Source: Malacoraja senta (Eukaryota). From it: a stretch of DNA of 64,000 nt. The position numbers and the translations under genes were made by a program. Numbering within the stretch: the stretch's first letter is position 1; each line of letters begins with the position of its first letter. The notes below the pieces were generated by a model that was not told where the DNA came from, did no database searches, and saw nothing but the letters and a program-made list of their open reading frames with translations. This document shows, piece after piece, positions 1 through 64,000 of the stretch. The stretch spans positions 6,636,001-6,700,000 of the forward strand of contig CM075990.1 of the NCBI GenBank assembly GCA_038087875.1, read 5' to 3'.

Positions 1-30
1 TCCTGCACCTATTTTCTATTTTTAGAAAGA

Positions 31-528
31 AAAAGATAGATCAGCCATGATTGAAAGGTGGAGTAGACTCAATGGGCCAAATAGTCAAATTCTGCTCCTT
101 TGCCCGATGAACCTATGAAGTTCATAGCTCACTAAAGGTGGCAACTCAAGTAGATGGGGTGGTAAATAAGGCATTTGGTGTGCTTGCCTTCATTACTAGG
201 GACATTGAGAACAAGATTCAGCAAGTCATAATGCCACTCTATAGGACTTTGGCAAGGCCGCATGTTGAATGATGCGTGCAGTTCTGGTCGCCCCATAACT
301 GGAAAGATGTGGAAGCTTTGGAGAGGGTGTAGAGAAGGTGTACCAGAATGTTGCTTGGATACGAGGGTTTCAGCTACAGGGAGAGGTTGGATAGACTCGG
401 ATTGTTTTCTCTGGAACGTCGGAGGTTGAGGAGAGACTTGAAGAGAAATTTATTAGATTGTGAGAGATATAGATAGAGTAGACACTCAGCACCATTTTCC
501 CAGGATGGAAATGTCCAACACTAGTGGG
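31..528 (+). mobile_element. Decayed CR1/HER1-type LINE pieces (3' tail plus ORF2 C-terminal fragment)
   Basis: gatagatcagccatgattgaa tail, then ggccgcatgttgaatgatgcgtgcagttctggtcgcc, homologous to the RPHLEYCVQFW region of the CR1s at ~19870 and ~39250. Confidence 0.85.
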
Positions 529-840
529 CAGCCATGGTGGCACAGCGGTAGAGTTGCTGCATTACAGCGCTTGAAGCGCCGAAGACCTGGGTTCGATCCC
601 GACTAAGGGTGCTGTCTGTACGGAGTTTGTACGTTCTCCCCGTGACCAAGTGGGTTTTCTCTGAAATCTTCGGTTTCCTCCCAAACTCCAAAGACGTGCA
701 GGTTTGTAGGTTAATTGACTTGGTGTATGTGTAAATTGTGTGTGTAGGATAGTGTTAATGTGCGGGTATTGATGGTTGGTGCGGACTTGGTGGGCCGAAG
801 GGCCTGTTTCCACTCTGCATCTCTAAAATAAACTAAAAAA
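529..840 (+). mobile_element. tRNA-derived V-SINE (HE1-like) with 9-bp TSD
   Basis: A box tggcacagcggtag, B box ggttcgatccc, V-core cggagtttgtacgttctccccgtgacc...ggtttcctccc, CR1-like tail gggccgaagggcctgtttcc; ACTAGTGGG duplicated at 520-528 and 841-849. Confidence 0.92.
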
Positions 841-1039
841 ACTAGTGGGAATGGGTCAGAGTGTGGATTCTAGTATTGTTACAATCTACTCTCCATGTTA
901 TTTGTTGATTATCCTTTACCCTTCAGGCCATGTTGCAAAGTTTATTATAAGGTTCATCAAAACTGTTACAAACAGCTGAGATCATGGAAAGTTTCTCCAA
1001 CTTTTTATATTCAAAGCCGATGCATATCAAAAGGGTAAC

Positions 1040-1372
1040 AAGAGTCAAGAGTCAAGAGTACTTTATTGTCATATGTACTGAAATGGAACAATGACATTCT
1101 TACTTGTAGCAGCACAACAGGTCCTTAAACACAGTAATCATCACACAATAATATAAACAAAGAAAAAAAGTTCAATAAATAAATAAACACAATATAGTGC
1201 AATAAACACAATAAAGTCTAAAGTCCCTAGTGGAACCCAGGCAGTTCATAGTTCAAAGTTTAGTTGGAGTTTGTAACGTTCAATAGCCTAATGGTTCTTC
1301 CCAATGGCAGGAATGAAATGTGAGCCCAGCCAGGGTGGTGTGGGTCCTTGATGATGCTGGCTGCCTTATTTG
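1040..1372 (-). mobile_element. Rex1/Babar-like LINE 3' fragment
   Basis: (agagtca)n tail, tttattgtc, cttacttg.agcagcac and ggtggtgtgggtccttgatgatgctggctgcc, matching the Rex1-like copy at 54388-55832. Confidence 0.75.
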
Positions 1373-1511
1373 AGACAGAATATTCAGTTAAATCAAAATA
1401 TGAAATAAAATGGTATCACAAACCCTGTATTGGAACAAGTTTAGGTCCCGGAAACCTCGACGTCAATGTGTATGGAAGAACCGCCCCACTGCGATCTCCT
1501 TGGGGGGATTT

Positions 1512-1820
1512 TTAGTTAAGAGATACAGCATGGAAACAGGCCCTTTGGCCCACCGGGTGCAGGATGACCATCTATCACCTAGTTCACCCTTGTTCTATGT
1601 TATTCCACTTTCATGTACGCTCCCTACAAATTAGGGGCAATTTACAGAGGCCAATTGACCTACATAAACCAAATGTCTTTGAGATGTGTGAGGGAACCGA
1701 AACACCCCGAGGAAACTCACGCAAACGCAGGTGCAAGATACAAACTTCACACGGATAACACCCAAGGTCAGGATCGAACCAGGACCTCTGGGCACTGAGA
1801 GGCAGCTGTGTCACCTCGCC
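1512..1820 (-). mobile_element. V-SINE (HE1-like)
   Basis: Reverse-complement tail agagatacagcatggaaacaggccc and B box caggatcgaacc. Confidence 0.85.
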
Positions 1821-2429
1821 ATGATAAACCTTCAGACCGATATGAAAGCACAAGATTGAGAATCAGCTTCCTGATACCTCCCTCCATCTTAACCCAGAGC
1901 AGGGCATCTCTCTGGCTCCAGGCAGTACCGTGGAAACGCTCTGGAGCTCACTTGAAGAAGTTTCCTGTACATCTCACATCTTCCAGACTAACAGCTTTCA
2001 TCCCAGGAACAGACCTGAGTAAAGGGTCAAGGAAGTGTTCCCCATTTAATATGGACACCAGGGAGAGAGCCTCCGTAATTATATTTAATTTCACACCATT
2101 TTATTGCACGACTAATTCCTTTGGCGTTCTGCCAGGTGAGCTTGATAGGAATTTGTTAATTGGGTCATTGTTCAGTTCATATGCTTCAAATTGTTTAACA
2201 GCTACTTAAGTGGTAAATGACTGACCAAGCATCATGAGCCCAGCTCTGGGGAGTCGGAAGCAAGGAAACTACACTGAGCTGTGAAACTGGAGTCCCATTT
2301 AGTCGTGGGGCTATTTCACACTCCAGAAATTAGGATTTATGTTGTTTTGGCGTTGGAAAGTATTTCCTCTTTTTCTTGTAACTGATTCCTTGTGTTGTCA
2401 GCTACAGCGCAGTCTTAAAATTCAACATT

Positions 2430-2560
2430 TGGAGAAGGGTCCCCACCTGAAACGTCACCTGTCCATGTACTCCAGAGATGCTGCCTGATCCGCTGAGTTA
2501 CTCCAACACTTTGTGTCTTTCTATGGTATAAACCGGCATCTGCAGTTCCTTGTTATTACA
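2430..2560 (+). mobile_element. Penelope-derived hammerhead-like short repeat
   Basis: gaagggtccccacctgaaacgtcacc...gcatctgcagttcct, the same repeat that follows the GIY-YIG fragment at 31321; flanked by TTAAAA(T/A)TCAAC at 2415-2426 and 2564-2575. Confidence 0.75.
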
Positions 2561-2658
2561 TTATTAAAAATCAACTTCAATATTCATTCGGGCGTGCACT
2601 AGGAATCCCAGAGATGGCTTCATTATGTCTGATGATTTTTAAAAAGTAAACCAACTTC

Positions 2659-3130
2659 AGAGCTACCAACTCTCACGCATTGAGAGTGAGAATCGCGCAT
2701 TTCGCCAAATTCTCACGCTGATCACAGAATTTCTCACGCTCTGTCGTGAGAAATTCTGTGATCAACGAGAATTTCAAAACTAATATCAACTGCATGGGCC
2801 ACGTGTGTAGGAAAGCCGGGGCGGAGGGAGGGGTGGAGCGGCGGGGGCAGATGCAGACGGGGAGTCAGGGCATTCGAGTGTTTGCGGGGCTGGCGAGTCG
2901 CTCGCTGCAGGTCCGGCCATGGAGCAGCCTCAGTGCAAGAGTCCCGGGCGTTCGTCGGAAGTATAGCGCCGCTGCCGTGAGAGTCTCGGTGCCGAATTGG
3001 CCCTGGTGACCGGCATGGACCGGGCTGTGGCTCGGTGCATCCTCGAGGACAACCAGTGGCTGCTGGAAGTATGTACCAAGCACTGGGTACAAGCGGTGGA
3101 GAATAGTGACCTTCAAATGGGGGTGGTTGT
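2659..3130. mobile_element. Putative non-autonomous DNA transposon end (hAT-like) with internal hairpin and GC-rich body
   Basis: Starts CAGAGCTACCAAC (resembles CAGGGTTGCCAAC hAT/Tip100-type termini); repeated TCTCACGC motifs; no matching right TIR or TSD found. Confidence 0.4.
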
Positions 3131-3169
3131 AGAAAGCATCCTGCTTGGCTGCTAGATTTTCACTTACTG

Positions 3170-3520
3170 TAACTACAGGGAAAATGTTCCCGATGTTAGG
3201 GAAGTTCACAACCAGGGGTCACACAGTTCAAGAATAAGGGGTTGGCTATTTAGGACTGAGATGAGGCCAAACTTTCTTCACCCAGAAAGTTGTGAATCTG
3301 TGGAATTATCTGTCACAGAAGGCAGTGGAGGCCAATTCACTGGGGATGTTTTCAAGAGAGAATTACATTTAGCTCTTGGGGCTAGCGAAATCAAGGGATA
3401 TGGGGAAAAAACAGGAAAGAGGTACTGATTTTAGATGAACAGCCATGATCATATTGAATGGCAGTGCTGGCTCGAGGGGCCAAATGGCCTATTCCTGCAC
3501 CTATTTTCTTTGTTTCTATG
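3170..3520 (+). mobile_element. CR1 3' fragment
   Basis: aaaatgttcccgatgttaggg...gttgtgaatctgtggaatt...cctgcacctattttc. Confidence 0.9.
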
Positions 3521-3591
3521 CTTGAGTATATGGCAATAAAACTTGACCACTTGATTTTGAAGCATTCATGCATGGTGGAGGTATAATGTAG

Positions 3592-3822
3592 TCATAGAGT
3601 GATACAGTGTGAAAACAGGCCCTTTGGCCCAACTTGCTCACACCCGCCAACATGTCCCAGCTACACTACCTGCTTTTGGTCCATATCCCTCCAAACCTGT
3701 CCTATCCATGTATCAGTCTAACTGTTTCTCAAATGTTGGGATAGTCCCTGACTCAACTACCTCCTCTGGCAGCTTGTTCCATACACCCACCACCCTTTGT
3801 GTGGAAAAAGTTACCCCTTAAA
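3592..3822 (-). mobile_element. CR1 3' tail fragment
   Basis: aaaacaggccctttggcccaac...ctacctcctctggcagcttgttccatacacccaccaccc, reverse complement of the CR1 end at 54183-54388. Confidence 0.8.
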
Positions 3823-5139
3823 AAGTTACCTCTCAAAAATACTTTGAACAAAAAACATTGAAATCATACTTCTACAATGCATTAAAACATGATTTTAATA
3901 TATCAAATTTCAAAATGTCCCTACCCCCTCCCACACCCTCCCCCCACTCAGTCGCTCCACTCCCTCGCCGGTTACCCCCAAGACCAGTGATCAGTGATCA
4001 GTGATCGCTCAGCCCCCCCCCACTTTCAAAAACGCTCCGCGGCCCGTGGTTCAGACAGAGAGCACTGCCAGATGTGAGCGGGGAACTGAGGCCAGTTGTC
4101 CGTGATGTCTAGATCCCAATGCTCAGCGCTTCGTGTTTCGGAGTTGGCTAATGTTATTGATTTGTAATTAGCCCGATTTGTAATTAGTTGACAAAACCTT
4201 AATTTATTAATACGGAATATCCAGGGGGATGGGATAAGTGTAATATTAAAATAACATGCAAGGTGTCAGGCTGTCTGTTACAACACACAGCTCCGATAAC
4301 CCATTATTTCCTTCAGTTAAATATTGGGAAGGTAGCACTATTGTCATTTGCCACTCAACTATTATGTTTGTTTACCTCACTGACTATTTCTAACCCCCCT
4401 CCCCCAAATCTGTGACAGGTTGAATAGAAACATCCCCAATCTCGTTGTTTTATTAATTGAACATGTAGATGAGCATCCTCAAGGAGTGTAATCAGATGGA
4501 AACTGATTCAGATGCCATGTTTAAGAGCTTGTTCAAAGAAGGGACATATTTTATAGGAGTGACAGAGATACTTGCAGGGGAATGTGTGAAGAGGTTATTA
4601 TTTGTCTTTAGTTTTAGCTTGAACCAGGACTTCTGAAGATTCTATGTTTAATATAGTAATTGTGCTGATACTGACTCCAACCAACCACGTAATGAATATC
4701 ATCCATTCCGGAGGTTTTATTTTTATGATGCCATTTAAACTTCACTTGGATTTCAATCATTTCAATGTAAATGTAATTGGGAATGGGGAGCATGGAAATT
4801 TGCCCTCGGTACATATTAACTGTAATATAATAATGTTTGCATGTTGGTAGGTGCAATCAAACAAAGATCTTTTTATCATTGTTGTGTTATGAATACCACA
4901 GAAAATATGATGTACTCTCAAGATCACATTAAATAGAATATAATTGCTTAAATATATAGTTATTGGACTTTGCATTTCGGAAAAGACCCAGCTAATAGGA
5001 AGACAGCAAAATACTGAAAATATTGAGGGTGAAGATGACCAGGACAGTTTGTTAGGAAAATGAAGGAAATGGTAACAGAATATATACAGCTGAGTGAGTA
5101 TAATTTTATGGATGAGAAATTGTGTTCAACCAATTGATG

Positions 5140-5270
5140 ACTTCTTTGACAAAATAACTAGCATGTTAGATAACAAGGAAGCCAATGGATGTAGCAAATT
5201 TGGTCCGTGAAGTGCCCCATAAAAGATTACCATATTAGATAAGCACCTGTGGACTTGAACGTAATAGGTT
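5140..5270 (+). mobile_element. Highly decayed CR1 RT fragment
   Basis: Reads approximately FFDKITSMLDNKE..MDV..VPHKRL, homologous to FFEEVTTRVDKGEPVDV..KVPHKRL. Confidence 0.6.
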
Positions 5271-5344
5271 AAGTCCAGGGGGTCAGATATGGGGCTTTAT
5301 GTGTAGGCCAGATATATTGTCAGTGCAGAGGGGCTTAGAGCAAG

Positions 5345-5570
5345 GCCAAGTGTGCATCCAGAGTCAAGGTCTTGAATAGTACTAGGTGAGCAGTCAAAGC
5401 TGGGAGAATGGGAGTGTTCAGCACTGGGAACCTAAGCAGGTAAGCTGCTATGATCAGGGTAGAATAATGGGCCAGGTGTAAGGCTGGACTCAGGGTCAGG
5501 AATGAGAGAAGGTATGCAGCTGGAGTCAGGGTCAGGAGTAGGAGCAGGTGTACAGTGAGACCCAGGTTGG
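5345..5570. repeat. Degenerate 36-bp minisatellite
   Basis: AGGT anchor at 5438, 5474, 5510 and 5546, plus 5348/5384; shared tcagggtcagga core. Confidence 0.7.
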
Positions 5571-6119
5571 TCAACATGGGTCAAGTGCTTGATTATAATC
5601 TGATTTCCATACATGAATACACTAAGTTCATTCATGTGCTGCACCTGTTGATCAGAGCCTGGTTCTACTGTGGAATGTTATTAGGAATGTAATTTAGCCT
5701 CACCTTATTCATAGCTAATCCAATTTAAAGCATAAATATTGCATTCAAGTGTAAGTTAAAAGACTTGCAATAGTTTGCACCAGATTGCACAATTTCAAAC
5801 TGAAAAATGCAAAAGCTCTGTACCAATGGATTTAGGAACAGGTCTTAAGGGTCCTTAAGAATTGATGTCCAGATGGTTAGAGGCTGCACAAGGTTTTCAT
5901 AATCCCCTAATTCTGAGCAGCGTGAGATACTGGAGGAAAGAGAATTCAACCGCCGTTGGATGTGGATGTTAGAGAGTGTCCAGAGGAGATTTACGAGAAT
6001 GATCCCAAGAATTATTTGGTTTACATATGATGAGCGTTTGAAGGCACTGGATTTGCACTCAGTGGAGCACTGCTGATGACCGGAGAAAAGAGGAGAGACA
6101 TAGAATGATGCAGCGCGGA

Positions 6120-6330
6120 AATCCTACACCTACTAGGGACAATTTACAATTATACCAAGTCAATTAACCTACAAACCTGCATGTATTTGGAGAGTAGGAG
6201 GAAACCGAAGATCTCATAGAAAATCTACGCGGTCATGGGGAGAACGTACAAACTCCATACAGCACCCGTAGTCAGGATCGAACTCGGGTCTCTGGCGCTG
6301 CAAGCGTTGTAAGGCAGCAACTCTGCCACC
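6120..6330 (-). mobile_element. V-SINE (HE1-like)
   Basis: ctagggacaatttac...ggaggaaaccgaagatctc...gtcaggatcgaactcgggtc. Confidence 0.88.
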
Positions 6331-6816
6331 TACTTGACTGAACACATAAAATAATGCAGTAAACCTTGCCACCAGCAGGCATTTGGGACATTGAGTGCAA
6401 GGCAGATGGTGGAAGTGTCTCTTGAAATCCTGTTTCCAGTCCAACAAGGCTTGTTTATACAAGGAACTGTGGACCCATTGAATGATGCAGTTAATGGACT
6501 GTGGATCATTAAGTCTCACCATTACCTTTTCAAAGTCATTAATTGATACAACATTGTAGGGGATTGTCTCTGTACAAAAAGTTTTAAAAAACAATTTGGC
6601 TCTGATCCTCTCAGTGTAAGGGAACAGTGTTATTCTCTAACCTTCCTGATGGCATCTGAAGTTTCCAACGCTGTTATAACGAAGGCAGAAATGAATAGAA
6701 CTCAGGACATCACAAGGAACTGCAGATGCTGGAATCTTGAATAAAACACTAAGTGCTGGAGCTGTGAATACTCACGACACTGGTTAATTTACGGAGGGAC
6801 AAGAAACCGCTGATGC

Positions 6817-7221
6817 ACCTGCCAGCTAAACCGAAGATAGAGGTGGCACACCGGATGAAACGGGCAAAATCAAGGGCACAAACAGGAGGAGCTCCCCCAC
6901 GACAGATCATTGTGAAATTTCGGGACATTTCAGGTTTGGAAGAGGCCATGGGAAAAATTCAATATGGAAAGATTATGACGTTTGGGACGGACATTATCAA
7001 ACTTTTTAGAGACTATCCCTATGAAATTGTTAAAAAAACGAGAAGCGTTTAAAAATACACAACAGATCTTGAAAGGGCACAGGAACATCAGATATGGAAT
7101 AATTTATCCAGCTAAGATGATCATTACTTATAATGGTACCGAACGTAAGTTTAACGATCCAGAAGCTGCTTACAAATACGCTCAAGACATCTTAAAATAT
7201 AAGGAAATAGATTTATACTAA
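6817..7221 (+). pseudogene. L1 ORF1 C-terminal part (RRM end plus CTD), frameshifted
   Basis: IEVAHR..PPRQIIVKF..IKLFRDYP and KREAF..YGIIYPAKMIITYNG..F.DP; frameshift in the A-run at ~7032-7038. Confidence 0.85.
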
Positions 7222-7791
7222 TTTAGAAATTATGATAGGCTGCAGTTGAAATTTTGTGTGGAAGGAGGTGAGGAGATTCAGAATCTTGGCAAATAGCCAG
7301 GTGCCTGAATCGGGTTAACCCCTTCCAACCAAAGGCAGATTAGTATGGAAGGGGAAGAAAATGTAACAATTGTTAACATAAGTAAATGGTAGATAAGATT
7401 GGAGATTAGAGAAGATTTATTTAGATATATAGATATGGTAGATACATGCTGACACATAAAATCTGGCTTGAATGGGTCCCAACCCCTTCTAGTAAGATCA
7501 TTCAAGGGGACGGAGCTAAATGTAGATTAACAACTACGGAAGTCACTAATTGTGTAACTACCACCATTAGGTGGATAATTGGTTACAGTGTCGTCATTTG
7601 TAGACACTGTAACCTCACTTTTTTGATTTTTTTTTAATGTCACAATAATGTACACTTTTTTGTTTCTTTGCTTAAGGACAATTTTGAGAGGGATGTAATA
7701 ATTGAATTTAATATTGCAAATGCTCGCCCAACAGCCAGAGACCTAAGGTATTGGTTGCACCACATGTTTAAAAGGTATTAAATAATTTAAA

Positions 7792-10700
7792 ATGCAAGAC
7801 GATAAACAAAAGAAATTTGGAGGAATCACATTCTGCAGTTGGAATATTAGGGGTGCTAATGAACCAATTAAAAGGGGTAAGATTTTTGCACAATTGAAGT
7901 CACTCAATACGGACATAATATTTCTACAAGAAACTCACTTGAAACTGCAAGCTCAAGCCAGATTGAAGGCAAACTGGATAGGCCAAACATACCAATCTTC
8001 ATATATTTCCAAAGCCAGAGGCACAGCAATTATTATTCGAAAATGTATACCATTTAAATCGAAGAATATCATAACAGATAAGGAAGGGAGATACCTTATA
8101 GTTACCGGAGAGATTCATGCTACCCCAATTACCTTGGTAAATATTTATGCGCCTAATTTTGATAATCCCCAATTTTTTAATAAAATCCTGAATATAATTA
8201 CAGAGTTCAATTATCAAAATGTGATAATTGGGGGAGATTTTAACTGTGTTTTAGATCCATACTTGGATAAATCTTCACAACGGAGAAGGGGCAACACAAA
8301 ATCTAAAACCAGGGAAATCTTAAATACTTACATAAAAAATACAAATATAACAGATGTTTGGAGGATCGCTAACCCTGTCGGAAGGGAATACTCGTTTTAT
8401 TCAATGGTACACAAAACGTATTCACGTATCGACTATTTCTTAGTGGATACAAAACTAATTCCCTATACACTGAATCCAAAGTATCACAATAGTATAATTT
8501 CTGATCACTCACCATTAACTTTTTTTTTTTAATTAGAAGGAATGCCTACTAATAAATCGTTTTGGAGGTTTAATCCTCAAATTTTAAATGACCCACAAGG
8601 GGAAATATATTTAAAACAACAGATGGAACTTTTTAAAAAGAATAATGATACCCCAGAGACCTCACCAGTTCTACTATGGGAATCATTCAAAGCAGTTATT
8701 AGAGGATCTATAATCTCATACCAAGCTTTTTTAAATAAAAGGAATAAGAAAGAACAAAGGCAGTTAGAACAACAAATTGGAGAATTGGAATTAGATAATG
8801 CTAAAGAGCCAACTATAGACAAACATAATAAAATAACAATAATGAAATTTAAATTAAACAAAATATTATCAGCAAATGTTATTAGATTATTTCAAATTAC
8901 AAAACAGGAACATTTTGAATTTGGGGATAAACCACACAAACTTCTGGCTTGACAACTGAAAAAACGGGAAAAGGATCACACGATTTTAAAGATTAAATCA
9001 GATAAAGGGGAATTGTTAACACTACCTAAGGATATTAATAAAAGATTCGCTCAATTTTATCAAAACTTATATACATCTAAAGCGGTAGCAGATAGTACCA
9101 AAGTTAGAGAGTTCCTGGATAATTGTAATCTCCCAAAACTCAATTTGAGTGAACAAGAGGAATTAGGTGCACAAGTCTCAACTAAGGAAATAGAAGAAAC
9201 AATAAATACATTAAAGAATGGAAAAACACCAGGACCAGATGGTTTTAGTAATGAATTTTATAAAAGATTTTACGAGATAATTACACCACGACTACACAAA
9301 ATGTATACATATGCTTTTAAAGAACATACACTTCCAGAAACATTAGCGGAATCAATGATTACACTTATACCTAAAAAAGGTAAAGATTTAGAAGATCCGG
9401 GTTCTTATAGAGCTATTGCGCTGTTAAATACAGATCAAAAAATATTAGCAAAAACATTAGCTAGAAGGCTAAGTAACTATTTTAGTAAATTAATAAATTC
9501 GGATCAAACAGGGTTTATACCCAAGAGATACTCAAGCAATAACCTGAGACGTCTGTTTAATATAATGTACTCACATAAAACCGAAGAACAAGACTTATCA
9601 ATTATTTCACTGGACGCAGAAAAAGCATTTGATCAAGTGGAATGGGATTATATGGTTAAAGTATTGCAAACATTTCAAATGGGAGAGAATTTTATCGCTT
9701 GGGTAAAATTATTATATGATAGGCCTACTGCCAGAATATTAACTAATAATATTTTGTCCTCGAAATTTCAGTTATCAAGGGGAAATAGACAGGGTTGTTC
9801 ATTATCACCTCTGCTATTTGCTCTTGTAATAGAACCGTTAGCAGAAAGTATTAGGATACATCCGAACATTCATGGGTACAATACAAAATACTCAAATAAT
9901 AAGATATCTTTATACGCAGATGATGTACTACTATATATCACAAAATCACAAATTAGTATACCAAATATATTAAATTTAATAGAGGAATTTTGATCCTTTT
10001 CAGGATATAGAATAAATTGGAATAAAAGTGAAATTATGACGATTAAACCTCAAGACCCAACACACCTGTTAAAATTCCCTTTTAAAATCGCTTCAGAAAA
10101 ATTTAAATATTTGGGAATTGAAATTACTAGAAAATATAAAGCTCTATTTAATGCAAACTATATGCCCTTACTCAATAAACTAAACACACTGATTAAAACC
10201 TAAATGATTTTTTTACCACAAAATTTATATCTATTCCAGTCAATACCGATAATTGGATGCTGATATTAAAAACTTTATATGGGACTATAAATCCCACAGA
10301 ATCCAAAGAAAACATTTGTGTAAACCTAAAGAATTTGGTAGATTATCACTCCCCAATTTTTTATATTATTACTGGGCCACAAATGTCAAAAATATGATTC
10401 ACCTGTTGGACAATTCAGCCCAGCAGGTGGATTGGATAGTAATGGAGAGAGAGGACTGTTCCCCTTTTAACATAGGAGCGATCCTTCTCTCACCAACAAA
10501 AATGAAGAATACAATATATAGTAAAAATCCAATTATTCATAGTACAATTAGAATTTGGAAACAAATAAAATTAACGTTAAAATTAAGAAATCTATCACTT
10601 CTCTCACCTATAATGAATAACCCTTCGTTTAAACCTTCTATGATAGATAGATCTTTTATAAATTGGGAAAGATTAGGAATTAAAATGTTTGGAGATATGT

Positions 10701-11325
10701 ATGATAATGGAAGTTTTTTAAAACATTTTACCAACTACAACTTAAATACAACTTGAATAGAAATCAATATTTCAAATATTTTCAAATACGTGACTATTTG
10801 AAAAAGTATACATGAGAATATCAAAATATGTCTCCTGACCTATTAGATGGGATAATGAATATAAAAGCAGAATCAGCTAATTTAATATCATACCTATATA
10901 ATTCCATTTTAAACATAGAAATTCCATCATCGGATGGGATTAGAAGAGAATGGGAACAGGACCTAGCTATAAAAATCTCGAAACAGAGTTGGGATAAACA
11001 CATATTTTAGAATGAAATTTTTGAAATTTTCACTAAATTATTTAAAATCAAACTGAAATCGAATGCAGAATTGATTATTTTTGGAACAATAGAAGCAAGT
11101 TTGGAGCTGACTTCGTTTCAAAGGAGTTTTCTTAATTATGGCTTAATAACGGCAAAAAAACTGATACTGAAATTCTGGAAAAATGCTCCTACGCCAACAA
11201 TAAAAATGTGGACTTCTAATATGTCGGAATTGTTACACCTAGAAGATATGAGATTCCTCCTAGCAGGTAAACAAGACCAATTCCAAAAGATTTGGTCTCC
11301 ATATATCAACTTATTACAAACATAA
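7792..11325 (+). pseudogene. L1 ORF2 (APE endonuclease plus reverse transcriptase), disrupted
   Basis: SWNIRG, FLQETH, NIYAPN, GGDFN, SRIDY, SDHSP; KTPGPDGF, SLDAEKAFD, GNRQGCSLSPLLF, YADD; frameshift at T-run ~8520-8530, stops at 8950-8952 and 9991-9993, apparent deletions near 10200 and 11010. Confidence 0.95.
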
Positions 11326-12119
11326 GGTGCGACAAAATGTTGATAATAAATGGTTTTAGGACCTGGCGAGGGGTGAGTAAAGATAAGCAATAGGTACATC
11401 CCTTTCATATTGTCCTATCTTACTTTCTTTTTTCTTTTTTCTTTTTCCTCCTTTTGGTTTTTTTCTTTTCTTTTTTAACTATTTCTTGTGGTTTTGGTTC
11501 ATATGGGTGTTCCTGGACCACTCTTTCAATCACTCACTGACTATCTTTACTAACTCTTTCTATCCTTTTTTCCTATTAAAGTTTAAAATAAGAAGTGGTA
11601 CAAGAAAAGTATAAACTTACGTTATTGCAGATTACTGTAATGTAAAATACTTCTAATAAAAAAATTTAATTAAAAAAAAGAAACCGCTGATGCGGGAATC
11701 TGGAGCAAAAACAATGAACTGTTGGAGGAATCGACATGGACAGAACGAGCCAGGTGATGTGTTAGCCATAATGCCAATTCCTTCGTGCCTCTCTCCTCAG
11801 TATATCACTGCTTTACCTCTGAACTCCACAGTGTGCTGGGGGCCTGTTTCGGTGCTGTATTCTTTATGGTGCTGTGTACCTATAACATGTGGGGTGGTCT
11901 GAATCGCGAGGAGCCATATAAAGCCGGCAGCCGAGAGTTGACATTCATCATAACTGCGGATCCAGAAATGTTTGGTCTATTGACCTGAGAATCCATGGAA
12001 CTTTCTGTCCTGGTTGCCTTTGAGGAGTCACGGCTTGTCATCATTTGATGCTGAGAGACCGTGTCTGAGGGTACAGCCCATTGATGGCAACAGCCTACTC
12101 ATTGCCTTGTCATAGGGTC

Positions 12120-12424
12120 CATCGGGCAGCATGTTGTTGTTGCCTTGCAACGCCAGAGACCCAGGTTCGATCCCGACTACGGGTGCTGTCTGTATGGAGT
12201 TTGTATGTTCTACCTATGACCACATGGGCTTTCTCCAGGTGCTCCGGTTTCCTCCCATACTCCAAAGACATACAGGTCTGTTGGTTAATTGGCTTCTGGA
12301 AATTGTAAGTTGTCCCTAGTGTGTAGGACAGTGCTCGTGTAAGGGGGATGATCGTTGGTTGGCGTGGACTCAGTGGGCCGAAGGGCCTGTTTCCATGCTG
12401 TATCTCTAAAGTCTGAAGTCTAAA
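12120..12424 (+). mobile_element. V-SINE (HE1-like)
   Basis: ggttcgatcccgactacgggtgctgtctgtatggagtttgt...gggccgaagggcctgtttccatgctgtatctctaaa. Confidence 0.9.
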
Positions 12425-12661
12425 GCACAGAAACAGCCCTTCAGCCCAATATAACCACACACTCACCAACAAGCACACATTTATACCAGGCCCATTGTAT
12501 TCACCGCACATTCCCATCAATTTACCCCAGATTTTATCATCCATGTACAAAATTTGTAGTGGCCAATTAATCAAATAACCCACACGGGAGAAAACAAGAG
12601 CACCTGTGGGAACCCAAGGACTCTAAACTCCACAGAGATTGCACCGCAGGTCAGGATTGAA

Positions 12662-13158
12662 TCTTTTTTTAAAAATTATTCATCACTCATTGCAACAATA
12701 TATACAAATCAAAACAATACTGAACAAACCCACCACCATATTACAAAATCACCCAAATATCTAAACAAATATTCTTATATACTATTCTTATATACTTTTT
12801 GTTGGTATTTTGTTGGTTCACATGCTTGATCAATGGTGTTTTATCATTAATGTTTTATTATTATTAATGTTTCGTGTTTTCTGAGTCATTCGTAACTGTC
12901 ACTGTATGTCATGTTGTTACTTGTGGGCGGAGCACCAAGGCAAATTCCTTGTATGTGAATACTTGGCCAATAAACTTACTTACTTACTTATAACTTATAA
13001 TTAAATATACTATTAAACAACTACTGTATATCACAATCCTTGTCAAGGATGCATTCCACCCCCTGCGGTGCCCAGCGGTCCTGGAAATCCCCCAGGACGC
13101 CTGTGGACAGCGCATAGTCCCTTTCTAGTACCACCCGGGCGCGGACATAACCCCAGAA
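12662..13158 (-). mobile_element. Tx1-like LINE 3' end (ORF2 C-terminus, 3' UTR, poly-A)
   Basis: GYVRARVVLERDYALSTG..FQDRWAPQGVECILD resembles fish Tx1 ORF2 ends; T-run at ~12664; 10-bp TSD CAGGATTGAA at 12652-12661 and 13159-13168. Confidence 0.8.
12797..12990 (+). mobile_element. Short retroposon 3' tail with (TTAC)n nested in the Tx1 UTR
   Basis: caaattccttgtatgtgaatacttggccaataaacttacttacttactta, opposite in orientation to its host. Confidence 0.6.
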
Positions 13159-13499
13159 CAGGATTGAACTTTGGTCTCTGAAGTTGTGAGGCAGTGGCTT
13201 CACTAACTGCACGACCGTGCCACCCTTTGTAGTATCTGCTGGCCAGAACTTGATTATTTCTGAGCTGTTGATTGCCATGGCCTGAGTAAAACAGCTTCAA
13301 TTCCATTTGAAGATCTGATCACAGGGTTTAATAGCATGCAAACCACAATGTAACAACTTGGCTCTAAAAGAGGCAAAACACATCAGGAGTAAAACTATGG
13401 CAAAGGCAAAGCTCTGAAAAATAACGTGACAATAATGCAATGAGGTTTTCAGCTCATAAGTTTTCAGCTTGTGGAAATAGTGCAAAACCATGCTGGGAA

Positions 13500-14020
13500 A
13501 TAGACATACAGCGCAGAAACAGGCCCTTCAGTCCAGAGTCCCTGCTAACATTCAACACTTTAGAGTTTAGAGATGCAGCACGGAAACAGGCCATTCGGCC
13601 CAACGGGTCCGCGCGGACCAGCGATCCCCGCACATTAACACTATCCTACACACACTAGGGACAATTTTTTTACATTTGCCTAGCCAATTAACCAACATAC
13701 CTGTACATCTTTGGAGTGTGGGAGACAGCACCCGTAGTCGGGATGGAACCCGGGTCTCCGGCGTTGCAAGCGCTGAATGACAACAACTCTACCGCTGCGC
13801 CACCGTGCCGCCCAATATACTCTATATATACACTAATCCCATACTGACCCCATTTTATTTTCTCCATTTACTGCAACCTATTGATCCACCACACCAGCGC
13901 ATCTCGGTATGTGGGAGGAAACTGGGGGACCTGCAGTAAACCCACTTGTTCACAGGGAGAACGTGCAAACTCCACATAGACAGCACCAGAGGTCAGGATT
14001 GAACCCAGATCACTGGAGAT
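13500..14020 (-). mobile_element. Nested V-SINEs (younger copy ~13560-13812 inside an older copy)
   Basis: Two SINE tails (13500 and 13560) and two B-box ends (~13745 and ~14000). Confidence 0.8.
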
Positions 14021-14029
14021 CCAACTTGG

Positions 14030-14312
14030 GGTTGGCATGCTGGTGCAGCAGTAGAGTTGCAGCCTTAGAGCGCTTCTGGCGCCAGAGACCCGGGTTCGAT
14101 CCTGGCTACAGGTGCTTGTCTGTACGGAGTTTGTACGTTGTCCCCGTGACCTGCGTGGATATTCTCCGAGAACTTTGGATTCCTCCCACACTCCAAAGAT
14201 GTATAGGTTTGTCGGTTATTTGGCTTGGTGTAAATGTAAAAATTGTCCCTAGTGTAGGATAGTGTTACTGTGCGGGGATCGCTGGTGGGTGCGGACTCTC
14301 TAAACTAAATTA
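14030..14312 (+). mobile_element. V-SINE (HE1-like)
   Basis: tggtgcagcagtagagttgc, gggttcgatcctg, V-core, ctctaaactaaa tail. Confidence 0.9.
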
Positions 14313-14844
14313 AATGCTGCTGTCCTCCCCACAAACTTCAATGAAGTTAAAGCTAAATATGTATGAAAAATAAATATGTAATTGGAAGAAATATGATTAC
14401 AAAACTCAGTGAAGGTTTCTGATAAACTAAGGTGCTGTCTTTTACTTGAATTAGACTGGAAATTTCCCACTCACTCAACTGTTACTTTTGTGACATCCAG
14501 CATTAAAACAGTAGTGTCGGCCGCAAACAGTCTAATTCAGGAAAGACCAACATTGAGCCGACAAGTTTTGTTTGTTTGCTCTGAGATTTTGCTTGATTTC
14601 CACCATCACTCAAAGTTTCAATTTCCCCTTTACTGTGGCAACGTGGAATGTTTCCAGGAGTGAAGACACTCGGGACTGTAAACCCCGGGCAATTTCCTCT
14701 GCCTCAGCCTGGGGACATTGAGGCTAATTAAAATGGACATGTACGGTGCTGGCTGCTGCTAGTCAACACAGCAAAGAACAGTTGTCAGTCCCAGCAACGT
14801 CTATGACTTCAGGGGCTGTGTGTTACATGCAACTCCGAGTTACA

Positions 14845-15140
14845 TGTGGACCCGGCTTGGGGGGGGGGGGCGCCGTGAGGGAGGGGGGGAAGAACAATGG
14901 ACAATGGAGGACCCAGCGTGCGGGGACCGCTGTGTGGGAGGGGGAGGGGGAGGGGAACAAAGGGCCCAGCGTGAGGGAACCACTGTGGAGGTGAGGGAGG
15001 GGGGAGGGAGAACAAAGGAGGAGCCGGCGTACTTTGTAACTTTGCCCGCACCTTAGGTGGCCGCTATTTGTATACCGTTTGTGTGTGCAAGCAAAAAAAT
15101 TCACTGTGCACGTGACAAGAAAGTATTCCATTCCATTCCA
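14845..15140 (+). mobile_element. G-rich non-autonomous retroposon-like repeat with (ATTCC)n tail
   Basis: gaacaatggacaatggaggaccc...ggagccggcgtactttgtaactttg...ggtggccgctatttgtatacc; inverted second copy at 27425-27640. Confidence 0.7.
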
Positions 15141-15294
15141 ACTCAATCTCTCCATTGTATGCATGGGAGAGCAGTGCCCATGTACGGTTTAGACGAGCTA
15201 TCACGAAGCAGGCAGTGCTGGAATATGAGGCCAACTACAACCAAAATCATGGCAAGCATGTACACGCTAATGAAGCACCTTCTGCAATTACGCT

Positions 15295-15790
15295 CCTGTC
15301 TGGCAGAAGGTACACTAGCTTGAAAACCTGCACCACCAGACACAGGAGCAGCTTCTTCCCCACTGTTATGATTAGTTCGGGTATCAGAGGTAATGGGGAG
15401 AAGGCAGGAGAATGGGGTTAGGAGGGAGAGATAGATCAGCCATGATTGAATGGCGGAGTAGACTCGATGGGCTGAATGGCCTACTTCTACTCCTATCACT
15501 TATGACCTTAAGACCTTAAGACTTCTCAACGATCCTTTCAGAAACTAGGATACGATGCTGGTTTTCCAATGTAATCCCATTGAGGACTTTTTCTCTGGAA
15601 TTGTTACACAACAATGCTGAGAGAGTTACTCCAGCTTTTTGTGTCTATCTCGTTTTAAACCAGCATCTGCAGTTCCTTCCTACACAATATCTTTCCCTTT
15701 GCTCTAACTTTTGCACTTGTGTTTGTCTTGATTGTATTCATGTATAGTATTGGCTGATTTGAAAGGCAAATAAAGGCTTTTCACTGTGAG
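15295..15790 (+). mobile_element. Rex1-like 3' pieces interrupted by a CR1 tail (~15375-15520) and a Penelope-derived piece (~15620-15685)
   Basis: tctggcagaaggtacactagcttgaaaacctgcaccaccagacacaggagcagcttcttccc; CR1 tail ending cttatgacc; ccagcatctgcagttcc. Confidence 0.65.
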
Positions 15791-16402
15791 GAAAAGACCA
15801 CCAAGTGCTGGAGTAACTCAGCGGGTCATGTAGCATCTCTGGAGAATGTGGATAGGTGTCGTTTCAGGTCTTCAGACTGGAGAGGGGTCCTGACCCAAAA
15901 TGTCACATATCCATGTTCTCCAGAACTACTTTAAAAAAAAAAATCAAAATAAACTTTATTCCAAATAAAAAAATATATACAAAACCAAGAACTGTGCAAA
16001 AATTCTTCCGACATTCTTGAAGGGTATACACACATTCATTAGCGTCGTAGGGTCACGACACGGAAGGGACGTCACGACCGCGGTGCCACAGGTGCGGTCC
16101 GGGCTGTCGCCGAGGGAGGAAGGACAGAGCCGCGGCTCGAGAGGCTAACAGAGGCTAAGAGGTTTGCCACGCACTGCAAGGGAGCAGTGGACCAGACAGG
16201 AAGAGCGGACGGAATTACTACTAGACAGCCAAACCAGTAGGTAATTTACGGCTGGGGTGAGTACTTTCCCATTTATAGGAGGTAGGATTATATAAATAAG
16301 GGGTGTATCAATAGGAGGTAGGATTATATAAATAAGGGGTGTATCAATATAGTAATCCGGGTAGGGGATTCTTAAATAGGACCAGTTAATTACTTATATA
16401 AG

Positions 16403-17365
16403 ATGGGCGGCCAGGAGATGTGCCAAAACTGTGAGATGTGGGAATTTGTCGACACCATTGATGTAGATGATGTAGATGATCCCTACAGCTGCAGTAAGTG
16501 TTTGAGGCTAGCGGAACTCGAGCTCCGCATTGAGGAGCTGGAGACCCAACTTCATACGCTGCGGTACATCAGGGAGGGGGAGTATTACCTGGATGTTTTG
16601 TGCCAGGGGATGGTCACACCGACCAGTTTAACTAATTCAGTAGTGAGTGAGCAAGGAAAGGAAGGTGTGGCCATAAGCGAGGCAGGTAGGGGGAACCAGG
16701 AGGAGATGCGGCAGGAGCCACAGCCCTTGTTCCTGACGAGCATGACCGAGGCTCTTACTCAATGTGAGGACGGGATCAGGGGCTGTGGGAGGGATGAGCA
16801 ACCTGGCTGCAGCACCGTGGATCAGGGGGACATTCAAGAGGGGGGAGTTAGAAGAAATGCCGTTGTGATAGGGGATAGTATTATTCGGGGGGTAGATAAG
16901 GTTCTCTGCGGCCAGCAGAACATGTCCCGAAGGCTGTGCTGCCTACCCGGTGCTAGGGTTAAGGATATCTCTGCGATGCTGGAGAGAAATTTGCAGAGGG
17001 AGGGGGAGGATCCAGTGGTCGTGGTCCATGTGGGGACCAATGACATAGGAAGGACGAGGAAGGAGGATCTGCTGAAGGAGTTTGAGCAGTTAGGGAATAA
17101 ATTAAAAAGCAGAACCTCGAGGGTACTGATCTCCGGATTGCTACCTGAGCCACGGGCCAAATCGGCGAGAGTACGTAAAATTAAAAAGCTGAATGCGTGG
17201 CTCAAAGACTGGTGTGGGAAAAATGGGTTTGGTTTCTTGGGCCACTGGCACCAGTACTGGGACAGGGGGGATCTGTTCTGTAAGGACGGACTTCACCTGA
17301 ACGGTGCTGGGACTGGGGTCCTGGCAAATCATATAACTAGGGCAGTAGAGAGGTCTTTAAACTAA
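16403..17365 (+). CDS. CR1 ORF1p: zinc finger, coiled coil and SGNH/GDSL esterase
   Basis: CQNC..CSKC, heptad LAELELRIEELETQL, GDS, PGA, HVGTND, DGLHL; ATG to TAA uninterrupted. Confidence 0.92.
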   Translation: MGGQEMCQNCEMWEFVDTIDVDDVDDPYSCSKCLRLAELELRIEELETQLHTLRYIREGEYYLDVLCQGMVTPTSLTNSVVSEQGKEGVAISEAGRGNQEEMRQEPQPLFLTSMTEALTQCEDGIRGCGRDEQPGCSTVDQGDIQEGGVRRNAVVIGDSIIRGVDKVLCGQQNMSRRLCCLPGARVKDISAMLERNLQREGEDPVVVVHVGTNDIGRTRKEDLLKEFEQLGNKLKSRTSRVLISGLLPEPRAKSARVRKIKKLNAWLKDWCGKNGFGFLGHWHQYWDRGDLFCKDGLHLNGAGTGVLANHITRAVERSLN

Positions 17366-20348
17366 GTAGCGGGGGGGAGGTATCAAGGGTGGTAATAACG
17401 GCAGGGGTAGAGGAAATAGAGCAGGGTATCAGTGGGGAAACGGAAAATCAAAATGTGACAGGAGGATCCAGAATGTGTGAAGATAAAGCTCTAGATGTAA
17501 AAGAGGCAAAAACAGAAAGGAAGGGTAGTAAAAATCATCTGAAAGTGCTGTATCTAAATGCACGGAGTATTCGAAATAAGATAAATGAATTAACGGTGCA
17601 ATTAAGTATATATAGTTATGATATCGTGGCCATTACGGAGACATGGCTGCAAGGGGATCAGGACTGGGAGTTAAATATAGAGGGGTACTCGACAATTAGA
17701 AAAGATAGACAGGAAAGAAAGGGAGGAGGGGTGGCCCTTTTAATAAGGGAGGGAATAACGGCAATAGAGAGGAAGGATATTGCGTTGAAGGATCAGGATA
17801 GTGAAACAGCTTGGGTACAGATAGAGAATAACAAGGGGAAAAAAACACTAGTGGGTGTAATTTATAGACCTCCAAATAGCTGTGACGCTGTTAGTCAGAA
17901 CATAAATCTGCAAATAGTTGACGCATGTAAAAAGGGAACTGCTGTAATCATGGGGGACTTCAATTTTCATATTAATTGGGCAAACCAAACTGGGCAGGGT
18001 AGACTAGAGGAAGAGTTTATAGAATGTATTAGAGACGGGTTCCTAGAACAGTATGTCACAGAACCGACAAGGGGGGAGGCAATCTTGGATCTGGTCCTGT
18101 GTAATGAAGCAGGATTAATTAAAAATGTCATAGTTAGGGACTCGTTGGGAACAAGTGACCACAATATGGTCGAATTCCATATTCAAATAGAAGGGGAGCA
18201 GGTTGAAACTCAGGCTAGGGTACTTAGTCTAAATAAGGGGGATTATGAAGGTATGAGGACTGAGCTGATCAAAGTTGACTGGGATAGCAGACTCAAGAAT
18301 AAGACGGTACATGAGCAGTGGTGTACGTTTAAGGATCTACTGTATAACCTTCAAGAAAAATTTATTCCTATGAAGAAAAAAGGGGTAAGGGTAAGAACAG
18401 TCAGCCATGGCTCAGTAAAACTATAAAGGATAGTATTCGGCTGAAGGCAAGGGCATATAAGGTAGCCAGAGATAGTGGGAGGGTAGAGGATTGGGAAGCA
18501 TTTAAAGGTCAGCAAAAAATAACTAAGAGATTAATTAAGACGGGGAAAATAGACTATGAAAGGAATTTAGCGAACAACATAAAAACTAATAGTAAGAGTT
18601 TTTATAGCTATATAAAAAGAAAAAGGGTGGCTAAGGTGAACGTTGGTCCATTGGAGGGTGAGACTGGAGAGTTGTTGGTGGGGAACATGGAAATGGCAAA
18701 GGCATTAAACGAGTATTTTGTATCAGTCTTCACCATAGAAGACACAAAAAATATTCCAACGCTGGATAAACAGGGGGCGGTAGGAATGGAGGAGCTAAAT
18801 ACTATTAAGATCACCAAGGAGGTGGTATTAGGGAAATTAATGAGACTGAAGGAGGATAAATCCCCTGGGCCTGATGGATTACATCCAAGGGTCTTGAGGG
18901 AGATAGTGGTGGGGATTGTGGATGCATTGGTGATAATTTTCCAAAACTCCCTGGAGGCAGGAACGGTCCCAGTGGATTGGAAAATGGCCAATGTAACACC
19001 TATATTTAAAAAAGGAAGTAAACAGAAGGCGGGTAACTATAGACCGGTTAGTCTAACATCGGTGGTGGGTAAAATGTTAGAGACAATTATTAAAGAAACA
19101 CTAACGGGGCACTTGGATAAACATGACTTCATCGGACAGAACCAGCATGGCTTTGTGAAGGGGAAGTCCTGTTTAACGAATCTGCTCGAATTCTTTGAGG
19201 AAGTAACAACCCGGGTGGATAAAGGGGAACCGGTGGATGTGGTATACTTGGACTTCCAAAAGGCTTTTGACAAGGTGCCACATAAGAGACTATTGCTAAA
19301 AATAAAAAATTATGGGATTGGGGGTAATATATTAGCATGGGTAGAGGATTGGCTAACAAATAGGAAGCAAAGAGTGGGGATAAATGGTTCATATTCGGGA
19401 TGGCAACCGGTAACTAGCGGGGTTCCGCAAGGGTCGGTGCTGGGACCCCAGTTGTTCACAATTTATATAAATGATTTGGAGGAGGGAACCAAGTGTAATA
19501 TATCAAAATTTGCGGACGATACAAAAATGGGAAGAAAAGTAGGGGATGAGGAGGATAGGAAGAGTCTGCAAAAGGATATAGATAAGCTAGGTGAGTGGGC
19601 AACAACTTGGCAGATGAAATTTAATACTAATAAATGTGAAGTCATTCACTTTGGGAAAAAAAATGATAGGGCAAGTTATTTTCTAAATAAGGAGGAGCTG
19701 CGTTGTAATGCAACGCAAAGGGATCTAGGGGTAGTAGTACATGAATCACTAAAAGTTAGTATGCAGGTGCAGCAAGCTATCAGGAAGGCCAATGGAGTTT
19801 TGGCCTTTATTGCTAGGGGGATTGAGTATAAAAACACGGAGGTCTTGCTGCAGCTGTACACAGTATTAGTGAGACCACATTTGGAATACTGTGTACAGTT
19901 CTGGGGTCCATACTTAAGAAAGGATGTACTGGCCCTGGAGGCAGTGCAGCGAAGGTTTACAAGATTAATTCCTGCAATGAGGGGATTGACATATGAGGAA
20001 AGGTTAAGTAGGCTGGAACTCTACTCTTTGGAGTTTAGAAGAATGAGAGGCGATCTCATTGAAACATATAAGATCGTGAGGGGCCTTGATCGGGTGGATG
20101 CACCGAGGATGTTCCCAATGATAGGGGAAACTAGAACTAGGGGACATAGTTGCAGAATAAGGGGGGGCTCTTTTAAAACTGAGATGAGGAAGAACTTCTT
20201 CACCCAGAGGGTGGTTAATTTATGGAATTCACTGCCCCAGGGAGCAGTGGAAGCAGAAACATTAAATATATTTAAGTCTAAAATAGATGGTTTTTTAGCT
20301 GCCAAGGGGATAATGGGCTACGGGGAGAGGGCAGGGATATGGACCTAG
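17356..20348 (+). pseudogene. CR1 ORF2 (APE endonuclease plus RT) with a single 1-nt frameshift at ~18375-18385
   Basis: YLNARS, ITETWL, YRPP, MGDFN, LDLVL, SDHN; SPGPDG, NYRPVSLTS, LDFQKAFD, GVPQGSVLGP, FADD, RPHLEY. Confidence 0.93.
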
Positions 20349-21334
20349 GTAGGGTTAGTATAGTAAGACCTGAGTGATCTCCTGGACAAGTGTCGATCGC
20401 CTGGATTGGGGTCGGAGAGGAATTTCCCGGATTTTTTTCCCGAATTGGACCTGGGTTTTTATCCGGTTTTTTGCCTCCCCCAGGAGATCACGCGGTTCTT
20501 GGGGTGGAGAGGGGTGATAGCGGTATAAAGGGGAGGGTAGTGTCTTGTGTTCTGTGTCTTGTGTCTACTGTTTGTGGGTAGGGGTGTCTGTTTGGTGTTC
20601 AGCCATGAGCGAATGGCGGTGCGGGCTCGATGGACCTGGTGGTCTACTCTCGCACCTACTTTCTATGATTCTATGATTCTATGTATCAATGTTCCCAGAA
20701 ATATCATTTTACCCGGCACCCTTGGATTCAAGAGGCCCCCTGGGGTGATATCCCTTCCCTTGTTTGTGGGGCGTCTACACCATACCTGCCTCTCAATGTC
20801 CAGCAGCGGAAGGACCCGAGACTGTGGTCCTCCCCCACAGAGCCTTGGCGTTGGCTGCATCGAGCTTCAATGCGTCCCTCAGCATGTACTCCTGCAGTCT
20901 GCAGCGGGCCAGTCAGCAACATTCCCCGACGGACACACTGCCTGACCAGCTGAGTTGCTCGAGCACTTTGTGTCTTTTTTTGTAAACCAGCATCTGCAGT
21001 TCCTTTCTCATAGCTTTTCGCTTAACGTGACAATAATAAACCTAAACTTTTATAGTCAGGCCTGAATAATAAGCTGTTTGCTGACACCACGTTCGGATGT
21101 GCTGTTGTGTTGTGAGTGGGAAGGGGAGGAGGGGACTGCAGTTGTTCTTCAGGTCCCTGGATCAGGAGAGAGGAGCAATGGCACATGAGAATTAATTTGT
21201 CTTTGTACCTCAGGCTATGCTGCAGGTGTTTCTGTGGAAAGAAACCAGTGCAGGGCCGTGGCTAAGACACGGTTCCACACGGGTGCCCCTGAGTGCAGGA
21301 GCAGAATGCTGACTGGAGCTCTGAGGGCTTTAAA

Positions 21335-21845
21335 CGTTAGACTTGTAGACATTAGATGTGCAGCGCAGAAACCGGCGCTTTGTCCCACTGAATCCGCGCA
21401 GACCTGCGATCACCACGTCCGCTAACACTATCCTACACACCAGAGACAAGTTACAATTTACACAAGCCAATTAACCTACAAACCTGTACATCTTTGGAGT
21501 GTGGGAGGAAACCGGAGCACCTGGAGAAAACCCATGCGGTCACAGGGAGAACGTACAAACTCCCTACAGACAGCACCCGTGGATAGGATTGAACCCGGGT
21601 CTCCGGCGCTGTAAAGCAGCAACTCTACAGGGCCTGTCCCACTTGGGCGTCATTTGCACGTCACGCAGATGGCCGCAAAGATTTTGTACATCCCAAAATC
21701 CTGGGGCGCCGCCCATCAATGCCTACATCACCACGCACCATGTATGCGTAATGCGCATCATGCGCGCATCACGTGTGCGTCATGACGCGTAAATGATGTC
21801 GCGTAAATGACGCCCAAGTGGGACAGACCCTTACCGCTGCATCGC
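21335..21845 (-). mobile_element. V-SINE interrupted by a MITE
   Basis: gcagcaactcTAC[MITE]TACcgctgc reconstitutes the SINE head ggcagcaactctaccgctgc. Confidence 0.88.
21629..21831. mobile_element. PIF/Harbinger-like MITE, subfamily 1
   Basis: TIR AGGGCCTGTCCCACTTGGGCGTCATTT...AAATGACGCCCAAGTGGGACAGACCCT; 3-bp TSD TAC. Confidence 0.88.
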
Positions 21846-22027
21846 TGAGTTTAGTCATTAAAGGAGGGTGGCAGCAGAGTCCCTTTTAATATGGAACCTG
21901 AACCAGGGCCGCTGTTACAGGTGTCCTGACCATAGTTTCTATGCAAATCCCTCATTCTATCCACCAAGAATTTGAACAGGGCCAAAGAATTGCCAAAAAA
22001 AGACACTACTTGAGGATCTCAGATGAT

Positions 22028-22358
22028 GAGGCAGCATCTCTGGAGAACATGGATAGCTGACGTTTCAGGTCGGGACCCTTCTTCAGACCTATATTCTGCA
22101 CTCTGGTATCTTTCTCTTCACTCTCCCTTTGGTACTTGTATTTAGCTTGAATGTATTCATGTATAGTAATGTCTGATGTGTAGTATCGCAAGCAAACAAA
22201 ATATATTTACTGTACCTCGATTAATGTCTGAAGAATGGTCCCGACCCAAAACGTCACCTATCCATGATCTCTGGAAATCCTGCCAGACCCATTGAGTTAC
22301 TCCATCACTTTGTCTCTCTTTTTTTTTGAAAAACAGCATCTGCAGTTCCTTGTATCTA
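22028..22358. mobile_element. Inverted pair of Penelope-derived hammerhead-like repeats with a Rex1-like tail piece between the arms
   Basis: gacgtttcaggtcgggacccttcttcagac (minus) and gtctgaagaatggtcccgacccaaaacgtcacc (plus). Confidence 0.75.
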
Positions 22359-22768
22359 TGAATGAACATGCCACACGAGTGCAGAATGTAATGTGACTGG
22401 GTTGTTAGGTGACTACTCTCACTAGGTGTATTAACAAGTGCTCTTAACACATGGTGGAAATTACAGAGACCCCTCCAGTCAACCAGCTGAAAACAGGAGA
22501 CTGCAGCACAAGTTGCGGAAAGATAATTCAAAAAGAGTTTGTGAGGTTTGTCACGGACTGATAATTTTTAAGGCTGTTTATGTCTGGGAATTCTACAGGG
22601 CAGGAACACTGATGATTTAGTTTTGAAAGGTTTAGCCGGACTATTTATTTGTTAACAGCTTGAATCGGAAACCATTTGTAATTGTTACCCATATGGTGGC
22701 TCACCGATACTATATTGAGTTGAGTTTAGTTTTGTTTAGTGAACCAGGCAGAACCAGGCCCTTCGACT

Positions 22769-23500
22769 ATTATTATCGGGCAGATTATTATCTCAATGGG
22801 GTTAGGTTAGGTAAGGGGGAGGTGCAGCGAGACCTGGGCGTCCTTGTACACCGGTCACTGAAAGTTGGCGTGCAGGTACAGCAGGCAGTGAAGAAAGCTA
22901 ATGGAATGTTGGCCTTCATAACAAGAGGATTTCAGTACAGGAGTAAAGAGGATCTTCTGCAGTTGTATAGGGCTCTGGTGAGACCACATCTGGAGTATTG
23001 TGTACAGTTTTGGTCTCCTAATTTGAGGAAGGACATCCTTGTGATTGAGGCAGAGCAGCGTAGGTTCACGAGATTGATCCCTAGGCTTGTATTCACTGGA
23101 GTTTAGAAGGTTGAGGGGGAATCTTATAGAAACATATAAAATTATAAAAGGACTGGACAAGCTAGATGCAGGCAAAATGTTCCCAATGTTGGGCGAGTCC
23201 ACAACCAGGGGCCACAGTCTTCGAATAAAGAGGAGGTCATTTAAGACTGAGGTGAGAAAAAACGTTTTCACCCAGAGAGTTGTGAATTTATGGAATTCCC
23301 TGCCACAGAGGGCAGTGAAGGCCACTGGATGGATTTAAGAGAGAGAGATAGAGCTCTAGGGGCTGGTGGAGTCAAGGGATATGGGGAGAAGGCAGGCACG
23401 GGTTATTGATAGGGGACGATCAGCCATAATCACAATGAATGGCGGTGCTGGCTCAAACGGCCGAATGGCCTCCTCCTGCACCTATTTTCTATGTTTCTAT
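22769..23500 (+). mobile_element. CR1 3' fragment inserted in a minus-strand SINE tail
   Basis: ADYYLNG..RDLGV..RPHLEYCVQFW; internal deletion near 23082; (TTTCTATG)n tail; GACT duplicated at 22765-22768 and 23501-23504. Confidence 0.9.
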
Positions 23501-23954
23501 GACTCACCGAGTCTACAATGACCAATGATCCCCTCGCACTAATACTATCCTACACACACTAGGGACAATTTACAATTATACCTGGTCGGCATGAATTGGG
23601 TGGGCCGAAGGGCCTATTTCCACGCTGTACCTCAAAAGCAAAGTCTAATTTTACCTAACAAACATTCTCTGAACTGCCTGCAATGCGTTTGTCTCCTTGC
23701 ATTGAAGTAGTCTAAAACTGCAGAAAGAGGTTGCAAAATGTTCTTTACAAGTGGAAATTCTTTCCACTTACTGACAGGAATTGGCAATAAATGTGACTTG
23801 TCAGCAATGTCCATGAAAACAAATCTAAACAGAGGCCTGGAGCCAGAGCTGAAACCGGTACTCTGCTGATTAAATGATTCACCAAATTTCTAGCTCTGGT
23901 TTGAGAGAAACATTTCAGATGAAACTGGGGATAGAAGGAGAGGAATGGGTATAG

Positions 23955-24245
23955 GTGGCGGAGTGATAGCGTTGCTGCCTTACAGCGCCAACGACCCGGG
24001 TTCGATCCTGACTACGAGTGCCGTCTGTATGGAGTTTGTACGCTCTCCCTGTGACTGCGTGGGCTTTCTGTGGGTGCTCCAGTTTCCTCCCACACTCCAA
24101 AGACGTACAGGTTTGTAGGTTAATTCGCTTAGGTAAAATTGTAAATTGTTTGTTGTGTGTAGGATAGAGCTAGTGTAGGGGGACAATCGCTTATCAGCCC
24201 AGACTTGGAGGGCTGAAGGGCCTGCTTCCACACTGTATCTCTAAT
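23955..24245 (+). mobile_element. V-SINE (HE1-like)
   Basis: cccgggttcgatcctgactacg, V-core, gaagggcctg tail. Confidence 0.88.
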
Positions 24246-24409
24246 GTTAAAATGCCCTTAAACTTTACAGTTAACAAACAAGCTGAGTCATTAAACCCAC
24301 AGGACTTGTACGGCATGGTTATGACTTATCAGTCCTCATTTGCTGATCCATGCTATTAATTGGCCACAATAACTAGCTACCTTCACATATAAATCACCCT
24401 AACGCAAGG

Positions 24410-24617
24410 AAGGCTGTGGAGGCCAAGTCAGTGGACATTTTTAAGGCGGAGATAGATAGATTCTCAATTAGTACAGGTGTCAGGGGTTATTGGAGAGAAG
24501 GGGGGAGAATGGGGTTAGGAAGGAGAGATAGAGCAACCATGATTGAATGGTGGGGTAGACTTGATGGGCCGAGTGGCCTAATTCTGCTCCTATCACTTAT
24601 GTACTTATGACCTTATG
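24410..24617 (+). mobile_element. CR1 3' tail
   Basis: ggctgtggaggccaagtc...attctgctcctatcacttatg. Confidence 0.85.
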
Positions 24618-25736
24618 AAATAAAAACAGAGAGAGTTGGAAATATCCAGCGGCTGAGCAGCATCTGTGGGGGAGAGACCTGGGGTGAACATTTCAGATTA
24701 ATCAGGGGAGAGAGTAAAAGCTGGCATGCTTTATGTGGCGAGGCTGGATGGGTGGTGAGCGTGGGGTCCGTGGTGGGAAATGCCTCCGACTGCTTTCCAA
24801 CCCCAAGAGTTGAAGAATAATGAGAGCCCTCTCCTGGCAACTGTTACCTAGTGTTTCATGGTACCTCCAGTAACCTATATTCATAACACAAGCTAAATAA
24901 AGTGGGACATTATGGAGCCCTCAGTCAACTACTGTCTGTCCAAACTAATACTATCTGATTACACATCACATTGCTGGTGGGGTGATCCCAAATTTCCTGC
25001 ACAAACATCGTACTCTAAACCGTAACTACCCTGCAAAATGAAGCCAAAGGCTGTAAAACACACTAGGACTTCCTGAGGTTGAGAAAGGTGTAAGTAAATG
25101 TAAGTCTTAATTTTCCACTCACGTAATATTTCTGCAGCATTCTGTCCATGTTTCTGCTACTGCGGAGGAGGTTTATTATAATTTTTCTCAGTGCAGCCCT
25201 GTTGCACGTATCACTTACAACTATTGGTTTCAAAGAGCTGCTTATAAATCATTGCTGCGAAAGAAAAATATTTTGTTGAAATCATTAGCAATTTAAACAA
25301 GACCGTACACTTCATAAATCTCCATATTGTTCACTCGGGCACCAGGAAAGAAATGCTATCCTTCATTGGAGTTGTGTTTCCTCGCATGGCAATGGAGCCC
25401 ACTTTATTTAACTTGGGCTATGAATACGGGTTACTGAGGTTACTGTGAAACACAAGGTAACAGTCGACCATTTCGATGTTTGAAAAGGAACAGTACTTTG
25501 TGCTTTTGGAATCCTCCCAGAGACTTTGGGATTTCATGTTTCAGAGCATCGCTGTGATTTATTGCAGCACAACTGCCAATTTTGTTTCAATTGATTACAA
25601 TGCTCAAGTTTTACCATCACTCATCTTGCATTGCAATTCATGCCAGTGCTTTAAAGTTGATTTCTTTCAGATTTATGAATTGATTGCCTTGTTGTCAGAA
25701 ATGTAATTATTTGCCAGGTACCTGTCAGCCGTGTGT

Positions 25737-25914
25737 TTCTCTGTGTCTCTTCATTAGCCTTTCTGAGTTTAGCTCTCTGTCTATCTCTGTCTCTCTCCCT
25801 CTCCCTCTCTCTCTCTCTCTCGCTTCCCCCCTCTCTCTCTCCCCTCTTTCTCTCTCTCTCCTCCCTCTCTCTCTCTCTCTCCCTCGGTCTCTGTCTCTCT
25901 CTCTCTCTCTCTTC
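25737..25914. repeat. (CT)n-rich microsatellite
   Basis: Polypyrimidine tract of ctct repeats. Confidence 0.95.
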
Positions 25915-26627
25915 ACACTAACACCCAGGCAACTGTGTGGCCATCTCCACAAACCTGCAGTGCGCTTTTGAGTTGTCTTGTACCCGGTTACCAGAGGCCA
26001 GTCCAACTGAGTGGATAAAGCGATTCTATTGCAAACACTCACACCAGCTGGCGGACTGGCTCGGTGAATGAAAAAAGCTTTGTGGAGATCCAAGGACCCG
26101 CTGTGATCTTACAAAACACACCAGTATGACAAGGAGCTGGGAAAGCGAGCGTCCTAGCACACAGGGCCTGGGTTCTTTGCCAGTTTACACAGGCAACATT
26201 AAAATCTGCCAAAATCACATCCAGGAGAGCGCTCAGTAACAATCTCCACAAGACTGGCTGCAAGGTTCAATATGGGCTTCTGCTGTGGTTCACAGCAGGT
26301 GATTCAAACATCCAAAAGCCATTACAGGTGCTCTGCTGTCTTCTTCCTCTACTTCTTCTTCTTCCCAGGAAGTCCCTCAGGGTCGAGCAGTAACTTGCTG
26401 ACGCTGTGGTTTTGAAGCCGATGAAGAATATTTAGGGATACATCAGATAGGATAGGAGGTGGATCATGTGGTGAAAGAGTGGACAGTTTGCAACGTGGTG
26501 AATCACTTCTGCCATTTTTGGGCCATTTTATGTGGAATAGCACCATTTTGCACTATTTCTGCTCACACCAGCACTTTGTGGAAACCGGCATCCGCTGTTC
26601 CTTGTTTCTGCTGGTCTTCGATGTATG

Positions 26628-26937
26628 AACGATACAGCATGGAAACAGGCCCTTCGGCCCGCTGTGTCCACGATGACCATTGCTTGCCCATTCACACTAG
26701 TTCTACATTAATCCACTATCGCATCCACTCCATACACACTAGGGGCGATTTTACAGAGGGACAATTAACCTACAAACCCACACGTCGATGGGATGTGGGA
26801 GGAGACCGGAGTACCTGGAGAAATTCCCATGCAGTCACTAGGAGAACATGCAAATTCCACACAGGCAGCACCCGAGGTCAGGATCGAACCGGGGTTTCTG
26901 GCGCTGTGAGGCAGTGGCTCTACCCACTGCACCACTG
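26628..26937 (-). mobile_element. V-SINE (HE1-like)
   Basis: gatacagcatggaaacaggcccttcggccc...gaggtcaggatcgaaccgggg. Confidence 0.88.
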
Positions 26938-27424
26938 TTCACATGTGGCTTTTGTGTCGCCCAATGCATGGACTCGAACATTTATCCTGCAGGCTCCTTC
27001 AAGGATCTTAGATTCCCACTAGTCAGTGGATGTTGTATTTTGAATCTTTTCCCCTCTCTCCCTGCCTGGTATTCCTGGCCTGTGACAGAACTTACAAGAG
27101 TGTATCTGTTTCAGGGGTCTGGCATAAACATGGTCGGACACGACAAAATGATTGGTGACTTGTGTCGAGAAACTACAGCCTTTGCCCCAGATCAGACAGC
27201 AAGGACTGGCAGTAGTATGATGCCTTCGCAAGAATCATAAGATGTGCAAAGTAATTTTGGCTAACATTCCCCTGCAGTGTCTGACAGTAGTGGACTATGA
27301 ACTGTTCCCGAGCTGTCTTTCCATTAAACTGCTGCACGGTGACTTGGAGACATCTCTGAATTTGTGTCTGAATTTACTTTGCAAAAGGGGGCAGTCGGCT
27401 TCTGTGACAGGCAGCGCAGAGTGG

Positions 27425-27640
27425 AAGGGGTCGAATGGAATATTTATTGTCACATGTGACAAGGCACAAATAGCCAAATAGGTATACAAATAGCGGCCAC
27501 CTAAAGTGCTGACAAAGTTACAAAGTACGTCGGCTCCTCCGTCACCCCACTCTGGGTCCTCCATTGTCCATTGTTCTCACCCCCTCACCCCCTAAACTTC
27601 CCATTGTCCATTGTTCTTCCCCTCCCCTCCCCCCCCACGG
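27425..27640 (-). mobile_element. Second copy of the G-rich repeat at 14845-15140
   Basis: ggtatacaaatagcggccacctaa, caaagttacaaagtacg.cggctcctcc, gggtcctccattgtccattgttc. Confidence 0.75.
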
Positions 27641-27699
27641 CGGTTCCCCCGCGCCTTCATCCACGGGTCGACCCACGAGGCTTTGTCGCCGCCGCGATG

Positions 27700-27811
27700 C
27701 TTCACCACCGCCGAGGCCCCATCACCGCGAGGCTCCACTGCCGACTCCGAGGCTCCACCACCACCGCCGAGGCTCCACCACCAAGGCTCCACTGCTGCCG
27801 AGGCTCCACCG
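27700..27811. repeat. GC-rich tandem repeat of about CCGAGGCTCCACCA
   Basis: Six imperfect (g)aggctccac units. Confidence 0.75.
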
Positions 27812-29109
27812 AGTGGACTCAAGTGAGACCAACAGCGTCCCTCTATTGCACGTCCTGCCACCTCCCCCTCCCCCAGACGTTCAACCACCCTCCCCTCCCC
27901 ACCACTCCTCCCCTCCCCACCACATCCCTCCTCCCCCCTCCCCACCCCTCACCACACCCCTCCTCCCCCACACACCCCTCCCCAATCCCCAGCCTGCCGT
28001 TGACAAGACTGAAAAAATGTGCGGCCAGCAAGGAAGTGTTTTCATTGCAATTCTCAAGCAGCAATGCCTGCCTGACACAGCGGGTTTGCTCCAATGTAGC
28101 TGCATCAAATTTGCCAAAATCTCACATCAAAAGGCTGGATGTGAATTATAACTTTTAATTAAACAACATTGTACGGGCAACAAAGACGAGCTTAAATAGG
28201 ATTGCCACCCTGTAAATAGAGCCGGCCGACAAATCTGGAATGATAAAACATCAGTAAATATAAACCCTTTTGATTGTAATATTCTTTCAGCGTGTTCACT
28301 GACACAGATGATAGATTCATAAACAGCTCCCCAGCACGAGCTTCAGCAGACTCGGGCAACGCACAATGATCGGCCTATGTGGAAATGTTACACACCTGGT
28401 CTTGCAGCACTTGGAGCCTCGACGCCCTTTAACGTCGACTGCTGCTCACACCTATTGCCAGCTACTCGTGCGCGGAGGAACCCCCTTCTGAAGCAGCAGT
28501 GCGTTTCCCAGGTTGTTCATTCAACGCACCATGAATCAGAGTTAAATATTAACAGAAGCCAACGTGAATGGGACCCTTCTCTCATCAGCAGTGCAAAACA
28601 ACCCATTAGCCAGCATAAATTTCAGGCGTGGTGGGCAAGTTGACTTTGGAAAGGACTGGTATTTTTACACCTTTAATAACAAGTCTCAGGACTGAGACAC
28701 TTGAACAGTGGAATCATCAGAGACAAAACTATTCTATTCTCGTAAGATTTTTTTTTCTCTTGTGCTGTTCAGCGAATAAACAAACGCTCAACCAATTCCC
28801 ATCTGGAAACTTGCATGCAGCGTGACCCAAAGACCTCTTATTCAAAAGCTGCCACCCACTTGAAGCTGAAAGTTGGCAGACAACTTGGATCATGAGGGGG
28901 GTCTGTGCAGATCATACTGCCGAACTTTGAAGCGTTGAAAGATCTGGGTCCATGGAACAAAGCAGTTGGCTCAAGCTTTTGGTTACATAAGTTCCATTTA
29001 GTGCTGTGGGCACCATAGCGATCGTTACAAATGTGAATCATTGCGTACATTGAAACATTCATCGATTTTATCCTAGCCATTAAAAACGTCCTGCGCATTT
29101 CAACGCTGT

Positions 29110-29176
29110 AGTGTCGTGATGCGTAAATTATGTCGCGTAAATTACGCGCAAATGACGGCCAAGTGGGACAGGCCCT
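29110..29176. mobile_element. Right end of Harbinger-like MITE subfamily 1
   Basis: tgtcgcgtaaa...aaatgacggccaagtgggacaggccct followed by TTA; left TIR not found. Confidence 0.75.
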
Positions 29177-29389
29177 TTACCGTTTGCATGGTGCCTTTCA
29201 TCATTCTTAGCTGCTTCTCGGGCGGGATTCTAAACAAGAGTAAAGGACAATGGTCCAAAACTTTAAGAGGCACAACTGGAGAGAGTGGGCTCTGGGGAAA
29301 TTCTGGAGGTTAGGTCTGCCGCAGATGAGGTTACATCCCTCAACAGCGGCACGACAAAAACAAGAGATGTGCGAGAGATACGACCATTG

Positions 29390-30420
29390 TTGGTACATTC
29401 TCCACGTGACTTGTGTGGGTTTTCTTCGGGAGCTCTGGTATCCTCTCACACTCCAAAGATGTACAGGTTTGTAGTTAATTTGGCTTCGGTAAACACTGTA
29501 AATGTACCCGAGTGTGTAAGGATAGTGATGGTGTACGGGGATCGCTGGTCAGCGTGGACTTGGTGGGCTGACGAGTCTGTTTCTACGCTGTATCTCTAAA
29601 CTAAACTAAAGGTGGGCTGAGAAGTGGCAGATGGAATTTAATCCAGACAAGTGTGTGGTAATGCATTTTGGGTCATCTACACCTGGCAGGACATATACAG
29701 TGAATGGCAGGGACCTTGGAAGTGTTGATATATGGAGGGACATTGGAATACAAGGGTACAAGTTCATAGCTCACTGACAATAGTGACTCAGGTGGATAGG
29801 ATAATGAAGAAGGTGTTTAGCTTACAGCTGGAAACCTATTGAATGTAAGTTGGGACATCATGTTGTAGGTTAGGTTAGGTTACACGTAGAATATTGTGTG
29901 CAGTTCTGATTACCACATCACAGAAAGGACGTGGGAGCATTAGAAAGAGTGTGTAAGAGATTCGCAAGGATTTTGCCGGGAATGAAGGGCTTTAATTAAA
30001 AGGAGATGTTGGACAGACTGCGATTGTTCTCAGAGCACCTCAGGAGGCTGAAGGTTGTCCTTGAAGAGGTGTACAAAATTATCGGACGGGGAGGGGGGGG
30101 GGGGGAGGGCATAGATATGGTAGATATTGATAGGGTCACAATCTTTTTCCAATGGTAGGGGAGTCTAAAACTAGAGGACATAGGTTTAAGGTAAGTGGAA
30201 TCATATTTAAAGGAGATCTGATAGGCATGTCGACAGTGGTGGGTATGTTTGAAGCAGTGATGGAGGGGTACAATCACAGCATTTAAATATAATTTTGGGC
30301 AGGTGCATGGATAGGAAAGAAATGGATATGGACCAATTGCAGGAAAATGAGAATAGTATAGATAGCATCACGGTTGGCATTGGTGAGTGGGGCCGAATGG
30401 CCTGTGTTCTTCCTGTGAGA
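29390..30420 (+). mobile_element. V-SINE 3' part (to ~29610) followed by a decayed CR1 3' fragment
   Basis: gctgtatctctaaactaaactaaa, then gggctgagaagtggcagatggaatttaatccagacaagtgtg (WAEKWQMEFNPDKC). Confidence 0.8.
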
Positions 30421-30918
30421 ATTTGTGACACTTTGAGTGGTGAGACACATAAGGAAATTGAAGCAGGTGTTGGCTATTTGATCCCCCTTATGCTTTCTCC
30501 ATGGCCCATTTGAATGAGCAATTCGAGCGATTCACTTTACTTTGGAGGAAGAAATGACTTCTCATCCCCAGCCAACCCCTTATGAGTAGATATAACCGCT
30601 GGTACGAGACGCTTCGGCCTGGGGGAGCTTTATCCCTGTGTTCACCCTGTCTCGCACAATGTACAAATTAACTATGTACATTGCATTGACACCATCACTC
30701 ATTCTTTGACATTCAATAGACACCACAGAGTATTGTAAGGCTGGAGGTAAGCTGCAGAATGAGAGGGGTAAATGCATGGAGGTATTTAAAAATAAGTCTG
30801 AGAAATAGACGAGGGGTCGTGATAGGACAGTGATCAGATTCTAAACTATGAACAATAATTTTGAATCAAAACAATCTGGTGTCCTTTATCCATTTTATGG
30901 TCACAGTGTCCATGCCGA

Positions 30919-31445
30919 TTGGAACTCTGTCAAGTCCAGTTCTTATACCAAGCCGGTGAGACCAAGCGGAGGCTTGGCGATCGTTTCGCCGAACACCTCC
31001 GGTCGGTCCGCAATAACCAACCTGAACTCCCGGTGGCTCAGCACTTCAACTCCCCCTCCCATTCCGTATCTGACCTCTCTGTCCTGGGTCTCCTCCATGC
31101 CCACAGCGAGCAACACCGTAAATTGGAGGAAATGCACCTCATGTTCCGCTTGGGCAGTCTACATCCTGGGGGTTTAAACATTGAATTCTCCCAATTCTGC
31201 TAGCCCTTGCTGTCCCCTCCCCTTCATCAGCCATCTGGTTGTCTCCTCCCCTCCCCCAGCCCTCGGGCTCCTCCTCCGCCTTTTTCCTTTTTTCCTTTCA
31301 TCTCCCCACCCCCTATCAGTCTGAAGAAGGGTTTCGGCCCGAAACGTTACCTATTTCCTTCGCTCCATAGATGCTGCTGCACCCGCTGAGTTTCTCCAGC
31401 ATTTTTGTGTACCTTCGATTTTCCAGCATCTGCAGTTCCTTCTTT
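30919..31445 (+). mobile_element. Penelope-like element 3' fragment: GIY-YIG endonuclease C-terminus plus hammerhead-like terminal repeat
   Basis: GETKRRLGDRFAEH..PVAQHFN..H..RKLEE..RLGSLHP.GLN; CTGAAGA..GAAACGTT at 31321-31348. Confidence 0.9.
31321..31352 (+). ncRNA. Minimal hammerhead ribozyme-like motif of PLE type
   Basis: CUGAAGA, helix II GGG..CCC, GAAA, palindromic ACGU; helix I appears only ~2 bp, so activity is uncertain. Confidence 0.55.
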
Positions 31446-31465
31446 AACAATTAACTACATACCTG

Positions 31466-31689
31466 GTTAAGAAGGAACTGCAGATGCTGGAAAATCGAAG
31501 GTAGACAAAAATGCTGGAGAAACTCAGCGGGTGAGGTAGCATCTATGGAGCGAAGGAAATAGGCAACGTTTCGGGCCGAAACCCTTCTTCAGAAGGGATT
31601 CTGAAGAAGGGTTTCGACCTGAAACGTTGCCTATTTCCTTCGCTCCATAGATGCTGCCTCACCTGCTGAGTTTCTCCAGCATTTTTGTC
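31466..31689. mobile_element. Palindromic head-to-head Penelope-derived unit with 14-bp TSD
   Basis: Minus arm to 31592, plus arm from 31601; TAACTACATACCTG at 31452-31465 and 31690-31703. Confidence 0.85.
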
Positions 31690-31852
31690 TAACTACATAC
31701 CTGTACGTCTTTGGTGTGTGGGAGGAAATCTCAGGTAAAACCCACGTGGTCACAGGGAGAACGTACAAACTCCGTACAGACAGCACTCGTAGTCTCTGGC
31801 ACTGAAAGCACTGTAAGGCAGCAACTGGACTGCTGTGCCACCATGCCGCCCA
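31690..31852 (-). mobile_element. V-SINE fragment (host of the palindromic unit)
   Basis: acctgtacgtctttgg.gtgtgggaggaaa...cgtacaaactccgtacagacagcac. Confidence 0.85.
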
Positions 31853-32400
31853 GCTGGGATCACACCGATACACCGATGACAAATATACTTATATTTATAT
31901 ATTCTCGTTACGTTATGCGATTTATTTTTATCCTACATAATGGAATTGTTGTATCTACAGTATATATATTTGAACAATCAATCCCCAAAGAGTCGTCCTT
32001 GGACTATTGTACTCTTAAAATAATATCACATATATGTAGAACAAAAAAATAGAACGGTAACGTTGAACACTGTGTCCATATATACATGTGTGCCTTAGGT
32101 AATTCAATTGATTTGTTCCTGAGTAACTGTGACATGAAAGTATGTGAAAAGATCACATTAAATCAGGTATTTTCATTTATGTTGTGTCTTCTCCAATCTC
32201 AGGGTCTCCTAAATTATTTCACTGGCAACTAAGTATTTTTGGGGAGTTCTGTAATAATATGTAGATGCAACATAGCAACAAGATCCATTGCAATAACCCA
32301 CCATTGTCAGTATGGTGGTCACTTGTTCGGGAGAGAGCTCCTGGATTTGGACCCAGTGATAATGAAGAACCAGAGAGCTAGTCCAAATATTAATAATGTC

Positions 32401-32727
32401 GTTTTTAGTTTTAGAGATACAGAGCGGAAACAGGCCCTTCGGCCCACCGAGTCCGCACCAACCAGCGATCCCCGCACATTACCACAAGCCTGCGCACACT
32501 AGGGACAATTTACACATACCAAGTATACAAATCAAGCCAATTAACCTCCAAACCTGTAAGTCTTTGGACTGCGGGAGGAAACCGAAGATCTCGGAGAAAA
32601 CCCACACGGTCACGGGGAGAACTTACAAACTACGTACAGACAGCACCCATAGTCAGGATGGAACCAGGGTCTCTGGCGCTGCAAGCACTGTGTAGGCAGC
32701 ACCTCTACCGCTGCGCCCTCGTGCCGC
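32401..32727 (-). mobile_element. V-SINE (HE1-like)
   Basis: tttagtttagagatacag...gtcaggatggaacc...ctctaccgctgcgcc. Confidence 0.9.
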
Positions 32728-32734
32728 AAAAGAT

Positions 32735-34400
32735 CTATGTACTTGTACCCAATGTGCAATCTGTAGGGGGTCCTGCAATTGGTGTGCTTCCATGCACTTC
32801 CCTTATCCTTCTTGGCAGAGGAGATCCCACGTTTTGGATCATGTGGGATTAACTGTGGTGTATTTTGTAGATGGGGCATATTTGGAGCCACTGTGTGCTG
32901 ATGGTGGAGGAGATGAATGCTCAGTGATTCTGTCAGATGGGCTAGTTTGGCTTGGATCGTGTTAAGCTTCTTGTGAATTCGTGTTGCTGTACTCATCCAA
33001 GTAAATTGAAGAATCTGCCTTGATTCTAACCAGCACTATGTAGATGGTGGGAAGAGTTTTATGTGTCAGGCAATGTCCCACATACCGTGAAGGTCCAGCA
33101 TCTGTCATTGCCATGGTGGTGTAATGTTGGTGATCCAATTGGGTTTCTGGCAGTGGTACCTCCAAAGGATATGGATGACGGGGGATGTGGTGATGATAAT
33201 GCCACTGACTACTAAGGGTTGGTGGTTAGGAGATGTCTCATGATGGAGAGGACTATTACTTGGTGTAATTGTGGTCTACTAGTCACTTGCCCAAGCTTGA
33301 ATGTTACCGTGGGATGCTTCATTAGAAGAGGTGTGGAACTGAAAGTAATGCAATCATCCGCAAACATTCCCATGTTGGGTCTTGTGTTGGATGGAATGCC
33401 ATTAGTTAAGTTAACACTGCCTTGAAGAACTCCTGGGCTTTCATGGGTACCTGCAACAGCCGCCTGCCTTTTGTAAGGTGTGCCTCCAAACATTGGAGTA
33501 TCTTCCCTTTGATGCTCACTGACCTAAGCTTTACCATAAGTTCATAAGTTTATCAGCGATAGGAACAGAATTAGGCCGTTTGGCCCATCACATCTACTCC
33601 GCCATTCAATCACGGCTGATGTATCTCTCACTCTTAACCCCATTCTCCTGCCTTCTTCCCATAACCCCTGACACCCGTACTAATCAAGAATCTATCTATG
33701 TGTAGGAAGGAACTGAAGATGCTGCTTTACACTGAAGATAGACACAAATTGCTGGAATAACTCAGCAGGGCAGGCAGCATCTCTGGAGACAGAAGAAGGG
33801 TCTCGACCCGAAGGGTACCCATTCCTTCTATCCAGAGGTGCTGCCAGTCCTGCTGAGATACTCCAGCATTTTGTGTCTAAGATTCTATCTATCTCTGCTT
33901 TAAAAATATCCATTGTCTTGGCTCAATACCAGGGCTCCTTGTTACCACATTCGGTAAAATGATACCTTGTTGTCAGGGACGTTCACTTTTGCTTCACTTC
34001 TGGAATTCTTCTCTCTGGCACACGTTTGGTATGAAGTTGAGCTGAGCTTCGGAGCAAATTGGCCCTGGCAAAATTCCAATGACACCTTCCATCACCTTGC
34101 TGATGATTGAGAGTTGATTGGGGTGCGGTAATTAGCCAGATTGGATTTGCCCTGCTGTTTATGGGCTTGCCAACCTGGGCAACTTTCCACATTGTTGGGT
34201 AGATGCCAATTGTAGCTAATCTGCATCTCTAACCCACACGGTTCCAGCTTATTCCTGCCATAAAGCCCTGCCGTTACCCAAGACTCTTAAATGGCGTCAT
34301 GTGGAGTGAATTAAATTGGCAGCAGACAAGTATCTATGGTGATGGGGACCTCAGGAGGAAGCTGAGATAGGTCATCTACTTGGCAATTCCTTCAAGTTTT
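32735..34400 (-). mobile_element. Ancient decayed CR1/L2-group LINE RT region
   Basis: Fragments WKVAQV.., GVLQGSV..GMFADDC and KKLNTIQAK..LLHHQHTVA in collinear order; interrupted at 33535-33922. Confidence 0.7.
33535..33922 (-). mobile_element. CR1 3' tail containing a palindromic Penelope-derived unit (33700-33878)
   Basis: cataagttcataag tail; AAGA(A/T)TCTATCTAT duplicated at 33686-33699 and 33879-33892. Confidence 0.82.
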
Positions 34401-34468
34401 CTAATGATTTCAACCTTTCAATACAACTTGCCATGACATTGTTAACCCAGGCAATGATTAGTGTCAAT

Positions 34469-35384
34469 CATGGGTGGAAATCCCAGGGGGGGGGGGGGCG
34501 GGGGTGGTCCCTCCCATGTTTTGAGAGGTGGGGGACAATCCCCCCCCATGTTTTGAAATTCGGTGAAAAAAAAATCTATTACAATCTCCACTTTCCACGC
34601 AAGACAGTGGGGGTGTCAATGTTAAGCGCTTGTTAAATATCTTCATTAACATCGTATTAACACGATGTGTCACCAATTGTGCTTTGCCCTTCAAGTATTA
34701 CTGAAGGTATTCACAGATAATTTCTTAAAGCTGTCTGATGCAGTACAATTACCATTTGAACTAATTGGATGTATTGGTGGATGGGAAAGATTTCAATGGG
34801 TCAGGACATTAAGGGCTCCGGTCGAGCGGGTTTCCTGGCTGGCTTGCAGGTAAGTCCCTCATTCAGGTCACTCACGTTATTTAGTATGTTTTTCCCATCT
34901 CTCTCTCTCTCTTTCTCTCTCCCCCCTCCAAGGTTGGTTCTTCTGTTTGCCTTTATTTGCATCAATTTTATTTGTTTGTGTTAATTATCACATTGTGGCT
35001 TTTGAAAGATTCAAGCGGGTATCAGATGCCTTCTAACGGCTGAATCGGCCCGATCGTGGTGCCTTTCATCGCCCAGCACAGCTTAAAATCAAACTGCTCC
35101 ATCGAGGCGACCGAGGCTCCCGATGTTGAAGCCCCCGCCGGCTGATTTTAAGCCGCGCCGGGCGATGAAAGGCCCGCGAACGGGCCGATTCAAGCCCCAC
35201 GATTCGGGGCGGACGAAGCTGCTGTTGCTGAAGTTCGGAGTCGGTCACCAAACAGGTCAGCTCCCGATGTTACCGTCCACAGGGCCCACGGCCGAAGCCT
35301 CGCGCGCGTGTGTGTGTGCGCGCGCATGCGCGGGCCCATCAAAGAATGGTGTCCCCCCATGGTTTAATTGCGATTTCCGCCCTG
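34469..35384. mobile_element. Non-autonomous hAT-like DNA transposon
   Basis: Imperfect TIRs CATGGGTGGAAATC / GATTTCCGCCCTG; perfect 8-bp TSD GTGTCAAT at 34461-34468 and 35385-35392. Confidence 0.85.
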
Positions 35385-35919
35385 GTGTCAATGGTACCTG
35401 TTGGTCAGTGCTGTTCAGATGGGCTGCAGGGCATGTTTCTGTGCTGGATCTCTCTATGACATGACTGTATGACCTGATAATACAGTCTCCAGTTATGGAT
35501 GTACTGCCTTTTGGGGGATGTGGGAGAATTTTGAGAAAAAGCAAATTGAAAGTTGTGAGGACAGGGTTAGAGAAACCAAGCCTGAGTAGAGTGTACACGT
35601 CTGGTGAAGTACAGGCATAATGATTAGTAACAATGTCAGGGGTTATGGGGAGAAGGCAGGAGAATGGGGTTGTGAGGGAAAGATGGATCAGCCATGATTG
35701 AATGATGGAATAAACTTGAAAGGCTATGCAACTTTTTGCTGTGACTAAATGCGCTGCTAAGTTTGCCCAGACTTTGGGATGGAATTGAAGTGACTAAAGA
35801 TCTGAACATTTCAATCAAGGCCGAAGAATCCCTTTAACCCCCCCCCCCCCCCCCCCCCAAAAAAAAATGTCAGCTTTGTGTCCTTGGCAGCCGTGATGAA
35901 TTCCTCTTCTGAATGACCA

Positions 35920-36692
35920 GAGTATTCGTCCGAGAAACGGAGTCGTTCCTCAACAAGTCCTACAGTACGATTGTTACACCTAAGGTACTGGAAGAGAGAA
36001 GGTGGGAGACGGTGAGAAAGGGAGGGAAGCATGGAATGCCAACGTCCCCGGGTGTTGTACCTCTTGTGAACAGGTTCACCCGCTTAGAAGCTGTTGGGAC
36101 AGAAGACGTGTTTACACTGAGCGGCGGACTGGCTTGCGATGCGAATAGGGCTGTTGAGCAAAAACCAAAAAGGCCTAAGGCAGGCAACGCCATTGTGGTG
36201 GGAGACTCCATTGTGAGAGGTACGGACAGGGGTTTCTGCGGCAACAGACGGGATGCGAGGATGGTGTGCTGCCTTCCTGGTGCCAGGATCCAGGATATCA
36301 CGGACAGAGTGCAGAAAATCCTCAAGGGCGAAGGTGAACATCCGGAAGTGGTAGTGCATGTCGGCACAAACGATGTCGGAAAGGGGATGAATATTCTGCA
36401 GCGTGACTTTAGAGATCTCGGAAAAATGCTGAAAAGCAGGACCTCCAGGGTTATTATCTCCGGTTTGCTTCCAGTTCCTCGTGCTGGAGAGAGCAGGAAC
36501 AGGGAGATACGGGACCTGAACGTGTGGCTGAGGAACTGGTGCACGGGGCAGGGATTTAGATTCTTAGATCACTGGGATCTGTTTTGGGGTAAGGGGGAAC
36601 TGTACAAAAGGGACGGATTGCATCTTAACAGGTGTGGGACCAGCATTCTGGCAGGCTGGTTTGCCACTGCTACACGGGTGGTTTTAAACTGA
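35920..36692 (+). pseudogene. CR1 ORF1 SGNH esterase, 5'-truncated
   Basis: NRF..L, VVGDS, CLPGA, HVGTND, DGLHL. Confidence 0.88.
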
Positions 36693-39600
36693 ATAAGGGG
36701 GGTGGGGTGTCGAATGGGATAGTGGAGGATGGAGTTAAAGGGAAAGGGTTTCTTAAATGTGTGAGCGTAGAGACAGAGGGGTGTAAAATGAGGGTAGAAG
36801 CAATAGGTAGCAAGGTGAAAAGTAAAAGTGGCAGGCAGACAAAACCAGGGCAAAAATCAAAAAGGGCCACTTTTCAACATAATTGTATAAGGGGTAAGAG
36901 TGTTGTAAAAACAAGCCTGAAGGCTTTGTGTCTCAATGCAAGGAGCATTCGTAATAAGGTGGATGAGTTGAATGTGCAGATAGCTATTAATGACTATGAT
37001 ATGGTTGGGATCACGGAGACATGGCTCCAGGGTGACCAAGGCTGGGAGCTGAACATCCAGGGATATTCAATATTCAGGAGGGATAGAGAGAAAGGAAAAG
37101 GAGGTGGGGTAGCGTTGCTGATTAGAGAGGAGATTAACGCAATGGAAAGGAAAGACATTAGTTTCGAGGATGTGGAATCGGTATGGGTAGAACTGCGAAA
37201 CACTAAGGGGCAGAAAACGCTGGTGGGTGTTGTGTACAGGCCACCTAACAGTAGTAGTGAAGTTGGAGATGGTATCAAACAGGAAATTAGAAATGCGTGC
37301 GACAAAGGCAAAACAGTTATAATGGGTGACTTCAATCTACATATAGATTGGGTGAATCAAATTGGCAGGGGTGCTGAGGAAGAGGATTTCTTGGAATGTA
37401 TGCGGGATAGTTATCTAAATCAACATGTAGAGGAACCAACGAGAGAGCAGGCTATTTTAGACTGGGTATTGAGTAATGAGGAAGGGTTAGTTAGCAGTCT
37501 TGTTGTACGTGCCCCCTTGGGGAAGAGTGACCATAATATGGTTGAGTTCTTCATTAGGATGGAGAGTGACATTGTTAATTCAGAAACAATGGTTCTGAAC
37601 TTAAAGAAAGGTAACTTTGAGGGTATGAGACGTGAATTGGCCAAGATTGACTGGCAATTAATTCTAAAAGGGTTGACGGTGGATATGCAATGGAAGACAT
37701 TTAAAGACTGCATGGATGAACTACAAAAATTGTTCATCCCAGTTTGGCAAAAGAATAAATCAGGGAAGGTAGTGCATCCGTGGATAACAAGGGAAATCAG
37801 GGATGGTATCAAAGCGAAGGATGATGCGTACAAATTAGCCAGAAAAAGTAGCATACCGGAGGACTGGGAGAAATTCAGAGACCAGCAGAGGAGGACAAAG
37901 GGCTTAATTAGGAAAGGAAAAATAGATTATGAAAGAAAACTGGCAGGGAACATAAAAACTGACTGCAAAAGTTTTTATAGATATGTGAAAAGAAAGAGAT
38001 TAGTTAAAACAAATGTAGGTCCCTTGCAATCAGAAACAGGTGAGTTGATCATGGGGAATAAGGATATGGCGGACCAATTGAATAACTACTTTGGTTCCGT
38101 CTTCACTAAGGAAGACATAAATAATCTGCCGGAAATAGCAGGGGACCGCGGGTCAAAGGAGTTGGAGGAATTGAGTGAAATCCAGGTTAGTCGGGAAGTG
38201 GTGTTGGGTAAATTGAATGGATTAAAGGCCGATAAATCCCCAGGGCCAGATAGGCTGCATCTCAGAGTACTTAAGGAAGTAGCTCCAGAAATAGTGGATG
38301 CATTAGTAATAATCTTTCAAAACTCTTTAGCTTCTGGAGTAGTTCCTGAGGATTGGCGGATAGCAAACGTAACCCCACTTTTCAAGAAGGGAGGGAGAGA
38401 GAAAACGGGGAATTACAGACCAGTTAGTCTAACATCGGTAGTGGGGAAACTGCTAGTGTCAGTTATTAAAGATGGGATAGCAGCACATTTGGAAAGTGGT
38501 GAAATCATTGGACAAAGTCAGCATGGATTTAGGAAAGGTAAATCATGTCTGACGAATCTTATAGAATTTTTCGAGGATGCAACTAGTAGCGTGGATAGGG
38601 GGAGAACCAGTGGATGTGGTGTATCTGGACTTCCAGAAGGCTTTCGACAAGGTCCCACATAAGAGATTAGTATACAAACTTAAAGCACATGGCATTGGGG
38701 GTTCAGTATTGATGTGGATAGAGAACTGGCTGGCAAACAGGAAGGAAAGAGTAGGAGTAAACGGGTCCTTTTCACAATGGCAGGCAGTGACTAGTGGGGT
38801 ACCGCAAGGCTCAGTGCTGGGACCCCAGCTATTTACAATATATATTAATGATCTGGATGAGGGAATTGAAGGCAATATCTCCAAGTTTGCGGATGACACT
38901 AAGCTGGGGGGCAGTGTTAGCTGTGAGGAGGATTCTAGGAGACTGCAAGGTGACTTGGATAGGCTGGGTGAGTGGGCAAATGTTTGGCAGATGCAGTATA
39001 ATGTGGATAAATGTGAGGTTATCCATTTTGGTGGCAAAAACAGGAAAGCAGACTATTATCTAAATGGTGGCCGACTAGGAAAAGGGGAGATGCAGCGAGA
39101 CCTGGGTGTCATGGTACACCAGTCATTGAAAGTAGGCATGCAGGTGCAGCAGGCAGTGAAGAAAGCGAATGGTATGTTAGCTTTCATAGCAAAAGGATTT
39201 GAGTATAGGAGCAGGGAGGTTCTACTGTAGTTGTACAGGGTCTTGGTGAGACCACACCTGGAGTATTGCGTACAGTTTTGGTCTCCAAATCTGAGGAAGG
39301 ACATTATTGCCATAGAGGGAGTGCAGAGAAGGTTCACCAGACTGATTCCTGGGATGTCAGGACTGTCTTATGAAGAAAGACTGGATAGACTTGGTTTATA
39401 CTCTCTAGAATTTAGGAGATTGAGAGGGGACCTTATAGAAACTTACAAAATTCTTAAGGGGTTGGACAGGCTAGATGCAGGAAGATTGCTCCCGATGTTG
39501 GGGAAGTCCAGGACAAGGGGTCACAGCTTAAGGATAAGGGGGAAATCCTTTAAAACCGAGATGAGAAGAACTTTTTTCACACAGAGAGTGGTGAATCTCT

Positions 39601-39725
39601 GGAACTCTCTGCCACAGAGGGTAGTCGAGGCCAGTTCATTGGCTATATTTAAGAGGGAGTTAGATGTGGCCCTTGTGGCTAAAGGGATCAGAGGGTATGG
39701 AGAGAAGGCAGGTACAGGATACTGA
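36683..39725 (+). pseudogene. CR1 ORF2 (APE plus RT) with a 1-nt insertion at ~38598-38602 and a premature TAG at 39228-39230
   Basis: LNARS, ITETWL, MGDFN, SDHN, SPGPD, DFQKAFD, GVPQGSVLGP, FADD. Confidence 0.93.
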
Positions 39726-41085
39726 GTTGGATGATCAGCCATGATCATATTGAATGGCGGTGCAGGCTCGAAGGGCCGAATGGCCTACTCCTGCACCTAA
39801 TTTCTATGTTTCTATGTTTCTATGTAAGGTTTACGATCTGGATATACACGGAATCAAATGAGGCATCAGGTTTTCTGGCAGTTGTCTTGTTTGCAGTGTC
39901 ATTTAAATAGGAGCTTGCTATATTCTTAATTTGGATCTGATTATATATTTTCCAGCCTCCCAAGAAAGCTGTGTATTGTATCAGCAGAGCACATTCACTC
40001 ATTCTGTAGGTAACATTTGGTAAGCATAGTTCAAAGTGAGTGATTTAGTACGGATGTGATTCAAAAGATATTGGCACTGGTGGAAAGGAAGTGCGTGATC
40101 TCACTTTTGAAAGTATTGCTCCTGCAATGAAAAGTTCTTTATTCGGGAGACATTTGAAGGAAGTTGATGAATATTTGTTTGGTTGGTTGAAAGGTTATAA
40201 TGAATGGCAATCATGGGTGTTTATTTTCTACCATGGAACGTTCCTAATGAATTAAAAACTTCTGTACAATTTAAAAAAAGGCACCTCTTTCATCATTTCC
40301 TGCATAAGGAAACAAGGGTTGAAATCCATGCCGTTGCACAAGTGCTTGACAAGTTCACACCAAATTCCTCCTTGAAAGTTGAACGGAAGATCACTGGGTT
40401 TTAGACAGTGGAGACAAGACCGTCAATCATATGTGATCAAAGGTGCAATAATGTTTGGAGTCTGATATGACCCGGTGCATTTCTTTCAATGTAGGCTAGA
40501 AACATCAGTGCTGTTGTATTTTGCAAAGCTTGTTACAGATCAGAGCGTAGTGTCCCAAAGGTCCACTCAAGCAAGTTAATACACTGCTGATTTTCCAGTG
40601 ATTAATCTTAATCACACGAATATTGGTGCTCTTGGTGCTGTTTCGGCTCAATGCGCACCAAGTCCTGTTCGTTTCCATTCAACAAGCCCTGGCTCTGATT
40701 TATGGAGCCTCCCTACAGTTGCCAGCCTTCCCCACAACAAAATTAAGTCTACGTTGGAGAAATGAACCGAGGCAAGCAGACTTGTGCAAGAAGAGGCCCC
40801 GCCACTGGAACCTGGTTGGATGGCAACATACTGGACAAATTCCGCTTCCTCGAACGAGTCCACTGTTTTCAACTAACCTGGCCCCAGGAGGTGGGTGCTG
40901 CATTGTCAGGAGGCTGTAAAGACTCTTTCCCCTCCAGCCTCTTATCTTCCCAGCCGTCGGATGAGTCTCAGCTCGTCCGCTTCTGTGGATTCCTGATTCC
41001 TCCCACGCTCATTTATTGCCTGTGCTTTCCACAGATGCCCTAACCTCTGAACTTCCTCCTCAAAACTACTTTACACTTGCCCAGA

Positions 41086-41500
41086 TACAAGAAACTGCAG
41101 ATGCTGGCTTCCAAAAAAACCCCGCAGTGCTGGAGTAACTCAGTGGGTTAGGCAGCATCTCTGGAGAACATGGACACTTTGGGTCAGGAACCTTCTGTCT
41201 GAAGATGGGCCCTAACCCGAAACATCACCTATCCATGTTCTCCAGAGATGCTGCCTGACCTGCTGAGCTCCTCCAGCACTTTTCTCTTAAGTCGCACCGT
41301 AAAGCCAAATCATTTGACCAGACTTTGGGTTATCTGTTCACACTTGTGCTGTGCTGAGTGGAAATTATTGTTGAAACAAAAAATTGCAGACGCTGGTTAA
41401 TACACAAGAGGTGGCAAAGTGGTGGAGTAACTCAGTGGATCAGGCAGCATCTCTGGAGAACATGGATATGTGACATTTTGGGTCAGAACCTTCTGCAGAT
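41086..41500. mobile_element. Penelope-derived repeats (palindromic unit 41086-41283, minus arm 41375-41500)
   Basis: aactgcagatgctgg..ggcagcatctctggagaacatgga and gtctgaagatgggccctaacccgaaacatcacc. Confidence 0.8.
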
Positions 41501-41814
41501 TGTTTTGCTTTATCTGGAAACTATCTTTTGAGGAACCATTATTTGCAATTGCAGAGTCACATTTGGGGATGGTATCTTCATAGTGGAACAACATCACGAA
41601 TTTCAGCTTATTCACTTATTTTCATGAAGAAATATTGGAGAGGCATGACTTGTTTTCTTCAGGACATGGGGCTGAGGGGAGGTGATTGGGGATGAAAGTA
41701 AGAGGGGTCCACAAGGAATGTATAAGGAAGAATCTAGTTGCCTTGACGCAATGTCAAAAACCAAGTGCCGCATGTTTGGTAGAAGGAATGAGGCAGAAGG
41801 AATTAAGTCTTTGC

Positions 41815-42303
41815 TTCAGACTTTGGAGATACAGTGCGGAAACATGCCAGTCGGCCCACCGGGTCAGCACCGACCAGCGATCCCCGCACGCTAGCACTAT
41901 CCTGCACACTAGGGACAATTTATACTTTACAGAAACCAATTAACCTACAAACTGGGGTCAAGGAAAGAGCGTTCACGTCGCGGCCCTGTTTCCACCAATC
42001 TTTCCACCACCACGCACAAGAAGCATAAGAAGCGACAAGACAGACACCATTGCATGCAGATGCCGAGAAGTGTGTTCACTTCTGGCTGAACAACTGCTAA
42101 TCTTGTGTGGGAACTCGATACGAAGAAGAACCTGCAAATCTTTTACCTTGTACATCTTTTGGAATGTGGAGGAAACCGGAGCACCGGAGAAAGCCCACGA
42201 GGTAACAGGAAGTATGTGCAAACTCTGCACAGACTGCACCCGAAGTCCGGATGGAACCTGGATCTCTGGCCCTATAAGGCAGCAACTCTATCACTGTGCC
42301 CAT
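41815..42303 (-). mobile_element. V-SINE split by ~200 bp of other sequence
   Basis: Tail at 41815-41952 and core/head at 42150-42303. Confidence 0.75.
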
Positions 42304-42470
42304 CAAGCACTCAACCACACTCATCCTACTCTTTCTTATCTCAGCCTCCCTAGCACCACGCTGTTTTCCAGCCGCCCGTCTATAGTCAGGCAATGTACAA
42401 CAGCCAACTGACCATGCAGCACAAGATGCATGGGAGAAAACAGAAGCACCAGGGGAAACCCATTAGTTCT

Positions 42471-42895
42471 GTAAGTAAGTAAGTAAGTTTTATTTATATA
42501 GCACGTTTTAAGTCAACTCGCATTGACACCAAAGTACTTTACATAAAATAAATAATAAGTTTCCATACAACCATAGAAAAAGGTTAAAAAAGAAAAAATG
42601 GACATAACACATTATAGAGTTCAACACAAACGTCCCCCCACAGCAGAATCAAAATGTTCCACTGTGGGGAAAGGCACCAGAAAGTTAAGTCCTCTTCCTC
42701 TGTGAATCACCCGAGGCCTCCGCAGCCAGTCCGATGTTTTCAGGGCCCTCTTGCCGGGAAGATGGAACTCTGGCGTCGGGTGAAACATTCCTCAGCGGCT
42801 TGGAAAGTCTGGAGTGGCCGCTCCCTCCCCGGAGACCGGAGACCGGGGCATCCGAAGTCCTCAGGCCTCGCGGTTGAAGCTCCGACCCCAGCGAC
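42471..42895 (-). mobile_element. L2-like 3' tail with (TTAC)n plus GC-rich body
   Basis: (gtaa)n then tttatttatatagcac...caaagtactttaca, resembling L2-type 3' ends. Confidence 0.6.
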
Positions 42896-43216
42896 CCCTG
42901 GAGAGCATGGATAGGTGATGATTCGGGTTAGGACCCTTCTTCACATAGACCCATTAGGTCTATGAGTCTTGGTCCGACAGTGCCCAACATCAGTATTGAC
43001 AACTGGCCTTCAGAGCTGTGAGAGATTCCACCATGGAAAAATATTTTCACTCAAAGTGATGCGGGGTCTGGAACTAGACAAAATGTGGAGGAAGGAACTG
43101 CAAACGCTGGTTTAGACTGAAGATAGACACAAATGCTGGAGTACCTCAGCGGGACAGACAGCATCTCAGGAGAAAAGGAATTGATGACGTTTGGGGTCGA
43201 GACCCTTCTTCAGACA
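42895..43216 (-). mobile_element. Two Penelope-derived hammerhead-like arms (42895-42945 and 43085-43216)
   Basis: gacccttcttca in both; gacgtttggggtcgagacccttcttcagac. Confidence 0.75.
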
Positions 43217-43719
43217 ATATAAATAAACCTGTTCCTGACGATTACATGTTGAAGTTATAATCGTGAATTCAAAGGAGAAGGTGGAGTTTGGAGAACACGC
43301 GACGTTTATTGACGTTAAGCATGACGGGATTACACTTGGATCATAATCATGTACCGTGCAAGTATTTACATTGAAATGGTCTACCGTTAAGAGGTGCGTT
43401 GAACCGTGTATGCTGGTCAGCTGTACATATCTTGTCATTAACTTGCTGCCTGAAAGCAGAGACCTTTATCACACTGAAACTGCCCTGAAGCGTTCTGAAG
43501 ATCCATGACTTTCAGGCAACAGACACAGTCCTGAGAGGTGCATTGAGATTGGGGAGCTTTCGCGACAAGATAAGACATGAAGAGGTGAAAGGCCTCCTTC
43601 GCCATCATTAATTTACGTTGAACCTATGGGTGTGTGGTTTCAGTCGCTAATGCTAGATAAATCTTCTTTCTCCACACCCAATCAGCGCAGGTATGTAGCT
43701 ATGTCCTTATTGGAAAGTT

Positions 43720-43963
43720 GGCCTGTCCCACCTTCATGACCTAATTCACGACCTCTGCTGAGTTTGCCCTTGACTCATACTCGCAGCATGGTCATCACGA
43801 GGTTGTAGGAGGTCTTGGGAGGTCGTAGGTGGTTGTAGGTAGGTCGTGATGCTAGTCGTAGGTACTCGTGGCATCAAGTAGGTCGGGCGTTTTTCTAGCC
43901 TGATGAAAAATGTCCACGAGTAAAGAAGGTCGTGAATTAGGTCGTGAAAGTGGGACAGGCCCT
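43720..43963. mobile_element. Harbinger-like MITE, subfamily 2
   Basis: GGCCTGTCCCAC.TTCA.GACCTAATTCACGACCT ... AGGTCGTGAATTAGGTCGTGAAAGTGGGACAGGCCCT followed by TAA. Confidence 0.82.
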
Positions 43964-44379
43964 TAAACATCAGCTTTTCTTGTGACAATAAACAGCAGTA
44001 CGGTGTATTGGCACAACTTAACGTTTAAAAACTAGATTGATGTATAACAGTCAATAATGTCTCATAATCTGTTATATACTTACCATCACCCCTTTGGTTA
44101 CAGAAGGAAGCAGTAACGTTAACCATTCCACTTCCACTCCCTCTCAGTTTTATTGTGGGCTGAATTCAGAGCAATGTACTGCAACTACACGTGAAGACTA
44201 AAGACTTGAAACTTACTGCTGCTGTAAAATTGCAAAGAGCTAACAAAACTTACACATTAGCTGGTTTATTTGGTTGAAACTTATAAAGGCAACAGATGTA
44301 ATGTACTGCACAGGATTGTACAGTACATAAGTTTAGACAGGATCTATAATAAATGCAGACGTACACACACAAATGCACA

Positions 44380-45400
<1,021 letters not shown>

Positions 45401-46089
45401 AACTACAGCTCATCTATCTGATGGTAAAATGATGGTAATTAATTTGTTGTCTCTGGAAAGAGCAGTCATTTGCATCAAAGCCACCAGTGAGATGAGTGGA
45501 CGGGGTTCTTCACTGAATGTGTGCCTAGGGTGAATTATATCCTTCCTCTGGCTAGTTAGTAAACCGATGAATGGCTCCACAGCTCATTGTAACTAGGTAA
45601 ATGAGGTGGTGCGGTGACTGACTAGGAAACGGGGCTTCTGACCAGATCAGCCTCCCCCTCGGTCAATGCTGCATCGATGGCTGGCTCAGTGTTGGTACGT
45701 GCACACAGGGAGCAGTCGATGGAAGGGATCTCACAGGCTCTGAAACACAGAGGACACCAGCCAAAAGCATCTTGGCCATCGGAGGAGCCTGCCTCAGTAA
45801 TGTTTTTACAAAAGCATTGACACATCGTATATCAGGAGAGATTGTGGTCTCGATGCAAGGCAAGAACACTGAACCATATACATGTTGAACCTCTGTTCCT
45901 GCTGCAAACTGTGTGTTCTAGTCAGTGTCATTGTTTCATAGCCCACAACATGACTCCAATACAATAGGATCACATTCAGTCTACACCCAGAGAGTAGTAT
46001 TTTCATGGACATTAGATATACAACTATCTCCTTTGAAAACACAAAGGTAGCAATATTTAGATGGAGGAAAACAATAATTTTAGAAATAA

Positions 46090-46850
46090 GGTGGCGTAGC
46101 GGTAGAGTTGCTGCCTTAAAGCGCCAGAAACCTGGGTTCAATCCTGACTATGGGTGCTATCTTGTCAGAGTTTGCACGTTCTACCTGTGACCATGCGGGT
46201 TTTCTCCGGACGCTCCGGTTTCCTCCCACATTCCACAGACGTGGGGGTTTGTAGGTTAATTGGCTTCTGTAAGTTGTCCCTAGAGTGTAGGATAGTGCTG
46301 GTGTACGGGGTGATTGTTGGTTGGCGTGGACTTGATGGGCCAAAGGGCCTGATTCCACACTGTATCTGCAACCTCTAAACTCTAAACTCTAAAAGGAACT
46401 GCAACTGCTGGTTTACACTGAAGGACACAAAATGCTGGAGTAACTCAGCAGGTCAGGCAGCATCTCTGGAGAACATGGATAGGTGACGTTTTGAGTCAAA
46501 TCAATCATTCTGTTTCCCCCCGTTGTGGCGAGTCGACTGGACAGTCAGAATCTTTTTCCCGAGATGGAAAAATTAAATACTAGAGGACATAACTTTAAGG
46601 TGAGAGGGGCAAAGTTTAAAGGAGATGTGCGGGGCATGTATTTTACATAGAGGGTGGTGAGTGCCGGAAGTTTGAAGCAGATACGTAGTGGAATTTAAAA
46701 GACTCTTAGAAAGGCATGTGGATATGCAGAGAATGGAGAGATGAGGGTTATCTGTACATGCAGGTAGATAAGGGATAGTCTTGGCATCATGTTCAACACA
46801 GAAACTGTGGGCTGAAGGGCCTGTTCGTGTTCTGTATTGCTCTATGTATT
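46090..46850 (+). mobile_element. V-SINE (46090-46392), minus Penelope arm (46392-46498) and CR1 3' fragment (46540-46850)
   Basis: tggcgtagcggtagagttgctgcc, ctctaaactctaaa tail; aggaactgcaactgctgg; tactagaggacataactttaaggtgagagg. Confidence 0.82.
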
Positions 46851-47078
46851 AGCTAATGTTAGAGCTCAGCATATCTGTTCTTTCGTTCAATGTAAATATT
46901 ATGCATTACTACTGCATACTGGTCTGGAACTTATAGTTAAAGCCTTGCAAGTATGTTTCTACTGTGCAGGATGGTGAGATTTGAACCAGCTGACACTGCG
47001 AGTTGTACAAGAGACCACAGAATGACAGACACACCCCTCTCTGCACACCACATTGCAGCGGGAGCTTGGAAGGACTGA

Positions 47079-47720
<642 letters not shown>

Positions 47721-48357
47721 GTGAGACTGGGGGCAAGGCTGGGAAGCAGGAGCTGTACAGAGGCGAGGTGAACCATATTATCACTGCCTGAGTGAGACAA
47801 AGTCTGGCAAAAGGAATTAATTGTGGGTTCCATTTCTTGCCGAATTATGACAAGCCTCTTGGGACTTGGTTTAGTTTCAAGTCTGAACAAAATCCTGGCA
47901 AGTGAAAAATACATTTGCATTTTGTTGACCCATGTGGCTGTGAATGCTTGCCACACTCCAAATCGATGTGACCACCTTTGATACCTCTTGGCTCGCGTCC
48001 CGTTGCCGCTGTTGAAACGTGGTGGTTGATCCTTTCAGGCAGTGGAAAATGCGTGTCAGAGCATAAAATCGTAAAAGGCTTGGCCAAGACAGAGAATGGT
48101 AACCTCTTTATTCATGCATTCTGCACTGGTGAGCTGCTCCCCAACAATCAACTAAAAGCATCTGTGGTCATGTAAAAGTATGGGTGACCCCCTCATGAAC
48201 CTTGCTATCGCTGCACCATTGTAAACACTCCTGTGGCCCTTTCCATCACGGAGAGGTGGAAACACAGGCTGGAACAATTGGAACTGGTCGCTCCGACATC
48301 GGAAACCCCAGTCCGGATACCTGCCGACGGTTGGAGCGGCTGCAGAAACCTTTTATA

Positions 48358-48610
48358 AGCTCATAAGATCATAGGTTGTAGGAGCAGAATTAGGCCATTC
48401 AGCCCATCTAGTCTACTCTGCCATTCAATCATGGCTGATCTATCACTCCGTCTCAACCCCATTATCATGTCTTCTCCCACAATCCCTGACACCCGTACGA
48501 ATCAAGAATCCGCCTTAAAAATATCCATTGACTTGGCCTCCGCAACCATCTGTGGCAATGACTTCCACAGATTCACCAATCTCTGACTAAAGAAATTTCT
48601 CCTCATCTTC
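48358..48610 (-). mobile_element. CR1 3' tail
   Basis: taggagcagaattaggccattc...ttccacagattcaccaa. Confidence 0.85.
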
Positions 48611-48661
48611 TTTTCTTTCCACCTTTTTAAGTTTGGTTACCTTTTCAATCCTTCACGGTTA

Positions 48662-49042
48662 AGGGCCTGTCCCACTTTCCCGAGTTATTCACGAATTCTC
48701 CCGAGTTTTCCACTTGATTCAAACTCACAGAATGTTCGTAACGGGTCCTTAGGAGGCATTAGGAATCCGTAGATATATCATAGCGGCTCGTTATGCCAGC
48801 CGTAGGTACTTGGGGCATCCTCCCGACGATTTTTTTACTCGGGGACATTTTTTATCAGGCTGGAAAAAACGTCCCGACTTGTCTGATGCCTCGAGTACCT
48901 ACGGCTGGCATAACGAGCCGCTACGATATATCTATGGACTCCTATGGCCTACTACGGACTCGTTACGAACATTCTGCGAGTTTGAATCAAGGGGAAAACT
49001 CGGGAGAATTTGTGAATAACTCGGGAAAGTGGGACAGGCCCT
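48662..49042. mobile_element. Harbinger-like foldback MITE, subfamily 3
   Basis: ~158-bp inverted arms (48662-48819 and 48885-49042); TTA TSD at 48659-48661 and 49043-49045. Confidence 0.92.
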
Positions 49043-49325
49043 TTAGTTTGTTTTTCTTGCCATCGAGTGAAGCTCATTGATTTAAAGCATGACCAAAATA
49101 AATGACAAAGAAGGTTGGTGAATGGGGCAGTAGGATCCACTGTAAAATTATAATTGTATTTATTGATTGTGGACATTACTGCCATTTATTGTACATCTCC
49201 AATAGCCCCAGAACTGAAGAGGTCATTAGAGGGACTGAACTTCAGCCATTCTGGGTGGGAATAGCAGATTTAATTGCTGGGACATTGATGAGAAAATTGT
49301 GTTTCTGCATTAGCTTCATGCCCAA

Positions 49326-49765
49326 TGGAGCAGCTGGGCTTATCTACTCTGGAGTTTAGAAGGATGAGAGGGTATCTTATTGGAACATATAAGATTATTA
49401 AGGGTTTGCACACTCTAGAGGCAGGAAACATGTTCCCGATGTTGGGGGAGTCCAGAACCAGGGGCCACAGTTTAAGAATAAGGGGTAAGCCATTTAGAAC
49501 TGAGACGAGGAAACACTTTTTCTCACAGAGAGTTGTGAGTCTGTGGAATTCTCTGCCTCAGAGGGCGATGGAGGCCGGTTCTCTGGATACTTTCAAGAGA
49601 GTGCGAGATAGGGCTCTTAAAAATAGCGGAGTCAGGGGATATGGGGAGAAGGCAGGAACGGGGTACTGATTGGGGATGATCAGCCATGATCACATTGAAT
49701 GGCGGTGCTGGCTCGAAGGGCCGAATGGCCTACTCCTGCACCTATTGTTTGTTGTCTATTGTCTA
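49326..49765 (+). mobile_element. CR1 3' fragment with (CTATTGT)n tail
   Basis: LEFRRMRG..TYKI..RTRGHSL..FFSQRVV.LWNSLP. Confidence 0.92.
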
Positions 49766-49861
49766 CACTACCAAAAGTTGTTTGTTTTATTCTAATTTCA
49801 TGTTTTAATGTAAATACTTGGAATTAAATTCCTCCTAACTGCCAGAGTTGGTTTTGAATCA

Positions 49862-50182
49862 CATGGTACAGATCTGTGGTAGAGCTGGTGCCTCACAGCG
49901 CCAGAGGCCCAGGTTCGATCCTGACCTCGGTGCTGTCAGTGTGGAGTTTGTGCATTCTCTCTCTGCCCATGCAGGTTTGCTCAGGGTGCTCTGCTTTCTG
50001 CCCATATACAAAAGACGTGTGGATTTGTAGGTTAATTGGCCTCTGTAAATTGCCCCTATTGTGTAGGGATAGGATGCGAAAGTGAGATAAGATAAAACTA
50101 GTGAGAATGGCTGATCGATGGTTGGCATGGATTCGGTGGGCTGAAGGGCTTGTTTCGATGATGTATTTTTCAATCAATCAAT
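49862..50182 (+). mobile_element. V-SINE with (TCAA)n tail
   Basis: aggttcgatcctgacctcggtgctgtc, gtggagtttgtgc, gggctgaagggc. Confidence 0.85.
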
Positions 50183-50459
50183 AACTTTCTGGATAATAAT
50201 GGATTCAAAAGTTGCGGGAGATTGGTGTGAGATGGGAGATCAGGCACGATTTTGTTAAGCAGTGGAGCAACTTCGTGGGGTTAAATTGCCTTCTCCTCAT
50301 CAATTCATCAGTTCTCGTGTACAAGTGGACATATGCCTCAGCCCTGCCAAACTGGGCAAAATTGGACCTAATTCAATATTAACTTGGTGGTGGTTCAGTG
50401 TTTTCCCTGGTAATTTTGTACTCTGGTATCACATCCGCATGGAGTTAGCAACTTCCTTC

Positions 50460-50580
50460 TAGAAGCTTCCCGACCCGAAACATCACTTATCCATGTTCTC
50501 CAGAGATGCTGCCTGACCCGCTGAGTTACTCCAACACTTTGTGTGCTTTTGTGTAAACCAGCATCTGTAGTTCCTTGCAG
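50460..50580 (+). mobile_element. Penelope-derived arm
   Basis: cccgacccgaaacatcac.tatccatgttctccagagatgctgcctgacccgctgag. Confidence 0.8.
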
Positions 50581-50895
50581 CTCCATCTGCATCTCCAGCT
50601 CCAGAACATTCTAACTTCCTTCTGATGTTGTGTCTGTTGGCACGGTGCCTTTGGTAAGAGTTCTACCTCCCATTGCAAATCGAGGGCCTAGACACAGTCA
50701 ATGAAACACAAAAATACCTAACTCCTGCATACCACACATAAAGGATGTTTATCTGCTGTGAGCAATAAATGATCAAATGTTGAATTATTGCATAAAATTA
50801 GCAACGGTGCGTCCAGGGTTTGGTTTGGGTGATGTGGTGTGGAGAGGCAAAAAAGATCCGTTTTTTAGGCCACTGCCCAGACACAAGTGTGGCAC

Positions 50896-51488
50896 AGAAA
50901 CATAGAAAATAGGTGCAGGAGGAGGCCATTCGGCCCTTTGAGCCAGCACCGCCATTCATTGTGATCATGGCTGGTCGTCCCCAATCAATAACCCGTGCCT
51001 GTCTTCTCCCCATATCCCTTGATCCCACTAGCCCCTAGAGCTCTATCTAACTCTCTCTTAAATCCATTCAGTGACTTGGCCTCCACTGCCCTCTGTGGCA
51101 GGGAACTCCACAAATTCACAACTCTCTGGGTGAAAAAGGTTTGTCTCACCTCAGTCTTAAATGGCCTCCCCTTTATTCTAAGACTGCGGCCCCTGGTTCT
51201 GGACTCACCCAACATTGGGAACATTTTTCCTGCATCTAGCTTGTCCAGTCCTTTTATAATTTTACATGTTTCTATAAGATCACCCCTCACCCTTCTAAAC
51301 TCCAGTGAATACAAGCCTAGTATTTTAAATCTTTCCTCATATGACAGTCCCGCCATCCCAGGGATCAATCTTGTGAACCTATGCTACGCTGCCTCAATCA
51401 CAAGGATGTCCTTCCTCAAATTAGACCAAAACTGTACGTAATACTCCAGATGTGGTCTTACCAGAGCCCTATACAACTGCAGAAGAAG
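50896..51488 (-). mobile_element. CR1 3' fragment
   Basis: IPGMAGLSYEER..LYSLEFRR..GDLIE; same subfamily as 22769-23500. Confidence 0.92.
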
Positions 51489-51847
51489 TGTTGCTCTTAA
51501 TACAAACTGGGGCAGCCATTCCCCCTCAGTCCAGCTGAAAGGATTACTTAATGGATACAACTCATAATTACTGCATCTCTCTTAATCAAGCTATTTGGCT
51601 CCATGCACAGAACTTCAGTAGGAAGGTACGGAAGTTATCTACTGACGAGATTGTTTTCCTGTACAGTTTCATTCAAGAAGGGGAAGAAGACAAAATTTCA
51701 CTTCTCTTAACCTGGGCTTCAAGCTACACTCTGAAGGAAATTGATTGCGATACTAATACTATTGAGTTGACATTTTATGCAGATCCCCATAGCATGGTGG
51801 TAAAATATTGGCCACTGTTGTTTTGTTGCAACCAGTACTTAACAAGC

Positions 51848-52416
51848 ACAGGTGGTGCAGCAGTAGAGTTGCTGCCTTACAGATCCGGGTTCGATCCTGA
51901 CCACGGGTGCTGTCTGTACAGAGTTTGTACACTCTCCCCGTGACCTGCGTGGGATTTCTCCGAGATCTTGGGTTTTCTCCCACATTCCAAAGATGTACAG
52001 GTTTAGAGATGAATTGGCTTGGTATAAATGTATAAATATAAAATTGAGCCTAGTTTGTGTAGGTAGTGTTAATTTTTAGTTTAGAGATACAGCGCGGAAA
52101 CAGGCCCTTCAGCCCACCGAGTCCACGCCGAGCATTGATCCCCGCATATTAACACTATCCTACACACACTAAGGACAATTTTTACAAGCCAATTTACCCA
52201 CATACCTTTACGTCTTTGCACGTTCTCCCCGTGACCTGCGTGGGTTTTCTCCGAGATCTTCGGTTTCCTCCCACATTCCAAAGACGTACAGGTGTGTAGG
52301 TTAATTGGCTTGATGTAAGTGTAAATTGTCCCTAGTAGGGTAGTGTTAATGTGCGGGGATCGCTGGTCGGTGCGGACTCGGTGGGCCGAAGGGCCTGTTT
52401 CCACGCTGTATCTCTC
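51848..52416. mobile_element. Cluster of V-SINE pieces in +/-/+ orientation
   Basis: Plus 51848-52075, minus 52076-52218, plus 52219-52416. Confidence 0.85.
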
Positions 52417-52968
52417 ATTGGTTGCAGTTGTATTTATAGTCGATTTTCCTCCTTGTAGTGCAGTGAGGGGAACAGTGTCCCAGATCCAATACATTCTGCT
52501 ATTCATTTATTATACAGTGGTATAATGTTCTCATTCTTAGTTTCATCAAGAGGAACATTGGTTCGGTTTGGAGCCAGTCAAACAGGGTTTATTTATTCAA
52601 GTAAAACTCTAGCTGATGGAGCTTACTGCTCTTTTCCAGATCTGATCTTTATCTGCATGTGCGTTCAATGAATTGAAGCCCCAAATCAGGCAAACATTCA
52701 GAATAAAGAAGTCTTCACAGGTTCAGAATAGAGATGAAGCTCAGCTGCTCAAACGACAACATCTAACACGAGGTCATACTCTCCTGAAGATATTAACATG
52801 CCTCCTTTTAAATTCTCCCTGAACCCATTTTATGGAATATAATTTGTACAGAAGTCCAGGCCAGCTTATTAAAATTTCTCCTCTTCATCCTGATCGATCT
52901 GCCAGTAATGTAGTCCAAAACTCTCTTCATTGTTTGCAACCAAGTGAAGCCTGGAATGTATATTGTTT

Positions 52969-53176
52969 CGGAAAGAACTGCAGAAGCTGGTTTAAATCGA
53001 AGATAGACGCAAAATGCTGGTCAGGCAGCCTCCCTGGAGAAAAGGAATAGTTGACGTTTCGGGTCAAGACCCTTCTTCAGACTCAGAAGGGTCTCGACCC
53101 AAAACATCACCTAATCCTTTTCTCCAGCGATGCTGTCTGACTCACTGAGGTACTCCAGCTTTTTGTGTCTATCTTC
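52969..53176. mobile_element. Palindromic Penelope-derived unit with 14-bp TSD
   Basis: gacccttcttcagactcagaagggtctcgaccc at the centre; AATGTA(T/A)ATTGTTT at 52955-52968 and 53177-53190. Confidence 0.82.
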
Positions 53177-53364
53177 AATGTAAATTGTTTTACAGGTATT
53201 TTGTGATGAGTTAATTCAGAAACCCCTTTGATAACAAGACCTGAGATGTAATTATGATCTTGTTGGCGTTCCTCTCAGTGGTCACCATGTTGCCCATTCA
53301 ATTCAATGTATTCCTTCAGGAACTGCTCAAAATTAGCATCCAAGATTCATCTTTCACTGAGTGT

Positions 53365-53850
53365 GCACAGTCCAAGAGTCCAATGTCAAGAATGTTCAAT
53401 TGTCAAATATACTGACGATGGAACAATTAAATACTTACCTGCAGCAGCATAACAGGTCTGCAAACTCAATACAGGCATGAATCATAACTTAACTTCAATA
53501 AAGAAATAACTGTAATACGAGTGCAAAAAGGAACTGAAGTCCTTAGTGCAAGCTAGACAGTACATGGAACCGTGCTGCTGAGGTTAGTGTTGGTTATGGG
53601 AAGTGAACTATTCTGAGGGTCACTGTTTTCGGGCTCCTGTACCTTCTTCCCGATGGTAAGGGTGGAAAGTGAGCATGGTCACGGTGGTGCAGTCTCTAAT
53701 ATTGGTGCTCTTTTGTGCCTGTGCTTCATGTAGATCCCTTCAATAGTGGGGACGTCAGTACCTGCACTGTTACAGGCAGTGTCTACCAATCTCTGAAATC
53801 TCCATCATTCCTGGGCATTGAGTTGCCGAACCAGGTCAGGGTAACCTGCA
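53365..53850 (-). mobile_element. Decayed Rex1/Babar-like 3' fragment
   Basis: ggctcctgtaccttcttcccgatgg, gagttgccgaaccagg, homologous to 55420-55660. Confidence 0.75.
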
Positions 53851-54182
53851 GCAGCTGCATCTTCTTGCCTTTCCATGGATGCGTGTCTCACCTCTTTCCT
53901 TTGGAACTGATTGACCTGATACATGATAACCTCATTATTTAATTTTAACAGATCGGAATTTCCTGGGAGTTCCACCCGATGACTTTGATTGAAGGGGTTT
54001 CTGTCTCTGTGTTGGCTGGGTGAAGTTATGAGGAAATTCTTAGTGCCTAAGGCCTGTTTGTGTGCGGTACAAGAGAATTGCACATCCATTACACAATTGG
54101 TGACACTCTTCTTAGTGAGTACAATACCTTGGAAAAACCATACAACCACATCAGAACGACCATAAGCTTTATTTCGATACAC

Positions 54183-54388
54183 CAGAGAAGGCGAATCGAG
54201 GACAAGAGGACATAGGTTTAAGGTGAAGGGGAAAATATTTAATAGGATTCTGAGGGGTGACTTTTCGACACTAAGGGTGGTGGGGGTACGGAACGAGCTG
54301 CCAGAGGAGGTAGTTGACGCAGGGACTATCCCAGGGGCTACCCCAACATATAAGAAACAGTTAGACAAGTACATGGATAGGACAGGTT
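54183..54388 (+). mobile_element. CR1 3' fragment
   Basis: aggacaagaggacataggtttaaggtgaagggg..RVVGVRNELPEEVV. Confidence 0.85.
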
Positions 54389-55832
54389 CAAGACTCAAGA
54401 GTGTTTTATTGTCAAATGTCCGAGATTGAACAATGAAATTCTTACTTGCTGCAGCACAACAGAATATGTAAATATAGTGCACTGTAAACAATATGATAAA
54501 TGAGAGAGAGAAAAAAAAAGAAATAGTTCAGTGTGTGTATATATGCACAAACTCACAAGCACACACTTGCCTTCTGTATAATTAAAAGTCTAATCTTGAC
54601 CACTTCCTTTTTGCGCTTTATATTGATTTTAGAAAACACGCTACCACGTAGGCTGTGATTTTTGGCCATCTTACTCAGTCCCCCTCCGCTCATCAGGTGC
54701 TGAGGATTTTCCCATCGATGAAAAATAAAAGAGTTATTGGTGTTTAAAAAATGTTGAGATTCTCTCTCCTGTCAATCATGCCATGAAGGCCACGCCCCTT
54801 CTGGTGGGAGGGGGGAGGGACTATAAAACCCAGAAGGGTGGGCATGGCTCAGTCTCTGCAAGATGGAGGAGGGAGAGGTCACGACTCGCTGTCTTTAGTG
54901 GCCTTGCAACTTGCTTGAAATGGTATGAAACTGCACTTGAATTTGGTGGCCTTGCACCCTGCTTGAAATGGAATTTCAAGGAATAGCCGTGAGTCAACTG
55001 CCAGCCCACCAGCCGTGAGTGACTGAGCTGCCAGCACAACAGGTTTGAGTGACAGCCGCCAGCCCAAGAATCCATTCGGCCCACAATGTCCATACTAGCC
55101 CTCTGGAAACCAGTCCCTTCAGCCCACAAGATCCATACTAGCGCTCCAGAAAGTCCCCCCCCCCCCCCCCACTGGCCACCATTATTGGAATTGGTTCAGA
55201 AGTGGAATATTGCGTAGGTGGACCAGCCATCCCGTGTGATACTGGGACCCAACAGGTCCCACTTAGTCTAGTATATATATATATATATTATATATACACA
55301 CACACACTCAAAAAACAAAAATAGTAGTGCAATAATAATAATAATAATCTATTGCATTTCAGAGCTTATTTGAGATTGCCGTGTTTAATAGCCTGATGGC
55401 TGTTGGGAAGTAGCTATTCCTAAACCTCAACGTTAGTTTTCAGGCTCCTGTACATTCCTCCCGATGGCAGGGATGAGATAAGTGTGTGGCCAGGATGGTG
55501 TGGGTCTTTGATGATGCTGGCTGCCGTTTTGAGGCAGCGACTGCGATAAATCCCTTCGATGGTGGGGAGGTCAGAGCTGGTAATGGACTGGGCAGTGTTC
55601 ACAACTTTTTGCAGTCTATTTCGCTCCTGGGCAATCAAGTTGCCGAACCAGGCCATGATGCAACCAGTCAATATGCTCTCTACTGTGCACCTGTAGAAGT
55701 TCAAGAGAATCCTCTCTGACATATCGAATCTCCGTAATCTTCTCAGGAAGTAGAGGCGTTGATGTGCTTCATTTATAATTGCATCAGTGCGCTGGGTCCA
55801 GGAAAGATCTTCGGAAATATGCACGCCAGGAA
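54388..55832 (-). mobile_element. Rex1/Babar-like LINE 3' part split by a Helitron
   Basis: GVHISEDLSW..AHQRLYFLRRLRRF..FYRCTVESILTGCI.AW..IIKDPHHPGH..LPSG; the 3' UTR continues at 54388-54570. Confidence 0.88.
54573..55271 (+). mobile_element. Non-autonomous Helitron
   Basis: 5' TCTGTATAATTAAAAG; subterminal hairpin TGGGACC-caaca-GGTCCCA (55243-55261); 3' CTAG (55268-55271) followed by T; no TSD. Confidence 0.8.
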
Positions 55833-56050
55833 TTGGAGGGATACGGGCCAAACGTGGGCAGGTGGGACTACTGTAGTTGGGACATGTAGACTCTATAACT
55901 CTATTTCACATAATGCAGAGTCAACACTACATTCTCATACTCATGATCTCACAGGATTGTATCTAATAATCAGGTGCAATGTTTACCGAAACAATCTCTG
56001 GCAAATCAAATATTCATGATGTCCCCGTCGTTTCCGGTTATAGAGACTTA

Positions 56051-56241
56051 AGGGCCTGTCCCACTTGGGAGTCATTTGCGTGTCACACAAGTGGCACGCG
56101 AAGATTTTGTGAATCCCAAAATCCTGGGGCGCCGCGTGCGACCGCGCGTCACTGCCTACGTCACCACGCACCATACACGCGTAATGCACGCATAATGCAC
56201 GCATGATGTCGCCCAAATGACGCCCAAGTGGGACAGGCCCT
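56051..56241. mobile_element. Harbinger-like MITE, subfamily 1
   Basis: AGGGCCTGTCCCACTTGGG...CCCAAGTGGGACAGGCCCT with TTA TSD; interior homologous to 21629-21831. Confidence 0.9.
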
Positions 56242-56727
56242 TTAGTGTTATGTTGCGTGTTGTATGAATGACAATGTCATGGATTCTCATTATCAAGGGA
56301 AATAATATATCGACGTACTTTATCTGACATTTCCTGTGTCTCGACTTTTTATTTTCACATTCTAGGTTTATTTGGTTTGACACGGAAGGATGGTGACAGT
56401 TTAGGCTCGTGTCGGATTACGCAGGCCAGCAAATTTCTCACATAACATATTTCCTTTTGCTCTCTTTTTTCAGATGTTGTTCGTCCTGTTGCCTCTCTCT
56501 TCGAGCGCCTTCCTGCCACAAGAGAGATACAAAGGGAAGGAACACCACCTGATAACCCTCCAGGCATTTACTTTGTGTCCTACTTGATTATTGTCTTGTT
56601 GGATGACAAGTAGGACAAACTAGATTGTATGAAAGACCATATTTCAGAACTCAATCATACAATACAATAGCCCTATCAGCATTCACACAGGGAAGCTCGT
56701 ATTCAGCAATCCTTCATATTTAGTGTA

Positions 56728-57012
56728 GACGATAGACAATAGACAATAGGTGCAGGAGTAGGCCATTCGGCCCTTCGAGCCAGCACCGCCATACAATGTG
56801 ATTATGGCTGATCATTCCCAATCAGTACCCCGTTCCTGCCTTCTCCCCATATCCCCTGACTCCGCTATTTTTAAGAGCCCTATCTAGCTCTCTCTTGAAA
56901 GCATACAGAGAACCCGCCTCCACCGCCCTCTGAGGCAGAGAATTCCACAGACTCACCACTCTCTGTGAGAAAAAGTGTTTCCTCGTCTCCGTTCTAAATG
57001 GCTTATTCTTAA
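56728..57012 (-). mobile_element. CR1 3' fragment with (CTATTGT)n tail
   Basis: PFRTETRKHFFSQRVVSLWNSLP; near-identical to 49326-49765. Confidence 0.9.
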
Positions 57013-57149
57013 TTATGTAGTAATCATGCACTTTTAGCATCAATTTTTTGCATTTAAAATAAGGTCATTTAGGCATTATTTTAAGACATTATTTTTGCAC
57101 TTTTATTGTCTATTTGTCTGTTTTTTTGTTATATATACTCAACTTTTTT

Positions 57150-57422
57150 TTTAGTTTAGAGATACAGCGCAGAAACAGGCCATTCGAGTCCACACCGACC
57201 ATATTGACACGACCCTACACACACTAACGACAATTTTACATTTACACCCAGCCAATTAACCCACAAACTTGTACGTCTTTGGACTGTGGGAGGAAACCGA
57301 TCTCGGAAAAAACCCACGCAGGTCACGGGAAAAACGTACAGACAAGCACCCGTAGTCAGGGTCGAACCCTGGGCTCTGGCTCTGTAAGACAGTAGCTCTA
57401 CCACTATGCCACCGTGCCACCC
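57150..57422 (-). mobile_element. V-SINE (HE1-like)
   Basis: ttagtttagagatacagcg...gtagtcagggtcgaaccc. Confidence 0.88.
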
Positions 57423-58917
57423 TTGTTTAATATGGTTTTACAGAGAACTAAGTTTAAGTATCTGTTGCTGCAAGTAAGAATTTCATTGTTCCATTTCTGG
57501 ACATATGGCAATAAAACACTCTTGATTTGACTCTTGAGTCATAGGAAAACCTACATAAATCTATCATTGAACCTATTTGGGTCACAGTTCTATTAAATTG
57601 AACGGTGATTTAAATAGCTGCAGTTCAAATCATTTGAAGATAGTCTAAGGGTAGACACAAAATGTTGTAGTAACTCAGTGGGTGAGGCAGCATCTCTTGA
57701 GAGAAGGAATGGGCGACGTTTCCGGTCGAGACTTTGATGATAGTCTCTATTAGGTTAAAAAGTGTTCAATAGCGGACAGAGTCAAGGTCCCTAAAGAATT
57801 GAGGAGAGATTTTTCTTGGCAAATAAAAGTAGCAACAGATGGTGTGGGACCTGCATCGCTCGAGGGTAGATCCTTGAGAGTGAAACCAACCTCCTGATTA
57901 TCTGGGCATCAAATGTTTTAAATCAGCCTCAAAGTGTGAACCTCACAGCTTGAATGAAGAAACAGGGTTGGGATATCGTTGTAATGTATCAATCAGCACT
58001 TTGAACTCCCACTTCAGTCGGACAAGACTCGGGGTTAGGGAGAACCTTTGAGAAGCCAAGAAGCTTTACTTAATTTCAGTCACTGCCTGGGGACATGGTG
58101 AATGCAGCGTGACATTTATATGACCTGTTGATATATTGTCAGACACCGGGACATCTTCCTCTGAAAAGGCTTTGCATTCCTATAAAATCATCGGCTGTTT
58201 GAAGCATTAACACTGGATTTCGGTCTAAGAGGGTTTACTGCTTAATAGCCCCGTTTGCTCTTTGTTGAACTTGTGCATCCTACTGTGGATGATCCACGCA
58301 GAACAGACGGGTGTCAGGGGTTATGGGGAGAAGGCAGGAGAACGGGATTGCGAGGGAGCGATAGATCAGCCATGATTGAATGGCGGGGTAGAAGTGATGG
58401 GCCGAATGGCCTAATCCTGCTCCTAGAACTTATGAACAGTAGCCAATGATGTAGCCAGCTAATATGGGAGAGTGTGACTTGCTCAAGGTACATTCATCAC
58501 ATCTTTAGGTGAAAGGGTTGCTTTTGGATCAATAGCTGGCAGACTATCACTAGGTCGCAGCTAATAGACACTGGGGCTCTCTGCCTGTGGTCTGAGTGTG
58601 CAGTTTGTGTCCTGACAGGACAATACTCAATGCTACTTAACTTGCTGAATATTTCCAACTCTCTCTGTTTTTATTTCATAAGGTCACAAGTTCATAAGTG
58701 ATAGGAGCAGAATTAGCCCACTTGACCCATCAAGTCTACTCTGCCATTCAATCATGGCTGCCCTATCTCTTGCTCCTAACCCCATTCTCCTGCCATCTCC
58801 CCATAACCCCTGACACCTGTATCAGTGTTTTCGTATACCCGAACGCAGTATAAAGATCAATTACCAAGTTGGTTATGAGGTAGAATTCACAACAATCTCC
58901 GCTCAGTCTGTTTTAAC

Positions 58918-59175
58918 CAACCTGATCACCCGGTTGTTCAGCACTTCAACTCCCCCTCCCATTCCCAATCTGACCTTTCTGTCCTGGGCCTCCTCCATTG
59001 TCAAAGTGAGGCCCAGGATAAATTGGAGGAACAGTACCTTATATTTAGCTTGGGTAGTTTACACCCCAGCGGTATGAACATTGACTTCTCTAATTTTAGA
59101 TAGCCCTTGCTTTCTCCCTCCTTCCCCTCCTCCTCCCCAGTTCTCCCACAAGTCCTACTGTCTCCGCCTACTTCC
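58918..59175 (+). mobile_element. Penelope GIY-YIG C-terminal fragment
   Basis: cagcacttcaactccccctcccattcc...aaattggaggaacag, homologous to 31018-31203. Confidence 0.85.
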
Positions 59176-60737
59176 TTTCATTTTCCGCGCTGTATCTCTA
59201 AATTAAACTAAATACAGGTCTGGACAAGATAAGCTCCGGACAAGATAAGTGATGCATGAATCACTTCAGCCCTGATGGTAATCATTGTAACGACAAATTG
59301 CCCATGTACTATGGCTACTTTGTACATGAACTTTAGCACCCTGCTTGAAGTGAGGGAAATGTCACAGGCCCTACATATATACTGGCAATGCTCATGGTGC
59401 AGGTAGGTGGTTTAGGTTAGTGGTCAGCAGTAGGAAACCCAGATCATGCCTCATTCCTCACTGGTGGCTAATGCTAGCATCGCAGCTGTTCAATGTAGCT
59501 GAACTAGAGCTAAAGCTCATCGATAATGAACAGCAGCGGTGCAAGACCTTGCCAAGGATCCCCTTTATGTGAATCTTGGTGTCAACGTACAACACAGAAG
59601 AAGGCAAGATCAAGCTTTACCACCCAAAATGTCAACGCCAAACACGTTACACTCATCTGCTCTGCCTGCACGTGATCCATAACCCTCCAATCCCTGCATA
59701 TCCATGTGCCTAGCTAAAAGTCTCTTAATGCTGGTAATTTAATAGGAACCTTAGGGCAACTTTTTAACATAGGGAGTGGGTATATGAGGCAAGGTGCCAG
59801 AAGATGAAGTTGAACCAGGTACTATAACAACCTTGGACTGGTACATGGATAGGAAAGGTTTAGAGGAATGTGGGCTAAAGGTAGGCAGATGGGATTAGGG
59901 TAGATGGGGCATGTGGGTCAGCATGGGCAAGTTGGGCTGAAGGGCCTGTTTCCATGCTTCAGAACTCCACGACACTTAACAGATCATATTTGCTATTGTG
60001 TTTGCAGTATTCCTGTGACTGCTATGGTATTTTGATCGAACATAAGCAGCCTACTGTGCTGGTCTGCTCAACATCTCAATGGATTGTTATTTTGTGGCAA
60101 CATTTTCCTCAGAATGGAAAATTGAATCTTGGCTGTAGTTTTCTTTCTGAAATGTATGATTTGAGTCAACCTGCACCTTCTCTAAAGGAGTAGTCTTTTC
60201 TTTAACAAGCTTCTGACCATTTCCATTTCCATTTCCAAGCATTACCATTTCATAGCAAATCGGGTTTTTTTCTGAAGAAAGACCTCTTGGAAACTTCTCT
60301 TCCAACGTTGCCCGTAGCACAAACCAACTCTTGTAATTCAGTCGGAAAACTAATTCTGTAGATGCTCTTTCAACTTCTATGGAAAGAACTGGATGCTACA
60401 AAAACATTTGGCCATGGATTAAGTACCAGGGTCAACTCATGGAGACAAGGAGCTCGCTTCACCCCAGCTTTCCAGTCACGTTCCTCCACCTCCCCTCTCC
60501 CCTGTTTGCCCTTTCGCTGTTGCGCCATGAAAAAGCAAAAACTGGCATTGCTTTTCATTACCCTGCCATAGCACCTCACAGCTGTGTTTTATAGCTCCTC
60601 CTGATTTGTGTGTACAGCTTATTTCTCTTGCGATGAATAGTGTTTTCTCCCCGAGCTTCATGGAAAGTGTAAAGCACAAAAAAACAAGGCATCAAAATGC
60701 ACTGCATCCTCTAACTATGCACACATGGGTAGCGCGG

Positions 60738-61536
60738 CTTGTCCAGAGTGGATGTGGAGAGGATGTTTCCACTGGTGGGTGACTCTAGGACCAGAGGTCA
60801 TAGCCTCAGGATTAAAGACGTTCCTTTAGGAAGGAGATGAGGAGGAATTTCTTTAGCCAGAGGGTGGTGAATCTGTGGAATTCATTGCCACAGAAGACTG
60901 TGGAGGCCAAGTCAATGGTATTTTTAAGGCCAAGATAGATAGATTCATATGCTGAGAGAATGGAGCAGCTGGGCTTGTACACTCTGGAGTTTAGAAGGAT
61001 AAGAGGGGATCTCATTGAAACATATAAGATTGTTAAGGGTTTGGACACGCTAGAGGCAGGAAACATGTTCCCGATGTTGGGGGAGTCCAGAACCAGGGGC
61101 CACAGTTTAAGAATAAGGACTAAGCCATTTAGAACGGAGACGAGGAAACACCTGTTCTCACAGAGAGTGGTGAGTCTGTGGATTTCTCTGCCTCAGAGGG
61201 TGGTGGAGGCATGTTCTCTGGATGCTTTCTAGAGAGAGCGAGATAGGGTTCTTAAAAATAGCGGAGTCAGGGGATATGGGGAGAAGGCAGGGACGAGGTA
61301 CTGATTGGGGATGATCAGCCATGATCACATTGAATGATGGTGCTGGCTCGAAGGGCCAAATGGCCTACTCCTGCACCTATTGTCTATTGTCTATTCTTGA
61401 TTAGTACGGGTGTCAGGGGTTATGGGGAGAAGGCAGCAGAATGGGGTTAGGAGGGAGAGATAGATCAGCCATGATTGAATGGTGGAGTAGACTTGTTGGC
61501 CTAATTCTGCTCCTATCACTTATGAACTTATGAACT
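60738..61536 (+). mobile_element. CR1 3' fragment (60947-61392) nested in another CR1 3' fragment
   Basis: gatagATTC[insert]ATTCttgattagtacggg; inner (CTATTGT)n tail, outer (CTTATGAA)n tail. Confidence 0.88.
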
Positions 61537-61959
61537 AAGAAGATTTAATGCTTCTTTAACAACACGGCATCTCACATGATGTTGTGATGAATGGCGTCGG
61601 CTCCACAATAGACCACAGATGTCCATCCGCATCTTAAATTTCATATATATCTCAAGTGGATGCCAAAGATATCACATCAACTGCACAGACCGGTTCACTG
61701 CCAGGTACCTGCTGTTAAGAAGACTGAAGATTAGAGTAACAATAGAGCTAATTTAAGAGACTGACATAGCTCTAGAAGGAGGTTTAAGTAATGATGCATG
61801 TATGACTGGAGAGTCATAGTCACAAATTAATTTTGAAAATGTGTATAGGTATCAACATGTGAGAGCTTCAGAATTGCAACTAAAAAAAAACTTTAATTCC
61901 TGTGGATTTGTAATTTATGCCTGGTTATTTCACAGTTATTGTTATTGAATGAGTTGATT

Positions 61960-62266
61960 CAAAGTTGCAGCAGGGAAACAGGGCCTTTGGCCCACCGAGT
62001 CCAGGCTGACCATTGATCATCCGTTCACACGAGTTTAATGTTATCCCACTTTCCTATCCACTCCCTACACATGAGGGGCAATTTTACAATGATCAATCAA
62101 CCAACAAATCTTTGTGGGGGGAAGCCAGAACACCCAGAGGAAACCCACACAAGTCAAAATGAGGACGATCAAACTCCAAATACAGACTGCAGCCGAGTTC
62201 AGGATCGAACCGGGGTCTCTGATGCTGTGAGACAGCAGATCGATCAGCTGCACCACTGTGCCACCT
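61960..62266 (-). mobile_element. V-SINE (HE1-like)
   Basis: ggaaacagggcctttggcccaccgagtcc...caggatcgaaccggggtc. Confidence 0.85.
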
Positions 62267-62394
62267 GAAGGGTGGATTTTTCAGGCGGGTGCCCTGAGCA
62301 GAGTTTGTGTTCGATCCAGGTACATCACATCGCTCCTATTTCTCAGCATGAAGAAGGCGTAGGCTCCCAGCTTTTGCATTGGGAGCAGCAACCT

Positions 62395-62745
62395 ATTGGT
62401 ATTTGTTTATTATTGTCATGTTTACCGAGATACAGTGAAAGACTTTGCTTGCATGCTGTCCAATCAAATCATATTATACATGAGTGCAACAAAAGCATAC
62501 ACTTGTAAAACAGATAGTGAAACTAGACTGCGGAATATAGTGTTGCAGTACGATGGTGTTACAGTTACAGATAAAGTGCAGACAAAAAAAGTGTAAGGTC
62601 TGAAATAAAGTAGTTTGGAAAATCAGGACTACACCCTAGGTTATAGAAGGACCGTTCTGTAGTCTTATAACAGTGGGGAAGAAGCTGTGCTTGAATTTGG
62701 TCGAACGCGCTTTCAAGCTTTTTTTATCTTCTGCCTGATGGGAGT
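62395..62745 (-). mobile_element. Decayed Rex1-like 3' UTR fragment
   Basis: tttattattgtca..taccgagatacagtgaaa...aacagtggggaagaagctg...tatcttctgcctgatgg. Confidence 0.65.
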
Positions 62746-63255
62746 ATGGAGACGTTTACCTCTCAATATGATAATAGAAAATTCTGGAAATACCCAATAG
62801 TTCCACGGACTTGTTAATCCTGGCCAAATTGTAGAGGCTAGGACCCTAAAATTGAGTAAAGGCTTCTGGGCTGCTAGGCCATTTGGCCAATTTAAAAGTG
62901 CTTTCTGTAGAAATGGGACAATCTGCAGAAAGGTGCCAGTTTGTCTACAGCCTAGATTAGAGTTGCAGGAAGAGAATGGGGACATCTGCAGACCATGTCA
63001 ATTAGGTACAAAATGCATAGAATGGATTGAATGAATGCAAAACAGACATACTAATTGTATATAATGTTGCAAAGCTTTACCTTGCTGGATGTTGATTGGA
63101 TTAAGTATTGAGCCTTGTCTGGTTTTCTTGCATATCAGGGCACACGTTGCGATGTTTGTTTCCTCTGAGAAACACTGTTTGAATACACTGTATTATTGGG
63201 TTAGGGAAATGTCTGTCATGTATGGGGTTAATCGATATCTGTTATTGGATTGTAA

Positions 63256-63563
63256 TGGGGCTGTCCCACTGTACGAGCTAATTCAAGAGTTCTCCCGAGT
63301 TTCCCCTGATTCGAACTCGGAGAATAGCCGCTCGTAGGTACTCGGGGCTCTCGAGGACATTTTTCAACATGTTGAAAAATCTTCACGAGTCTTCATGAGC
63401 TTACCGTGTTTCCCGAGTACCTGCTGTTAACATTACGAGCCGCTAAGAGACATCCCGAGCTCCGACGTACCCGCTACGTACATTCTACGTGCTTACCACG
63501 AGTTTGATTTTTTTTAAAACTTGGGAGAGCTCTTGAATTACCTCGTACAGTGGGACAGGCCCT
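63256..63563. mobile_element. Harbinger-like MITE, subfamily 4
   Basis: TGGGGCTGTCCCACTGTACGAG.TAATTCAAGAG ... CTCTTGAATTACCTCGTACAGTGGGACAGGCCCT; TAA TSD; central palindrome TTTTTCAACATGTTGAAAAA. Confidence 0.88.
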
Positions 63564-64000
63564 TAAAGAGACCACCCCCATGTGGTTCGGCCCCTCAAGG
63601 TTCGGGGACCTGTAAAAGTCCGCTACCACAAGGTCCTGTGTCGATCTTCTGGGAGAACGTTTGGGACTGCATGACCTTCCGGAGTGTCTCTGTTTGAGCG
63701 AGGCCAAGAGAGCTTGATCAGGCAGATACGAGGATCGAACCTGTGGTGGTTAGGTACAGTAGTTGAACTGTAATAGTGTTTTGTCAAAATAAAGTTTAGA
63801 TGCGCAAGTGCTTGACTCAATGATTTTTGACTGAAACTAGACTGGGGGGAAGCTTAGAACGAGCTATTTACAGACATGGATTCAAAGATTTCAGCTAATG
63901 ATCCCATCAGAATTGCGAAAATGAAGAAATGGAAAGTCTCATTGTCTAGCTGTAATTATTAAAATTAATACTATGGTGCGCATAGTGATGTTAGTAGTAC

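Follow-up and report, generated by a model that had tools for sequence, protein, structure and literature searches.

A slippery heptamer abutting the ORF1 stop points to programmed -1 frameshifting in esterase-type CR1 LINEs

The way in which LINEs translate ORF2 has long been in question, and experiments have settled it for few elements, L1 and SART1, which both use reinitiation. In silkworm SART1, translation of ORF2 is reportedly UAAUG-coupled. Like CR1, mammalian L1 and SART1 must express a second ORF from a bicistronic RNA, and a UAAUG overlap occurs in one CR1 family (family I); L1 differs in having a spacer between its ORFs and a free ORF2p, whereas in CR1 the two frames overlap, with the -1 phase fixed, at a putative slippery site. 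The heptamer at that site, U_UUA_AAC, is the slippery site of coronavirus 1a/1b (IBV). The CR1 junction resembles retroviral Gag-Pol and coronavirus 1a/1b in heptamer class and phase and in the predicted ratio of structural protein to enzyme fusion, and is unlike them in that CR1 is a LINE without a protease, the heptamer is followed immediately by the stop, and the 3' element is a G-run, with no hairpin predicted. This 3' element lies at about the canonical distance of 5-8 nt (PMC3919603), and U_UUA_AAC ranks among the shiftiest heptamers (PMC5009743). A review figure legend (PMC5911963) states that ORF2 of Dictyostelium TRE5-A and TRE3-A needs a -1 frameshift; these are L1-clade non-LTR elements with another ORF1, unlike CR1, and no experimental test or frameshift signal was found in the TRE5-A literature covered, in which two papers other than the primary one make no mention of frameshifting.

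[quoted passage not shown] Its subgroup 7, with ORF1 type IVB (Metcalfe and Casane 2014, PMC4120745), shares the ORF1 architecture described below (zinc finger/leucine zipper plus esterase), an APE-RT ORF2 and vertebrate hosts. Frameshifting is unmentioned in that paper and in the esterase structure paper (PMC3905857), and no report of CR1 frameshifting was found in the literature searched, older CR1 papers, including those on turtle CR1 and CR1-esterase, being outside its scope. Among the PMC4316615 supplementary files searched, hits lay at ORF2 3' ends only; the PMC4120745 supplements yielded none.

The CR1 elements of the window

The window, the whole 64,000-nucleotide stretch of Malacoraja senta DNA analysed here, includes CR1 elements 1 and 2, with the following features.

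16092..20683, + strand: element 1, a CR1-type LINE of family C and nearly full-length, 98.5-99.4% identical to six other genome copies over up to 4.6 kb
16403..17365, + strand: ORF1, 320 aa, ATG at 16403; N-terminal Cys-x2-Cys pairs, C-terminal SGNH esterase (PF13472, E 5e-14), C-terminus S-L-N-stop
17356..17362, + strand: putative slippery heptamer U_UUA_AAC (TTTAAAC) abutting the ORF1 stop, invariant in 8/8 lineages
17363..17365, + strand: ORF1 stop TAA; TAG or TGA in other lineages
17371..17377, + strand: G7 run after an 8-nt spacer, candidate stimulator, conserved across junction types
17362..17550, + strand: linker in the -1 frame, about 63 codons without a stop, joining the shift site to the endonuclease; holds a family-specific ATG at 17473
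17551..20348, + strand: ORF2, APE endonuclease (PF03372/PF14529) and reverse transcriptase (PF00078)
20472..20481, + strand: 3' UTR pyrimidine tract, candidate complement of the junction G-run, family C only; -22.1 kcal/mol, with 0/40 local shuffles as good
20660..20683, + strand: 3' tail of CR1 type, made up of three 8-nt units; other copies carry the tail at this offset as well
35925-39825, + strand: element 2, a diverged, 5'-truncated CR1 of family B1, 52% esterase identity to family C
36683..36702, + strand: junction signal of element 2 (heptamer, TGA and G6 run), heptamer and stop at 36683-36692

A 3' tail of 8-nt TTCTATG-type repeats is a CR1 feature. Element 1 combines such an 8-nt-repeat tail with an APE and RT ORF2 and an ORF1 bearing a Cys zinc-finger-like motif and an SGNH esterase, as in esterase-ORF1 CR1 elements. 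In pairwise comparison, its RT is 48% identical to the database protein P0126 vs 33% to P0125, which we judged to be L2-like. Family C is young, with a median divergence of 0.2% among sampled copies. The sequence-only reading had placed TTTAAAC in exact X_XXY_YYZ phase with ORF1, which is confirmed by the ATG at 16403 and the stop at 17363-17365, and had described a -1 frame open into the endonuclease; this frame indeed contains no stop over 17341-18426 and encodes the APE endonuclease. ORF2 of element 1 itself is disrupted by one base lost in an A-run near 18380, a loss seen in 0/10 other copies, and the -1 frame ran unbroken for 997 codons in 5/10 other family C copies examined.

Conservation of the junction heptamer

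When genome copies were collected with a search pattern that lacked the heptamer, heptamer plus stop closed ORF1 in 24 of the first 30 in genome order, and the remaining six differed from it by single changes. Because the motif is present both in these copies and in the diverged element 2, its occurrence exceeds chance. Codon usage was then compared in eight lineages with esterase identities of 41-90%, seven from this genome and one from a metagenome contig (L061). T, TTA and AAC were retained throughout; TTA was the rarest Leu codon (8/131), and a single codon was kept at only 1/46 other invariant residues. The codon preceding Leu encoded six residues (T, V, S, G, A and H) with T as third base every time, the sole such column among 43 variable-residue columns, and family I adds Asp-GAT at this position in 39/39 matched copies. 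The stops were TAA in four lineages, TAG in three and TGA in one. At the protein level, frameshifting is supported by C-terminal L-N in 45/54 top ORF1 homologues, from sharks to turtles, since among these 45 the -3 residue was unable to end in T in only one; positions -6 and -7 gave the same value (1/45), and therefore this protein test is not decisive alone. Identity at 4-fold sites was 0.19-0.43 in 20/28 lineage pairs and 0.57-0.85 in the other eight, and synonymous sites outside the heptamer are largely saturated. The heptamer is thus in phase and conserved beyond coding need; since the lineages are related, their counts are not independent.

One explanation for these codons is that L-N is required by the esterase protein, with the codons retained through common descent or because they act at the DNA level, for instance as a recombination or promoter-like site, and that ORF2 has its own transcript or a spliced one. 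In its favour, both L and N are invariant in a set chosen from L-N-ending hits, the linker of family G contains the junction motif a second time, indicating that module swaps occur near the junction, and the F-K-L-encoding TTTAAACT is also seen at amniote CR1 ORF2 3' ends (PMC4316615 supplement). Against it, synonymous sites elsewhere are largely saturated, L-N is missing from more distant esterase ORF1s, the RNA reads described below contain no splice joints, and an AUG-less ORF2, as in family A1, could not normally be started from its own transcript. We therefore regard this explanation as very improbable.

Reading phase and the start of ORF2

In 9/10 junction types the endonuclease motif lies in the -1 frame 33-110 codons downstream, and the linkers of these nine contain no stop in that frame vs 1-11 in the other frames. 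The sequence-only reading had proposed a test on synonymous variation at the heptamer and on ORF2 phase among CR1 families, and its outcome, invariant T/TTA/AAC in 8/8 lineages and a -1 phase with an open linker in 9/10 types, favours frameshifting because that invariance persists despite largely saturated synonymous sites. Shuffled pre-ATG linker parts stayed open at 0.016-0.88 per lineage. Other observations weigh against frameshifting. In old family F the -1 frame of the column majority contains six stops, and 0/16 copies are open; in old family G, indels of 20 nt and 1 nt are shared (three copies each). Amino-acid selection on the linker is weak, and its residues have little codon-position bias (16/17/22 and 6/5/3 mismatches).

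ORF2 could also be translated by termination-reinitiation, either AUG-independently as in L1 or through UAAUG as in SART1, with the conserved motif serving as a reinitiation signal and restart occurring at a downstream AUG or near-cognate codon. The reading had kept the in-frame ATG at 17473 as such a start; the ATG is present, but it is family-specific. In-frame linker ATGs exist in families C, A2, B1, B2, E and G, as reinitiation would allow, but across families the position of the in-frame ATG ranges from codon 3 to codon 268. The latter is the first in-frame Met of the young, abundant family A1, past the ETW (84), GDFN (189) and SDH (257) motifs of the endonuclease frame; no Met precedes SDH in 20/23 A1 copies that reach it, the 986-codon frame is intact in 3/10 copies examined, and the A1 endonuclease-start motif has 2,259 exact genome matches. 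L061, from another organism, and family D likewise have no Met ahead of the first endonuclease strand. The A1 linker does hold the near-cognate codons TTG and ATA, and any sense codon is tolerated at the L1 ORF2 start (as cited in PMC1965478; PMC5009743).

Family I has an in-frame UAAUG stop/start overlap; its -1 frame is open in the majority sequence, but 11/39 copies share the loss of one base from a G6 run that precedes a later ATG. This loss disrupts the -1 frame, and no diagnostic linked change was found in the 11 copies. UAAUG is absent, however, from all 10 junction types, where element 1 reads TAA-GT, and from L392, a relative of the family I type. A single ORF2 follows different ORF1s in families A2, B1 and I, whose linkers measure 110, 82 and 66 codons; in each of the three the -1 frame is kept upstream of the shared ATG. 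In RNA reads of a related species, a net 3-nt deletion lies upstream of the ATG at 17473 in 19/19 and 13/13 reads. Reinitiation leaves unexplained such stop-free stretches upstream of ATGs, the fixed -1 phase and the exact X_XXY_YYZ heptamer with its constant T, and we consider it unlikely. Because heptamer, stop and G-run are common to the families and the A1 ORF2 lacks a start codon, -1 slippage, rather than an L1-type restart, is the likely route to ORF2.

The same fusion could arise by transcriptional slippage, in which the transcript gains an extra base in the T/A runs or in the G-run and the ribosome makes no shift. The G-run is unstable in length in old copies, and in P0126 the esterase is continued in the F/L-K-L frame, as if its source copy had an indel in the heptamer or immediately upstream of it. 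Slippage at the G-run could not bypass the stop, because the G-run lies after it. Runs of three are short for transcriptional slippage. In 236 and 203 RNA reads of a related species, we found no splice joints and no heptamer indel at a threshold of 10% or more, with a depth at the heptamer of only about 4-10 reads. We consider transcriptional slippage extremely improbable. These reads lie on both strands and are uninformative on promoter or level. The heptamer was also unchanged in three additional runs, examined as DNA contigs, and in another run presumed to be RNA. Among 24 loci of a metagenome scan one was a true relative (L061), viral contigs yielded no relatives, and 63 prokaryote loci were dropped as weak GDSL hydrolase matches (two inspected).

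The G-run and the predicted shift

The sequence-only reading had invoked G-tracts that might form a G-quadruplex. The tracts are present as described, with G7 at 17371 after an 8-nt spacer, but a three-tier quadruplex motif occurs in 0/10 junction types. Two-tier motifs occur in 6/10 and are also common in the element body (21/80 and 15/80 bins), and RNAfold with quadruplexes enabled placed one in 5/10 types and none in the element 1 family, so that a quadruplex stimulator has weak support. In Yu et al. (PMC3919603), quadruplexes stimulated -1 shifting at UUUAAAC, which reached up to about 7% in reporters; the likeness is a G-rich element 6-8 nt past the same heptamer, whereas those quadruplexes were stable and engineered or transplanted.

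No downstream hairpin was predicted over 100 nt in three lineages (z -0.19, -1.17 and 0.43; pseudoknot-free folding); one 65-nt window reached z -2.4, yet only -6.4 kcal/mol, and the region 3' of the heptamer is almost without C for pairing. What is conserved is a single run of G5-7 located 7-10 nt downstream: G6-7 begins at this distance in 9/10 junction types, the run of family F being longer and ill-defined, and family I has G5. A long-range partner for the G-run was rejected as a general feature, since the best sites in the other 18 junction-matched copies were scattered or outside the element, and the 10-nt 3' UTR complement of family C had no matching site in other families.

Taken together, it is likely that esterase-type CR1 LINEs make their ORF2 protein by programmed -1 frameshifting at U_UUA_AAC before the ORF1 stop, and the conserved heptamer codons and fixed -1 phase support the Gag-Pol-like ORF1-ORF2 fusion that had been suggested for this element. 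Most ribosomes would terminate and release ORF1p; in a minority, tRNA-Leu and tRNA-Asn would re-pair one base back (UUA to UUU, AAC to AAA) and translation would go on in the -1 frame. The product would be an esterase-linker-APE-RT fusion of about 1,300 aa, made in a low and fixed proportion like Gag-Pol. Pausing would probably be due to the adjacent stop codon plus the G-run at the mRNA entry channel, where the G-run may act through a bound protein, a two-tier or intermolecular quadruplex, or a long-range duplex.

Implications for CR1 and for recoding

We lean slightly towards a broader proposal, that in all esterase-type CR1 elements, those of sharks through amniotes and possibly of hosts outside the vertebrates, the RT is expressed as a Gag-Pol-like ORF1-ORF2 fusion through an ancient U_UUA_AAC-stop shift with an undescribed, structure-free stimulator, namely an entry-channel G-run that is probably protein-bound. 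A defined, conserved shift site makes CR1 ORF2 translation testable with one reporter. If the proposal is true, no programmed frameshift site in these genomes would be more abundant, with about 10,000 copies here, and the recoding repertoire would gain a naturally occurring -1 shift that needs no folded stimulator. CR1 ORF2 annotations with an internal Met as their start would be incorrect. The N-terminus of CR1 ORF2p would carry the lipid-binding esterase and the self-associating ORF1 domains, and this would account for the entry of the enzyme into its own RNP.

CR1 elements in the window and their genomic copies

A recoding-like signal at the CR1 ORF1 end is real and strongly conserved, its observed parts being a conserved heptamer, an adjoining stop, a G-run, a fixed -1 phase and a family lacking an AUG. 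In element 1, a CR1-type LINE of family C, the heptamer U_UUA_AAC (17356-17362), the ORF1 stop TAA (17363-17365), the G-tracts (first run 17371-17377) and the ATG at 17473 were all where the sequence-only reading had placed them. The features of the window are as follows.

16092-20683, + strand: element 1, near full-length LINE (genome-copy comparison)
16403-17365, + strand: ORF1 of element 1, SGNH esterase (domain search)
20660-20683, + strand: 8-nt repeat tail of element 1 (sequence)
35925-39825, + strand: element 2, 5'-truncated CR1, 52% esterase identity to element 1
7786-10756, + strand: broken L1-like LINE ORF2 in an AT-rich stretch, with pieces of endonuclease and RT recognised by eye
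514-837, 6122-6327, 12146-12410, 14046-14296, 21362-21642 and others: SINE-like repeat of 200-330 nt, many copies
3176-3523, 22782-23501 and 49334-49768, for example: 3'-end CR1 fragments, many

Long ORFs at 44468-45390 and 47081-47723 were rejected as CA/TG microsatellite artefacts. The domain search assigned APE endonuclease and RT to ORF2 of element 1. Family C is young, because 21 of 40 scored matches were identical across the 501-nt junction; the window copy is dead, having lost one base near 18380, and in five of ten other family C copies the frame from the heptamer stays open for 997 codons. Element 1 also carries an exact 36-nt tandem duplication in its 5' UTR (16275-16349). The family C 3' UTR, which is long, holds a perfect 12-nt inverted repeat (20374-20385/20480-20491) adjoining a tract complementary to the junction G-run; only family C has such a tract.

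Copies in the 1.94-Gb genome were sampled with a pattern for the esterase DGLHLN motif, a site ~70 nt upstream of the heptamer that excludes the heptamer itself (9,569 matching places versus 2 in controls). Among the first 30 matches, 24 carried TTTAAAC plus a stop, and the other six had single changes. Added searches for rarer variants and one metagenome contig (L061) gave, after removal of 8 duplicates and 86 weak metagenome or prokaryote loci, 236 loci with the motif, still including a few segmental duplicates; 205 were placed in families A-H and 31 were unassigned. Heptamer and stop were present in 179 of the 236, although most of family C's 33 loci came from a query containing the junction and are not an independent test of the heptamer. 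A pattern made of heptamer and G-run gave 10,318 matches versus 104 in controls; of the first 30 loci, 20 had a detected esterase upstream, and most others still had an ORF1-like L-N end.

Codon conservation at the ORF1 end

The sequence-only reading had proposed testing whether the preceding T and the TTA and AAC codons are kept beyond synonymous expectation. Using column majorities per family, we found them kept in 8/8 lineages, against 1 of 46 other invariant residues; family H is a single copy, and since relatedness links B, D, E and G (75-90%) and likewise C with F, the eight represent about four or five independent lineages. Only 3 of the 48 invariant residues with a synonymous choice kept one codon, namely a Cys (TGC) and the terminal TTA and AAC, and none of the 11 other Leu residues did so; TTA is the rarest Leu codon (8/131). 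The codon preceding TTA encodes T, V, S, G, G, A, G and H in the eight lineages and ends in T every time, the sole one of 43 variable columns to do so (mean third-position T, 0.22). The ORF1 stop varies between TAG, TGA and TAA. The pattern is as expected under selection on seven nucleotides rather than on residues.

Among ORF1 proteins, 45 of the top 54 homologues end in L-N, and named ones include proteins from rays and sharks (the closest, which suggests a cartilaginous fish as host), coelacanth, Xenopus, turtles and a bony fish. Their -3 residue takes 11 values, and a T-ending codon is impossible in 1/45, compared with 27 at -4 and 21 at -5, but also just 1/45 at -6 and -7. Two Komodo dragon protein models end in T-L-N, and three further proteins (29-33% identity) have a terminal Y-L-N or an F/L-K-L...G-G reading on into endonuclease. 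More distant esterase ORF1s lack L-N. Five distant esterase ORF1 proteins (P0058, P0060, P0061, P0062 and P0064) share S/A-K-N ~10-12 residues before the end, which could conceal a candidate A_AAA_AAC slippery site. On a metagenome contig (L063), a distant esterase ORF ends after 1301 in GGT-TGA-CTA, and the same frame runs on into APE endonuclease. UGA-CUA is a readthrough context, and this locus, a single copy with a Met in its linker, is possibly a parallel recoding solution.

The -1 frame and exchange of ORF1

Variable ORF2 phase had been named as an argument against frameshifting; instead, in nine of ten junction types, the -1 frame reaches the first endonuclease motif 33-110 codons past the heptamer with zero stops, whereas the other two frames of these linkers contain 1-11 stops. 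The old family F (20% divergence), unlike the other nine, did not resolve. In element 2, ORF1 closes with an identical T-TTA-AAC, followed by TGA and a G6 run, and the -1 frame is again open. Shuffled linkers remain open with probabilities of 0.0005-0.29 (whole) or 0.016-0.88 (part before the first ATG), the product of which was not relied on because the lineages do not count as independent.

Outside the G-run, shared indels of the linker are 9, 3 and 3 nt long, but others of 20 and 1 nt occur in the old family G. In RNA reads of a related species, every covering read has lost a net 3 nt upstream of ATG 17473; at their low depth, neither joints nor an indel at the heptamer were seen. The linker residues themselves are weakly constrained, and the linker would be a flexible tether whose frame has to remain open.

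Families A2, B1 and I (L380, window 36746-39823 and L392) have differing ORF1/5' modules and one ORF2 and 3' end in common, element 2 and L380 being 96% identical over ORF2. Their ORF1s are fused to this ORF2 at differing points, with the frame kept upstream of its ATG. ORF1 is evidently swapped among CR1 families, as read from the common ORF2 and 3' end. In family G (L197, L195 and others), the linker holds a further heptamer-stop-G-run copy, in frame with ORF2 and similar to the family I junction, which suggests that a new ORF1 module was placed in front of an old junction.

Initiation, stimulation and the proposed frameshift

The junction signal is probably one for programmed -1 frameshifting. 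ORF2 synthesis by reinitiation, kept as an alternative in the sequence-only reading, is unlikely, and family A1 argues against it: no in-frame AUG occurs until codon 268, past the catalytic ETW, GDFN and SDH motifs. A1 has 2,259 exact motif matches in the genome (median divergence of family A, 1.8%), and three of ten fetched copies are intact over 986 codons. Among 32 copies, 20 of the 23 reaching SDH have no earlier Met; the other nine lack the heptamer or end sooner. Its endonuclease differs from others mostly at third positions (88/64/137) and has therefore been under selection as protein. Judged from these sequences, A1 ORF2 cannot be made by AUG reinitiation; near-cognate TTG and ATA codons are possible starts.

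Family I lends reinitiation some support, in that an in-frame ATG overlaps its TAA and 11 of 39 copies lack one G from a second G-run, so that the -1 frame is broken immediately ahead of another ATG. Five more copies have expansions at this run, nearby G5 runs are stable, and no other change among the 39 marks the 11 as a clade. The break may reflect homopolymer slippage, trans mobilisation by families that have this ORF2 and 3' end in common, or genuine reinitiation in family I. Family I was found via the heptamer pattern, which makes it circular as evidence for the heptamer. All remaining explanations together are less likely still than reinitiation.

A G6-7 run starts 7-10 nt downstream of the heptamer in 9/10 junction types (longer and ill-defined in F); by comparison, runs of at least six G number 6 and 1 in 3,850 nt of two elements. 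None of the ten has a three-tier G4 motif, two-tier motifs occur in six yet are common in the element body, RNAfold predicts no G4 for family C, and no stable hairpin is predicted downstream of the heptamer. G4s set 5-8 nt past UUUAAAC do shift ribosomes in reporters (PMC3919603). A G4 stimulator is possible, not favoured.

We found no report of CR1 frameshifting in the open literature; the original chicken and turtle CR1 papers may mention the ORF1-ORF2 overlap. 'CR1' is absent from the first 300,000 characters of a 2016 frameshifting review, which in that portion gives unusual initiation for mammalian LINEs (PMC5009743). According to a review legend, Dictyostelium TRE5-A and TRE3-A depend on a -1 frameshift (PMC5911963), and for Paramecium LINEs +1 shifts, reinitiation or readthrough have been suggested (PMC5405496). 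The CR1 junction would work like Gag-Pol or 1a/1b frameshifting but differs in having no predicted folded stimulator, and is a candidate variant of -1 frameshifting. Tandem -1 slippage at the heptamer would yield an ORF1-ORF2 fusion of 1,315 aa in family C and 1,295 aa in A1, with ORF1p made in excess over the fusion.

Follow-up and report, generated by a model that had tools for sequence, protein, structure and literature searches.

A slippery heptamer conserved at the ORF1 stop codon of CR1 LINEs and its probable use in -1 frameshifting into ORF2

The ORF1-ORF2 junction of a CR1 element in Malacoraja senta

The window is a 64,000-nucleotide stretch of the Malacoraja senta genome (GCA_038087875.1, contig CM075990.1, positions 6,636,001 to 6,700,000 of the forward strand) that contains two CR1 LINE copies, here called element 1 and element 2 (Table 1). 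The esterase domain of element 2 ORF1 is matched by Pfam PF13472 with E = 1.5e-12. The element 2 ORF1 belongs to a 5'-truncated copy, and near-identical copies have open frames of about 313 aa. The ORF2 open frame of element 2 extends from 36629 to 38662 and is -1 relative to ORF1. ORF2 is broken in this copy by a frame change near 38600 and by an in-frame stop at 39228-39230 in the reverse transcriptase (RT) region. The family is young: 150 scored matches in the 1.94-Gb genome are 98-100% identical at the protein level, and the DNA of five checked copies is 98-99% identical over 600 nt.

The 3' end of a CR1 element consists of a stem-loop plus a short tandem repeat tail and has no poly(A). 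Element 2 combines an APE endonuclease and RT in ORF2 with an esterase-type ORF1 and a stem-loop/repeat tail, and it is assigned to the vertebrate CR1 LINEs by these ORF1 and ORF2 domains, by its jawed-vertebrate homologs and by its 3' tail. The canonical vertebrate CR1 LINEs, which are described from cartilaginous fish among other hosts, have the same organization of an SGNH esterase ORF1, an ORF2 with APE and RT, and no poly(A) (PMC13343379).

Table 1. Features of the CR1 elements and their ORF1-ORF2 junctions; positions are those of the window
Feature	Position	Strand	Description or basis
ORF1, CR1 element 2	35913..36692	+	open frame of 259 aa, SGNH/GDSL esterase domain, ends Leu-Asn-stop
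Slippery heptamer T_TTA_AAC	36683..36689	+	in phase with ORF1; X_XXY_YYZ
7-nt spacer	36690..36696	+	ORF1 stop (36690-36692) plus 4 nt; from the sequence
G-rich tract, candidate stimulator	36697..36732	+	G6-T-G4, then GGG and GG tracts
-1-frame linker	36689..36913	+	mosaic; blastn of linkers
In-frame ATG (rival start)	36788..36790	+	codon 35 counted from the heptamer
ORF2 body, APE endonuclease and reverse transcriptase	36914..39725	+	Pfam PF03372, PF14529, PF00078
3' terminal stem-loop plus three tail repeats of 8 nt	39759..39824	+	sequence, fold
Element 1 (subfamily B) junction	17356..17377	+	heptamer 17356-17362, TAA, 8-nt spacer, G7

The terminal codons of element 2 ORF1 are GTT TTA AAC TGA. 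The tract that follows consists of G6 (36697-36702), a T, G4 (36704-36707), GGG (36716-36718) and GG at 36724, 36727 and 36731. An initial annotation of this DNA had described an in-phase heptamer with TGA next and ORF2 in the -1 frame, and the sequence confirms this arrangement. Its comparison with element 1 is equally accurate: the ORF1 of element 1 ends Ser-Leu-Asn-TAA, and the two junctions thus differ in the preceding codon (Ser versus Val) and in the stop (TAA versus TGA) with the same heptamer and phase. Element 1 and element 2 share 88 of 168 identical residues in the SGNH domain and 137 of 220 in the endonuclease, in keeping with the claim that element 2 belongs to a divergent second subfamily. 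Two details require adjustment. The G-run does follow a 7-nt spacer in element 2, but the same spacing does not hold in element 1, where the spacer is 8 nt. The FKLNK peptide given for the start of the -1 product is the conceptual reading of that frame, whereas a tandem slip would keep the Leu-Asn of ORF1 and continue with the codon at 36689.

Conservation of the heptamer and of the -1 frame

A set of 235 loci was gathered from the genome by protein, DNA and one short-pattern search; near-identical copies are over-represented in this set, and a few loci are present twice. The genome-wide count of the short pattern equaled that of its reversed control, and the pattern was therefore used only for picking loci. 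The ORF1 ends were placed with a profile that lacked the last columns, which located them in 200 of the 235 loci and not in the other 35. The heptamer was found within 16 nt of the expected place in 175 of the 200 located ends and exactly in phase in 162. A position-ordered sample of 30 loci had the heptamer in 21 of 28 located ORF1 ends. The linkers distinguish seven subfamilies: A (element 2), A2, B (element 1), C, D, E and F.

Nine lineage representatives, seven from this genome and two amniote-like copies from metagenomes, were selected for their open frames. All nine carry the identical heptamer, and the invariant stretch is eight letters long, from the heptamer through the first base of the stop. 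The codon before the heptamer Leu codon specifies Val, Ser, Gly, Thr or Ala and always ends in T, the stop after the heptamer may be TGA, TAA or TAG, and at neighboring upstream four-fold sites the same representatives agree in 138 of 280 comparisons (49%). Although the 7-mer alone is common (18 matches on both strands of the window), its in-phase place at the ORF1 stop is not due to chance. Given Leu-Asn, the codon usage of the element itself (TTA in 10 of 129 Leu codons, AAC in 30 of 49 Asn codons and T in 22% of third positions) yields a probability of about 0.01 per lineage for the exact letters, and these odds cannot simply be multiplied because the lineages share ancestry. As judged from the aligned junctions, the heptamer is conserved at the nucleotide level beyond coding need. 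The proposal in the initial annotation of selection on a nucleotide-level signal and of -1 frameshifting is well supported by this comparison across lineages.

The same ending recurs in ORF1 proteins from other genomes. Among the 120 homologs listed, out of 134 found, Leu-Asn-stop occurs in 94, in most cases 26 residues beyond the catalytic Asp; of the 105 homologs with a DGxH block, 89 have it. The named sources include Callorhinchus, sharks, rays, Latimeria, Paramormyrops, Synaphobranchus, Xenopus, Ranitomeya, turtles and lizards, and two sources among the listed homologs are teleosts. The residue preceding Leu takes 13 values, and in only 2 of 64 distinct ends is it one whose codon cannot end in T. 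A dereplicated protein-level test for T before the Leu codon was strong against positions -4 and -5 (p = 2.5e-6 and 0.0016) and weak when every position of the helix served as the reference (p = 0.039 and 0.32).

A metagenome scan returned 80 loci. The ORF1 stop was readable in 52, and 30 of those had an endonuclease match. The DNA-level evidence from outside Malacoraja senta comes from nine amniote-like loci, so labeled from the similarity of their proteins; of these, five retain an intact heptamer and four are decayed, and the -1 frame is open into the endonuclease in two of the five intact loci. The heptamer was absent from the ORF1 end in a control set of 27 esterase-ORF1 LINE loci from other lineages, 20 of which have ORF2 in frame 0. 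The existence of esterase-ORF1 LINEs lacking the heptamer therefore indicates that the esterase fold does not need Leu-Asn. Scans of viral and prokaryote contigs returned no relatives. A separate search for longer proteins gave four matches, among them a ray gene model (P0121) that spans the esterase, the -1 frame and the endonuclease; this model could reflect a mutation in the copy or a correction made during annotation, and it was left out of the counts.

The linkers between the heptamer and the endonuclease differ in length (231, 177, 180, 183, 186, 150, 141, 96 and 249 nt in the nine representatives). All nine are multiples of three, and the -1 frame is kept. The stretches that precede the first AUG contain 0 stops in 214 codons of the -1 frame, and each of the other two frames has 14. 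The ORF overlap upstream contains no AUG, and the first Met is at codon 35, 25, 39, 41, 11, 23, 22 or 4, or is absent. The -1 frame is open from the heptamer in 25 of 26 A copies, 26 of 28 B copies and 17 of 21 E copies, which are the young subfamilies. Copies of the older, decayed subfamilies are often out of frame (copies in frame: 10 of 16 in C, 3 of 14 in D and 12 of 16 in F), and the commonest linker length in subfamily D is not a multiple of three.

Subfamily E has no Met ahead of the endonuclease in 16 of 17 open copies. One intact copy (L324) has a 326-aa ORF1 and 986 open codons with the first Met at codon 268, past the endonuclease. Among 20 extended copies of the subfamily, 10 have the first Met at codon 267-268, after the SDH motif of the endonuclease, 6 have a private stop and no Met, and the remaining 4 have private Mets. 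Judged by these open frames, subfamily E is decisive evidence against AUG initiation.

The linker of element 2 is a mosaic of three pieces: A2-type sequence up to about 36746, then, from about 36746 to 36762, what is left of the endonuclease start of a subfamily-E copy, and last a donor linker. The two template switches are located 5' of ATG 36788, the -1 frame of the heptamer was kept at both, and the ATG itself lies inside the donor segment. Three raw RNA runs of a related species were compared with the junction, which the reads cross with a depth of about 40-60 per strand in the two oligo-dT runs. Loose read ends occur at 36746 and match both parental linker types. The three runs contained no indel at a frequency of at least 5% at the heptamer or the G-run, and there was no GT..AG joint across the junction among the joints listed. 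The reads do not prove an active element because they may come from host introns.

Routes to the ORF2 protein

The comparisons make it very probable that programmed -1 frameshifting yields a fusion of the esterase ORF1 to the endonuclease and RT. The copying enzyme is likely made by a one-base slip because there is an intact lineage with no start codon before the endonuclease and because the heptamer is shared. In the standard X_XXY_YYZ model, tRNA-Leu and tRNA-Asn would re-pair one base back at U_UUA_AAC. The G-tract would be near the mRNA entry channel during the slip, and the G-rich core 7-18 nt downstream would be stimulatory. Most ribosomes would terminate three bases after the heptamer and release ORF1p, and a minority of perhaps a few percent would read on through the Gly-rich linker, the endonuclease and the RT to produce the ORF1-ORF2 fusion. 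A point against the fusion is that ORF1 has been lost repeatedly in CR1-group elements (PMC13343379), and ORF2p can therefore work without the ORF1 part.

A missing AUG is not in itself proof of a slip because human L1 ORF2 is translated AUG-independently (PMC11485995). Termination followed by reinitiation, either at ATG 36788 or at a non-AUG codon, would give a separate ORF2p, and the conserved letters would be the reinitiation signal. The stop-start junction of SART1 with its downstream structure (PMC3708506) is a second precedent, in-frame near-cognate codons (TTG and ATA) are present in subfamily E, and of the 30 subfamily-A copies 27 retain ATG 36788, two have ATA instead and one has another linker. 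Retention among copies that are 98-99% identical says little, and the ATG is not at a shared position in the other subfamilies represented. AUG position and context vary among lineages, with a -3 purine in only some of them. The initial annotation correctly placed this ATG in frame as the alternative start, but it is weak as a general start mechanism given its unshared position, its location in a swapped-in segment and the AUG-less subfamily E. Reinitiation also predicts neither an in-phase canonical X_XXY_YYZ, nor an invariant -1 phase over nine linker lengths, nor template switches that keep the frame upstream of ATG 36788, and it is considered quite improbable.

Two further explanations dispense with a translational signal. 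If Leu-Asn were a protein constraint at the ORF1 carboxy terminus, the letters would be inherited baggage. The length of the C-terminal helix is conserved and most homologs place the end 26 aa from the catalytic Asp, as such a constraint would have it. It does not account for the fact that nine of nine lineages use the second-rarest Leu codon (8%), preceded by T and followed by AAC, nor for heptamer letters that stayed while other synonymous sites turned over, and the esterase ORF1s of other LINE lineages have different ends; this explanation is very improbable. Correction of the frame at the RNA level in a minority of transcripts, by splicing or by polymerase slippage on the T4/A3 letters or the G-run, would fit the differing G-run lengths of genomic copies. 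The RNA reads described above speak against it at their level of detection, at which rare events and a single active source copy would be invisible. A spliced template would also reach the progeny, yet genomic copies keep the -1 layout, and we regard RNA-level correction as extremely improbable.

The conserved sequence downstream of the slip site is G-rich. The G-rich core starts 7, 7, 8, 8, 8, 10, 10, 10 and 10 nt after the heptamer in the nine representatives, G is invariant in all nine at four positions 11-18 nt 3' of the heptamer, and the first Gly codon is GGG at the start of the G-run. Only 0.6-1.5% of 4-nt windows in the two elements of the window contain the start of a G5 run, and the length of the G-run varies among genomic copies. 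The initial annotation had suggested a G-quadruplex at this place. The G-rich core is indeed conserved and its G4Hunter score of 2.00 in element 2 is the maximum over the 3.8 kb of the element, but a canonical three-tier pattern (loops up to 12) is missing in eight of nine representatives, element 2 included. Two-tier patterns are present in seven of nine. G4Hunter scores range from 1.0 to 2.4 across the nine and fall in the top 0.13% (B) and 1% (E) of element windows.

A local hairpin or pseudoknot was rejected as a shared stimulator: the sequence folds no better than shuffles in eight of nine representatives, with z values from -2.1 (A2) to +0.6 over the nine. The 70 nt downstream of the heptamer contain 3-19% C. 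An Rfam scan gave one chance match, under the gathering score. Helices between the junction and the 3' end of the element can be drawn, and the 3' end ranks second among the partners of the junction in A and A2 and not in B and E; the fractions from shuffled sequences range from 0.05 to 0.79. Cognate versus non-cognate pairing gave permutation p = 0.09-0.27 over seven lineages, a test of low power in that the tails of A, A2 and D are near-identical and no cognate tail was found for C. For D and F the tails are decayed and belong to copies different from those that supplied the junctions, and for the amniote-like lineages they lie on different contigs.

The stimulator we commit to as the preferred candidate is a short G-tract at which the ribosome would stall. 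A weak two-tier or bulged quadruplex is possible, if doubtful, and the same tentative standing is given to a protein that binds the G-run. It is unlikely that the junction pairs with the 3' end of its own element, and just as unlikely that slow termination suffices with no stimulator at all.

Comparison with other frameshift sites and LINEs

The coronavirus -1 frameshift site is the same heptamer. Retroviral gag-pol and PEG10 resemble the CR1 arrangement in having an in-phase X_XXY_YYZ, a structural protein upstream and a polymerase in the -1 frame (PMC5009743). The CR1 junction differs from gag-pol, coronavirus and PEG10 in that it shows no well-supported 3' stem-loop or pseudoknot and has a stop directly after the heptamer and a purine-rich G-tract downstream. 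A comparison with Gag has been drawn for the membrane-binding esterase ORF1p of a related fish LINE (PMC3905857), and for that reason the fusion product would parallel Gag-Pol. A synthetic G-quadruplex placed 6-8 nt after a slip site is reported to produce up to about 7% -1 frameshifting (PMC3919603). That system needed stable three-tier quadruplexes with short loops, and fewer quartets gave less frameshifting (PMC3919603), whereas the CR1 site lacks the three-tier pattern. A 2016 review knew of no natural case of quadruplex-stimulated frameshifting and listed it as anticipated (PMC5009743). If the G-tract is the trigger, CR1 would provide a natural, non-hairpin stimulator of -1 frameshifting.

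Human L1 (PMC11485995) and SART1 (PMC3708506) share with CR1 a bicistronic LINE RNA and the same problem of ORF2 expression. They are described as using termination-reinitiation to make a separate ORF2p, whereas the layout of CR1 predicts a fusion. Both reports describe the way in which ORF2p is produced from a bicistronic LINE RNA as unclear (PMC3708506, PMC11485995), and with a defined seven-letter slip site the question can be tested directly. Frameshifting predicts a CR1 ORF2p with an N-terminal esterase in a set ratio to ORF1p, as in Gag-Pol. The annotation of intact CR1 elements and the design of retrotransposition assays would change because an AUG-started ORF2 may be the wrong protein.

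The nearest precedent for -1 frameshifting in a LINE is the statement that ORF2 of the Dictyostelium APE-type non-LTR elements TRE5-A and TRE3-A needs a -1 frameshift (PMC5911963). These elements differ from CR1 in clade, host and an unrelated ORF1. The words "frameshift," "overlap" and "start codon" are absent from the main text of the CR1 survey, where the mode of ORF2 translation is not described (PMC13343379). No description of frameshifting in vertebrate CR1 was found in the full-text literature searched; the first full-length chicken and turtle CR1 descriptions, of the 1990s, and Repbase entries may mention it. A broader proposition can be put forward tentatively: the dominant LINE family of jawed vertebrates may have made a Gag-Pol-like esterase-RT fusion by -1 frameshifting for more than 400 million years, with a natural G-tract trigger, quadruplex or protein-bound, in place of a stem-loop or pseudoknot, and other esterase-ORF1 LINEs may fuse the two products by UGA-C readthrough. 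In the chicken genome no repeat is more abundant than CR1 (PMC11835228). It is also the most abundant repeat of many other vertebrates.

ORF1-ORF2 junctions outside vertebrate CR1

The heptamer was absent from the metagenome LINE loci outside vertebrate CR1 that encode an esterase-type ORF1 (L174-L238, for example L189, L207, L218, and L236). ORF2 lies in frame 0 directly past the ORF1 stop codon in 20 of 27 such loci, and the stop has a UGA-C context in 12 of these 20. Some members of the group (L189, L207, L236) lack a Met ahead of the endonuclease. The frame-0 position of ORF2, the UGA-C context and the missing Met together suggest that stop-codon readthrough may be a parallel route to the same ORF1-ORF2 fusion in these elements.

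A Leu-Asn end is also found in the ORF1 homologs P0032, P0108, and P0115-P0120, which come from a flatworm assembly and other contigs; the tail is 5 amino acids longer in some of them, and P0118 runs 8 residues beyond Leu-Asn. The flatworm-assembly homologs are possibly host contamination.

The linker of subfamily A

The subfamily A linker, which joins the heptamer to the endonuclease, is a mosaic that arose by template switching between CR1 subfamilies. An intermediate is present at locus L269, where an E-type junction is followed by an A-type endonuclease, and both parental joins of the linker were seen in RNA reads from a relative.

Element flanks and other features of the window

The 3' UTR of element 1, the subfamily B copy, is longer than that of element 2, the subfamily A copy, and contains both the top G4Hunter peak of element 1 and the best pairing partner for its junction. 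Subfamily E (L316-L334) carries in its 3' UTR an A/T-rich stretch whose length varies, and its tail repeat is unlike those of A and B. The AT-rich ORF2 fragments are presumably L1/Tx1-like, and the low-complexity open frames are probably tandem repeats.

Positions of features in the window
Feature	Position	Strand	Description
LINE ORF2 fragments	7786-9993		AT-rich; motifs of an endonuclease and an RT identified visually
Element 1 3' UTR	20345-20600		about 300 nt
C21 plus A8 run	35836-35867		immediately 5' of truncated ORF1 of element 2
Mosaic site within the subfamily A linker	36746-36762		
Several long low-complexity open frames	44353-48034	both	strong mirror-image GC/AT skew
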